A stretch of 64,000 bases of DNA, taken from the NCBI RefSeq assembly GCF_963921235.1, contig NC_086097.1, forward strand, positions 145,330,001 through 145,394,000, given 5' to 3'. The notes beneath the pieces were generated by a model. That model ran no database searches. It was not told where the DNA came from and was given only the letters and a program-made list of their open reading frames with translations. The stretch is from Mobula hypostoma. Taxonomy: Eukaryota. Both the position numbers and the translations under genes were made by a program. Positions 1 to 64,000 of the stretch are shown piece after piece. The number at the start of each line of letters is the position of its first letter. The stretch's first letter is position 1.

Positions 1-453
1 ATGAAATTGCTTGGCTTGATCTGTGTTTTAAAGTAGACACAATAATACCTTGGGTAATCTGCTGGACTAGGGATAACTTCCAAATAATGTTATTTATGAG
101 GTGTTCTTTGGTTGGACATTACATGCAGGTTTGAGAGTGTTGGGGTCTGTGCTTGTCCTGCATGATTCAAGCTGGTTACTGAAGAGAACAAAGAGCCACA
201 AATGACAGCACAATAAATGGATGCTGGCTAGGAGCAGAGCCATTAAAAAGCTGTTAAATGTCAGATACATGACCAATAGTCAGTGACACGAATGAAATAT
301 TTGAATTGGTGAGAAATGAGTATAAAAGCGGAGGTGTTCATGTACAAGACAGGGATGACTCTGCCAGAGATTCACCATTGTGGATGGGAGGTGGCACGGT
401 TACACAAGGAACACAAGGCCAACTGCAGAAACTGGTAATAATCCGTGAGCCGG
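1..453 (+). repeat. 5' LTR, left part (U3/R), interrupted by a DNA transposon
   Basis: Diverged direct repeat of 10623-11097. TATAAAA at 321-327 matches TATAAAA at 10966-10972. Confidence 0.9.
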
Positions 454-3400
454 TAGGGTTGGTCGGTACCATCTGAGGGGAATAATGCTCATTGTGATTT
501 TTGGTAAGGTATACATCTCTAGAGTTAGAAAATATGTGATAGCATTGCACCAGTGGTAGTTTTATGTGTGCTATCATGCATTTTATAACACTATCCTAAC
601 ATAAGCATTTCTGAAAAGTGGCCAATATAAAGTACAGCATATATATTCAACCTAGTGGCATTTTGTCATCAGTGATCCCGCAGCATTGAAATTTGTCACA
701 ATGATAGCTGAGTTCAAGCACTTTTCATCAAATGTTGTTATAAAATTCTACATTGAAAACTATGTCATTGGTGGCACTCACAGTACAGTGCCCAATTTCA
801 GTGTAGAGTGAATCATCTCATTTTTAGAAAAAATATCTGTCTGTTGTTTATTTTGAAAAAGGCAATAAAAACCCTAGGAGACATATAATCACATGGATTT
901 GTAGAGAATTTATTCAGAAATTCAAATATGTAATCACTTTTTGTATATATTCCATATTAACATCAGTACAGCAGAAAACGTTACCACCCCCCCCCACCCC
1001 AAAGGTAAAAAAAAACCTCAATTGAAGAGATTTCTGGAGTTTTATCAATGTCATATTTTCCATATTGTTGTATCAAATCAAAACAACCTTAAGCTTTTGT
1101 CATAGCATATATAATTCAAATGTGGGGTTCCAGACAGCCGTAACCTAGGCCCCATTTGTTGTAAGATGAATATATTTAATCAAAGACTGCTTTCCATACT
1201 TTGTTTTCCATACTTTCATAACTTATTAATGATCATAATAATTTTCCAAGTCTTCCACATCTTCATCTGAACTTTCCATACTCTCTGAGGTGGATGCCTG
1301 GTTCTCAGTCTGCCAGTCTACACATGTCAGTACACCTGAGGCCATTTGCAACACACATACATCTTGGGAGTGAACATTTTTTTGGACAGTTACAGGCCAG
1401 TAGATCCAGGACGGCATCGGGTGCTGGCTGGCCTTCCATCCAGTGCACCACCAACTGTTCAGCTTCCTCTTCTCTCTCCATCTTCCATCCTCTGCCAACA
1501 GGGCTTGCACTTGTGGATCCTTCTCCAAACATCTTCTCCACATACCAGCCTGGTGGTTGGCTTGCTGTGCATGTTTTATTAAGCAGTTCTTGTGTGGTGG
1601 GAGTTGACGACTTTCAATTTCACCTTTTTTGGCACAGAAAAAGTGATACCTGAGCTCATTGACCTTGGTGGTCGATGCTTTTGGGGCATACAGCAGATAT
1701 GTAAATGCCTCCAGTTTGTCCATCAGTTCTGGGGAGAGGTCTTATTCCTGACCCAACTCTAAGAGTGTGTCCCGAGTTTCCCTGTTGCTGGTCAGAAGTT
1801 TTAGGGCACTTGTCTTCCCTCTGCCTGCAAAAGCGCTTACAGTGTCACATCCTGTATATGTGTGCAATCCGATGAGAGCCCTACAAACCTCTATGCCAAC
1901 AGTGGCAGCAACCTTCCTGGTGTCTACACGCCTTGTACGGGTTCTAGTGCCACACTTCTGGAACAATGGGGCCTCAATCTTGTCACAAAATGCTAAAGAC
2001 ATGATAAAGACATCTGTGTCTTCTGAGCAGATCACTACAGATTGGTATCCTTCTCTTGTGGCATGAGTAGTATGGAGAAGTAGGCGGCCATCTGCTTCTT
2101 CTTGTTGACACTGAAGAGCTGACACCTCGTCACCGTCTTGAGATGTGATTATGTATCATTTGTCATTCACAGTTGCATACAGAATCTTCTCCTGTAGCTT
2201 TGCTCTGTGCTCTGCCTTCCTCCATTCATGGACTATGAAGCTAACAAGACTATTTTTGTTACTGACTTTGGTTAGGAAGCTCCTCCACTGCCTCACCATC
2301 TGTGTGCCTGTGATACCTTGCAACTTATGACCAGTCTCTTCACCCCGTAGAGATCTTTCACTATTCTTGTAAGAGTTCTCTTTGTATGTGTTGAACACAA
2401 TATCTATTCTGCTCCTTTGATTGCCTTCCCTCAGAGCCATACCCAGAATTGTTGTGGCAACATCTCTGAAAGTAACTTGATCACCTTTCACTCTTTGGAC
2501 CAAGTTTACCCCAAAAACCACTGTAGCAGAGCTTCCTGGGAGTTGCTCTTCTACTGCTACATTTTTCTGCAAGGTTGTGGCTAAAGTAGCTTTATTTGTC
2601 TTTCTCAACATCCTTCTGGTGTGGACAGGGCCTTGGGCAATGGTCCAAGGGGATAAGAAAGGATATCCTCCCTACGTAGACTGCACCCTTGTGCCATCAC
2701 TATGAAGCGTCCAGACAAAGACCTGTCTGCTTTTAAGATGATCGCCTTCCCATTTGATTTCACTTCTCTCTTCTTACACATATCACTGAATGTTTTCAGC
2801 TTGTTGGTTTTTATTGGGTTATGGAATTTCTTTGCTGCTGGGTCTTCCTCTAGTCTCTCATCCTTGAAAGTTGCATAGCATTCCTCACCAATCTCATATG
2901 CCTTCATCAGGTTGGGGGCTGCCTTTGCCGTAGAAAAGCTGATGAGGTCCTGCTTCTCTGCAAATGGGTTGACCCATTCATGAACGAGGCTAACCACTGC
3001 TGAAACTGCTTCCTCATCTTTCTGGATTCTTGACCGCTGTAGCTCCGCATTACAAAGCTCTGATTTGTTGCCTTGCACCATCCCCCTTAACTGTCTCAGG
3101 AAAGCACTGCAGTGCTCAGTTGTTATGTAGTAACGCTTGATAGCCCCAGCATTCAGGCTGAGCCGTGATGCGCCTCCAAGAGTCTGTGTGTTCACTGTGG
3201 CTTCAATAGCCTGGTCCACAGGGATCTGCCCAAAGGGTTGTTACTTGACAGCTGCACTGAGAATAGGCCTGTCTTGAAGGCCTCATACACAGAAGGATTC
3301 TTCTCTGGGAGGTTCATCATCTGAGCAAAGTAAGGGGACAGGTACCTGGCATAATTCATCTTATCATAGGCGAAGCACCATGGGATCATGGTTCTTATAG

Positions 3401-3536
3401 CATGGAGGTACAACTCCCAGTCCCCCTCACAGAAAGCTACCACTGCTGCAATACTATCACATATTTTCTAGCACTAGGATTTATAGCCAAAAATCACTAT
3501 AAGAATTACTTCCCCCAGATGGTACCTGTGGCCCAA
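454..3536 (-). mobile_element. AcademX-type DNA transposon, internally deleted
   Basis: Imperfect ~105-bp TIRs (454-563 vs 3433-3536, e.g. GGTACCATCTG / CAGATGGTACC). Minus-strand fragments carry GDWELYLH..FAYDKMNYARY, DQAIEATVN, XPG/FEN1-like EEADGRLLLH..SEDTDV..TGCDTVSAF, and a Cys-rich CNCPKKC..CMC..C..C. Confidence 0.75.
1226..3443 (-). pseudogene. Fragmented Academ transposase / XPG-like nuclease / Cys-finger ORF
   Basis: ORF pieces 3192-3443, 2605-3219, 2156-2611, 1742-2125, 1226-1723 and 1305-1541 form one frameshifted reading frame. The N-terminal half is deleted: the ORF abuts the right TIR. Confidence 0.8.
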
Positions 3537-3716
3537 ATTTGGGGTCCTGGCTCACAGACTGTTATATATTTCCTATTCTTTGACTGCTCATGGAAGGTCA
3601 GGGGAGCTTAGCAGGTTCACGTGTTCTTTCGTTGAGACAATGAAGATACTAGTTGGTAATTACAGATTCTCTGTGCGCCTCCCTGATCATTATCGCAAGG
3701 ATTGATTTTTGTAATA
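3537..3716 (+). repeat. 5' LTR, right part (R/U5)
   Basis: Aligns with 11116-11156 and 11310-11442. Ends TGTAATA where the 3' LTR ends TGTAACA. Confidence 0.85.
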
Positions 3717-3720
3717 GAAA

Positions 3721-3738
3721 CGGCATCCCTGGGTAAGC
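3721..3738 (+). promoter_or_regulatory. Primer binding site, tRNA-Asn-like
   Basis: CGGCATCCCTGGGTAAGC matches TGGCGTCCCTGGGTGGGC (complement of the vertebrate tRNA-Asn 3' end) at 14/18 and starts 4 nt after the LTR end. Confidence 0.7.
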
Positions 3739-3849
3739 CTTCCGTTTTGTCAGCAGGAGACCCGAGTCGATTCACGCGGGTGAGAGACAGAGAGATCTAG
3801 GACTGGGTAGCGAGTTAGTACTGGCCCAGGGTGAAGAGTGCCGGCAATT

Positions 3850-5680
3850 CTGCAAGTCGGACTTGAATTGTTCCGATTGGAGGCGATTCCTCCAGATGTA
3901 CGTACGTAACTGGGGAAATGGCCGGAATATGGGGAGAATGCTGGATACACCAACGGTGACGGCGGCGAAGCTCTTTTTAAAAATGCCAAAGCGAAACGGT
4001 CAGACAAAGAATTTAAGCAGCTGTTGCCTGCCTCATTAAGGATTTTAAAGAATATCAGCAAAAAGCTGACGTCAAACGAGATAGGTTACAACAGGAAATC
4101 CTGGAATGTCGGTAAAAAGCAGAAGATGTGCGAAGTTGATTACAACAGGAAATCCTGCAATGTCGGCCAAAAGCAGAAGCCAAGCGAGATAGATTACTAC
4201 TGAAATCCTGCAACGTCGGCAAAAATCTGAAACTGAGCGAGACAGATTTCAACAGGAAATGCCGGAATATCAGCAAGATACTAAGGTACAGCGGGATAGA
4301 TTCGAAGACCAAAAGGCTCCAAAAGCTGGTAGAAAAACTTAAGGGAAAAGTTATGGATTTGCAGGAACGGGGAACTATGGATTTGGTGTATATGAACAGA
4401 TTCCAGTTGAAATCTGAGAAATTGGTTAAAGAAGGTAACCAGAAGGAAGAAGTTAATTTCGCTAAGAACGAATTGGGGGAATTAAAGAAACCGTGCAGTG
4501 ATTTAAAAGCAGCTCTGAATGTCATAGAGAAATCAGTACACGAAAAGAAACACAATACCAGCGATCATACAAAGTATTGAAAATAGACACAATAGCTGTA
4601 GGACCAACTTGCTGCAGAGGGAGGAATAATATGTGTTTTTGGATCTAAAAGAGGTGTGGAGAGTGAATACGGAGATATGACAAGATTAACCAAATAAAGT
4701 GACCACATATGAGGACCTTCTAATCGAGAGCCCCCGCCCCCCAACCACCCTACCCCCCCCGCCCCCACCCCGCTACTATCAGAGAGGGAGGTGCCGAGGC
4801 AGGAAATCAAAACCGGATTATAACATACACTGTAGCAGTTAGAGTATAGCAGCTGAAGGATTGCTAGGGATATCGGGACATATGTGCCCGGGGAATAATT
4901 CTCGGGAAACATTCCAAGCAATTAATTACCAGAAAGCAATACTTGGACTAGATTATACTGAACAAAGAATTGATTATAATGTGCCTGCATCCGAACATGC
5001 ACATCACTTTGCCAGTAATATCGCGACAGCTGGCGAAATAAATGAAGCGGTAAAGAATGTGATACTGCCTATTATGGGTAATAACAGCGGCGACCCAATA
5101 GACTAGTTACGTAAGTGTTACCAGAGGAAAGAACACCTCGCTGCATTTGCATCTATGGATCGTGTTCCAAGGGGTATATGGATCAACATTAGATCGCGAT
5201 CATTTAGAGCCAGAACCCGCACATAGATGGTTAAGAACATTAGTGCCCAACAGCACGAACAAATCTAAATAAATGTTGGAACTGTTTGATCCCAGTCACT
5301 CTACACATACTGAGGCATGGGTACTTAGGAAAATAATTGGAGCATGGGAGAAGGAAGTGCGGGAGCTACATTTTAACTTCAGGAATAGTCCAGAGGCAGC
5401 TAACGTGTTTTCCCTTCAAGAAAATACACAGAATATCGTGTGGGGAAATGCGGGTCAGGTCAAGAGCCGGCGGAGAGATTGTAGAAGAGAAGAAACACAG
5501 TGCTGGAATGCACCTTCACCCAATATGGGAAACTTCTGTCGTGAGCAGTGCAGTGCTCAAATCTTTGGTCGTAATGCCTGGAACTGTACAGCACAGTTCA
5601 TGTAATTTAAATCCTAACAAAAATCAGAGATTGGAGCTACAGAGGAGTCAGAATATGTCGGAATTTTGGTTAATGTGAAG
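3850..5680 (+). pseudogene. gag: gag-like ORF remnant with coiled-coil N-terminal region and proline-rich linker
   Basis: Lies after the PBS. Fragments 4353-4580, 4861-5106 and 5273-5605, plus EPPPPNHPTPPAPTP at ~4730-4772. Many stops and frameshifts; no clear CCHC knuckle. Confidence 0.65.
4056..4270 (+). repeat. Four tandem 54-bp units (18-aa coiled-coil repeat) inside gag
   Basis: Units start at 4056, 4110, 4164 and 4217 (the third is 53 bp). Approximate consensus peptide QQKAEAKRDRLQQEILEC. Confidence 0.9.
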
Positions 5681-5994
5681 ATTTCATGCTTTGAACTTGT
5701 TGAATGTTGTTACTTGGACATGATTTCTGTGTCGAGTAATACACTCCCTCAGTTTTGTCGGATTGTAACTGAATATTTTGGTAACAGTTTCACCCTGAGG
5801 AACAAGAGATTTTCTGAAATGATTTAAAGTGTATATGGTTTGCATGTTTCAAGTGTGGCCATTCTGAATTCATTTCAGAGAGAGAATCCGCGAGAGACGG
5901 TAGTAGAGAGAGTACTTTTAAGAGATTGTGCCCTTAGGAGACTGCATCAATATATTAATGTGTCAAGGGTCCCCACCCAGCAGTTTTTTCCCCC

Positions 5995-6262
5995 ATATAA
6001 CCACATAACAATTACAGCATGGAAACAGGCCATCTCGGCCCTTCTAGTCGGTGCTGAACTCTTAGTCTCACCTAATCCCACCGACCTGCACTCGGCCCAT
6101 AACCCTCCATTCCTTTCCTGTCTATATAGCTATTCAATTCAACTTTAAACGACAACATCGAAACTGCCTCAACCACTTCTGCTGGAAGCTCGTTCCACAC
6201 AGCTACCACTCTCTGAATAAAGAAGTTACCCCTAAACTTTTGCCCTTTAACTCTCAACTCAT
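5995..6262 (-). mobile_element. CR1 LINE 3' fragment
   Basis: ORF 6072-6257 NFFIQRVVAVWNELPAEVVEA is the CR1 ORF2 C-terminus; CATATAAC-type tail. Confidence 0.85.
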
Positions 6263-7074
6263 GAGTTCCTCTCAGTTTTTTTTTGAAAAATGTGTGAAAG
6301 CTTTTTGGGGTCCTAATTAACTGTCTATTTTAAAGTTCCCAGTCACTTATGGAAGGTCCTAAAGGAATAACAGTGCAAGCATGGATTTTTGTTTGTTCTG
6401 TCTGTGTTTTTTGTTTGTGTTTCTTTACTTGTTTTCCATGGAATTGAATTTAGAGGAACTCAGATTCCACAATGGCCAGGTGTAATCTGGGTTGAGGATG
6501 AAATTTGTGCATCTCTGTTCTAGATATTTCTGAAGGAAATTGCTCATTGGTGGACGGTAAAATTTGAAATTTGAACTTAACAATTTGGGAAGATTGGAAC
6601 ATTTGGGGACCAATCCTAAAAATTGCTTTTACTAACAAAACTGCTTTCATTTACAGAATATAAAAGATACTGCTCAAGACTTTTGACATATTGATTTTGA
6701 GTCTGAGATCCCTTGGAAAATAATTTTGAAGCAACCAGTGCTTTGTATGTAAAGTGCAAATGGAAGTTCAATTTTGGACTGGTTCAAACAGCATTTCAAC
6801 ATTTATCTAGCTACTGCTGGATGTTTGAATTAAAATGTTTTGGCACTGCAGGGCTGAGATACCCCTGTAAAGGGTATTACAATGTTTACCTTCCTTGCAG
6901 ATAGTCTTTATTGTACTGGAGAACTGCAGGGGGTCAGGATATAATAGCAAATTATTCCAAGGGTCTATTTCTGTCAAAATAATTTGGGGGGAGGGGTGGA
7001 AGGAGATTAAAAAGCAATACCCGAGAACAAAGGCACAAGGGGAAAACACAAAGGAAAAAGCCCTATTTTAATTT

Positions 7075-7520
7075 TTTTTGTCGATGACTCCTCATCAGTA
7101 CAGATGGGTGAGAGGAGAACTGTATGTGGTACATACTGTATGCAGAGAATGAATATGGCCATACAATAAAGGTATAGTATAGCTTTAAAGTTACCCTACA
7201 CTATAAATGCACAGCAGGAGAAGTGACAGCTGCAGCATATGTGGTTAGCCACCAAGAATGTTTTCTGCCCGGACCAGTCATACACTCTGTTAGTAAGAAT
7301 GTTTGTAATAGGCTTACAGAACATTTGCCTCTTTGGGAAGTAAGAATGTTTGTTTCAGCTAACGGAAAGCCCCTCTGACCTGCTGCTCAGTTGCAGTATA
7401 TTTTTGAAGAAGCGAATGAAAGAATACAGAGTCATGAAGATGAAAGCTCAGTCTAAATTATCCCCTAGGGTAATAAGAATGCTGAATTAGTGAATGGGTA
7501 AGAATGACAACTACAGATTA
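7075..7520 (+). pseudogene. RNase H remnant of pol
   Basis: Hand translation gives VDDSSSVQMGERRTVCG..ALKLPYTINAQQ..EVTAAAYVV..LTEHLPLWEVRMFVSANGKPL, matching the DGS / AQxAE / W..F...GK pattern. Confidence 0.7.
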
Positions 7521-7619
7521 AGGAGATGGGAAGGCAGAAGGAGCAAACAGTTAAGGTTATGGATTTAACTGAGGAGCAAAAGGAAGATACGGAATTAAAA
7601 AGAAGTGTAAAGAAAGGAG

Positions 7620-8440
7620 CCCTCCAACATTCCAGACCAGTGAAAAGGCCTTGGACTAATGCAGATTATACTGAACCTTTGCCACGCACACCAGGAGGGT
7701 ACAAATATATTCTTGTAGTTGTAGATAATTTCACCAAGTAGAGGTACAAACACGGACAAAGCCACAGCAAAAATCTGTTTTGGTGTTTTTCCTCACCAAA
7801 GATCAACTCAGAGTACAGAATCAGATCAAGGCACACATTTTACAGCCTAGGTAGTGCAATATGATATGGCAACTTTAGAAATTAGGCAGAGATTTTACAT
7901 GCCCTATAGACCACAGTCTACTGGAATTCTGGAAAGGACGAACTGCACATTAAAAAATATGATGGCCAGAATGGTGCAGCAACATGGAACAACAGGGCAG
8001 GTAGCTTTGCCTTATGTCCTGATGATGATAAGGAATACAGTGGCTTTATCAATGTGTTACACTCCTTATAAACTCATGACTGGAAAGGACATGAGATGGT
8101 TGGAGGTGTTGTTAGGATTAGACTTGTTAGAACTAGACTTGTTAGAACCCAAAATAGATGGGTTGGTGTCTGAAAAGTGGGTACAATAATTGGTAGAGAT
8201 GGGAAAAAAGGCCAATTATGTGGCAGCCCATCAACTATGAAAGAACGGCAACAGAATAAAGCCTACTTTGACTCAAAAGTCAGTCCCATAGAATTGTCCA
8301 GAATGAAGTGATGATTAGAATATACTATTTCACCTAATTTTTAAATCCAAGGTTTGGGGGGCCCCAATGAAATTACAGACAAAGCAAGTCCATCAATATG
8401 CAGGGTACTGATTTCTACTGATAAAAGTGAAGCATAATCA
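7620..8440 (+). pseudogene. Integrase remnant (core and GPY/F-like C-terminus)
   Basis: PLPRTPGGYKYILVVVDNFTK, SDQGTHFTA, YRPQSTGILERTN, TPYKLMTG and FLNPRFGGPNEITDKASPS. Confidence 0.9.
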
Positions 8441-8899
8441 CACTGTTGAAATTGGTGGGGGAGAAACAGGAAAGTTATCACCATCGGCATGTAACAATTG
8501 ATGTCCATGATGACATTCATTTTGGAGACTTGACAATCAATATACATGTCAATCCTGATTTGTCAGATTTGGGGTTGGAAAAGCTGTTCCAAGTAAATGG
8601 TGACAAATTTGACCAGGGAAGCATTATCCTGTTCTCTCAGTCAGAGAATCAGGGGAATTTTGTTAAGAAATAAAATAAAAGGAAAAATTTGCTTGCTCCA
8701 GCCTCCTCTATCCTGAATTGGAATTGGGTGGGAAAAGATGGATGGCTTCAGTCCACAGACATTTGGGAGCCTGGATTGGATCAGTCAGAAAACCATGTAG
8801 AAGCTATGGACAAAATGATTTATGATTGAAGTTTGAAACTGGAAATAAGAGCAGAGGTTACACTTGTGTGTTACAGGTTTAATTTGGTATCACAGGAAT

Positions 8900-10308
8900 A
8901 ATGCAAAATCAACTACCCTTCAACCTCAAGTAGCTGAAAGTACGGCAAAGTATAAATCTAGTGAGACCCAATGTAACACAAAGGGGCAGGAATAGTGTTA
9001 GGAAATACAGGGGAATTTGTCACTGTGCTACCAGGGTACCAACATGTGCAGGTAATTTTTAATCTAACTGAAATAAAGTACCAGAATGGTACTTATTTAC
9101 AATGGGATAGCTACTCGCTAATTTTCTTGGGACACAACTAAGCAGGAGTGAGTTTAAGGCAGTCCAAAATAGAAAGAAGAGAGGACTATTGGAATTAATG
9201 GAAGCATGTTATGCAGGGGTATAGCAACAGTTGACACTTTAGATATAGCAGAATTCGGAAACCAGATATGATCCCTTTAGCAGAAAATGTGGGATACTAC
9301 TGGAGAAAATTATCAGGATACAACTTAATGCATATCAAGGACCAAATCGGGTATCAGATGAACAACTAAAACAAGGGGATTGGGGAAAGTGCCCTTGTGT
9401 CATACGAGAAGGCTTATACTAACCAACAGAGTAGAGGGTACCTGTGATTACGATAAAGAAAGGTTTTATGTTGGTGCGGTATTTCATATTTCAACATGGA
9501 AATAATTCAACCTACTCTTTGAAAAGAGTTCACAGTGTGGGCAAATATCATGAGAAGAGTTGGATATTCTTAAGTAACCTACCAACACATGCTATTGTTA
9601 TGAATGGTATTGGAAATGGATAGAATTATCAAGGTGTCATCAAAGGAAGAGACCACTGGGCTTGCCCAGTGGAGATGACATGACATGAATTTGTGAATTA
9701 TGGTTTCATTAATGAGAATTGTTCATTGTCTAATCTACCTATAAATAATGAGTTTTTCTTACAATATACATTGTTGTGAAGACGTATTATGGCAACAGTA
9801 ACGAGTTATACCAGGGGATGGAAATAGTATCCTTGGAACATCATGATGTTGCTATTAGGAGCATGGCTTTAGACTGGACTATTGGAGAATAAACTTTGTC
9901 TCAGCCCAGCGGTGGATAAGGTAATGAAGGAGAAGCTTACAATCCTACAAACTGATACGGATTGACATTTGTGGGAGTATGTTGTTACCAAATTGCCATT
10001 GATTCTTCATATGACTGCTGACAGGATGAGTTGTGGAGGAGGCAAAGGAGATAATCCATCAATGGACTAAGCATACAAAAGTTATAAGACATGCTGATAA
10101 AGCAAATGACATATTGAGTAACACAGACCCTTGGGATAAACTTTGGAACTGGGGATCAAATGATCAAATACATCCATGGATGAGGATAATATCATATGCT
10201 GCTGTAGTATCAATTTCATGTAATCTGATAATGGTATTGTTTAATTGTATCACCTCAGGAGCAGAAAGGCTGAAGTTGTACAAGTGGAAGAGGATAATGG
10301 TTTTGTAA
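8900..10308 (+). pseudogene. env: env-like class I fusion glycoprotein remnant (F-protein-like layout)
   Basis: GAGIVLGNTGEFVTVLPGYQHVQVIFNLTE (~8984-9075); furin site RKKR|GLLELMEACYAGV at 9171-9221; heptad-like IATVDTLDIAEFGNQI; Cys-rich IELSRC..DHWACP..NCSL; membrane-proximal WDKLWNWG..IHPWMRIISYAAVV and a TM stretch in ORF 10033-10308. Confidence 0.75.
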
Positions 10309-10477
10309 TACAGAGAAGATGATTGTCTGTATAGAGTGTATGAATTCAATAAGGAAATAGTTACTTTTATCTTTGTATCATTTATTTGTCGCACACCTGC
10401 TAGGGGTTCATGGCAATCCTACGTGTAGTCAACAGAATAGAGGAGGATAGCGATCCTAAGATAAATATCTTTGGATC

Positions 10478-10490
10478 AAGAGGAGGGGGA
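10478..10490 (+). promoter_or_regulatory. Polypurine tract
   Basis: AAGAGGAGGGGGA directly before the 3' LTR. Confidence 0.85.
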
Positions 10491-11442
10491 AGTTGGCTAG
10501 CAAGAACCACAGACTATGGATGTCAGATGAATCAAGGACAGGCCAATTGTCTTTGTTCTTGCCATGAGGAAGGAGATGCAAGTTGCCATTTAATGAAGAG
10601 ACTGTGTCTTCTATTTTGTGAGATGAAGTTGCTTGGCTTGATCTGTGTTTTAAAGTAGACATGATGATGCCTTAGGTAATCTGCTGGACTAGAGATAACT
10701 TTCAAATAAGAAGTTATTTGCAAGGTGTTCTTTGATTGCATATAACATGCAGCTTTGTGATTGTTGGGCTCTGTGGCTGTCCTGTGTGATCTGAGCCGGT
10801 CACTGAAGAGAACAAAGAACCATAAGTTGCCTGTTGTCACTTGCTGGAGAGAGCCATAAATGGATGCTGGCTAGGAGCAGAGCCAATAAAAAGGTGTTAA
10901 AAGTCAGACACATGATGAACAGCTAATGACAATGGAATGCAATATTTGAATTGGCGAGGAATGAGTATAAAAGCAGAGGTTTGTATATACAAGACAGTGA
11001 TGTCTCTGTAGGATATTCATCAATGTGGATGTGAGGTGCCCCACAGATGCGGAGATTCAAATCAGGTCTGCAAGGAACATGAGGCAAACAGCAGAAAGTT
11101 CTTTTTTTTAAGATGGTATTATATTTTCCATTCTTTGCCTGTTCATGGAAGGTTACAGAAATTCTTGTTTGGTCAGGCCATGAAGGGTTTTGGGGAGAAG
11201 GCAGGAGACTGGGGCCGAGAGGAAAATAGTATCAGCCATGATAAAATGGTGGTGAAAATTCAATTGGCCAAATGGCCTAATTCTGCTCCTATATCTTATA
11301 GTCTTATGGAAAACTTAGTAGCTGTGCACACAAGGATTTGGTTGTATAAGTTCACATGTTCTTCCATTGGGACAATAAAGGTACTTGTTCATAATTACAG
11401 ATGTCTCTCTGATTATTATTACAAGGGGTGATTCTTGTAACA
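10491..11442 (+). repeat. 3' LTR, containing a CR1 3'-end insertion at ~11157-11308
   Basis: Follows the PPT; TATAAAA at 10966, AATAAA at 11374-11379, ends TGTAACA; homologous to the split 5' LTR. Confidence 0.9.
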
Positions 11443-11509
11443 GACTTGGTGGGCTGAATGGCCATATTCTGTTCCTTTGTCTTATGGTCTTATCTCCCCA
11501 TTGATTCTT

Positions 11510-11710
11510 ACTGCAATCAACCTACACTAAGAGATAATTTACAAAAGCTAATTAACCAATTCAAATACCTTTGAGATCTGGAAGGAGCTGGAAGCTTTCA
11601 AGAAACCCGCAAGGTCATGGGAGAATGAACAAACTTCATACTGACAGCACCCAAAGTCAAGATGAAACTGAGAAGGCCTGATATGTGTGGCACCAGTAGA
11701 TGCATCACCA
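11510..11710 (-). mobile_element. Degenerate V-SINE
   Basis: The reverse complement resembles the V-domain GGGTTT..CCGGTTTCCTCCCACA..AAAG and the SINE at 63370. Confidence 0.55.
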
Positions 11711-11980
11711 TAAAGTGGTACAAGTAGTTATGAACTGGGAAGACGCATAACAAATAAAACTTAATGTGCAGGGAAATGAATTGATTTATTTTGAAAAGAA
11801 TGAAAATAAATACACAATAAATAATATTAAGGGATACAAGAACAGACGAATCTGAAGATGCATGTACACCAATCTCTGAAGGTGTCATGACAACCTTAGA
11901 TGGTTGTCAAAAATGCATACAGTGCATTTCGCTTACAAAGAGGCTGACTTTCAAACTATGAATGCTACATCCAGTTGCAA

Positions 11981-12183
11981 ACACAATATCTGCAGATGCT
12001 GGAAATCCAAGCCACACACACAAAATGCTGGAGGAACTCAGCAGGTCATGTAGCATCTTTGGAAAAGAGTAAACAATTAACGTTTCATTCCGAAAAAGGG
12101 TCTCAGCTGGAAACATCAACCGTTTGCTCTTTTCCATAGATGCCGCCTGGCCTGCTGAGTTTCTCCAGTATTTTCTGTGTGAT
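11981..12183 (-). mobile_element. Penelope-derived fold-back short element
   Basis: Inverted arms ACAAAATGCTGGAGGAACTCAGCAGG / CCTGCTGAGTTTCTCCAGTATTTT; the same sequence ends the Penelope at 58140-58235. Confidence 0.75.
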
Positions 12184-13927
12184 GCATGTTATATCCAAGC
12201 TTCATTTAGTACATATTAAAAAGAAACAGTTTGGTCCCAGATGGAGTACACTCCCCAATTCTGAACGCAATATCCTTGGAAAGAATATCAGGGCCTTCCA
12301 AAAGCAGTTAGACAGAGGATTTAATAGAATGCAATTGTGAATGAAAGTAGAGATACTGGACAAACTGTGGTTTTCCTTGAAAAAGAATTAAAAAAATAAT
12401 AAAAACATTATACTGATCTATCTGCACTTCTATCTGTCCATATTATGACTATCAAGATCTTGGAAAGATTTTGATAATTAGTAGGCAAACTTTCTCCACT
12501 GGAAGAATGAGGATCAGTAAACAAAGGACACAGATTTAAGATGATTGAGAGATAAACTGAGGGAAAATAAAAAGTTTTAAATTCTGTGCAGCGGATCAGG
12601 AAAGCACCACTTGGAAGAGTAGTGGGTAGTACATTCAATAAAATCCTTTATGGAGTCTTGCAAATACCCAAGGTAAGAAAGTTGCAGAATGAGGTGGAAT
12701 GAATGGCCAACCACCTGGATAGCTTTTCCAAACACCGAACACATGAAGACACAACAAAACTCCCCCTTTGTCCTGTTATCCCAGGGTTCCATATGCCATC
12801 ATGCAGCTAACTTGCAGACAGTTCACTAACAGTGATGTAGTGAGTGTGTGCGGTTGTGGAAAATGTGATTTGCATGCCACCATCCATTTTGCCTTTTTTC
12901 CAATCACACTTCCGAAAACACAAAGAAATACATCATCACAAGCATGCGTAGCCTTTTGATGAAGCAATGAGAAAATAGCTCATTTATGAAAAACAATTGA
13001 TTTGCATAACTTGAAAGTTAGCAGAACAGAATTAGCTGAAAAGAGTGGGAAGTGAGAAAGTCAGCCTTGTCTTCGCTTTTCTCCAAAAGAAGCCGTGAAA
13101 TCACCTAATCATTTTGTCCCCTGGTTTGAGTGACAGGTGAAGGACAGCATGCTGCTCCTTTTCACACAAAACATTTCCAACAAGTATCAAGAATTTTCTC
13201 CTTACCATTTTAGTTCAAAAGGATCAACAAGTTAAATCTGTGAGAAAATACCTGAATTATGAAATTAGCCTGCATAATCAAATAGTACCCAGCAAAGACA
13301 TGGATTTAGAGGCAATGTTGGTGCATGGATCTCGTCATTGGATTAGAAATTAGTTCAAAGGTTAAAGAAAAAACAGAAGGATGATGAAAATATGCTCTTA
13401 ATAACAGGATGTGAGATGATATTAATGAGGGTATGGTAATAGTCATCAACATGCATTTCCCATACCAGTTGTGGCAAGGTTTGCATGCTATGACAGGCCA
13501 CAGTATGAAGTCAGACAGCATTGTGACAATGATTCCTCTCTTCCCGGTAAGAATGCAATTCATGTACATGTTGAACCGAGTAGGAATGAAATGATGCTGT
13601 CCATCCTGATAAGCCTCCAACCACCAGTCCCCATAGTGTTATCGTAGCTTTCAGATCAGCCTTCCTGAAAGTGAACCGAAAGAATGCACCGGCCTGGATG
13701 AAATCCTGGCTGTGCTTTCAGATTCCCCGTGGATCAACTGGTGGAAGCATTTGCAGATATTTTTAGACTCTCCCTACTACAATCAGAAGTTCACCCGTTT
13801 TCAGAAGACCACCATCACTCTGGTGAAAAAAAAATTCCAAACTCCTCGACCTATGCAACTCCCTCTGCAACTGCACCTTTGACATTCTAACCAACATACG
13901 GCTATCAGTAAGCATAGGCAGGGATAT

Positions 13928-14110
13928 CAGCAGGTCGGGCAGCATCCGTGGAAAAGATCGGTCGACGCTTTGGGCCGGAACCCGAAAGGACGAAGGGTTC
14001 CAGCCCGAAACGTCGACCGATCTTTTCCACGGATGCTGCCCGACCTGCTGAGTTCCTTCAGCGTGTTGTGAGTGTGGCTTTGACCCCAGCATCTGCAGAG
14101 TATTTTGTGT
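13928..14110 (+). mobile_element. Young Penelope-derived fold-back insert with 14-bp TSD
   Basis: ATAGGCAGGGATAT at both 13914-13927 and 14111-14124. 13928-13983 is a near-perfect inverted copy of 13995-14050. Confidence 0.9.
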
Positions 14111-14654
14111 ATAGGCAGGGATATGTCTGCCACAATTATCCTCAGCAATGCCAACCTGTATGCCATGTCCTTAGACCCCACATTAGACCCTCACTATACA
14201 CTCATGACTGTGCAGCCAGATTCTGCTTTAATTCTGTCCACAAGTTTGCAGATGGCACCACCATAGCTGGCTGGATCTCAGATAACCTGTCGATAAAAGA
14301 GTACAGGAAGGAGATACAGTGCATAGTGATATAGTGTCAAGACAGCAACCTTTCCCTCAAGAGCTGGCCATTAAAGTGGGTGAAGAGCTGCCCCTCCTGT
14401 ATGTATCAATGGTGCTGAGGTGGTCCAGCATGTAAATATCACCAATATCTTGTCCTGGTTCAACAACATAGATACTATAGCCAAAAAAGCATACCTCTCT
14501 TTCCTCAGAAGGCTAAGAAAATTCAACATGTCTCTATTGATCACTGCCATTTTTTATAGATGCACCATAGAAAGCATCCTAACCTGGTGCACCAGAGCTT
14601 GGTATGGGGACTGCCCCAAGACCTCAAAACTGCCAAATATATGCCAATATCGGT

Positions 14655-15258
14655 AATCTGTCAAGTAGGGTGCCATGTACAATTCTGATTTGATGGAGAC
14701 AGACGTGAGAGAACAGAGGAACATCTGGAGAAACTTCTGAAATGCCTTTTACACTGCCGCTGTTACTGTGTGATCCTGAATCTCTGGAGGGGAAGGCCCT
14801 GAATCCTCGGCTTTGCTTGTTGCTCAGCGGCTGGGACGGGGTCGAAGTGCTCAGCAGAGATGGTGCTCGGTGCTGAAGGGCTGGTTGGAGGCTCGTTTTT
14901 GGACGGACTCAGAGTCGACTGGGGTCAGGTGCTTCCAAGGCATCGACAGTTGTCGGTGTCGGAGGTTTATGGCAGAGAGAGTTTCTCCCTTCTGCCGCCT
15001 GCTATCAGGAACTATCGGGAGTCGATCAGAACTTTGAGATTTTTTTTACCGTTCCCATGGTCTGTTCTTTATCAAATTATGGTATTGTTTGCACTGCTGT
15101 AACTATATGTTATAATTATGTGGTTTGGTCAGTGTTAGTCTTTGGTTTGTCCTGTTTTTTTTGTGATATCACTCTGAAGGAACATTGTATCATTTCTTAA
15201 TGCATGCATACATTTCTAAATGACAATAAACGAGGACTGAGTGTCCTCATAATCTAAT
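14655..15258 (+). mobile_element. Non-coding SINE-like element with a LINE-type tail
   Basis: CpG-rich body and a TGACAATAAA..CATAATCTAAT tail; it interrupts the Rex1 element. Confidence 0.5.
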
Positions 15259-15267
15259 ATAGCTTGT

Positions 15268-15715
15268 ACAGACATCGTTCTGTGGTCTACCGAAGACAAG
15301 AGAATCATCCTGGTGGAGCTCACAGTACAGTGGGAGGAAAGATGTGAGGAAGCTCATGAGAGGAAGGACCAGGAGTGCAGGGACAAAGGATGGCAGACGT
15401 GACTATTCCCCGTAAAGATCAGCTGTAGATGGTCCAGCAAGCTCAGCATGGAGGCTGTTGTCTGTGTTGGGCCTTGATGAAAATAGCAAGAACCAAGCAG
15501 CTCTCTGAAAGGGGGTGGGGATGGGTGGGAAGGAAGCAGCAAGAGCCTCTTGCCAGATATGGAGCAGGCAAGAGGAGCAGATGGACAGTGACTTGGCCAA
15601 CACTGCTGACCTGCCAACTGGAGTGTGTTGTGGTTAAGGGTTGAAACACTATGAAGGTTGGGCACCACCTAACGACATCTTCTCCTGGCAGTTACCAGAT
15701 GAGGTAATCATAGCC
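15268..15715 (+). mobile_element. 3' fragment of a restriction-like-endonuclease non-LTR retrotransposon (HERO/R2-group)
   Basis: Translation from 15271: DIVLWSTEDKRIILVELTVQWEERCEEAHERK..ECRDKGWQT*LFPVKISCR, and later EAARASCQIW. This fits the PD..ELTVPWE..ERK..KY..GW..VEVGCRG RLE motif. Confidence 0.8.
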
Positions 15716-15809
15716 TTTGGCCAGGAGAACAGCCTCCCCTCCACTGTTCTGTCTACACCTCCCACTGCCTCAAGAAAGCAGCCAAGATAATCAGAGACGG
15801 CTGCCAACC

Positions 15810-16945
15810 CAATCAGATCAAGTTTATCATCACCGGCATGTGACATGAAATTTGTTAACTTAGCAGCAGCAGTTCAATGCAATACATTATCTAGCAGAGA
15901 GAAAAAATAATAAATAAAATAAAAAATAATAAATAAGTAAATCAATTATGTATATGAAATAGATTTTAACATGTGCAAAAATAGAAATACTGTATATTAA
16001 AAAAAGTGAGATAGTGTCCAAAGATTCAATGTCCATTTAGGAATCGGATGGCAGAGGGGAAGAAACGGTTCCTGAATCACTGAGTGTGTGCCTTCAGGCT
16101 TCTGTACCTCCTGCCTGATAGTAATAGTGAGAAAAGGGTATGCCCTGGGTGCTGGAGATCCGTAATAATGGACAATGCTTTTCTGAGAGATCACTCGCTA
16201 AAGATGTCCTGGCTTTGTAGGCTTGTACCCAAGTTGGAGCTGACTAGATTTACAACCTTCTGCAGCATTTTTTGGACCTATGCAGTAGCCCCTCCATACC
16301 AGACAATGATGTAGCCTGTCAGAATGCTCTCCACAGTACAACTATAGAAGTTTTTGAGTGTATTTGTTGACATGCCAGATCTCTTCAAACTCCTAATAAA
16401 GTGTAGCCACTGTCTTGCCTTCTTTATAACTACATCAATCTGGTGGACCAGGTTAGATCCTCAGTGATCATAACACCCAGGAACTTGAAACTGCTCACTC
16501 TCTCCACTTCTGATCCCTCTGTGAGGATTGGTATGTGTTCCTTCGTCTTACCCTTCCTGAAGTCCACAATCAGCTCTTCATCTTACTGACGTTGAGTGCC
16601 AGGTTGGTGCTGTGGCACCACTCCACTAGTTGGGCATATTTCACTCCCGTACGCCCTCTTGTCACCACCTGAGTGAGATTCTACCAACAATGGTTGATTC
16701 GTCAGCAAACTTATAGATGGCATTTGAGCCATGCCTAGCCACTGAGTCATGTGTACATATAGGGTAGAGCAGTGGGCTAAGCACACACCCCTGAGGTGCG
16801 CCAGTGTTGATCGTCAGCGAGGAGGATATGTTATCACCAATCCACACAGCCTGTGGTCTTCTGGTTGGGAAGTCAAGGATCCAATTGCTGAGGGAGGTAT
16901 ATAGGCCCAGTTCTGCAACTTCTCAATCAGGATTGTGGAAATGAT
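15810..16945 (-). mobile_element. Rex1/Babar LINE, 5'-truncated
   Basis: ORF 16662-16847 has [14 protein letters not shown] and KFADES. Confidence 0.85.
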
Positions 16946-17894
16946 CATTCTTTCACATCTTTCAGGCAATATGTATCAAAGCTTGGAAACATACACCACC
17001 AATCTCAAGGCTAGCTTCTATCCTGCTCTTCAAAGACCCTTAAACAGACATCTTTCATGATAAAGATGAACACTTGATCTCCTGACCTTTCTCATAGTGG
17101 TCCTTGCACCTTACTGTCTGTCTGCACTGCATTTTCACTGTAAACTCTAACTATATTCTGCATTCTGTTGCTGCTTTTCTCTTTATACTATCTCAATGTG
17201 TTTATTTTGAAATGATCTGTATGGATAGTACTGTATCTCAGTACATGTGACAATAATGAACCAATTTCCATGGATGAAAAAAAAATTATAGTACGTATCT
17301 TCAGCAGTTGCATGTTAAAAAGAGATTATTCAAATTCAGTGAAAGGGAAATTTGAAATGATAATGAAGTTTATAGATATGAGACATTTATAGGTTCAAAA
17401 AAAATCGTATTGCTTAATGGAATATTTGACTTCATTTCTAGGGGACTAGAAAGTTTGCCTACAGTTATACAGAGGCTCGGTCAGGAACCATCTGGAATGA
17501 GTACCACACCATAACCACTCATGTATGCATTGACTTTTCCTGGCAATTCACCCACTCTATTTTCATTGAGACGTCATTCTGTTAGATTACCCTATATTCT
17601 GATTACTGAAGGTTTTTTTTAGCTCCTTATTAGTGAGTTCCTTGTTCAGTACTTTTGATCTCATCATCATATGATTGTGATCAAATCAGAAGGCATAGAT
17701 TGAAGCCTCGCTCCAGAAGACATGACATTGATACTACTGAGCCGAAATATACTTGTGTAAATCTGAAGTGATTGAATTGTTATTAAACACAATTAGTCTT
17801 AGGTAACATGAATCAAAGATTTTTAGATTGGCAACAATAATGGAGAAGTAACTACAACATTGAAAATAATGAGAATAATGTACTCTCTACTCAC

Positions 17895-18023
17895 AGTTAA
17901 TTTGCTTCCAAGAGAGTTCCAGAGAGCTTTGGTTAAAGAAGCCACATCCAGTGTCTGTTGAATCCATTTGTTAAGATCTATGAATGTCGCAAGAGCATCT
18001 GTGATAGGTTTTGTCTCTGGGTT
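17895..18023 (-). CDS. ALS2CL: ALS2 C-terminal-like protein, coding exon (phase 0/0)
   Basis: ttttcag|...|gtgagt, 129 nt, NPETKPITDALATFIDLNKWIQQTLDVASLTKALWNSLGSKLT; resembles human ALS2CL HHPTRELVVNAVTLFGNLQSFMKQELDQAVATQALWHTLRGRLR (recalled). Confidence 0.9.
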
Positions 18024-18712
18024 CTGAAAATGAGCAAGAGGAGAAACCCCAAATAATTGAACTGAACTTCCTTGTATAATTCCCTCACTTTGATCTTACT
18101 TTATGTAAGACCTCTCACTCAATGTTTTAACTGACAGTTAACTCCACAAACCAACTCCATATTGCATTTCTAGATCAGATTCTAGAAAAAAATAGTTGAA
18201 GAGGAATTAGATAAATAGTAAATGATTAAAAGTTTATAGGGAAAGCGTAAAGAGGAATGGGGCATGCTGAACTGAATGATCTGCATCATAAGTTCAATCA
18301 TAAGGTTTATGTTTCTTCTTAATAAAGACAAAACTTTGTGTGGGTAAACACCAAAACATTTTCTTTACAATATGGCTACAGCTTAACACTGAGCGCATGC
18401 GACCAGCTCACTATCATAGCTTCCAGTGCTGGGGTGAACTGCCAGCGTAGCCCACTGGAAACTGAAGTTCTTTTACTATATGCAATCATAGTAATGCAAT
18501 AAGGTCCAATTCCAATAGTGTAGGATCACACCAAAAGTTAATACATTCAGAAATCACAATTTGTAGTCAACGAGCTTGGATTTCATTGGCTTGCTGATTA
18601 TTAAAGGAAGAAAAGATTGACAGGCAAGGAATCTTAAACTAGTAAAAGAAAGAACATAAAACATAATTACTTCTTTCAGTTTGGTACTTAATGAAAAATC
18701 ACTGGATGGTAC

Positions 18713-18948
18713 ATAAACACAAAATACTCTGCTGATGCTGGGATCAAAACAACACTCACAACACGCTGGAGGAACTCAGCAGGTCGGACAGCATCCGTGG
18801 AAACGATGAGTCGACGTTTCGGGCCGGAACCCTTCGTCAGGACTGAAAAGGGAAGTGGCAGAGGGCCTATAAAGAAGGTGGGCCCCCACTCATCTTTTCC
18901 ACGGATGCTGCCCGACCTGCTGAGTTCCTCCAGCGTGTTGTGAGTGTT
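18713..18948 (-). mobile_element. Penelope-derived fold-back insert with 12-bp TSD
   Basis: TSD ACTGGATGGTAC (18701-18712) / ACTGGATGATAC (18949-18960); inverted arms of ~60 bp. Confidence 0.85.
18809..18844 (-). ncRNA. Minimal type I hammerhead ribozyme-like motif
   Basis: Minus strand reads AGTC-CTGACGA-AGGG(TTCCGG)CCC-GAAA-CG-TC-GACT. Confidence 0.65.
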
Positions 18949-20164
18949 ACTGGATGATACTGTTTTTTGAAAATTGTGTGTCTATTTGACATTTGTCTGT
19001 CCACTATTTAAACTGAAGCAAAATTTATTTTGCTTGAACCCTAACCTTGGTAAACCCATACAGAGGAATTTAATGTATTAACTATTTATTTTCTAATATC
19101 AGATGGTAATTTCTAGTTTAGAATTAGAAGGTCAGTCGTTATTATTCAACTTGCTGCTAGAAGCTGAAAGTCTCAGCCCGAAATGTTGACTGCTTATTCA
19201 CCTCCATAAATGCTACCTGACATGCAAAGTTCATCCAGCATTTTGTGTGAGATATTCTGGATTTCCAGCATCTACAGAATCTTTTGTGTTGCTGCAATGG
19301 ATTTTCTATCACTCAGATATATTCAGAATCAATTACTTAAGGAATTTTAATATAAAATTGGTCATCTCTCATTATTATTACAGGTTTTGGTCAGATTTTA
19401 CTGTTGAAATCTTTAGCTCTAGATATGAAGAATACTACATATACTGGCCTATCAGTACAGACATTGATTCTAGGTTCAAATCTGATCAGATGAATCTTGC
19501 AGCAGATCCAGGTAAAATTTCTAAATCCTCATCAACAGTATATCAGTTCTGGTTCTGAATTACTGCATTTTTAACTCCAAAGAATAATGAGGACAGCTGG
19601 CCGTTTCTTAATGTCACAAATAATTAAATAACTGAATATCAAAGCGTCTTCCCTACACTAATCAGAATTATAATTCAGAACAGCAAAGGTAAAAACACCA
19701 TCTGCTTCCACCTAATTGGCATGTATGTTTGGCTGGAAAAACTCAGCAGGTTAGGCAGCATCTATCGAGGAGTGGAGATGGTTGAGGACTGCATAGGTTT
19801 TGTTGGAACCTGGCTGGACCTCTGTAAGCTGGAATAACCTGGTCAGGTGTAGCAAAACCCAAGCAATGATTAGGCAGCCCTTTCCTGATGGTCCATCTAC
19901 AAAGTTTCCCGGGCAGGCTTTGAAGTTCAATTGAAACGATGTTCATTAAGGCTTCAGATTTCAATGGGATTTCCTTCATTACTTAATAACATCAGGGATA
20001 CCAACAAGATATGGTATATCTGTACAGTATTTAGTCATCCAGCTGTAACCATGCAAATCCCATTGAATTCTAAGCCTGTGTTTATTCACAGAGATTCCAG
20101 ATCTTCAGCACAGTGTGCAAGTCTGTATTACTGTTTGTAATTTGAAATTCTGCAATGCACAGAC

Positions 20165-20321
20165 CTTTACCAAGCCCCTGCTTAGTTTCCTGAGGACGTT
20201 GACATATTTCTGGATCTGTAGGCATACAGGCTCATGAAGGATCCGGTGCAGGCTCATGGGAAGGGAAGCTGAATCCAAATGAAAATACTTCAGAGTTTTC
20301 CTGTTCTTTTTCCAGTAGTCA
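20165..20321 (-). CDS. ALS2CL: ALS2CL coding exon (phase 2/0)
   Basis: atacag| (S)DYWKKNRKTLKYFHLDSASLPMSLHRILHEPVCLQIQKYVNVLRKLSRGLVK |gtctgt; resembles human SEYWRGQRKAL..ALHQPLAHHVQQY. An alternative in-frame donor would end the exon at 20171. Confidence 0.88.
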
Positions 20322-20427
20322 CTGTATTATTTTGAATAATTAGATGATAAGATTAGAATATGTGTGAATAACAACATTTTCAGGACAAATTTTACCAACA
20401 AGTTCAGAATTCTACATTAAATATGTG

Positions 20428-20930
20428 TTCAGTGGCCACTGTATTAAGTACACCTGCTTATTAATGCAAATATCTAATCAGCCAATCACGTGGCAGCAAC
20501 TCGATGCATAAAAGCAGGCAGACATGATCAAGAGATTCAGTTGTTGTTCAGACCAAACATCAAAATGGGGAAGAAATGTGATCCAAGTGACTTTGATTGT
20601 GGAATGATTGTTGGTGCCAGATGGAGTGGTTTGAGTATCTCAGAAACTAATGATCTCCTGGGATTTTCGCACTCAACAGTCTCTAGAGTTTTACAGATAA
20701 AGGTGCAAAAAACAAAAAAAAATCCAGTGAGTAGCAGTTCAATGTGCAAAAACACCTTGTTAATGAAAGAGGGCAGAGGAGAAAGGGCACTGGTTCAAAC
20801 CAATAGAAAGGCATGTGTTACAACAATAGTGTGCAGAAAAAAAATCTCTGAATGCACAATATATTGACCCTTGAAGTGGATGAGTTACAGCAGCAGCAAG
20901 TCCTGTGGTCACTTTATTAGCTACACTCCT
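20428..20930 (+). mobile_element. Tc1/mariner element, truncated (N-terminal HTH only)
   Basis: MGKKCDPSDFDCGMIVGARWSGLSISETNDLLGFSHSTVSRV; end sequence CAGTGGCCACT.TATTA.GTACAC. Confidence 0.85.
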
Positions 20931-21509
20931 GTAGTGGTCACTGATTGTGTATCGAATAATGACGGTTTTCTTTTTCTGCCTTCGTTATAATCTTGACTTG
21001 TAAGTGAACCTTATATGGACATGGTCCGCATCAGATAAAGCTAATGATTCAGTCTTAAAAATAAAACTGCAAATCCTGGAAATTTAAATTAAGACAAAAA
21101 AAATGCTGAAAATGCTCAAAATGTTAACAAGCATGTGTGGAAAGAGAAACAGATGTAATGATTCATATTCAAACCCCTTTGACAGAATCACACAATACAC
21201 TCGAGTAGCACCATCTGCTGATTCTGTTCTCTCTTGCTACTGTCAGCTCCTGTACTGCAGTGAGTTTTGTTTTAAGTGATTCCCTGTCTGGCAATGCTAA
21301 AAACACAGTTCAAGTTCAACTTTATTGTCATGTCTGTACACATATACAACCAAATGAAACAACGTTCCTCCAGAACACAGTGCACCCAAAAAACGTACAT
21401 CACACATAACACATAAACCAAAATATTACCCTAAGTTAATAAAATATAATTCAAAATGCATGTAGTGCACAGCATATGTAAACAGTGAACATCACGGTAA
21501 TCAGAATAA

Positions 21510-22140
21510 ACTCTTCAAGGGCTTCTGCCAGATACAGATATCGATTATATCCGGTGTTTTGATGAAAAACTCTGACACCTTCTTCAGGGATGATGCCTGG
21601 GCAAGTCTAGTCCGGTGGTATTTATACCCTAGTATTCCATCCCTCCTGATTGGTTAGTCCCTATCCAATTAGCTTTTCACTCTCCCACCTTGTTTACAAT
21701 CGAATTCCAGTTCTTACTTAGAGCGGGACCTTCATCTTTGTTAAAATTCTTTTCCTCGTTTTATTTCAATGGTTTCTTTTAGCAGGTGGTCCCAAAAGAC
21801 ATTGGCACAGCGCAGTAGTTTTGTGCCAGTCAATCTTATGGCCATTGGGCATGCAATGTTCTGCTACTGCCGATTTCTCCAGGAAACTCAAACGAATACA
21901 CCTCCTGTACTCCTTGATGTGGGTTTCCACTGTGCATCCCATCTGGCCGATATACACTGCTCCGCATTCACAGGAAATCCTGTAAACACCAGCCTGTCTT
22001 CCCTGTATTGCCATGGTTTCTGGAAGAATCGCCAGGACCCTGAAGATATATCAGATTAATACCACCCACAAATCCGTAAGGAAGCTCAAGTCAAAGATGT
22101 GCAGGTCAAAGGTGATCTGGGACTCAGGTTGGCTGGCGTT
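21510..22140 (-). mobile_element. Penelope-like element 3' fragment (GIY-YIG endonuclease)
   Basis: GVYRISCECGAVYIGQ..IKEYRR..EKSAVAEH. Confidence 0.85.
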
Positions 22141-25100
22141 TATGGTCTCCTCAGAAAGTGTAGATGCTGCTGTGCCTTCTTGACCAATGAGGTGGTGTTA
22201 TGGGTCCAGATTAGATCGTCCATTATGTGCACATCAAGAAGTGTTGTGCTCTTCACTCTCTCCACAGCAGAGCCATTGCTGTACAATGGAGAGTGGTCGA
22301 CCTGCGCCTTCCTGAAGACCAGATCATCTCTTTCGCCATGTCCACGTTGAGACTCAGGTTGTCGTTCTCTCACAATTTGATAAGCCTCCACCTCCTCTCT
22401 GTATGCCGGCTCATCATTAGTGCTGATGAGACCGACTCATCATTGGAGCTGATGAATATCATCAGTGACTAGGAAATGCAGTTTGAACTGGATCTCGCAG
22501 TGTGGTCATGAGTCAGTAGCATGAACAGCAGCAGGCTGAGCACAGGCCCCGGGGGGGCGGGGGGAGGTGCAGGAACCAATGTTTAATGTGATCGTGCTTG
22601 AGATATTGCTGCCAACTCACACTGACTGGGGACTTTCTGTCAAGAAGTCCAAGATCCATTTACAGAGAGCTGTTGAGTCCAATCATGGATGGTTAATCCA
22701 CCAGCCTATGAGGGACAATTCTGTTAAATGGTGAGCTGAGGTTGATGAACAACATCGTGGTATGTGAGGCATTGGTTTCTTGATGGGACAGGACCGAATG
22801 GCGGGTCAAGACAATGGCATCATCAATGGACTGGTCTGAACAGTAGGCGAAGGGGTAACAGAAGGGGTCCAACGTAGCTGGAAGGTGGGATTTTAAGATC
22901 CATTACTGATTGCTCAAAGCACTTCATGGTTGTTGAGGATAATCATTTAGGGCAGTTAGCAGCACTTTCTAGGGCACTGTAATGATGGTAGCTGCCTTGA
23001 AGCCTGCAGGGACAGTAGGCTGCGAAAGATGTCTGTTAGACTTCTGTTCGCAGGGCTGCACAATACCTTGGCACCTGACCAGGTATGTTGTCCAGCCCCA
23101 CAGCTTTTTGTGGGTTTACCCTGGCTAGGAACCTCCTCACTTCAGCTGTGGCCAGAGAGTGTGCCTGTTCCTCAGGGGGACAGTGGGTTTTCCTGAATGT
23201 CACATCATTCAATACATCAAATTGTGCATAGGACATTCAGTTCATCAGGAAGGGAGGCATCGCTATAGTTGACATGCAGGGTGGACACAACTAGTTATGG
23301 TTTGTGTACCTTGCCACATGCACGGCAAGTCCCTAGTAGAAACCATAGAAAAACTACAGCACAGAAACAGGCCTTTTGACCCTTCTTGGTTGTGCCGAAC
23401 TATTTTCTGCCTAGTCCCACTGACCCACACACGGACCATATCCCTCCATACACCTCCCATCCATGTATCTGTCCAATTTATTCTTAAATGTTAAAAAAGT
23501 ACCCGCATTTACCACCTCATCTGGCAGCTCATTCCATACTCCCACCACTCTCTGTGTGAAGCCCCCACACCGATGTTCCCTTTAAACTTTTCCCTCCTCA
23601 CCCTTAACCCATGTCCTCTGGTTTTTTCCTCCCCTTGCCTCAGTGGAAAAAGCCTGCTTGCATTCATTCTATCTACACCCATCATAATTTTATATACTTC
23701 TATCAAATCTCCCCTAATTCTTCTACACTCCAGGGAATGAAGTCCCAACCTATTCAACCTTTCTCTGTAACTGAGTTTCTCAAGTCCCGGCAACATCCTT
23801 GTAAACCTTCTCTGCACTCTTTCACTCTTATTAATATCCTTCCTGTAATTTGGTGACCAAAACTATACACAATACTCAAGATTCGGTCCCACCAATGCCT
23901 TATACAACCTCATCATAACATTCCAGCTCTTATACTCAATATTTTGATTAATAAAGGCCAATGTACCAAAAGCTCTCTTTACAACCCTATCTACCTGTGA
24001 TGCCACTTTTAGGGAATTTTGTATCTGTATTCCCAGATCCCTCTATTCTACTGCACTCCTCAGTGCCTTACCATTTACCCTGTATGTGCTACCTTGGTTT
24101 GTCCTTCCAAAGTGCAATACCTCACACTTGTCTGTATTAAACTCCATCTGCCATTTTTTAGCCCATTTTTCCAGCTGGTCCAAGTCCCTCTGCAGGCTCT
24201 GAAAACCTTCCTCACTGTCCACTACACCTCCAATCTTTGTATCATCAGCAAATTTGCTGATCCAATTTACCACATTATCATCCAGATCATTGATATAGAT
24301 GACAAATAACAATGGACCCAGCACTGATCCCTGTGGCACACCACTAGTCACAGGCCTCCACTCAGAGAAGCCATTCTCTACTAACACTCTTTGGCTTCTT
24401 CTATTGAGCCAATGTCTAATCCAATTACCACCTCTCCATGTTTACCTAGTGACTGAATTTTCCTAACTAACCTCCCATGCGGGACCTTGTCAAAGCCCTT
24501 ACTGAAGTCCATGTAGACAACATCCACTGCCTTCCCTTCATCCACTTTCCTGGTAACCTCCTCGAAAAACTCCAATAGATTGGTCAAACATGACCTACCA
24601 TGCACAAAGCCATGTTGACTCTCCCTAATAAGTCCCTGTCTATCCAAATGCTTGTAGATTCTGTCTCTTAGTACTCCCTCCAATAACTTACCCACTACCA
24701 ACGTCAAACTTACTGGCCTATAATTTCCCGGATTACTTTTCGATCCTTTTTAAAGAACAGAACAACATGAGCCACTCTCCAATCCTCCGGCACCTCACCC
24801 GTAGACACCGACATTTTAAATATATCTGCCAGGGCCCCTGCAATTTCAACACTAGTCTCTTTCAAGGTCCGAGAGAATACCCTGTCAGGTCCTGGGGATT
24901 TATCCACTTTAATTTGCCTCAAGATAGCAAGCACCTCCTCCTTTTCAATCTGTACAGTTTCCATGGTCTCACTACTTGTTTCCCTTAACTCCATAGACTT
25001 CATGCCAGTTTCCTTAGTAAATACAGACACAAAAAACCCATTTAAGATCTCCCCATTTCTTTTGGGTCCGCACATAGTCGACCACTCTGATTTTATCCCT

Positions 25101-25790
25101 TAGAATCCTTTTACTCTTAATATACCTGTAAAAGCTCTTTGGATTATCCTTCACTTTGACTGTCAAGGCAACCTCAAGTCTTCTTTTAGCCCTCCTGATT
25201 TCTTTCTTAAGTATTTTCTTGTCAGAAAGGTGTCTGTGAATTCTCTGTGCATACTCATACTTTGCCTTCCTTTCAGCATGGGAGAGTGTGGCTCTTTCTG
25301 ACCTTAGGGTCATCCTGTCCCCTGATCTGAGGTCAGCGCCCTGGTCTCCAAGCAGTGCACGTGCCTCTGCAGTCAGCTATGATGTCTGGTTTGCCCTGGC
25401 AGTGCAGTGTTTAATCCTCAATGCACTTTCCTATGTAGCCAGTCACCAATCCCGCATATTCATCAATACTAACGTGATGATCATAGCTAGCTGCTGAATA
25501 TGCTCATATGGCACATTCTAGCCAGGTCCTGGTTTGACTTGTTTAACCAGTGGTTTACATGAAGGGATTAACAAAATAGATTTGTGGTCTGAGTATCCAA
25601 GGTGAGGGAGAGGGTCATGTGGGAGGGGGGGTGTTCAGCCTTGTAGACTCCATGAATGTTGGTATAAACCTAGTCTAATGTATTTTCTCCTCTGGTTGTG
25701 AAGTTGACCTACTTGTAGAACTTTTGGCAGGACTCATTTTAAGTTGGCATCATTGAAGTCACGAGTAACAATGAGAAACCATTGAGGAGG
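22141..25790 (-). mobile_element. Rex1/Babar LINE interrupted by CR1
   Basis: KKAQQHLHFLRR, EVRRFLARVNPQKAVGLDNIPG and MWQG..DASLPDELN; the coding sequence continues beyond 25220. Confidence 0.8.
23338..25220 (-). mobile_element. CR1 LINE, 5'-truncated, nested in Rex1
   Basis: ORFs carry KSPGPD, SQHGF..SCLTNL, SGVPQGSVLGPLLF, KFADDTK and RGDLIEVYKI; ATAGAAAC-type tail. Confidence 0.95.
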
Positions 25791-26360
25791 TCACAGATGG
25801 AACCATAGGATTTCCTCTTGGGGTTACATGGTTTTTAAGATTACTCGAACAGACAAGGGAAGTGTCCCCCACCCACTTGTCCACCCACAATGATCATGCA
25901 CGGCCTTCTTTTAATATTAAGACTGCAATGAGAGGAGATAATGCTCAGAATTGAACATTAAACCACCAAATTTTTCATTATGTCACTTCCACCACTCCGG
26001 ACTGAGTATGAACATTATAAGGAAGTTTTACAGGGACATGGTGAAGGAATGCTGAAACTGACTGGGGTGTCCTTATCAATATGACTACTCACCACCCTAG
26101 TATAATAATTCACAGATAAAATTCGTCCATTTGTAAATCAGTGAGCATGAAATTGCACACTACCAGCATGGTTACCAGTTTTGTCCAAAATGCCACCGTC
26201 CAGTTTCATTTGAGGATCTACCATGCTCCAGCAAATTTCTACCGATATATCTGAAACTCAAAGATGCACTGCCAAGACAGCTGAAGGCCAACAGACTTTT
26301 CTAGAATGACGCAGTTATGCTTCTGTACAGCTGAACAAATTTCAACATTTGGTGACAAGA

Positions 26361-27718
26361 ACAGACATCCCACCCTGCAAAAACTCATTCCAGGGAGGTA
26401 GCACCCCCTCCCCCCCGCAACACCATATCCCACCCCTCCTGCCCGTCGACCTCCAAGGGTGTATGTAATACTTTGTTTAGTGATTTTGTCTAATCTGTAA
26501 ACCAAGTTGGGTATATGCAGCAAATGTGACATTAAAATATGTGCTTATATTATATTATAATGTTTATTCTATTACAACTTTAAGCAAGTCTACAGGGAGT
26601 TTGGCCTCATCACGTAGGACATCAATAGCGTAGCTCCTTAGCAGCTCGCCAGCTAGTTTAAATAACGTTAGCTATGCTGTTAAACTCACCTCAACATGTC
26701 TTTTACATTTTAACCCACCATGGGTAATAGAAAAGTCACTGTTTCAAACAGTGCAGCGAGCAACACTGTCATTATTTTGACCCCTATTAGGCAGGTGTAC
26801 ACTTTAGTGTAGTCTGGAGTGACGTACGTTTTATTTTTTTAGAGCACTCTGCAAAGGCTCTCTCTCTCTCTCTCACTCTCAGTCGCTCGCGCGCTCTTGC
26901 TTACTTTCTCGCTCTCTCGCTCTCTCTTGCTTTCTCACTCGCTCTCTCGCTCTCTCTTGCTTTTCTTTCGCTCGCTCTCAAAAAAATTGATTTCCGTGAT
27001 ATTGTATATAATTTGCAGGCATCAGGGAGCCACTATTAATATGCGGGAGACTCCCGGAAGTTCCGGGAGAGGTAGGATGTCTGGAACATATAAAATTATT
27101 GCAACACACCAATATCACTGAATCAGTGCGAGCCTTGGGTTTGTTTGCCTGCAACAAGACGGTCCCATCGAGGGGTGAGGGGAGACAGCGATATTCGAAG
27201 AGGGTTCCTTATGTCCAGTCTATCCCACAATTTAGTTTTTGTTGCATTCATTGCAGAAAACTCCGCTTCGCCGCGATATGATGTTGGAAATGGAAGCAAC
27301 GTTTTCAGTGCTTTCGTGGCTATCTCAGGATATTTAGCCTTGACTTTGATCCAGAATGTTATGTCAAACATACTTTTCAGCCAGTTGTCATTTACAAGCT
27401 CGAGGAGTTGATCTCTTTCCCGCACTGACACGGATGACGCGCGGGTAATGACCTCGCGTGCATTCAAGTTCAACAGTGCGCGACAGGGAATGAGGAAAGG
27501 TGCAAATTACTCATATCGTTTCATATCGCCAAATCATATTGTTTCCTCGCGGCCCAGTAGTTGGGGACCACTCTTAGCACGAAGGGAGACCAATCAGGAT
27601 GCTCGCTCTCCCTCTCAAAAAATCTATTTCTGGGATATTGTATAAAATTTCCAGGCGTCAGGGAGCCACTATCGATATGCGGGACACTCCCAGATCTTCC
27701 GGGAGAGGTGCGATATCT
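26361..27718. mobile_element. Non-autonomous hAT-like element with a duplicated right end enclosing a Charlie/Buster transposase fragment
   Basis: Left end CAGACATCCCACC; right-end copies GGTAGGATGTCTG (~27070-27082) and GGTGCGATATCT (~27707-27718). 26977-27082 is directly repeated at 27613-27718. Confidence 0.6.
27123..27473 (-). pseudogene. hAT (Charlie/Buster) transposase C-terminal dimerisation domain
   Basis: FWIKVKAKYPEIATKALKTLLPFPTSYRGEAEFSAMNATKTKLWDRLDI. Confidence 0.85.
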
Positions 27719-27979
27719 ACAAGAAAGCTAGACGATCTGCAACATCTGGAACAAGCACTTGATGGAACCTTTCATGTTGGAATTAATCAGTTTGTCATGC
27801 AGTTTAACAGGCATACACAAGCAACATAAATGGCAGGTTAAATGGAATCCCTGTACAGACATGATAAAAGTCGAGTCCATCCAATCACATCAGTGACCAT
27901 CATCTACTTCATACCTAACACAGTTGCTGTACACCGAGCAGCTTCTGATGCCATTGAATAGATCCCCAAACTCGATATT

Positions 27980-29645
27980 TGGCTCTGAGGCCAATGTGCG
28001 AGCAGCCTTCAGGAGGGTGAACCCACAAAAAGCATCCAGCCCAGACAGAGCACCAGTCAAATACTAACGACCTGTGCTGATCAACTGGCTGGAGTGTTCA
28101 CTGAGATCTTTAACTTCTCACTTTGGCCGTTTGCTTCACACAGGCTTCAATTATACCGATGCCCAAGAAGAACATGGTGACCTGCCTCAATGATAATTGT
28201 CCAGTAGCACTTACATCCACAGTGATGAGGTGTTTTGAGATGTTAGTGATAAAACAAATCAACTCCTGCCTGAGAAGCGAAATGTATCCACTCCAGTTTG
28301 CCAACCGGAGCAACAGGTTCACAGCAGATGCCACCTGACTGGCTCTTCACTCAACCCTGGAGCATCTGGACAGCAAAGGTACCTGCACCAAGATGCTCTT
28401 TATTGACTACAGCTAGACATTTAAATCTCCTCCAAACTAATCAATGAACTTCAAGACCGTGGCTTCAATATCTCCTTATGCAATTGGATCCTCTATTTCC
28501 TCATTTGCAAACCCCAGTCAGTTCGAATTGACAACATCACCTACATGATCTCCATTAGCACAGGGAGACCACTAGATTGTGTGCTTAGTCCCTTGCTCTA
28601 CTCACATTACATTTATGACTGTATGGCTAAGCACAGCTCCAATGGCATATTTATTTTCTGATGACACCACTGTCGTAGGCCAAATGAAAGGTGGTGACAA
28701 ATGAGCATATATGAGAGAAACTGAAAATCTTGCTGACTGGTGCCACAACAACAACCTCTTACTCAATGTCAGCAAGACCAAGGAGCTGGTTATTGACTTC
28801 AGTTTGAGGAACCCAGATGTCCATGAGCCAGTCCTTACTGAAAGATCAGAGGTGGAGAGGGTCAGAAACTTTAAAATCCTCAGTGTTATCATTTCAGAGG
28901 ATTGGTCCTGGGCCCAGCACACAAGTGCAATTACAAAGAAAGTATAGCAGCGCCTCTACATTCTCAGGAGCTTGCGAAGATTTGGGATGACATCTAAAAC
29001 CTTGATAAACTTCTATAGATGTGTAGTAAAGAACACAATGACTGGCTGCATCACAGCCTGGTATGGAAACACCAATGACTTTGCATGGAAAATCCTACAA
29101 AAAGTAGTGGATCCAGCCAGTCCTTCACAGGTAAAGCCTTTCCCAACATTGAACACATCCACATGAAGTGTTAGCGCAGGAAAGCAGCATCCACCATCAG
29201 GGGCACCCACACAACCAAGGGCATGCTCTCTTCTCACTGCTGCCATCAAGATGGTAGAGGTGCCTCATGAGGCACACCACCAGGTTCAGGTACAGTTGTT
29301 ACTCCTTCAACCATCAGGCTCTTGAACCAAAGGGGGAGATTTCACTCAACTTCACTTGCCCATCACTGAGCTGTTCCCATAACCTTTGGACTCCCTTTCA
29401 AGGACTCTCCATCTCATGTTCTCGATATTTATTGATTATTGCTCGTTTATTTATTTCTTTTTGTATTTGCTCAGTTTGTTGCCTTTTACACATTGGTTGG
29501 ACAAAAGACAAACGGTCTTCCATTGATTCAGCTATAGTTATTATTCTATTATGTTTTTACCGAATACGCCCACAAGTAAATGTGAATCTCAGGGTTGTAT
29601 ATGATGACATATGTACACATTTATAATAAATTTACTTTGAACTTT
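27980..29645 (+). mobile_element. Rex1/Babar LINE, 5'-truncated
   Basis: PVALTSTVMRCFEML, WCHNNNLLLNVSKTKELVIDF and FYRCVV; tail AATAAATTTACTTTGAACTTT. Confidence 0.9.
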
Positions 29646-30988
29646 AAATTATTACTTGTTTCTTTGTGTCACAAGATAAAGTAAAGAGAACAAAAACATT
29701 CAACAGTGTTTAAGGAGGCATCATTATTAGCAAAGTATAAAGACTCAAGCTGGAAACTATTCAACTCAAGCCTAAAGATTTTGCTCTTTTGTTAGAGACA
29801 TAATCTGCTATTGCATTTTCATCTGCCATTTTTATTGCTGAGACACTAGCTGTTCCCGCCTTCACTTGTAGCAGGCTCATAAGATCAGGCAGAATTTGCA
29901 AGACTGGTTCCAGATATTTTCCATCATCTTCCTACTGAAGATTGTGGCAAGCAGGAGTATCAATTTATTCCAGTGGGGATTATGGAAGGAGTTACTGTTA
30001 ATATCTTTAAATGAAAATCTGATGAATTCCTCTTGCAACATACTTTTAGATACAGTTCCAGTCATTGAAGTTTTTGGAAGGAACAAGAGAGCAGTCAGAG
30101 AGGTAGATGGAAGAATAGGTTTGAACAATGGCAAATAATTATTAAACTGAGCACATTCAAAGGAGAAATGAGAAATTTTAGAGGTGGTAGTGTGATTGAC
30201 ATTCGAGAGGAATATTGTATATAGATGAGGAGAATTGTTTCAGCTTGTCCATAACAGTCAAAGACAGAACCTTGTGCTTGCAGGAAGCAAATTTATAACT
30301 AAACATATGACAAGTATTGTCTAGAAATCAGGCAACACCCTTCAATCAGTTTGCTGCATGCCCGCAATTGACTTGTATGTGGAGGTGCAGCAGGAAAGAT
30401 CAGTACATACCAATCCAGGTCACTGTGCAAAGGGCATCAGAGAGATTCAAGACAAGGGGGACACAAAGGAAGAGAGGTCGAATGGTAGCAGTGGATATGG
30501 GAAGTGGGCTGAGTTCAGCAGAAAGGTGAGTAGTAACACTGATCATTAAGAGGAGTAGTGTTAAGAGGAGTTGGTGGCAGGACAGAGTGTGATGAGGTCA
30601 CTGGGTGTGATCAATATCTGGGGCGGTTATATGGTTGACATTCCAAGGATTGCTTCACATGTGAATGCTCAAGCTACAAGCTGGCTGGTGTGGAAACCAG
30701 GAAAAATTCACACCAACATGAGAAGAGAGATACACTGAGCTTCAAATCAATACTGCACCTGAACGGAGGAACTTCAATCTGATCTTTATCCCACATTGCA
30801 CCCGAAGTCTTATTACTTAATTGTCTAATGATCCATATTGCTGTTCTTCAGGAACCAAAACTTCCAAAATAGGTCATTAAACCCCTACAGGGTGAAGTAG
30901 GGTTCAACATCTCAAATAGTAAAGCTACTCCATTTCTTTTAAAAGTGCAATATTTTTTAAATGCTTCTGTTTTCCATTGCCCTCATAC

Positions 30989-31054
30989 CTGGTTTGTTTT
31001 GCAATGTGTTCAAAGCCAGAGAGGACAACATAGTTTGTGAAAGCCATGAAGTAC
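30989..31054 (-). CDS. ALS2CL: ALS2CL coding exon (66 nt, phase 2/2)
   Basis: ttacag| (M)YFMAFTNYVVLSGFEHIAKQT(S) |gtatga; resembles human YIESYTSCMVVQAFQKAAKRRS. Confidence 0.88.
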
Positions 31055-31953
31055 CTGTAAGAGAGAAAGATGAACAAATATTGAACTATCCAGTGGCACA
31101 GATTAGAGAAATATGGAGCAGAAGGAGAATTAGTTCGGTAAGGGAGGAACAGGCTGAAGATTGTGAGGAGGGGTGGATAAGGGGACAATGGAGAGAGACA
31201 AGAAAAAAAGTGGGCAGAAAGGTGAGGGGTTGGATGAAGCAAGAGATCAAAGGAATTTGGATAGGTGGAGGGGGTTAGAGGTGTGGAGCTGCACAGGACA
31301 AAACAGGGCAAGGCTGTAGTTTTTGGACTCAGGTCCTACAGGTTGATAGTCCAAGACCTTCATCACTTGGCTACTCTATTCAACTTCAGGTTCATAAGAA
31401 ATGGTCCCAGCACTCCACTATATCAACACCCCTCCATGCTAATATCAAATACATATCAATGCTAATCCTATGTGCAGTGATCTGTAGTCTTCTATGCTTT
31501 GGTGATTCAAGTGCTAGTCCAGGTATCCTTTAAATATTGTACATGTCTCTTCACACTTATCAGGATTAACTTTCATCTGCCATTGTTCTACCGAATTTAC
31601 CAGTTGATCAACATCTTTCTTTATCCTCAGACTATCAAAATACCACCAATTTTTATGTCAATCATACCTCCTATGTTAACATCTAGGTTGTTCCTACATA
31701 TAGCTAACAGCGAGGTTCCAGTACACCACTGATCATAGGCTTCCAATTCCAAAACAACCCCACCATCATCCTCCATCTCCTTCCATTACACTTACTAATT
31801 TGTCATATAACCTGCAGGCTCTAACTGTTTGGAACAGCTTTCCATATAGGACCTGAACAAATGCTCATTAGTGATCTTCATACACTGACCTGTAATGAAT
31901 GGCTAGTCACACATGATTGCCAAGCATCTGAAATACTCAGCTTAGTCACTTAC

Positions 31954-32140
31954 ATAATACACATCTCCTTAAGCTGCTGTGCATTTTTGAGCAGGTAGAG
32001 TTCCTTGTGGGTTGAAGTATTGAATCTTTCGCTAAGGTGCGAGCAATTGTCTTCTGTCTGATTGCAAAGTGCCTCCAAACTTTCCTCCAAGGCAAAGAGC
32101 GATTCTTTCAGCTGTGGTCGGGATTTTAGGTCAGAAGCTT
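31954..32140 (-). CDS. ALS2CL: ALS2CL coding exon (187 nt, phase 1/2)
   Basis: ctgtag| (E)ASDLKSRPQLKESLFALEESLEALCNQTEDNCSHLSERFNTSTHKELYLLKNAQQLKEMCI |gtaagt. Confidence 0.85.
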
Positions 32141-32449
32141 CTACAGAAATGAAACACACATAGAACAAAACTGGGAAGGTTTACTCAGGCAATAATGGAA
32201 AGTAAAAATTATTGTATCAGCAAGCCACAAGACGCCACATCATGAAATCCAGTAGGGCTGAAGTCAATAGAAATGAGAATCAGGAAGCTTAAAAACCAGG
32301 CAGATAATTCATCCTAGCTAATCAACAATTTTAAGTATATGTGCTACCTATTAATTTCACAGTGACTGTATTTTAGTTTCATCCACCATCTTTTTCCAGA
32401 TATTTTGATCCATTGATATGTGAAGTCAGTGAATTCTTTTCCAGAAGAT

Positions 32450-32828
32450 ACAAGGTCCATCAGGAAGAAGGTACAAGAGCCTCAGAACTTACACCACCAC
32501 ATCCAAGAACCGTTATAACCCCTCAACCATTCGAGCTCTTGAATAAAAGGGGATAACTACATTCATCTATTGAGATGCTCCCATGACCAATGATCTCATG
32601 TTCAGGACTCTTTATCTTGTTATTTAATGTTCTTGTTATTTATTGCTATTTATTTATATTTGCATTTGCACCGTTTGTTATCTTCTATGCTCTACTTTGT
32701 CTTTCATTGATCCTGTTATAGTTTCTATTCTATAGATTTTCTAAGAATGCCCACAGGAAAAATAATCTCAGGGTTGTATGTGGTGACATGCATGTGCTCT
32801 AATAATAAAATTTACTTTGAACTTTGAT
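32450..32828 (+). mobile_element. Rex1 3' end fragment
   Basis: CCATCAGGAAGAAGGTACAAGAGCCTCAG and the AATAAAATTTACTTTGAACTTTG tail, shared with 29240-29645. Confidence 0.75.
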
Positions 32829-32882
32829 CTTCGGACCAGTGTCAGTCTTTGTAAAATAATGCAGAACCTAAGAGTCACTTAC

Positions 32883-32988
32883 CAGCCTTGACAAGAGGCT
32901 GCAGAATTTCAGTTTTAATATCAGACAACAAATCTTTGAAGGACTGTTCCAACTTGAAGAGGTAGGCAGCTTCCCTTTGGCATTTTTC
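32883..32988 (-). CDS. ALS2CL: ALS2CL coding exon (106 nt, phase 0/1)
   Basis: ccaaag| EKCQREAAYLFKLEQSFKDLLSDIKTEILQPLVKA G|gtaagt; resembles human EEAALLRLEEVFSATLAHVNSLVLQPLLPAA. Confidence 0.85.
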
Positions 32989-33157
32989 CTTTGGCAATAC
33001 AAACAAAAATAGTTAGAGTAATAATAATCACAGGGATATCTTAGTCCACAGTGAACGCCGCACCAGGTCTGAAGAAGAATTAAGAGTGGATACTGAACAT
33101 TATATTGTAGAAGGTAAAAAAAAGGGATAACCTATAAAAAGTAAGCTCAAGCAATTC

Positions 33158-33366
33158 TGTGCATGTAGAAATCTAGAGCAACACACACACACACACAATA
33201 CTGAAGGAAATCAGCAGGTCATGCAGCATCTACAGAGGGGAAACAACCAGTCGACATTTTGGGCCAAGACCCTTCATCAGGACTGTTTCAGTCTGAAACA
33301 TTGACTGTTTATTCTCCTCCATTGATGCTGCCTGACTTGCTGAGTTCCTCCAGCATTTTGTGTGTT
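33158..33366 (-). mobile_element. Penelope-derived fold-back short element (hammerhead core mutated)
   Basis: Inverted arms; the minus strand reads CAGTC-CTGATGA-AGGGTCTTGGCCC-AAAA-TGTC-GACTG. Confidence 0.75.
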
Positions 33367-33419
33367 AACCTGTAAAAAGACCCATTCTTCAGGAAGGGAT
33401 AGTAACAGAAGGATGGTGA

Positions 33420-35280
33420 AAGGCCTTGATAGAGTGGATGTGCAGAGGATGTTTCCTTTGGTGGGAGAGTCAAAGACCAGAGGACACAGCCTCTGAACAG
33501 AGGGGCTTCCTTTTAGAACGGAGATGAGGAGGAATTTCTTTAGCTAGATGGTGGTAAATCTGTGGAATTCTTTGCCACAGGCAGCTGTGGAGGCCAAGTC
33601 TTTATGAATATTTAAGGCAGAGGCTGATAGATTCTTGATTGGTCAGGGCATGAAGGGATACGGGGAAAAGGCAGGGGATTGGGACTGAGAAGAAAATTGG
33701 ATCAGCCATGATGAAATGGTGGAGCAGACGTGATGGGCCAAATGGCCTAATTTTTTTCTCATATCTTATGGTCTTATAGCAGAAAACAATTCGCCTATCA
33801 ATGTTCTCTGGGAAAGTGCTGGACTCCAATATTAAGGAGGCAATAGCAGAAGATGTTGAAAATCATAAAACTTCCAAGCAGAATCAATATGATTATTATG
33901 AAAAGAAAATTGTGATTGACATTCTTACAAGAGGTCTTTAAGTAATTAACAAGAGAGAAGATGAAAATGAATCAGTAGGTGTGATGTATTCAGATTTCCA
34001 GAGGGCATTCAGTAAGGTACCACATAAAGTTTAATACATAAGATAAGAGTACAGAAGCTTGGCAATGATATACTGACTTGCACACAAGAGAGTGTCCAAC
34101 TATAGAAATCAGTGAGTCTAGATAAATGAAATGGTTTTTGAATTGAGAATCAGTTACTAAGGCAATGCCACAGGAATTAGTGCCGAGACTTCAGCTATTT
34201 ATAATGTATTGGGATTACTTGAATGAGGATTTCAGCCAAATTTGTTCATGATAGACAAATAGCTGGATGAGCAAGTTCCAAGAAAGAACACAAAGAACAA
34301 GCAAAAGGCCATAGTTAAGTGAATGGTACATGCACTATAAGGTGGGGAAATGTGAGGTCATCCACTTTGTTGGATGGAAAAACTGAAAAGCAAATTAACA
34401 TTTTAAAAAAGTGAGATTACAATTTGGAGGCATACAGTGTCTGATTGTGACATACTGTGTCTCATTGTGCAATGTTTCAATCTGAAACATTAACTGCCCA
34501 TTCCCTTTCATACGTGCTGCCTGACCCCCTGAGCTCCTCAAATTCTTTCGTATGTTGATTTGCGTTACAATATGTTGTGGTACAAAATGATCTGCAAATT
34601 CTTGTAGATGAATTACAAAAGATTAGCATGCAGTACACCCATTACTTCGAAAGGCTAATGGAATTTTGACTTTTCTTGCAAAAGGTCATGGAATAACCTT
34701 AAAATCATGGATATTTTGATGGAAGTGTGCAGGGCATTAGTAACACCAAGCCTCGAGTATTAAAGTTTTAGTCTTCATATTTAAGGAAGGATATGCTGTA
34801 TTAAAGGCCATGCAGAAAAGGTTCATAGGTTAAATCTTGGGATAATGTTGATGTATGAAGAAAGGTTGAGTAAGTTAGGCCTATTATACTCATTGATATC
34901 TAGAGGGAAAAACACATTAAACATTCTGAGGGGCTTTGAAAATTCTGGAAGAATTCTTTTTTTCTTTCTGGTGCAGATAAACAGAACCAGAGGCATAGTT
35001 TCAAGATAAGGAATTGCTTATTTTTGGTTAATTTTAGAAGGGGATAAGGAGGATTTTCTTCTCTCACAGAGTCATGAATTTTTGGAATTTCCTTTTCCAG
35101 AGTTGTAAAGGTGAATCATTGATTAAGACAAAATCGGACAGACATTTAAACTACAAGGTACACCAGGGATTTGAGCAAATATCGGAATGTAGGGAAGTAG
35201 CATTTGGGCTTAAATTGCATCTGCCATGCTCATCGAATGGCTGACGTGACTGGCCTATACTTGCTCCTGTTTCGAATGTT
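33420..35280 (+). mobile_element. CR1 fragments (younger 3' end 33420-33778; older RT-to-3' copy 33790-35280)
   Basis: Decayed DFQRAFSKVPH, PQGSVL-like and CEVIHF motifs, and a TCTTATGG tail. Confidence 0.7.
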
Positions 35281-35285
35281 CTTAC

Positions 35286-35426
35286 CTTAACATCTGGCCC
35301 CAAGTTAACAGTTTGCCGGGAGTTTGACACAGATTTTGAGCAGGGTGTCATCCAGTTGACAGAAAAGCTGGACTTCTGTGGCAGTACATCTGAATCAGCC
35401 CGCTGCACAGGGCAACTCGGGTCCAT
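35286..35426 (-). CDS. ALS2CL: Putative first coding exon of ALS2CL (lineage-specific N-terminus)
   Basis: ATG at 35426, 47 open codons (MDPSCPVQRADS...NLGPDVK), strong AAG|gtaaga donor in phase 0 matching the 32988 acceptor. I recognise no homology. Confidence 0.55.
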
Positions 35427-36499
35427 TCTGTGGCTCAAGTGAGTTTCAGAATTTCCATCTCGCTCAACAGATCGTTTTCAGTTTAGTTATTGCTTTAATT
35501 AAAAAGGGAAAAACGGATATGTCAAAATATCAAGCTCTAATTTTCTCATTTGATCCCATTTCATTTAACATTGTTTAACAACTTTGCTTCCACTTGTGCA
35601 GGATTTTCTGTTTGAATTTATGAACTCCCGTTGAAGAATTATATTTTCTGCAATGTGTTTCTGCTCCTTATTTCACTGCTTTTTTCCAGTGTTTTATCCA
35701 AATACTGAAGTGTACATCCAGTCTGCATGTATTTCAAAACATTTTCCAAAATCACAACTGTCTAGCTGGTGTCATGGTGTCAAACCAGCATATTTCCTGT
35801 GAAAATATCTCACTGCTCTCAGAATGTTAAATAATAATTATTCACATCATTTGGCAATTCTCAATTCAATTCAAGTTTAATTTTCATTCAACCATACATG
35901 AATATCCATGACCACAGACAAACAAAACAGTATTACTCCAGGGCCAAGGTGCAAAACACAGCACCAACAGTCATACACAGCACAAGGCACTTGTAGTACA
36001 CACAAGATAGCAAGCACATAGATCAGTACAATATAATCACACAAAAAATATATAGTCCAAGACCCCAAGTCCATGATTGTTACAGCAGTCTGCAGTCGAA
36101 CACAACATAACTTGTCTTCTGCCAAACAAATACTAGAGAATGGCTCTAACTCCAGCTTGGACTCCACGCCACACCACCCCCTGCACTCCGGTGGAGGGCA
36201 CCAACTCCAAGGCCTCTCTCTTGTGCGGCTACTAACAGTTGACACCACGGCCTGAGGCCCCATCCTCGCCACAACCAAGGCCATGCAGAACAGCCCCCAT
36301 CCCCCACCCCACCCGTAGCCCACCAATACATTAGTGAATCAGACTTGCAGCACTCCACATCAACAATATCCAACAGGGTATTGCGATTACAAGAAAAATG
36401 ACTAATGCGATCCACCTGCTGTTGTCTGCACATAATCTCATGCACCAACTCCTTTGTAACACAGGCAGTAGCTCAATACACACCATGCCCAGCTCCATA

Positions 36500-38520
36500 C
36501 ACGAGGACAGAACTTCCCCAAGCACCCCTTGGCAACACTGACCATATAATGACTATGCTTGTTCCCAGCTATAAACAAAAACTGGATCAGTCAAAACCAA
36601 TGAGGACCATCAGACAGTGATGGACCCCTGGAGCTGTTGGAAGGTCAAAGGCTGCTTAGGATCCATGGATTGGAAGGCCATGGAAGATTGGTGTGGCATA
36701 TAGATGAATAGAATGATACTGTAGCATCCTGCATGTCCTTCTGTGAAGATGAGTATCCTCCTAAAAAGATTATTATGAGGTATGACAATGACAAGCCATG
36801 GTTCATCAAGGAGCTGAGGACTCAGAACTACAAAGGACCTATAGGTCTGGAAACAGGCAGAAATATAGTTCTGCAAAATGGCAGTTGAATAGAGCTCTGT
36901 AAGTGGTGAAAGCCACATAAAGATCAGCTAGAAAGAGAATTCAACAACAGTAGCCAGGCAGTCTGGAATTTCCTACAAAGTCTGCCAACTTCTAACAGAA
37001 GTGCTCTCAAGCCTTCCCTCTCCCCTACCTCGGTCAATCAGTTTTACTGCCAGTTTGATAAGGACAATCACTATCCATCTCTTATCACTTCCTCTGATCC
37101 CAATATACAGAGCCCCAAACCCCCCCTCCCTTTCACAATCACTCCAATGTCACCATCCCCCTTTCACCCTCAGCCTGCCTCCTCCTTCCATCCAACCCTA
37201 TACTTTCTGTGAAGCAAGAAGACATTTGCAAACTATTTGGAAAACAGAGCATTAGGAAAGCTGCAAGTCCTGCTGCCGTCTCACCGGGTACTCTGAGGCA
37301 CTGTGCTAATTAACCAGCACCTGTTTTCACTAAGATATTTAACACCTCCCTGCAGGGTTCCAAGTTGCTACAATTGCTTCATTTCCCAAGAAAAGTAAGA
37401 TCACTAGACTTAATAATGAAAGGCCAGCCAGTCTAACTTCAGTAGTTATGAAAACTTTTGAACATCTGAAGTTGGCCTACCTTAAGTCCATTACTAATCT
37501 TTTCCTTGACCCGCTACTGTTTCCTTATAAGGCAACCTGCTCGTTTGAGGACACAGTTAACTCATGCCTTCATTTCATTCTTCAGCATTTGGATTCCACA
37601 ACACCTATGTGAGGATCTTGTTTGTGGATTTTAGCTCCGCCTTCAGCACTTTTGTTCTGGAGTTGTTCCACGTCAAGCTCGCCCAGATAGCTGTACCCTA
37701 TAACATCTGGAAGTGGATGATGAATTTCCTGACAGGAAGGAAGTATTACGCAAGGCTGGGTTCCAACTTGTCAGTCCAATGTCTATAAGCACAGGCTCTC
37801 CCCAGGACTCAGTTCTATCACCCCTCCTTTTATTACTTTATACAGTTGACTGTACCTCCACAGACAAATGCATTAAAATCCTAAAGTTCGCAGATGACAT
37901 GACTGTAGTTGGTCTCATCTCTAATAATGAGGTGAATCTGCTATCATAGTGAGCTTGCATTATAGTGAGCTTGTAACAACTTGGAGCTTAAGGAAGTGAG
38001 AATTGATATCTGTCAACAACCCTCTAACTGTCTTTCCTTGGAAGTTAATGGTCAGGCCGTGTCTGTGGTCAAGTCATCCATATTCCAGGGGACTACCATT
38101 ACCAATACATTGAAGGGGAGCAAGTGTATGACGTTCATCATCAGGAAAGCCCAGCAGAGACTGTTCTTCCTATGCCAGCTTAGGAAACTTAACATCTCAG
38201 TGTGTATCCTGGTGAATTTTTAGTCAGCCATCACTGAGAGTGTTATAGCCACCTGTATCACCATTTTTCCCCCACCATCTCCTCCCTCTCCAAGTCCAGG
38301 TTGCAGTGAATGGTTCACTCAGTGGAGAAAATAACTGGCTGCCAACTACCAACATTGAATGACTAGTGCGTCGTCAGGGTGAAGAAAAGAGTTGAAAAAA
38401 TTACTGCTGGCTCTACCCATCCTAGCACAAAATTGCCATCAGGGGAACACTACAAGTCCATCACCACCAGGACTACATGTCATTTCCAAAGCTTACAGTA
38501 TCTCCTGTAGCAATGCAGTT
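36500..38520 (+). mobile_element. Rex1/Babar-like LINE of a divergent subfamily
   Basis: YVRILFVDFSSAFST, STGSPQDSVLSPLL, ILKFADDMTVVGLI and KAQQRLFFL. Confidence 0.85.
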
Positions 38521-40490
38521 ATTCAACAACACTCACTCAGGTGGAATATCTGAACTGTCCCTGCACAACATCCATTAAATGATCTTTCCTGCTCTCCTTG
38601 CTCTTTTGATAGTTATTTAGTCTGTTCCTATGTTCACATTTATTTAAGTCTGATTTTCAACATTTATGCTTGTGACCATTCTGCTAATTGTTGATTGCTC
38701 ATGGCTACTTGCACTATTGTCTTGTAAATTGTTGATTGCGATTGTGTTGTCTGTTATGGTCCTGTATTTTATGATAGCATTTGAAATGAATCCAGTCTCA
38801 GTCTGTCAATGTTCAAAATTTACAATCACAAAGTAATTTCAAATCAAACGTTGCATTCATTGATTTGGATGCCTCCTCCGGTGACTTCAGAGGAGTCTCG
38901 AAGGAAGAGAGGGTGACACAAGAGTGTAAACGGAAAAGAGAGAGAAAGGTGAAACATTTAATGACTAGGAAACATGCTAATTAAAAAGCAAACGAGAACC
39001 ATTTGATGGAAAATGAATGTGGAAATAGGAGACAGTTAATCAATAGGATTGACAGACAAAACTGTGAAAAGCTCCAAATTGGTGAAAGGTTGTCATTCTT
39101 GGATGAATCAAAACCTGCCGCTACTTACACCTCCTTGAGTCACTGAAGAGGATGATGGCCTACACAAGATTAATCATGCGAAAGCAGTAACCCAGGGAAA
39201 CTCCTGCTTCAACAATCATCAGCAAAAAAAGGGCTGTTTCATTATCCTGGATGCTGTAACCTCTAAACACCATTCTTGTACCTTTCCTTCCCAGGTCGAA
39301 GATTTTTCATCTGTAGTAACAACTTTTTTTTCTCTTTCTACAGATGCTGTCTGACTGGCTATTACTAAGATGTTTGCTTTTATTTTAGATTTCTGACAGA
39401 TGCAATTTTTTCATTTTTTTAACTGTACTTAAATTTAAATTTTACTTCCTCAATTCAGAGTATAACACATTACTAATGGTTCATACTCTATGTTGCCTTT
39501 ACTTCCTCCTTGTCAAAAAAGTTCAATGCAGATTAACCACTTTGGGAATAACTATGATGTTTGTCTTCAAATCAAAAAAACTCGATAACCAATCTAAATT
39601 AGTATACTGCACTCTGAGTCAGTCTCATATGGATGTGTTTGACCTTGGCAGCTATATATGACAAAGTTTTGTGTGAAGCAGTCATATCCCTTAACATAAT
39701 GAACACACACCCAACAGAGCTGATAGCTACAAATTAAACTGAGAAAATATTTAGAACAGAAACAAGTGGGCTTTGTGGTATAGAAATCTTATATGAAAGT
39801 CAATTTTACAGTAGTTTCATAGCAAGTGGATATAGTGTCCTTGATTTTAGATATCTTACCTTCCAGTGAACTATTTTGCTGTTACATTGTTAGTATTATG
39901 CTGACTGAATAAATTTGGTCAAGGTCATGAGAGAGGAAGGTTTCATATTTCAGATCTACTCTCTTTCAATCCATATTATCTCTGACCTTCAAAAGAAGCT
40001 TTGTTCTAACAAAAGGCAAAAAATCCACATTGCTATTTACTCTTTCTAATTTATGGCACCTGCAATATTCTAGGCTTTTTATAGAATACTCGGGGCTCTA
40101 AATTGACAGATAAAAAGAAAATTGACATGCAATGGGAACCAGGTTATGAAGTCCATTGTGGGTTTAATCTTCTCTAGCTCATTAAAAAAACAGTGATTTT
40201 TGGGTTTAGCACATATAGTAAATAACTTCCACCACCTATCTTCAAGTCTGTATCTAGATTGTAGATTAAATTTAAAATCCAGCTCTTAGCAATGGTTTCT
40301 AAAAGCTTTGACTCACAGATGGGACAATGCTGATTAAAATTAATTTAGATGACTGTGGTATGCATGCGAATTGGGAGGCGTGAAGTTTGTATGTAGTTCA
40401 AACAAAGCATTGTGGGTATGTTGTAAGTATGGAATTGTCCTTTAATGTTTAACACATAAAATGTTGTGTAGCATTGGGCCAGGCAGATGT

Positions 40491-40494
<4 letters not shown>

Positions 40495-40570
<76 letters not shown>

Positions 40571-40640
40571 CCCCTCTCTCCCTCCCCTTTTCTCTTCCTC
40601 CCTTTTTCTCTTTTCCTCTCCCTCTCCCTCTTCCTCTCCA
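40495..40640. repeat. (CT)n microsatellite and pyrimidine tract inside the LTR
   Basis: Directly visible; a degenerate counterpart lies at 44650-44735. Confidence 0.95.
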
Positions 40641-40770
40641 CACCACCCCCCCCACCGACTCCAAAGGCTGTCAGCTTATTTGAGTTTATTTGTGATATTT
40701 TGTCCAATAAAGACATTGCTTTAAATCTACTGATACTTTTTTCTGATGAGTTTGTTCATGCAACAACATT

Positions 40771-40788
40771 TGGTGTCAGGAGTGGGAT
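40771..40788 (+). promoter_or_regulatory. Primer binding site, tRNA-Leu
   Basis: TGGTGTCAGGAGTGGGAT is the complement of the tRNA-Leu(CAG) 3' end, 2 nt after the LTR end. Confidence 0.9.
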
Positions 40789-40895
40789 ACCTTCTTGTGA
40801 CCTATCATGTGGCCATCGATCTTAGCAGTCTAGGTGGGTGAGTATTTTTAAAATTAGCATTCACACTTGGACCTGTTTGGGTTAGTGGTACACGG

Positions 40896-41315
40896 TGTTG
40901 GAGTGATTTCTGGGTTTAGCATTTTTGCATTTAACAAGTGACTTCTCAGCCACCGATCTTCAAATCTTAATGTAAATTGTTGATCTAATTCAAATGAACA
41001 ATAGGTCCCTAAAAGGCATGAATCACAGACCAGACACTGCTGAATACAATTCATTTAGATGTCTGTGGTGTGGGTGTGAATCAGGAAGTGTGAAGTTTGT
41101 GTGTAGTTTCAATGAAATCATTGTAGATACATTGTAAATATGGAATTGTCCTTTGAGGTTTAGCACATAAAATATTAAGCTCCATGTTGAGCCAGCCAGA
41201 CCTTTTGACCGACACCATCTCTATATGATGCCTGCTGTATCTCGTTTTGTTGAAAAAAGAAGCTGCTTCATATCTACCAGTACTTTTGTCCAGTGACTTC
41301 ATTCATGTAACAACA
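40896..41315 (+). mobile_element. Solo LTR of a related family nested in the ERV leader
   Basis: TGTTG...CAACA ends; 5-bp TSD CACGG (40891-40895) / CATGG (41316-41320); homologous to 40190-40768. Confidence 0.85.
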
Positions 41316-41724
41316 CATGGAATCACAAACACGAAGAGCTGAACTGGTAGATATAAGAGTAACGAGTGCGCATACATAGGATTTATGTAAGCGACCAAAC
41401 TTTGTTTATTAATTTGGTGAGACGGGGCCACCAGTTGTGCAGGATGGTTATTGAAGTTTCAGGATGCCAGTGGAGGCATGTATACTCATTCCAGGATCTG
41501 CCTTTTAGCAAATGCATTTGCAAATGTGTGTGTGTGTGTGTGCGCGCGCACGCACCTTGGTGTAACAGTTAGATGCAGAGGAATACAGTAAGCATCATGA
41601 GTTCAGACACACGTAAGTGTCAGATTGCAGAGCACATACTCTGCGGTTTTAAGTACGTACTGTCTAACTTGTACCTACCATTTATGTTTTGCATTGTGTG
41701 AAAATTAGTGTAGAGAGGTTTTAC

Positions 41725-41958
41725 CCAGATCTTTACTCAGAGAGTGGTGGCTGTGTGGAATGAGCTTCCAGCAGAAGTGGTTGAGGCAGGTTCGATGTTG
41801 TTGTTTAAAGTTAAATTGGATAGATATATGGACAGGAAAGGAATGGAGGGTTATGGATCAAACGCAGGTCGGTGGGACTAGGTAAGAGTAGGAGTTCGGC
41901 ACGGACTAGAAGGGCCGAGATGGCCTGTTTCCGTGCTGTAGTTGTTATATGGTTATAT
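41725..41958 (+). mobile_element. CR1 3' fragment
   Basis: Inverted copy of the 5995-6262 type with a GTTATATG tail. Confidence 0.85.
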
Positions 41959-42059
41959 GTACATGTCAGGATGGTGCCTATTGAGGTCAGGCAACATCAG
42001 GTCAAGAACCCTGAAGACCAAAGTTAGCCCCTGACCCTGATTACAACCATTCATAAACC

Positions 42060-43155
42060 CTTCACCCCGGGGAGAAACAGAGCATTTTGTCAGAGTTACC
42101 CTCGCTTAAAGTCACATGTGGGAATTCAGAATTCTGGTGAAGCTTGAGGAAATGCTTGAAATTCACCAGAAGCACCCTGAAGATGTACACTTGTTGGTAA
42201 TAGCAAAGTGCCCGAGGAATATGTGGGACAGTATGGCCTAGGGGGTGCAGGATGGTACATGGGCAGCTACAAGGGACACTAGCAATGAAGAGAGATATCA
42301 CTTTAAAGGGAAGATGAGGCAGCGACTGGGGGGAGTAACAGGGAAACAATAATGTCAGTGATTCAGAGAGCTGATGAGACAGCCATGGATTATGCAGAAC
42401 ATAAAGTGTATTCCAGGTTGGATACTGTTAAGGAAGGCTTGAGCTCAGCCCAAAGTTAGTTTTAGATTTGTGAATAACCGTGGTTCAACCTGCTCTGTGT
42501 TAGCTTTATGGGCCAGTGAGATGGACCAAAGGAAGTGCAAGAGAAATCGCAAAGCGGCTGTAGCGAATGTAGCTGCCGTGGTGTCTCAGAGAACCTGCTT
42601 TGTGTGCTGGCAGCAGGGGCACGTAGCAAGAATCTGTGGGAGAGTAAAGGAGATGATTTGTTACAGCTGTGGCTTCTCTGGCCATGGTTGGAGGCAGTGT
42701 TCTGAAAAAAGTGAAAAGGGTAAAAGTCATTTACTAAAGCAGGCAGAGTCCACAGCAGTGCCCTCTCTTTCCAATTTGGTTGCTGACCAGATTATAAAGT
42801 TGGTGAGGTTAGACAAATGGGTGAAGGCTGCCTCTTTTGCCAGAGGTAGTCACCCATGGAGGCACACAAGAGGTTTATCAGGGGCCAGCAACGCACAATG
42901 TTAGTGGACACGGGATTATCAGTATCGATAACTGATCTACCCTTGCCCACGACTGGAGAAATGATTTACATTACCAGTGCAGGAGGTAAAACAATGAGGG
43001 AGGAGAGAAGTCAGTCCCAGGTACTGGAAATTGGCGGAGTGCAGCTTCCAGTGTATTTCTGGGTCTGTCCAAATAATGAGGGTACTATCCTTGCATAAGA
43101 CATCCTAAGGGAAGCAGGAGCCATTATAGGTTCAGAAAAGGGAGAAATAACGTAG
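42060..43155 (+). pseudogene. gag (CA, 2x CCHC NC) and aspartic protease remnants
   Basis: CFVCWQQGHVARIC and CYSCGFSGHGWRQC in ORF 42470-42904; MLVDTGLSVS..SAGG..GTIL in ORF 42856-43098. Confidence 0.85.
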
Positions 43156-44833
43156 ATGAGACAGGGACAATGAACATGTGTGACCCACAAAGCAGCTAAT
43201 GTAACCCACAGGGAGTCAGCAGCCCCGAGCAGGGAGGAGAGAGAGGGTGATATGTGGGAATCATGTCAGGAGATCCCAGGGGGAGGGGGCCAAGCACAGT
43301 CAGGAGCTGCCTGAGGTGTTTACAGTAAAGAATCACCAGAAAGGGGAGAGGAAGGAGCAGAAAGGGAACAAGTGGGGAGACATCAGTGCCTGGACAGCAG
43401 CAGAAGGACAAGAAGCAGCAGAAATTACAAATGTACAGAAAAAAACTACAACTGCCGGTTTAGTAAGATTACATGGAAATGTGAATGATCGAGCAAAGCA
43501 ACAGCAGCACGTTGCTGATCAGAGGGAGTCAGAGGGAAGGGAGATACCCAGGTGACCAAGTCATGGTGAGGGTGCTGCCTGAAAGGGCGGGTTTTCTCCC
43601 AGATGGATCGTACCACAGATGGTACTCTTAACAAATGATACTTGTCCCTGTGTGCAGACTCGTTGAGGCAGCCAGTGGAAACTCTGGACTCACCTTCTTG
43701 TTGCCGTTACAGACAGAGCAGGAGATCAAGTGTACCCAGTAACAGTGTAATTATAGAGAACCTAAGAGGTGAACATCAGCTGGCCACTCCAGACCTGATC
43801 ACAGTCGATGGAAACAGACCCCCAGGCAAACGCGAAGGCAGAAGACACTGAAAGCGTGACAGAAACCTATGAATAGCATGCTAAAATGTGATGGTAATGG
43901 TACTCTGTAATGAAGGTAGAAGATTGGTTCAATAGCATAGAATAGAAAAGATATTGTGAAAAATAGATGGGGAGGGATTTAAGTTCAAGCTGAATCACCA
44001 GGTTTCAAAATTCGATGGCATGGCAGACTGAGAAAGATTACACATGGCATCTGAAGGCCGTCACCCCCAGCCTGAATGAGGAGTGAATACAAATGAGCTG
44101 GGCCCTTTCAGCCGTTGGACCAGCGATCGACTGGGTAGTTCAGAAGGGGGTGCCACGGGGGAGAAGTCCTTGCAGTCATTCAAATAGAAACTACCCCAAC
44201 CCCTTCCTGTACATCGATGAGAGGGCCTGTGAGTCTGATGCATTTACTTTGCTGGTGCCCCTGGAAAGAGAGAGATTAAGCTACCAGAAAATGAAGGGGT
44301 GAAGACAAGGATGTGATTAAGCTGCAGTTAGCTAGCAGGGAAACCCGACAGGAGTACAAACAGGACCACATTTCTAAAGCCTGTTGTTCAAACTTCTGGA
44401 GCAATCTCTCCACTTAGCATTTTGTAGGTAGCGATTAGGGATGATTGGGTAGATTTAGATGCATATAAAATAATTGGGGGTGGGGGGGAATTCTGAAGCA
44501 GAGCATTTTTGCTGCACTATTTGAGTAGATCCTCCTTAAGGTTAGCCTTTCCCGGTACAAGTTTATTTTGTCCTGGTGGCCAAGAGGAGGGACTGTTAGA
44601 GCTATTTTTGGGTTTAGCACATATTGCAAATAATTTCAGCCACCAATCTTCTCTCCCAGTATCTCTCTCTGCCTTTCCCTCTCCCTCACCTTTTCCCTCT
44701 CCTTCCCCTCCACTTTTCTCTATCCCTCTCTTTCTTGTGACTCCAAAGGCTGTCAGCTTATTTATGATATTTAGCTGAATAAAGAGGCCACGTCATATCT
44801 ACCAGTACTTCTCCCCGGTGAGTCTGTTCACGC

Positions 44834-45215
44834 GCCTCACTAGTGAAAGGAAAAGTGAAAAAAACAGAGTAGACACGTTATCCCAGGCTCCCTTGTTTTT
44901 TTCTTGATTAGTTTCAGGAGTTACAAGACTTAATAGTGGTGATGAGTAAGTTTTAAAATGAACATAAGACGACTACCTACCTATTGAAGCACAGCAAGAT
45001 ATTCAAGTTAAAAGATATTGTTTGATTAAGCATTCTTTGTTTGTTTAAATAATTCATTGTGGGATATATGTAAAAGTATATGAATGGCATACAACATTAT
45101 GCCATCACATCAATGTGCACACCTCACTAACGAAAAGAAAAGTGAAAAATGGACACACTATCACAGTTCCTAGTTTTTTCCTTCTGATTAGCTTCTGGAG
45201 TTACAAAACATAAAA
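44834..45215 (+). repeat. Short LTR-like direct repeat pair with a PBS-like motif (TRIM/Gypsy remnant)
   Basis: 44834-44932 repeats 45120-45213; TGGTGATGAG follows the first copy. Confidence 0.45.
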
Positions 45216-46560
45216 CCATACAGCACAACTAGTAGTTATAATGTAAGAGTGGTTACTGCATTTAGAACAAGATCATTTCATGGAATCAACATTCTCAGGA
45301 GAAAAAATGAAGTAAAAATATTGTGCAATATGCCCTTTTTTTAAGAAACGTTTTTTCACTAGTAAACTATTTTTACTGGTCATAAGATATTTCAAAGTAC
45401 TTACAACAAATCACTGATTTAAATATACAGCCCCTGTTGCATAGGCAAATATGACGACAAATGAGTGGAAAATTAATTCTCAAAAACAGGAAAGAATGTG
45501 CTTTTTTTAGTGGCGGTGCTGAATAATAGGGTAATATTGACAGGTCATCAAGGAAACACAGTGACCTTTAAAGAAACTTCTGCATATTTCCATCACTTAC
45601 TGCTCAAAGTGGCGTAGAAGAGTCAAGAAAATCAAAAATGGATTCATCCCTTTCTTTCAAGAACTTCCGTACATATTCCACTAAGATTTTGGAGAAGGAA
45701 GAATACATGCATTTATGAAGGAGCATGCCAGTGTTTGAAGTGAAGTTGATTCATGCAGGAGAAAATTGTATTTAAATATCAATGCACAGAAAACTCACAT
45801 GTATTTCGTCCAGTATCATCCAGTACCATTAGTATGTTATTTCTGTGTGTATCTTGTGAAATAACCTGTGCATTTAAAGTATAAATTGTGACATTTTGCC
45901 CATTGGCTCATATTATGTGTAAGCTATTTCAGGAGCATTGTACACCAGCTGATATTAACCTGTACAAGGCTACAGCTCTTAAGAGGGATGTGTGCACTGA
46001 ATAGGAAAAAAATTAATCCATTTATGAGTAGGGCATTTGAAGGACTAAACTGGAACATGCACATGGTTACTGAGGGCAGATATAAAGTATGAAATCTGTC
46101 TTCACCAGGGAAGAGCTGCTTACAAGGCAGCAATGAATGAGGTTTGTTGAGACAATAGATATGATAAAAATTGATAACACAAAACTGCATTCTGGAAGAA
46201 CTTAGTTGGTCGAGCAGCATTTATGGAGGCAAAAGTTATATGTCAATATATTGGGTCTAGACACTGTATCAGGAATTGGGGGGGGAGGAAAAATTGCCAG
46301 TATATCATGGAAACAAATACAATATAGGCGTTCAAGAAGGTCTCAAAGAGGCACATGAATTTGCAGAGAATGGAAGGATGTGGACATTTTGTAAGCAGAA
46401 GGCACCGGTTTAGTTAGACATTTAACTACTAGTTTAATTAATTTGACACAACATCATGGGCCAAAGGGCCTGTTTCTGTGATGATCTGTTTTATTTTCTA
46501 TGTTCTATAATGCAGTACAAGGGAGGTGTGGGACAGAGCTGGTGCGTGATCGGTTTAAAC

Positions 46561-49294
46561 CAGGGGTGTCAGACTACCGGCCCGCGGGCCACATCCGGCC
46601 TGTGAAGGGGTCCAATCCGGCCCTCGGGATGATTTGGGAAAGAAAATGTGTATTCACGACTATTTATTATGTATCTGTACGGCAGCCGCTCTCTCTCCCA
46701 CCGCTGTCTGTGCCGCCTGCTGCGCCGGCAGCTTGTTGTGTGTACTTAGAAAACAATAGGGTGCAGTTAACCACCCGCTGTGCATAAGCACCTACCACCC
46801 CGCACTGAAGACCACTGGGGCCCCACTTACGTCGTCAGACATAGTATAAACACACAGAGTACTCAGGTACGTAACACCTGTAGCAAGGCTGAGACTGTTT
46901 GCTGCTGTGGTTCAAAATGCTTTCCAAAAAAAGAAAAGCTGACATCGAAGGTCAGATATTCAACGATAATTGGAAAGATCGTTTTTTCTTCTGTGAGGTC
47001 AACGGCAAACCTGTGTGTCTGATATGCTCACAACAAGTGGCTGTGGCAAAAGAGTACAATATCAAACGACACTATGAGATGTCGCACGGAGAAAAATATG
47101 ACAAATATGCAGGACGACTCAGAACGCAAAAGGTAAACGAGTTTGAAGCAACTCTGAAAAAACAGCAATTAGTGTTCACCAAAAGTCGAGAGACTCATGA
47201 TGGAGCTGTCAAGGCCAGCTATATTATTGCCAACAAAATAGCTGCTGCGTCGAAGCCGTACTCAGGGGGAATCGGCGGCTGAGCTGGTGTGCCCTGAGAA
47301 GAGACAGGCTTTTGGTAATTTCAGCGTGTCAAGAAACACTGTGGCAGAGAGAATCGGGGACCATGCAGGAGATTTGAACAGTCAACTCTAACAGACAAAG
47401 TGAAGTCACTTATTGCCTTCTCTATTGCAATTGATGAGAGCACCAACGTGACTGATGTAGCTCAGTTGGGAATATTTATTCGTGGTGTTGATGCATCTTT
47501 GAACGTCACCAAGGGGTTTGAGGAGATGGTGCCCATGACAAACACCACAATGGCGAATGACGTTTTCTTCAGCCTCGTCGAGGCCTTGGACAGACTGGGG
47601 GTTGACTGGACTCACGCTGTCGGTGTGGCAATGGATGTCGCACCGTCCATGGTCAGGAAAAAGGCAGGTGTTGTTGCGAAACTCAGAGAGAAAGTTCAGA
47701 CACAGAATCCAGAGCAGAAATTCTGCAATTTTCATTGTATTATGCACCAAGAGGCGTTATGTAGCAGGAGCCTGAAAACGGACAATGTCATGGATGTAGT
47801 CATCAAAACGATTAATTTTATTAGAGCTAAGGAACTCAACCATTGGCAATTTGACACTCTTTTGTCCGAAAGTAATATTGGACACGGCCTCCCCTACCAC
47901 ACTGAAGTCCACCGGTTGAGCAGAGGAGTTGTTCTCAAACGTTTTTTCCAATTACATGAGGAAACTGGACTATTCATGAATGAGAAAGGGAAGCCAGTGG
48001 CAGAGTTGGATGACCCAGACTGGCTTCATGATCTTGCATTTTTGGTGGATATAACAGAGTACTTAAATGTGCTTAATGTTAACATGCAAGGCCGCAACAA
48101 ACTTGTTATGGAATACTACGACAGCATTCGTGCCTTGCAAGTTAAATTAGGCCTGTGGGAGATGCAACTATCCTGGAGCAACCCAGCTCATTTCCCCTCT
48201 TTGCAGTCTGTGCGTGTCGCTCATGGGAATAACAACATGGACAGGTACAAGGACAAAATATCACGGCTGAAAAGTGAGTTTCAGAATCGTTTCCAGGTCT
48301 TCACTCAGCTTGAGAAGGAATTCTCACTATTCTGCTCGCCGTTTGCCGTCAACGCAGCATCAGATGTGCTGGAGGAACTCCAAATGGAACTAATTGAAAT
48401 TCAGTGTAACTCGGCTTTGAAATATAAATTTGAGACTGTGGGTCTGGACTCATTCTATCAATACCTGGGACCGATGTACCCCAAGATGACAGACTTTGCC
48501 TCAAAGATCCTTTGCATGTTTGGGACAACATATCTCTGTGAGCAGGCGTTCTCCATAACGAACATTAACAAATCCAAACTGCGCTCATAGCTGACACACA
48601 GACATCTAAATGACATTATGAAAATCACAACTGCCCAGAAACTGGTCCCTGATGTTGACAGGCTGGTTAAAGCCAAGAGATAGCAGCTGTCTGGAAGCAG
48701 CAAGTGAAAATGAGTGACACTGTTCGATGCACTGCCACAAGTAAGCAAAATGCATTATGAAATATTGAGTGTCATAATATTGTGACTCATTCATTTTCTG
48801 ACTATTATTGTAAATGTTATCACTTCAATAAAAATTAGAGGCTAACTGTGTTCATTGTCTGAGTTTGATTGCCGGAAGCAGGCTAATAAAAATTAGATGC
48901 AGTTGTGTAGCCTACATTTACAATTTGTTTCGTTAGGTCTACATTTGTGTCTGCTAATGTTTGATTTCAAATGGTTTATTAATGGAAAGGGTGTGGCTCC
49001 CAAAACGACCTTAGCCAAAATAGCATTGTTTTTTCTCTCTCTCATCACAACTTTCTTGTAGCCTACGACTGTAAGTTAATACCAATCATAAAAATAATGC
49101 TTGCTAGGCAATCTTCTTCATAAGAAATGAAATTCATAAAGTGAAACACTTTGTAGTTATAGCAGAGACTGAGACACATGAGAGCAGGTTGAAAAAATAA
49201 AGGCTGTGGGAGCACGTGCACAACTGATCCGGCCCACATGAAGTCGCATTTTGCCCAATCCAGCCCGTGACCTAAAATGAGTTTGACACCCATG
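46561..49294 (+). mobile_element. Full-length hAT transposon (Buster/SPIN/GTF2IRD2-like)
   Basis: TIRs CAGGGGTGTCAGACT / AGTTTGACACCCATG; 8-bp TSD GTTTAAAC (46553-46560) / GTTTAACC (49295-49302); subterminal GGCCC repeats. Confidence 0.95.
46917..48707 (+). pseudogene. hAT transposase, disrupted
   Basis: BED-like CLIC..KEYNIKRHY, FSIAIDEST, MDVAPSM, HCIMHQ, WLHDLAFLVDIT and FGTTYLCEQAFS. Frameshift/deletion near 47280 and premature stops near 47389, 48588 and 48681. Confidence 0.92.
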
Positions 49295-49984
49295 GTTTAA
49301 CCAGATGAGACGGGTAAAAGGTGGACAAAGGAATCAGTTGAAGGAGCAGGAGAGGGGAGTGGAGGGGATAGGGTAGGATAAGGAAACTAAAGGAGAAGGT
49401 ATCTAAGTGAACAGGTAAGTGTGTGTGAGTGAAGAACTCCAGGAGTATGGGTTACCTGAAAGTGGAAAATTCAACATGTAGCTAAAAAAATTAATGTTTA
49501 AAAATTTGGCATGGAAGTGCAAGAAAAGCTGCTGAACTTAAAATGGGTCAGTCGCTGGAACCATGTAGAATACAAGTATGGATTTTGAAGAGGAAATTGC
49601 AAGAGTAATGATCATAATCTTTCGATGCTTTTTGGTATGACAATGGTTCTAGAGGACAGAAGAATAACAGATGTAATTTTCTTATTTTCTTATTTGAGAG
49701 AAAAGGAGCAAGAATGAGTCCAACAACACCAGGCCAGTTAGTTTAACTTTGTGGGAAAATTTTCCAAAATTTTTATCCTACCCTGGATTAATAGCCACTG
49801 ATGGCGCTGGTAAAGCATGGCGACATGTTGCAGGCAGCTTATAAAACTTGTAAATATACTTCTGAACAACTGTCACTACAATCAGTAATTTCCCCTTACT
49901 TTTGAACCATCATAATTAACTCGTGATTTCATGATCTTCTGAAGGACTTGACAGACTTAACACTTAAGAATGCAGGTATGGCAC

Positions 49985-52972
49985 CTTTAATCAGATGAAG
50001 GTACATCACCATGGCTGAAAGAGAGGGAGGAGGGGAGGATTCTAAGCTAGACTAAAACAACAGGGTATGAAACTTCCTCTACCTAGTACCTAGTTAGCAA
50101 ATATACAGTCACTGGAGAACTGGATTGAGGACCTAAGTGTTTCTTATCGAAACAGTTCTCCTCCGTGACCCTGACCACAGCTTACATACCATACAAGCCT
50201 GATGTTAAGCAGGTACTTTCTTTTTATTAAGTGCAATTGTGAACAATAGCCAGATCAGAAATGCTGATCAAGTCAACTAGTTCCCAAAGAGAATTCTGAT
50301 AGGCCAGTCAGATTGTTCACTGCTGCTCAGCGATAGAACACAAAACAGGCACAAGGGTCGCTAGCCCCTGTACCCCAAAAACACACCTGAGCGTTGCAGC
50401 GGAGGTATGTGCTGTGCATGACCTGATCTGAAAGCATCATGTTGACTCATTACAGATCGTGTTCACGGTGGAACAGCTTAGTCAAGGATGGGGTGATCAG
50501 CACAGATGAACAAATTATACCTCCACTATTTGAAGTACTAAGCACCACCATCAGCAAACAAGAAACAGCCTACACTGTTGCCTTTCCAATCATTGCCATG
50601 GACTTTGGTCAGGCTTGTTTGAAGAAATCTCGGCCCAATTATCATGAGCATATCACCTGCAGCACCTGAGATCCCAATACACTTGGCCACTGCAATACCA
50701 CCATAAGGAATGCCTGCCGTTTGATCTTAGACCACATTTTGGGAAAACTGATTATTTGGTTGTCCTCCTCCTACCTGCATACAGGCAGAGGCTAAAGAGC
50801 AAGGCTACAGGAGTGGACAATGAAGAGGTGAATGTAGGAGGCAGAGGAGCAGCCACAGGAGTGCTTTGAGTTGGTGGACTGGGCTGTATTCAAGGACTCA
50901 TCAGAGGATCTGAATGAATACCATAGTTATCATGGACTTTATAAAAACAGTCATAGCTGAGTGTGTCCCCACAACATCATTCGGAGTCTTCCCCAACCAG
51001 AAGCCCTGAATGAACCATGAGATCTGCAAACTGTTGAGTGGTCTTCAGGTCTGGTAATCAGGGAAAATACAAGAGGTCCATGAACAACTCCAGAAAGCTA
51101 TCTCTCCAGAAAGTGGCAAATCCAGACCAACTTGAATCTTTGAAGGATACTCGACAGCTATAATGGGCTTAAATGCTATCACTTCCTTCAAAATTAAACT
51201 AAGCAACATTGGTGACAACAAGGTTTCACTCCCAGATGAGCTCAATATGTTTTCTGCTTGCATTGACCATCAAAATACAGAGGCACCTTTACAAACTCTA
51301 CAGCCCCTGATGACCCTGTGATTTCAGTCTCTAAGGCCGACGTGAAAGCATTCTTCAGTAGGGTGAATCCACAGAAAGCATCCAGCCCATACAGGGTTCC
51401 TAGCCAAGTACTAAAGACCTAAGTTGATCAGCTAGCTGGAGTGTTCACCATTATCTTTAACCTTTTGCTTCAACAGTCTGAGGTGCCCACCTGATTCAAG
51501 CAGGCTTCAATTATACTGGTGCCTGAGAACAGCATGGTCACCTGCCACTGTGAAGGAGTGCTTTGAGAGGTTAGTTATGAAACATATAACTCTTGCTTGA
51601 GAAGTGATTTGACCTACTCCAGTTTGCCTCCCATCACAACAGATCCACAGCTGATGCCCTTTCAGTGGCTATTCACTCAACCCTGGAACATCTGGACAGC
51701 AAAGATCCATACAACAGGATGCTCTCCATTGAGTGCAGCTCAGCACTCAATATCATCATCCTCTCAAAACTAATCAATAAGCTTCAAGACCTGGGCCTCA
51801 GTACCTCCTTATACAACTGGATTCTCAGTTTCCTCACTTGCAGACCCCAGTCAGTTCAGACTGGCAACAACATCTCCTCCACCATCACCGTCATCACAGG
51901 TACACCACAAGGCTGTGCTTAGCCTCCTGCTCAACTCACTTTACACTTATGACTGCAAGGTTAAACACAGCTCCAATGATATATTTAAGTTTGCTGATGG
52001 CACCACTGTCATTGGCCGACTCAGATGTGGTTATGAATCAGCTTAGAGAAGGGAGATTGAAAATCTAGCTCAGTGGTGCCACAGCAACATCCTCTCACCC
52101 AATGTCAGCGAGATGAAAGGAATGATTATTGATCTCAGGAGGAGGAAACTGGAGGTCCATGGGCCAGTCCTCATCAGGAGTCAGAGGTGGAGAGGGTCAG
52201 CAATTTTAAATTCCTTAGTGTTATAATTTCAGAGGATCTGTCCTGGGTTCAGCACATTAGTGCCATTATGAAGAAACTACAGCAGCACCACTACTTTTTC
52301 AGAAGTTTGTGAAGATTCGGAATGTGTTCTAAAACTTTGAAAACTTCTATAGATGTGTGGTTGCATCATGGCCTAGTATGGATATACCAATGCCCTTGAA
52401 TGGAAAAGACTACAAAAAACAGTGGAAATAGCCCAGTCCATCATGAGTAAAGCTCCCCACCACTGAACACATCTACACAGAACGTTGTCACAGGAAAGTA
52501 ACATCCATCATCAGCAATCCCCACCACCAGGTCATATCCTCTTCTCACTACTACCATCAGGGAGCAGGTACAGGAACCTCAGGACCCACAGCACCAGTTA
52601 TTACCCCTCACCATCAGGCTCTTGAACCAGAAAAGCTAACTTTACTCAAGTTACTCACCCCCTCACTGAAGTGTTCCCACAACCTATGGACTCACTTTCA
52701 GGGACTCTTCATTTCATGTTCCTGATATTTATTGCTTATTTGTTATTTATTATTATTGTTTTATTTTGTTTTTTCTTTCTTTTTGTATGTGCACAGTTTG
52801 TTGTCTTTTGCACGTTAGTTGTTTGCCTGTCCTTTTGGCTGCGATCTTTCATTGATTCCATTGTGTTTCTTGCATGTACTGTGAATGCCTGCAAGAAAAT
52901 GAATCTCGGGGTTGTATATGGTGAAGTATAAGTACTTCGATAATAAATTTACTTAGAGCTTTTGAACTTTGA
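49985..52972 (+). mobile_element. Long Rex1/Babar LINE (APE and RT), decayed
   Basis: [55 protein letters not shown] tail. Confidence 0.85.
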
Positions 52973-54051
52973 GAAGGAAATGGATTAATTAATATAGGTT
53001 GTTGGACAAAGTTAGAAAGGATAATGCAGTTGATGTGGTGTACTTGGACTTCCAGATCACTTTTAATAAGGTGCCACTTAATAAGTTTAGCAGAAAAGTT
53101 GAGGCACATACTTAAAATGAACATTGTGAGCATAGATACACAGATGTTAAGTAACAGACAAAGAAGCATGATGAATGAATGTTTTTCAGACTGGGGGAAG
53201 AAGGTGCATTGATTTTTCTTTGATCTACAGTATATTAATGATTGAAGTTTGGGAGTTCAAAATTTTGTGGATGAGACAATACTTACAACATTGTGAATTG
53301 CAAAGAGGATAGAGATAGATTGTATCAAGACATAAACTGGCTGGAGCAATGGGCTGAAACATTGTCGCCACAGGCACGTTCGAGGAGTAGCAGAGTGGGA
53401 AAAAGGTGCTGATTTGTACCTCCAGTGCATGAGGATTTTCAGTGGTTCAGGGAATATTTAAATGGTCTTGTGGTAAATTAAAGGTTTTGTAAAGAAAAAA
53501 AGTTTTAAACAGACTAATACAGATTAACTTGTTGTTAAGTAACTAAATTGAGTAAATAGAAACACACCTAATTGAATACATAAAATGAAATTTGTATGGA
53601 ATAGTAGGGCACTTAATGTGTTATAGCTGCAGTGTTTGGGTTTTATGAAGACCAGTGAAACCCCAGCAATACCGAACTTTGAGGAGCCTTGATCTACCTG
53701 TTGTGCTGGAGGCAGAGAGGGAGAGGTTACCTGCACTCGGGCATCCTGGATTTGGTTATTGGCCAAGAGGGAAAGATAATGTGACACAAGGATTCAGGTG
53801 ACAGAGGTGGAGAGGTTCTGGAATTTCACCTTGCAAAAACAAGCTAAAACAATTACTACACTACTGGATGTTGACAAAGACTGCTGGGTGGACATGCAGT
53901 CTTTGTTTACATTCATGAATGTGACCACAGACTATATGACCACCCTGACCATAGCACCATGGTATAGCAAGATTTTCAAAAGGAGGTATCACTATAGTGA
54001 GGGAGAACAGGGGAAGATAAACTCTTTGTAGCCACGACTGATAACTGTCTT

Positions 54052-54385
54052 GTATATAACCATATAACCATATAACAATTACAGCACAGAAACAGGCCAT
54101 CTCAGCCTTTCTAGTCCGTGCCAAACTCTTACCCTATCCTATTCCCACCGATCTGCACTCAGCCCATAACCCTCCATTCCTTTCTATCCAATTTAACTTT
54201 AAACGACAACATCAAACCTGCCTCAACCACTTCTGCTGGAAGCTCATTCCACACAGCTACCACTCATAGAAGTTCCCCCCCATATTACCCCTAAACTTTT
54301 GTCCTCTAATTCTCAACCCATGCCCTCTTGTTTTAATCTTCCCCACTCTCAATGGAAAAAGTCTAACCACATCAACTCTATCAAT
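54052..54385 (-). mobile_element. CR1 3' fragment
   Basis: (CATATAAC)n tail and the same body as 5995-6262. Confidence 0.8.
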
Positions 54386-54589
54386 AATTTATATATTATT
54401 TCAATATTCAAAATGAAATATCAATATTTCCTTTTCCTTTACTTTGTCTGCTCACTCCCAGGATTAGGAGCATTTCCAGATCCGAAGGAGAAATTGGGAA
54501 TGATGGAGAACAGTTAATAGGAATAATATTCTGTTGAGAGACTTTTAACAGTTAGGTTTCAAAATAAGGAGAAGCAATGGTAAAATATT

Positions 54590-55385
54590 CAGAAACACAA
54601 GGAGAAAGTGCTGGTGATGCTCAGCAGATCAAGCAGCATCCGAGCAGAGAGAAAAACAAAGGTAATATTTCAGATTAATAAGCTCTGCGAGAAAATGAGG
54701 ATGCCTTAAATTGCAGAGGTGGGTGTTTCTGTTGGAGGAAACAAAGCAACTGCTTATGTCTTGATGACAGACATGTTGTTAGTGACCTCAGAAAGTGTGA
54801 TGAATGCTTGCTTATCACAGCTGATCTGTGTGGAGGAGCGTAAACAGAGGGCAGTGAATAAAGGCAAAAGGGGAAAGAAGTCCAAAACTGTGAAATGAAG
54901 AACAGAAGAGCTGCTGGAAAGGTGAAATGAAACAAAGTGCAGGGTAGAATCAGCATCTCCAGTAGCATTGATGGAGGGAAAACTAAAGCTGACTAAGTTA
55001 GTGCATGACCTGGCATCAGTAGTGGCCAGTTCTGACACAATTTGGAAATGTTGCTTTACTAAAACTGTCAAAGTCAATGCTGACGGTAGATGAGTTGCTG
55101 TTCGAAGAGCTTATGTTGGGTTTCATTGGAACAGTGGGAGAAGCCAAGGATACAGAGGTCAGAATGGAAGTTGGTTTGGAGAATTAAAGTGACAGACAGC
55201 AAAAGCAGAGTCGCCCTTGCAGACAAAATGGAAGCGTTCTTCAAAGTGGTCATCGATCGATATTTGTTTTCTCCAAATTAGATCAAGCTATTTCATGAGC
55301 ATAGAATGCAATAGGCTAAATCAGAAGTTGGTTGAATTATTGCATAACCTGTGGGGGGGGGGAGCTGTTTAGATCCATAAACAGT
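54590..55385 (-). mobile_element. Old Penelope-like remnant
   Basis: pLTR-type arm GCTCAGCAGATCAAGCAGCATC, with decayed sequence at 55090-55350 resembling the GIY-YIG region. Confidence 0.45.
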
Positions 55386-56544
55386 GGAGTGATGGATATT
55401 CACTGTCCAGGAGGCCTTTATATTTTTGCCAAGCTCAGCTTTTAAACACTAGCGGCTGAGCAGATTGTGAGAGTAATTTAGTTGTTAGGATTAGTAAAGT
55501 TTCTATATGCATCAAATTAAATGAAGGCTCCGAAAAGGCAACAAATGTTATGCTGAAGATTAAAAAGTACCTGAGGCATTAAAGGAATATCTTACCTTAA
55601 CTATTCTTCACTGCTGAAGGGAGTCAATGGATATACTGTATGTGAAAGACAAGGCACAGACAAGTAAAGCGAGAAGAAATGGGGCTAATGCGATTGCTGC
55701 TGGAAGCCAGTAAGAGCTCAACTGAAAAAATGTCCTCTTGTGTCATGACAAGAGAAATGCAATAAAAATGGAGCTTTGGTTTTTGTAGCCAAAGCTTTCT
55801 ACGTTTCCTTCAGATTTAGTGCTCCTATACACTCAGAGATTTAATTTCAGTGTTGGTTCAAACTCAGAGAGAAGAGTTGAAAACAAGTGGTGCAATGAAA
55901 ACAAAAGCTTTAACAAGTGCAGCATCGAGGAGCCTAATATTACAACAGTCAATGTGAATTAAGGCTAAGCTCCATCATTAACCAATGAACACTATTACTA
56001 TTGTCAGAAGACAACTATCTCACTCCTCGGGACATTATTACAGGAAATCCCAAGGGTTTTGACCCAGGCACAATCAACTTCAGTTTCTTCATCAATTAAA
56101 GTAGGAAAGTTCCCTGATGACTACAGGCCATTTATATCCAATAAAAATTCTTCAATTATGTCATGAATTAGTCCATCCCTGCAAACAGGGTTGGCAAGGC
56201 CAAAGTAATATTCACGTACCTATAAATGACATGTAATGTCTATCTCCAGAAAACGTTTATATGACACATAAACAGAAAATGCTGGAAGAATTCAGCAAAG
56301 CAAATAATATCTATGGAAAGGAGAAACAGACTTCAAGATAGGGTCTCTTACAAAATGTTAACTACCTGGCTAAGCCCTTGCAGTGTTTTTGTTTAATTTT
56401 CAAAATTTGTGTTTTTACTTGTTTTAATTTTTGATTAACTGGCATTTACCACAATCAATAAGGGCAGTACAGTGAAACTGCGATTATCTGACATTCTCTA
56501 GCTTTAATGGTGCCAGACTAGGTGATTTTCTGAACCATACAATT

Positions 56545-56770
56545 AATGATTCTGTGGAATTCTCTGCCACAGGAAACAGTTGAGGCCTGTTCATTGGCTA
56601 TACTTAAGAGGGAGTTAGATATGGCCCTTGTGGCTAAAGAGATCGGGGGTATGGAGGGAAGGCTGGTACAGGGTTCTGAGTTGGGTGATCAGCCATGATC
56701 ATACTGAATGGCGGTGCAGGCTCGAAGGGCCGAATGGCCTACTCCTGCACCTATTTTCTATGTTTCTATG
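56545..56770 (+). mobile_element. CR1 3' fragment
   Basis: CTGTGGAATTCTCTGCCACAG..GGCTCGAAGGGCCGAATGGCCTACTCC and a (TTTCTATG)n tail. Confidence 0.85.
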
Positions 56771-57627
56771 ATTACATACTTAAAGGGACAAGAAACATAA
56801 ATTTTAACTTTAAAATTCACTTGCTTCCACAAAGAAATGTAAAAACATGACACTTGCAGGTTACTAAAAGGTTCTATTAAAATTTCTGTTTTCAATTGTG
56901 ACATCATTGCAACACAACAAGCACATCTCTCTCCTTATCACCTTCTTTTAGTCAACACCTAAGTCAGTCCATCAAATATCCTTTGTATGTATCTTAGAAA
57001 CCATCAGAAATGAATGCAAGATGAATAAAACAGAAAGCCTGTAAGTTCAGAAAATCCGATATCATCTTGTTGGGAATATACAAAGAAGAAAAGTGTTAAT
57101 GTTATACATAGGACTCCTCAAGGACAAGGTACCTCAGCTATAAGAGTAGAAGGCTGAGCGGAGGTGAGAGCAGAGTAAAATGCTATATCTTGTCACCAGA
57201 GAGCATTAAAAAGCAATTTCATGGCTATGCAGTTTATTTAAGTGGTACACATACATAGAACTTATTTCTATTGGCTAATGAATCAGAAATAAGGGGACAC
57301 AAGTTGGTAAAACATCTGCAATTTTCCTCCAGAACGGATGCTGGAAGAAAGCTTCTGAAGTGTCAAAAGAGAAATGGTTACGTTAAAGAAGGGAAATAGT
57401 TAAATTAAAGAAGGGAAATGAAAAACAGCAGGGTGTGTAAAGAACAGTGGGAGTGGAACTATCCAAATAGCAATTGAAGAACTAACATGAAAACATGAAC
57501 ATTGGGGGCTCATGAAGTGTATAGCTAGTTAAAGTCAATAACAAAGGCAATGGCTACTGCCAACAGAGAAAGGAAGTACTGTAATGAATAAATGATTCAG
57601 TCACTGACAAAAGTAAATAATAAAGCA

Positions 57628-58235
57628 GACCTACACTCTGTCCGCCAGAGAAAGCAGGATCTCCCAGTGACCACATATTTTAATTCCACATCCCATTCCC
57701 ATTCTGATATGTCTATCCACGGCCTCCTTTACTGTCAAGATGAAGCCACACTCAGGTTGGAGGAACAACACCTTATATTCCGCCTGGGTAGCCTCCAACC
57801 TGATGGCATGAACATTGACTTCTCTAAATTCCGTTAATGCCCCACCTCCCCTTCGTACCCCATCCCTTATTTATTTATTTATTTGTTTATTTATTATATA
57901 TTTTTTATTTTCCCTTTTTTCCCTCTTTTTTCTCCCTCTGTCCCTCTCACTACAACTTCTTGCCCATCCTCTGGTCTTCCTCCCATCCCATGATCCTCTC
58001 CCTTCTCCAGCCTCGTATCCCTTTTCCCAATCAACTTTCCAGCTCTTAGCTCCATCCCTCCCCCTCCTGTCTTCTCCTATCATTTCGGATCTCCCCCTTC
58101 CTCTCCCACTTTCAAATCTCTTACTATCTCTTCTTTCAGTTAGTCCTGACGAAGGGTCTCGGCCCGAAACATCGACTGTACCTCTTCCTATAGATGCTGC
58201 CTGGCCTGCTGCGTTCCACCAGCATTTTTTATGTG
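57628..58235 (+). mobile_element. Penelope-like element 3' end (GIY-YIG C-terminus and pLTR)
   Basis: DLPVTTYFNSTSHS..LRLEEQHLIFRLGSLQPDGMNIDFS, followed by a pyrimidine-rich UTR and a hammerhead-like motif. Confidence 0.85.
58142..58177 (+). ncRNA. Minimal type I hammerhead ribozyme-like motif
   Basis: AGTC-CTGACGA-AGGG(TCTCGG)CCC-GAAA-CA-TC-GACT; predicted cleavage after C58173. Confidence 0.6.
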
Positions 58236-60526
58236 AAGCAGATAGAAATGATGTGAAGGTTACCACACTGATGCAGTGAAAAGTTTATTGAAATTGGAAA
58301 ATAGCATATTAGTTCATTAAGTGGATTAGGAGAGAATGAGACTAGTAAAACAAAGAGAATTAGTGTATCACCTTTAACTTAAAATATCCCATGTGAACAA
58401 ATCTACTCACATTCAAAAAAGTTTGTAAATCTGGCCAATGAATACGTATTATAAAATTTCAACTAATTTCATGACGTGTCAATGATATTAAACGTGATTC
58501 TGATATAATCACAAACTAGAAAATATTAAATCTCATCCTATTAACACAGAAACGCAAAAGCTTCTGCAGACACTGGAAATCTTGAGCAACACAAACAAAA
58601 TGCTGGAGGAACTCAGCAAGTCCGGCAGAATCTATGGTGGTGAATACCAGGATGAGGCTGTTCAGGTCTGCTTAACTCAGTCAAGTTCATCTGCATTATT
58701 CAACGTTAATTGTGAAATTAAAATTAAAATTGGGTCTTGTGTAAATGGGGAGAAAAGCAGAAGTTGTACTTTGTGATTGCAATCTGGTTGCTTGGATTAT
58801 GAGGAACAGATTGTGTAACTTTTAAAACATAAAACATTATGTTCACTTAACACTTCAAATCATCATTTTTGATGCTCCTATGTTGTTCCTCATAACTTTT
58901 AAAAATGAGCTCTCAAAAAGAATTCAAACAATTCTGTGATCAGTTGATGGCAATGGAGCATTCTAGGTGATTAGGGAAAATTTCCAAAATGTTTCAGAAA
59001 CTAAAACACTGAAATATGGTTATTTGCAATGTAATGAACACAACAATCAATTTATCACAGCATAGCTCCAAAAGAGCAATGTGATAATAACTTTATGGAT
59101 GAGTGTTGATGGTCAAAATGCAAAAGTGGATTGCCCATTACCTCTGAAATAGCTAATTTAAGTGTATCTTTAAAGCAGGGAAGTGTTCTTTCACCAGTGC
59201 CATACTTCCTCAGAGCTGCACTGAAATATTAGCTTTGGCTTCTTGCTCCAATATCTGGAAAATGCGGTTCTTCTCCAAACTAAAGCTATGATGCAGTTCA
59301 TTCTGCCTGTTTGTGCTTCAGTAGAATTTTTCCACTCCAGGAAAAAGAGGGCCATATTCATGCTTTGGAAAATGTCAGCAAATAATTCTAATGTAGTGCA
59401 GGACAAAAGGAAATTCCTTATTCAAGAGAAATTATTTTTCCTTCTGATTCCATTTGCTAGTAATAGGAGCCAAACATTATGTCCATACAGTTTTAAGCAT
59501 AGTACACTAAACAGTTTGCCATCTCTGGGGATTATGCCAGGAATTCCCACTGCTGCTGGGTGCAGTCCAGCATCTTGCCACCAGGCTAAATTATGTGCTT
59601 AATACAACTTAGCATGTTTCTTACAAAAAAGGTCAAATGTAATTGCCGGGCACAAGCTCTTATTTCCATAGATCATGGGATAGGTAAAAATTAAGATATT
59701 TTCAAAGAGTTATTGAAGAAAGGAGCGTGTGTGGGAATTCCATCAGCACTAAGAGAAGGACATTGGTTTCCTCCTACACTAATATTATCCCGTAGTCAGC
59801 AATGCTAGTTTGCATTTCTCTGTCAGTGTACAGATTGGTTTTACAAGTCTTGATTGTTTCAGTTCAACTATTAAGAAAGAGAGAGAATCTGAACAAAACC
59901 AGAAGGCTGATTTAGCAGTAAAGTAATGTTTGTCGCTGACAGATTATCCAAGCATTTGAAAGACACAGCTCAGGAAAACAAAACAGCACTTGTTATAACA
60001 TGCCAAATAGGCATGACAGAGAATTTTCTTAAATGAAACAACCATCAGGGGATTAACTTTCTTCAGAATAAAACTAACTACATCTTTGAAAAGCAAAAAG
60101 TTCTTGCAGAAAACATTTACTCTACAGCAACAACAGAATTTATAAGCAAACCAAGTGCCTTACCTATAGTTGCAGTGATGCTTAGTTTGTCCTGAGTGGA
60201 CTAATGTTTCACATCTGCCCGCACTAACAATGCAAGCATGTGATACCAAGAATATTCCACTGTAGTGTAAACTGCCTCAATAAGGAAGTATAGTTCAGCA
60301 AACAAGCTCCTCCTTCCCATGTTGCTTTGCATAAATTCCAAGTAACCATAGAGATGACTGGTGCACCTTTCCAGACTCAATGCCTCCCTCTAGCCAATTA
60401 ATTTTTAAGAGTCAAATACAGAAATCCCACTAGATTTACCTTGCTTTACATATACTGAAATGTGGATTATATGCATCTGCAGTCACAGGAATAAATTAGA
60501 TGCAAAAGTACAGGACAAAATTACTC

Positions 60527-62100
60527 ATAGAAACATAGAAAACCTACAGCACAATACAGGCCCTTCAGCCCACAAAGCTGTGCTGAACATGTTCTTACCT
60601 TAGAAATTACCTAGGATTACCCATAGACCTCTATTTTCCTAAACTCCGCTGCCGGCAGCCCATTCCATGCACTCACTACTCTCTGCATAAAAAAACTTAC
60701 CCCTGACATCTCCTCTGTATCTAATTCCGAGCACCTTAAAACTATGTCCTCTCGTGCTAGCCATTTCAGCCCTGGGAAAAAGCCTCTGACTCTCCACACA
60801 ATCAATACCTCTCATCATCTTATACACCTCTATCATGTCACCTCTCATCTTCCGTCACTCCGAGGAGAAAAGGCCAAGTTCACTCAACGTATTCAGGCAA
60901 CATCTCCTCTGCACACTTTCTGTGGTTTCCACGTCCTTCCTGTAATGAATTGAGCATAGTACTCCAAGTGGGGTCTGACCAGGGTCGTATATGGCTGCAA
61001 CATTACCTCTCAGCCCTTAAACTCAATCCCACGATTGATGAAGGACAACGCACCGTATGCCTTCTTAACCACAGAGTCATCCTGCATAGCAGCTTTGAGT
61101 GTCCTATGGACTCGGACCCCAAGATCCCTCTGATCCTCCACACTGCCAAGAGTCTTAGCATTAATACTATATTCTGCCATCACAGTTGACCTACCAAATG
61201 AACCACCTCACACTTATCTGGGTCCATCTGCCACTTCTCGGCCCAGTTTTGCATCCTATCAATGCCCCACTGTAAGCTCGGACAGTCCTCCACAGTATCC
61301 ACAACACCTCCAACCTTTGTGTCATCAGCAAATTTACTAACCCATCCCTCCACTTCCTCATCCAGGTCATTTATAAAAATCACGAAGTGTAGGGGTCCCA
61401 GAAGAGATCCCTGAGGCACACCACTGGTCACTAACCTTCATGTTGAATATGGCCCGTCTACAACCACTCTTTGCCTTCAGTGGGGAAGCTAGTTCTGGAT
61501 CCACAAAGCAATGTCCCCTTGGATCCCATGCCTCCTTACTTTCTCAATAAGCCTTGCATGGGGTACCTTATCAAATGCCTTACTGAAATCCATATACACT
61601 ACATCTACGGCTCTACCTTCATCAATGTGTTTAGTCACATCTTCAAAACATTCAATCAGGCTTGTAAGGCATGACCTGCCTTTGACAAAGCCATGTTGAC
61701 TATTTCTAATCATATTAATCCTCTCCAAATGTTCATAAACCCTGTCTCCTCTCAGGATCTTCTCCATCAACTTAACAACCACTGAAGTAAGACTCATTGG
61801 TCTATAATTTCCTGGGCTATCTCTACTCCCTTTCTTGAATAAGGGAACAATATCTGCAACCCTCCAATCCTCCATAACCTCTACTGTCCTCATTGACAAT
61901 GCAAAGATCATCACCAGAGGCTCAGCAATCTCTTCTCTCGCCTCCCACAGTAGCCTGGGGTACATTTCGTCCAGTCCCAGTGACTTATCCAATTTGATGC
62001 TTTCCAAAAGCTCCAGCACATCCTCTTCCTTAATACCTACATGCTCAAGCTTTTCAGTCCACTGCAAGTCATCCCTAGAATCACCAAGATCCTTTTCTCC
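60527..62100 (-). mobile_element. CR1 LINE, 5'-truncated
   Basis: NYRPMSLTSVV, SQHGFVKGRSCLTSL, DFSKAFDKVPH, SGVPQGS, KFADDTK; (CATAGAAA)n tail. Confidence 0.95.
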
Positions 62101-62869
62101 TTTTCTCACGTAATTTATCACAGAAAAATGGCCATACCAAGCTATAGGGACATCTCTAGAGAAGTAAGTGTCACGTTTGCTTGAGTGCAAATATGCTGTT
62201 GATTGCATCACATTGGAGTTCAAATACCTAGTGATAAATACACTTCCCCACATCAGTTTTTGCTGGCAATGATATAGTAAATCATCCAGCAATCTTGGGA
62301 CTTTGGTAATAGAAGACTAGCAGATTTTCCAGATATTGGATTTTACTCCCATTAAATCCAAGGGCACTTTTATGCAGACTGGACCAAGGGTCTCAACCCA
62401 AAATGTTGACCGTGTGTTTCCCCCCACAGAACCTTCTGAACTCACTGACTTCCTTGAGTAGCTCTTTGCTTTTGCTTAGCTGTCAGCATCCACAGACTCT
62501 GGTGAGTATAGTTTTATTTATCTTTATTTTAACATGTAGCACAGAAGTGGAAAAAGTCCCATTGAACACCATATGTTTAAAAGAGGTAAGTAATAATGAC
62601 CATTATGGACCTTGGCTCCAACGACAAGCCTGCACACATTCCTGACCCCTATCTCAGGCTGGACATCGGGCTCACGGTCCACACCCAGGTCCTGGCCGCA
62701 CTCTGATCCCTGTATCTGGCCATGTACCCTCCTTGCACTCTTGACCCTACGTTCTGGGCTAATGAGTGACCTGGATTCCAGGCCCAGAAGATCTTTTGAT
62801 CAATCAGATGCTAGCTCATTAGAGCTTTAAATTACTAACAATGTCAAATGTACTTCAACTAATTTTAAA

Positions 62870-63140
62870 GTACAGGTTGGGTGACACCAGGACTACAGGT
62901 CATAGGGATAGAGTGAAAGCTGAAATATTTAAGGGAAAACCAAGGAGGAACTTCTTCACTCAGAAGATGGTGCAAACTATGGATGAATTACCAGTGGAAG
63001 TAGTAGATACACATTCAATTGCAACATTTAAAAGAGTTTTGGATAAGTAAATGGATGGGAGGGGTTTGGAGCAGCTATTGTCAGGGTGAAGATAGGTGAA
63101 CTAGGCAGCTGATCATGTCATAATGGACTAGATGCTGTGG
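62870..63140 (+). mobile_element. CR1 3' fragment
   Basis: TTGHRDRVK..RRNFFTQKMV..ELPVEVV..FKRVLDK. Confidence 0.75.
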
Positions 63141-63369
63141 TATTCGAAAAGTCTATGAAGAAGGAACATCTCTTCTTCCTTGTTCAGTTAACTTAATAAA
63201 ATTTTGACTGAAGCTGCAATTTAAATTCTGTATTTCCCTGTCGATAGTCATCAAAACCATCAGGACTTAATGATATGTACCACAGTTCTGGATTATAATC
63301 AGCTGCTTAGTGCAAGGGGGAAGAGCACACATAGAGAATCAGACATTTTACCTTTTACTAAAGCTTCCA

Positions 63370-63690
63370 ACAGCTCCCACAGTAGGGTAGTGGTCAGTGC
63401 AATACTATTGCAGCTTGGGGCATTCTGGAGTTCAACCCCGGTGCTGTTCCGTAAGGAGTCTCTACATGTCCTCTCCATAGAATACATGGGTTTCCTTTGG
63501 GTCTTCCTGTTTCCTCCCACAGTCTGAAGACATACTGGGAAGGTAAGTTAGTCATTGTAGGTTGGTGTAAATCTGGGTTGTGGGGTTGTTGGAATGGCAC
63601 GGCTCGAAGTGCTGGAAGAGTCTACTCCATGCTGCACCACGAAATGAATGAACAAATAAATAAATAAACAAACACAAACAAACAAACAGA
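63370..63690 (+). mobile_element. tRNA-derived V-SINE
   Basis: A-box-like TAGGGTAGTGG, B-box-like GAGTTCAACCC, V-domain GGGTTTCCTTTGGGTCTTCCTGTTTCCTCCCACAGTCTGAAGAC, and an (AAAT/AAAC)n tail. Confidence 0.75.
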
Positions 63691-64000
63691 TAAGTAACAG
63701 CGACAGCTCTCAACTGAGAATTGAAACATTGTGTGGAGAAGATATCACGGCTTTTCTGCCAATAGAATGGCTCAAACCAGAGCTGTTACACAGTGCAGGA
63801 ATATCCACCCATCTCATTTCAGTTCATTGTCAATAGGCTAGTGAGTTCTAGTTAAAGTGCCAAATAAATGTGAAAGAACATTTTTGTTATTGACACATCC
63901 AATAATCTGATGTTGAGAATTCCAATTAACACAGTGCCTACAGCATTTGGGAAACTGTGTTTCAAAATTATAAAGAAGCAACGTAGTTAATGATATTCTA

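Follow-up and report, generated by a model that had tools for sequence, protein, structure and literature searches.

A Mobula hypostoma endogenous retrovirus family with a predicted F-type, lokiretrovirus-homologous Env and a reverse transcriptase that groups with canonical retroviruses

The window, the whole 64,000-nucleotide stretch of Mobula hypostoma DNA analysed here, contains one copy, dead and in part deleted, of an old and abundant endogenous retrovirus family. The best explanation, to which we assign a probability of about 0.8, is a dead, deletion-bearing provirus of a lineage with a reverse transcriptase (RT) on the side of the canonical retroviruses and a predicted F-type Env that is homologous to that of lokiretroviruses and carries an extra, likely receptor-binding, N-terminal domain. 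The original prediction had placed the element in a lokiretrovirus-like or otherwise unclassified env-bearing lineage. Lokiretrovirus membership was contradicted by the RT, which lacks the loki signature and is placed among the canonical retroviruses, and the fallback of an otherwise unclassified lineage holds.

Structure of the provirus and its deletion subfamily

An LTR provirus spans from about 150 nt upstream of the window to position 11442, with the following features.

1..3716, +: 5′ LTR, its start lying about 150 nt before the window in the adjoining stretch L021; matches the 10623-11444 region in blocks and is interrupted by a 3-kb insertion
465..3526, −: insertion inside the 5′ LTR, not viral and of later arrival, likely a DNA transposon
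465-504/3487-3526 and 519-568/3428-3477: arms of the terminal inverted repeats of this insertion
3721..3738, +: degraded primer binding site (PBS) of tRNA-Asn type, recognised from the PBS of sister copy L022
3900..5362, +: remains of gag, broken, covering the N-terminal coiled coil and the capsid region
5363..6932, +: segment replacing protease (PR), RT and tether, common to other short-form copies
6935..7480, +: RNase H remnant, 46% to the sister RNase H frame (E 7e-30)
7540..8430, +: integrase (IN) remnant, 63-71% to sister IN
8889..10308, +: F-type env remnant, interrupted by stops and frame changes and carrying two large deletions
near 8904-8920 and near 9319: the env deletions of the window copy
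9171..9182, +: furin site RKKR, followed by a likely fusion peptide
10180..10250, +: transmembrane segment (Kyte-Doolittle peak 2.2, 19-residue window)
10478..10490, +: polypurine tract, ahead of TGTTG; sisters L011 and L018 have it at the same position
10491..11442, +: 3′ LTR with a later internal insertion

The LTRs differ by a K2P distance of 0.18 over 530 sites, which corresponds to an age anywhere from about 40 to 400 million years depending on whether rates given in PMC4422223 and PMC10699275 or a mammalian rate are applied; the copy is old and its dating is poor. Three of the four bases of a candidate 4-bp target duplication match. Within the insertion in the 5′ LTR, broken, transposase-like frames were noticed on the minus strand, and a single short repeat family is present many times at positions 12005-19785 of the window, in several cases as close inverted pairs. 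The PBS of L022 is complementary to the 3′ end of host tRNA-Asn(gtt) genes; the PBS gave 20 genomic matches, and all four that were checked were of tRNA-Asn type.

The gag remnant is 39-57% identical to sister Gag frames (tblastn), and the Gag coiled-coil region at 4041-4302 contains three imperfect repeats at 54-nt spacing. No trace of PR, RT or tether was present in the window copy. The segment in their place gave no match to sister PR, RT and tether by tblastn or blastn, and matches the copies L027, L032, L034, L036, L029 and L028 in part; a stretch inside it, at about 5995-6272, matches a dispersed repeat. The sister RNase H frame matches PF00075, and the window IN joins that of four sister copies with support 100/100.

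The sister copies carry PR, RT with YIDD, tether, second RNase H and IN with H2C2. Tether and second RNase H appear as PF17919/PF17917 followed by PF00075, a feature shared by all retroviruses. Sister Gag ends with a CCHC knuckle (PF00098), and an in-frame TGA lies at the gag-pol junction in three of the four copies that show this junction. RT and a long env occur together in one provirus (L022/L008). In another sister copy, L026, a different deletion has brought mid-RT and env directly together.

The env DNA has at least 69 matches at 70-85% identity in the 3.48-Gb genome, among the best 40 of 341 candidates. Sister L008 retains a stop-free env frame of 548 codons, in which the furin site lies about 300 residues after the first Met. 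Comparison with L008 shows two losses in the window copy: one of about 610 nt near 8904-8920, which took a 200-residue N-terminal domain and the greater part of the likely signal peptide, and one of about 194 nt in the heptad region, near 9319. The same 610-nt loss, with identical breakpoints, was found in 10 of 19 copies aligned to L008, the window copy included; in an eleventh copy the loss is approximately the same, two copies retain the block, and the remaining six were not scorable. The further 194-nt loss is seen in four copies. The N-terminal domain that the window copy lacks has at least 152 matches in the genome among the best 150 of 272 candidates and is partly present in the Heterodontus protein P0002, and the 610-nt block therefore belongs to the ancestral env.

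The position of the furin site only about 300 nt into env had been taken as a trait of the virus, and is instead due to this subfamily-specific deletion of about 610 nt; a short N-terminal subunit is thus no viral feature. Accordingly, the F-like layout first proposed stands as regards the type of Env, and its short N-terminal subunit is a deletion artefact. The undeleted N-subunit has about 300 residues versus about 116 in the natural loki Env L053, and the C-terminal subunit has about 440 residues in both undeleted family Env and loki Env.

A derived subfamily, to which the window copy belongs, has lost PR-RT together with the signal and accessory domain of Env. Although the short form is without RT and the Env signal region, it exists in many copies with common breakpoints, so its packaging and copying were likely provided in trans by intact relatives. 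In itself the window copy is ordinary genomic debris.

The Env protein and its relatives

The motifs reported for the window env were seen in the sequence: RKKR at 9171-9182 and GLLE at 9183-9194, then a peptide of moderate hydrophobicity and a heptad-like helix, with Cys-rich blocks at about 9380-9900 ahead of the transmembrane helix. As had also been described, the remnant has many stops and frame changes and is spread over three frames. The CKS-17 pattern was absent from the window env and from 20 loci, and the sole match to CX6CC in the window is antisense and runs across a stop. In the Env alignment A3 the furin motif R-x-x-R is invariant.

The F-type assignment of this Env is well supported. 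Against natural loki Env, from loci L052-L054 obtained by way of the loki RT motif, the family Env profile reached HH 96.95-97.67% (E 1.3e-10 and 2.2e-12) over 280-310 columns that start at the furin site and take in the Cys-rich domain, at an identity of 15-17%. The Env is homologous to lokiretrovirus Env, as the original prediction had implied. Other Envs scored 1.0-1.5% (15 foamy frames), 1.2-1.6% (12 gamma frames) and 0.3-1.6% (8 beta-set frames, one of which, L101, is not Env), and 20 shuffles scored at most 0.41%. With neither CKS-17 nor CX6CC and with these scores, the Env is not gamma-type. The Env of the snakehead-type L142 aligned to the family profile weakly and in register after the furin site with HH 43-60% (E 9e-5; shuffles of L142 reached at most 0.4%), and that of the epsilon-type L110 likewise weakly and in register with HH 16-23% (E 9e-4); both alignments suggest that the uncharacterised Envs of L110 and L142 may be F-type as well.

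An AlphaFold model of the Env was weak (pLDDT 52.7, pTM 0.37), with residues 1-237 unreliable. In a fold search with this model against 48,161 chains, ranks 1-13 were all foamy Env (two chains) or paramyxovirus/pneumovirus F (11 chains), at Z 5.2-9.0 and rmsd 4.6-16.6 with one match above Z 8; unrelated coiled coils had Z 5.1 or less. The best match was a foamy Env (Z 9.0, rmsd 9.2, 182 aligned). An F-like fold is not diagnostic of lokiretroviruses, as foamy virus Env is also described with such a fold (PMC11468914). The first Atlas match was a PF00523 cluster (0.94), in which PF00523 is present in 47% of members, followed at places 2-4 by Baculo_F and Gypsy env clusters (0.93-0.94). By HMMER, PF00523 was found in none of the 12 Env alignment members; Pfam scans of 13 window fragments, three sister frames and these 12 members revealed no Env family, and PDB sequence searches with the Env gave no match.

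When the family Env profile was run against a large protein set, two Heterodontus proteins and no others were retrieved. A full HMMER scan gave 16 proteins, of which 10 were looked up; the nine with a named source were all from shark, sawshark or sawfish. The named Env relatives, the two Heterodontus proteins among them, are all chondrichthyan, which speaks for a cartilaginous fish as the likely host, as the original prediction had it. Two chondrichthyan gene models, P0079 and P0080, have short Env pieces fused to host genes, the model from Pristis being TRP-channel-like; such fusions may reflect mis-annotation or exonisation.

For the N-terminal Env domain, neither the structure model nor the Atlas gave a confident result, and in HH comparisons it matched Heterodontus P0002 alone (98%); the N-termini of P0078, P0086 and P0087 and the tail of P0004 all scored under 0.4%. 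An Ig-like nature, considered from the UniRef label of P0087, found no support (best Atlas match 0.76; the predicted model of P0087 has pLDDT 47). We noticed that the C-terminal tail of the frog protein P0004 has a signal peptide and an Ig-like stretch after pol, and P0004 gave no match in viral contigs. With the bamboo shark P0087 labelled Ig-like, frog and shark lineages may bear different N-terminal modules on the same F core. By analogy, the N-terminal 200 residues of the family Env likely served as a receptor module.

Gene order, motifs, homologies and deletions were observed directly; the ancestral virus would have worked as follows. Reverse transcription would have been primed by tRNA-Asn, and Gag-Pol would have been made by readthrough of the in-frame stop, giving a Pol of PR, RT, tether, second RNase H and IN. 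Furin would cut Env into an N-subunit of 300 residues, composed of signal, accessory domain and F2-like part, and a C-subunit of 440 residues. Cleavage would free the fusion peptide at the start of the long C-subunit, which may refold like paramyxovirus F1 into a six-helix bundle. This fusion mechanism is drawn from general knowledge of retroviruses and from the structures of F and foamy Env described in PMC11468914.

Placement of Pol and alternative origins

The family occupies a basal position and is class-III-like, its neighbours being frog and coelacanth elements and the snakehead retrovirus. Its RT has the motif PQGFHNSP, and PQG is also found in snakehead retrovirus (SnRV), foamy and gamma RTs; all loki and Odin RTs examined have PF[GA] in place of PQG (motif PFG..NSP.EFNIF). 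The best 13 of 70 RT matches were dual-RNase-H-type pols of frogs, Xenopus tropicalis, coelacanth and others, at 41-52% identity. The family RT L133 is 43-56% identical to frog, coelacanth and other pols, 46% to L142, 35-40% to foamy and epsilon, and 34% to loki. The top pol matches are annotated NYNRIN-like; the idea that these are loki pols was dropped after comparison with loki RTs themselves, and five motifs had no match in the available part of the loki supplement, where line breaks can hide some.

Three RT trees were made, with 57, 38 and 36 rows (19 of 57 rows being left out of the second, and 22 rows out of the third). The branch splitting Gypsy and loki from the family and canonical retroviruses had support of 100/95, 100/96 and 99/97 in these trees, which include three loki RTs and do not include Odin, ERV-L, ray-finned FLERV, CmiFLERV or XtrFLERV. 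The family RT lies outside the Gypsy and foamy clades, each of which forms its own clade at support 100. A clade of family and loki RTs was rejected by the AU test (p=0.015, the group having been defined after seeing the tree), and one of family and L142, with ERV-L not included, was not rejected (p=0.35). When L142 was added, the base of the retrovirus clade lost resolution. By its PQG motif, the RT trees and the AU test, the family is not a lokiretrovirus.

The other Pol domains give a mixed picture. In the RNase H tree (unrooted, 153 columns, with a long-branch warning) the family was found with foamy, loki and frog elements and away from L142, gamma and epsilon (98/95). In the IN tree, which does not include CGIN1, the position of the family was not resolved, and the IN of its frog and coelacanth neighbours joined loki. 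Pol is therefore not uniformly non-loki. For Gag, no profile match to L142 was detected (0.5%), and comparisons with L142 and L053 were uninformative.

An unlikely though serious alternative is a recombinant, that is, a basal canonical retrovirus to which a lokiretrovirus contributed the env and perhaps also the RNase H or IN. Such an origin would fit an Env that scores 97% to loki, 43-60% to L142 and under 2% to foamy, even though the RT is nearer the latter two, and domain swaps are described as common in that part of the tree (PMC7947760). The Env-loki identity of only 15-17% means that any swap would be very old, and the L142 and L110 Envs also align weakly in register, as shared F-type ancestry predicts. 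If true, recombination would be a variant of the best explanation, and the lineage would be uninformative on the ancestral Env.

It is very improbable that the family belongs to the lokiretroviruses proper, which would carry that group into cartilaginous fish. Its Env is most similar to loki Env, it shares with lokiretroviruses the dual RNase H, gag and pol in one frame and a coiled coil at the N-terminus of Gag, and its RNase H falls on the loki/foamy side; the RT evidence above and the Env N-subunit of 300 rather than 116 residues speak against membership, as does a search of the genome for loki-type RT, where nothing exceeded 38% among the best 150 of 15,168 candidates. Least probable of all is membership of the foamy viruses proper or of the Ty3/Gypsy elements, in the latter case as an env-bearing, errantivirus-like form: the Baculo_F and Gypsy env clusters in the Atlas, the foamy Env as top fold match and the tRNA-Asn PBS also reported for a newt foamy-like ERV (PMC5512871) are outweighed by the tether and second RNase H, where errantivirus and Ty3/Gypsy elements have a single RNase H, by the separate Gypsy and foamy clades (the tree having no named errantivirus), by the Gag CCHC knuckle and in-frame gag-pol, and by the lack of any sequence match to foamy Env.

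Env origins and comparison with known groups

With the family taken as a retrovirus-side lineage bearing a loki-homologous Env, it may tentatively, at somewhat less than even odds, be regarded as a bridge between lokiretroviruses and canonical retroviruses, F-type Env being ancestral and gamma/beta-type Env a later replacement. The RT at the base of Retroviridae, an RNase H of ancestral loki/foamy type and an Env alignable to loki, and faintly to snakehead and walleye-type Env, would agree with this. Receptor modules would then have been added at different sites, N-terminally here and internally in foamy viruses. Wang and Han (PMC9040795) favour independent Env gains in lokiretroviruses and canonical retroviruses, the reason stated there being that the two Envs have no detectable similarity; this premise falls, because a retrovirus-side RT and a loki-alignable Env occur in one family. 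Four published scenarios of Env origin become testable by an Env tree, and the family may supply the Env so far undetected for shark and frog foamy-like ERVs. We found no published statement of a retrovirus-side RT with a loki-type Env; PMC8223930 and, on endogenous foamy viruses of cartilaginous fish, PMC9972966 may already cover the family.

Lokiretroviruses (as described in PMC7947760) share with the family the F-type Env, homologous from the furin site to the Cys-rich domain and with a C-subunit of about 440 residues, the tether with RNase H, in-frame gag-pol and the Gag coiled coil. The family differs by its PQG-bearing RT among canonical retroviruses, the 200-residue extra N-terminal Env domain, the absence of a PF00523 match, short PR-RT spacing, a tRNA-Asn PBS and its chondrichthyan host; lokiretroviruses were found in none of six chondrichthyan genomes according to Fig. 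S1 of Wang and Han (PMC7947760), so that a lokiretrovirus in this host would have been new.

The foamy-like CmiFLERV and XtrFLERV share the basal position, and their shark and frog hosts match the top RT relatives of the family. The comparison rests on their published description and not on sequence, and their Env is not comparable, pol alone being reported as detected by Aiewsakun and Katzourakis 2017 (PMC5512871). The ray-finned AciFLERV and AliFLERV have RTs clearly different from that of the family.

Snakehead retrovirus, with clade Huo and class III ERVs including CmiERV lineage I, is treated in PMC4422223, PMC8922424 and PMC2717909. Its RT motifs are very similar to those of the family (46% identity), and SnRV-type elements also have a Gag coiled coil with zinc knuckle, a readthrough stop and an Env in register past the furin site. 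They differ in an RNase H across the 98/95 branch, in about 620 Env residues before the corresponding furin site versus about 300 in the family, and in the stop codon, TAG versus TGA.

Foamy viruses proper have pol in a separate frame and a Gag without zinc knuckle. Foamy Env has an F-like core and is the best structural match to the family Env, whereas the two have no sequence match; its receptor-binding domain is described as inserted just upstream of the furin site (PMC11468914), and the extra domain of the family lies N-terminal to the F core. A survey of anamniote Envs (10.1101/2021.11.23.469661) is confined to the gamma and beta types. Closest among published groups are the shark and frog FLERVs and the SnRV-like class III ERVs, named here without ranking.
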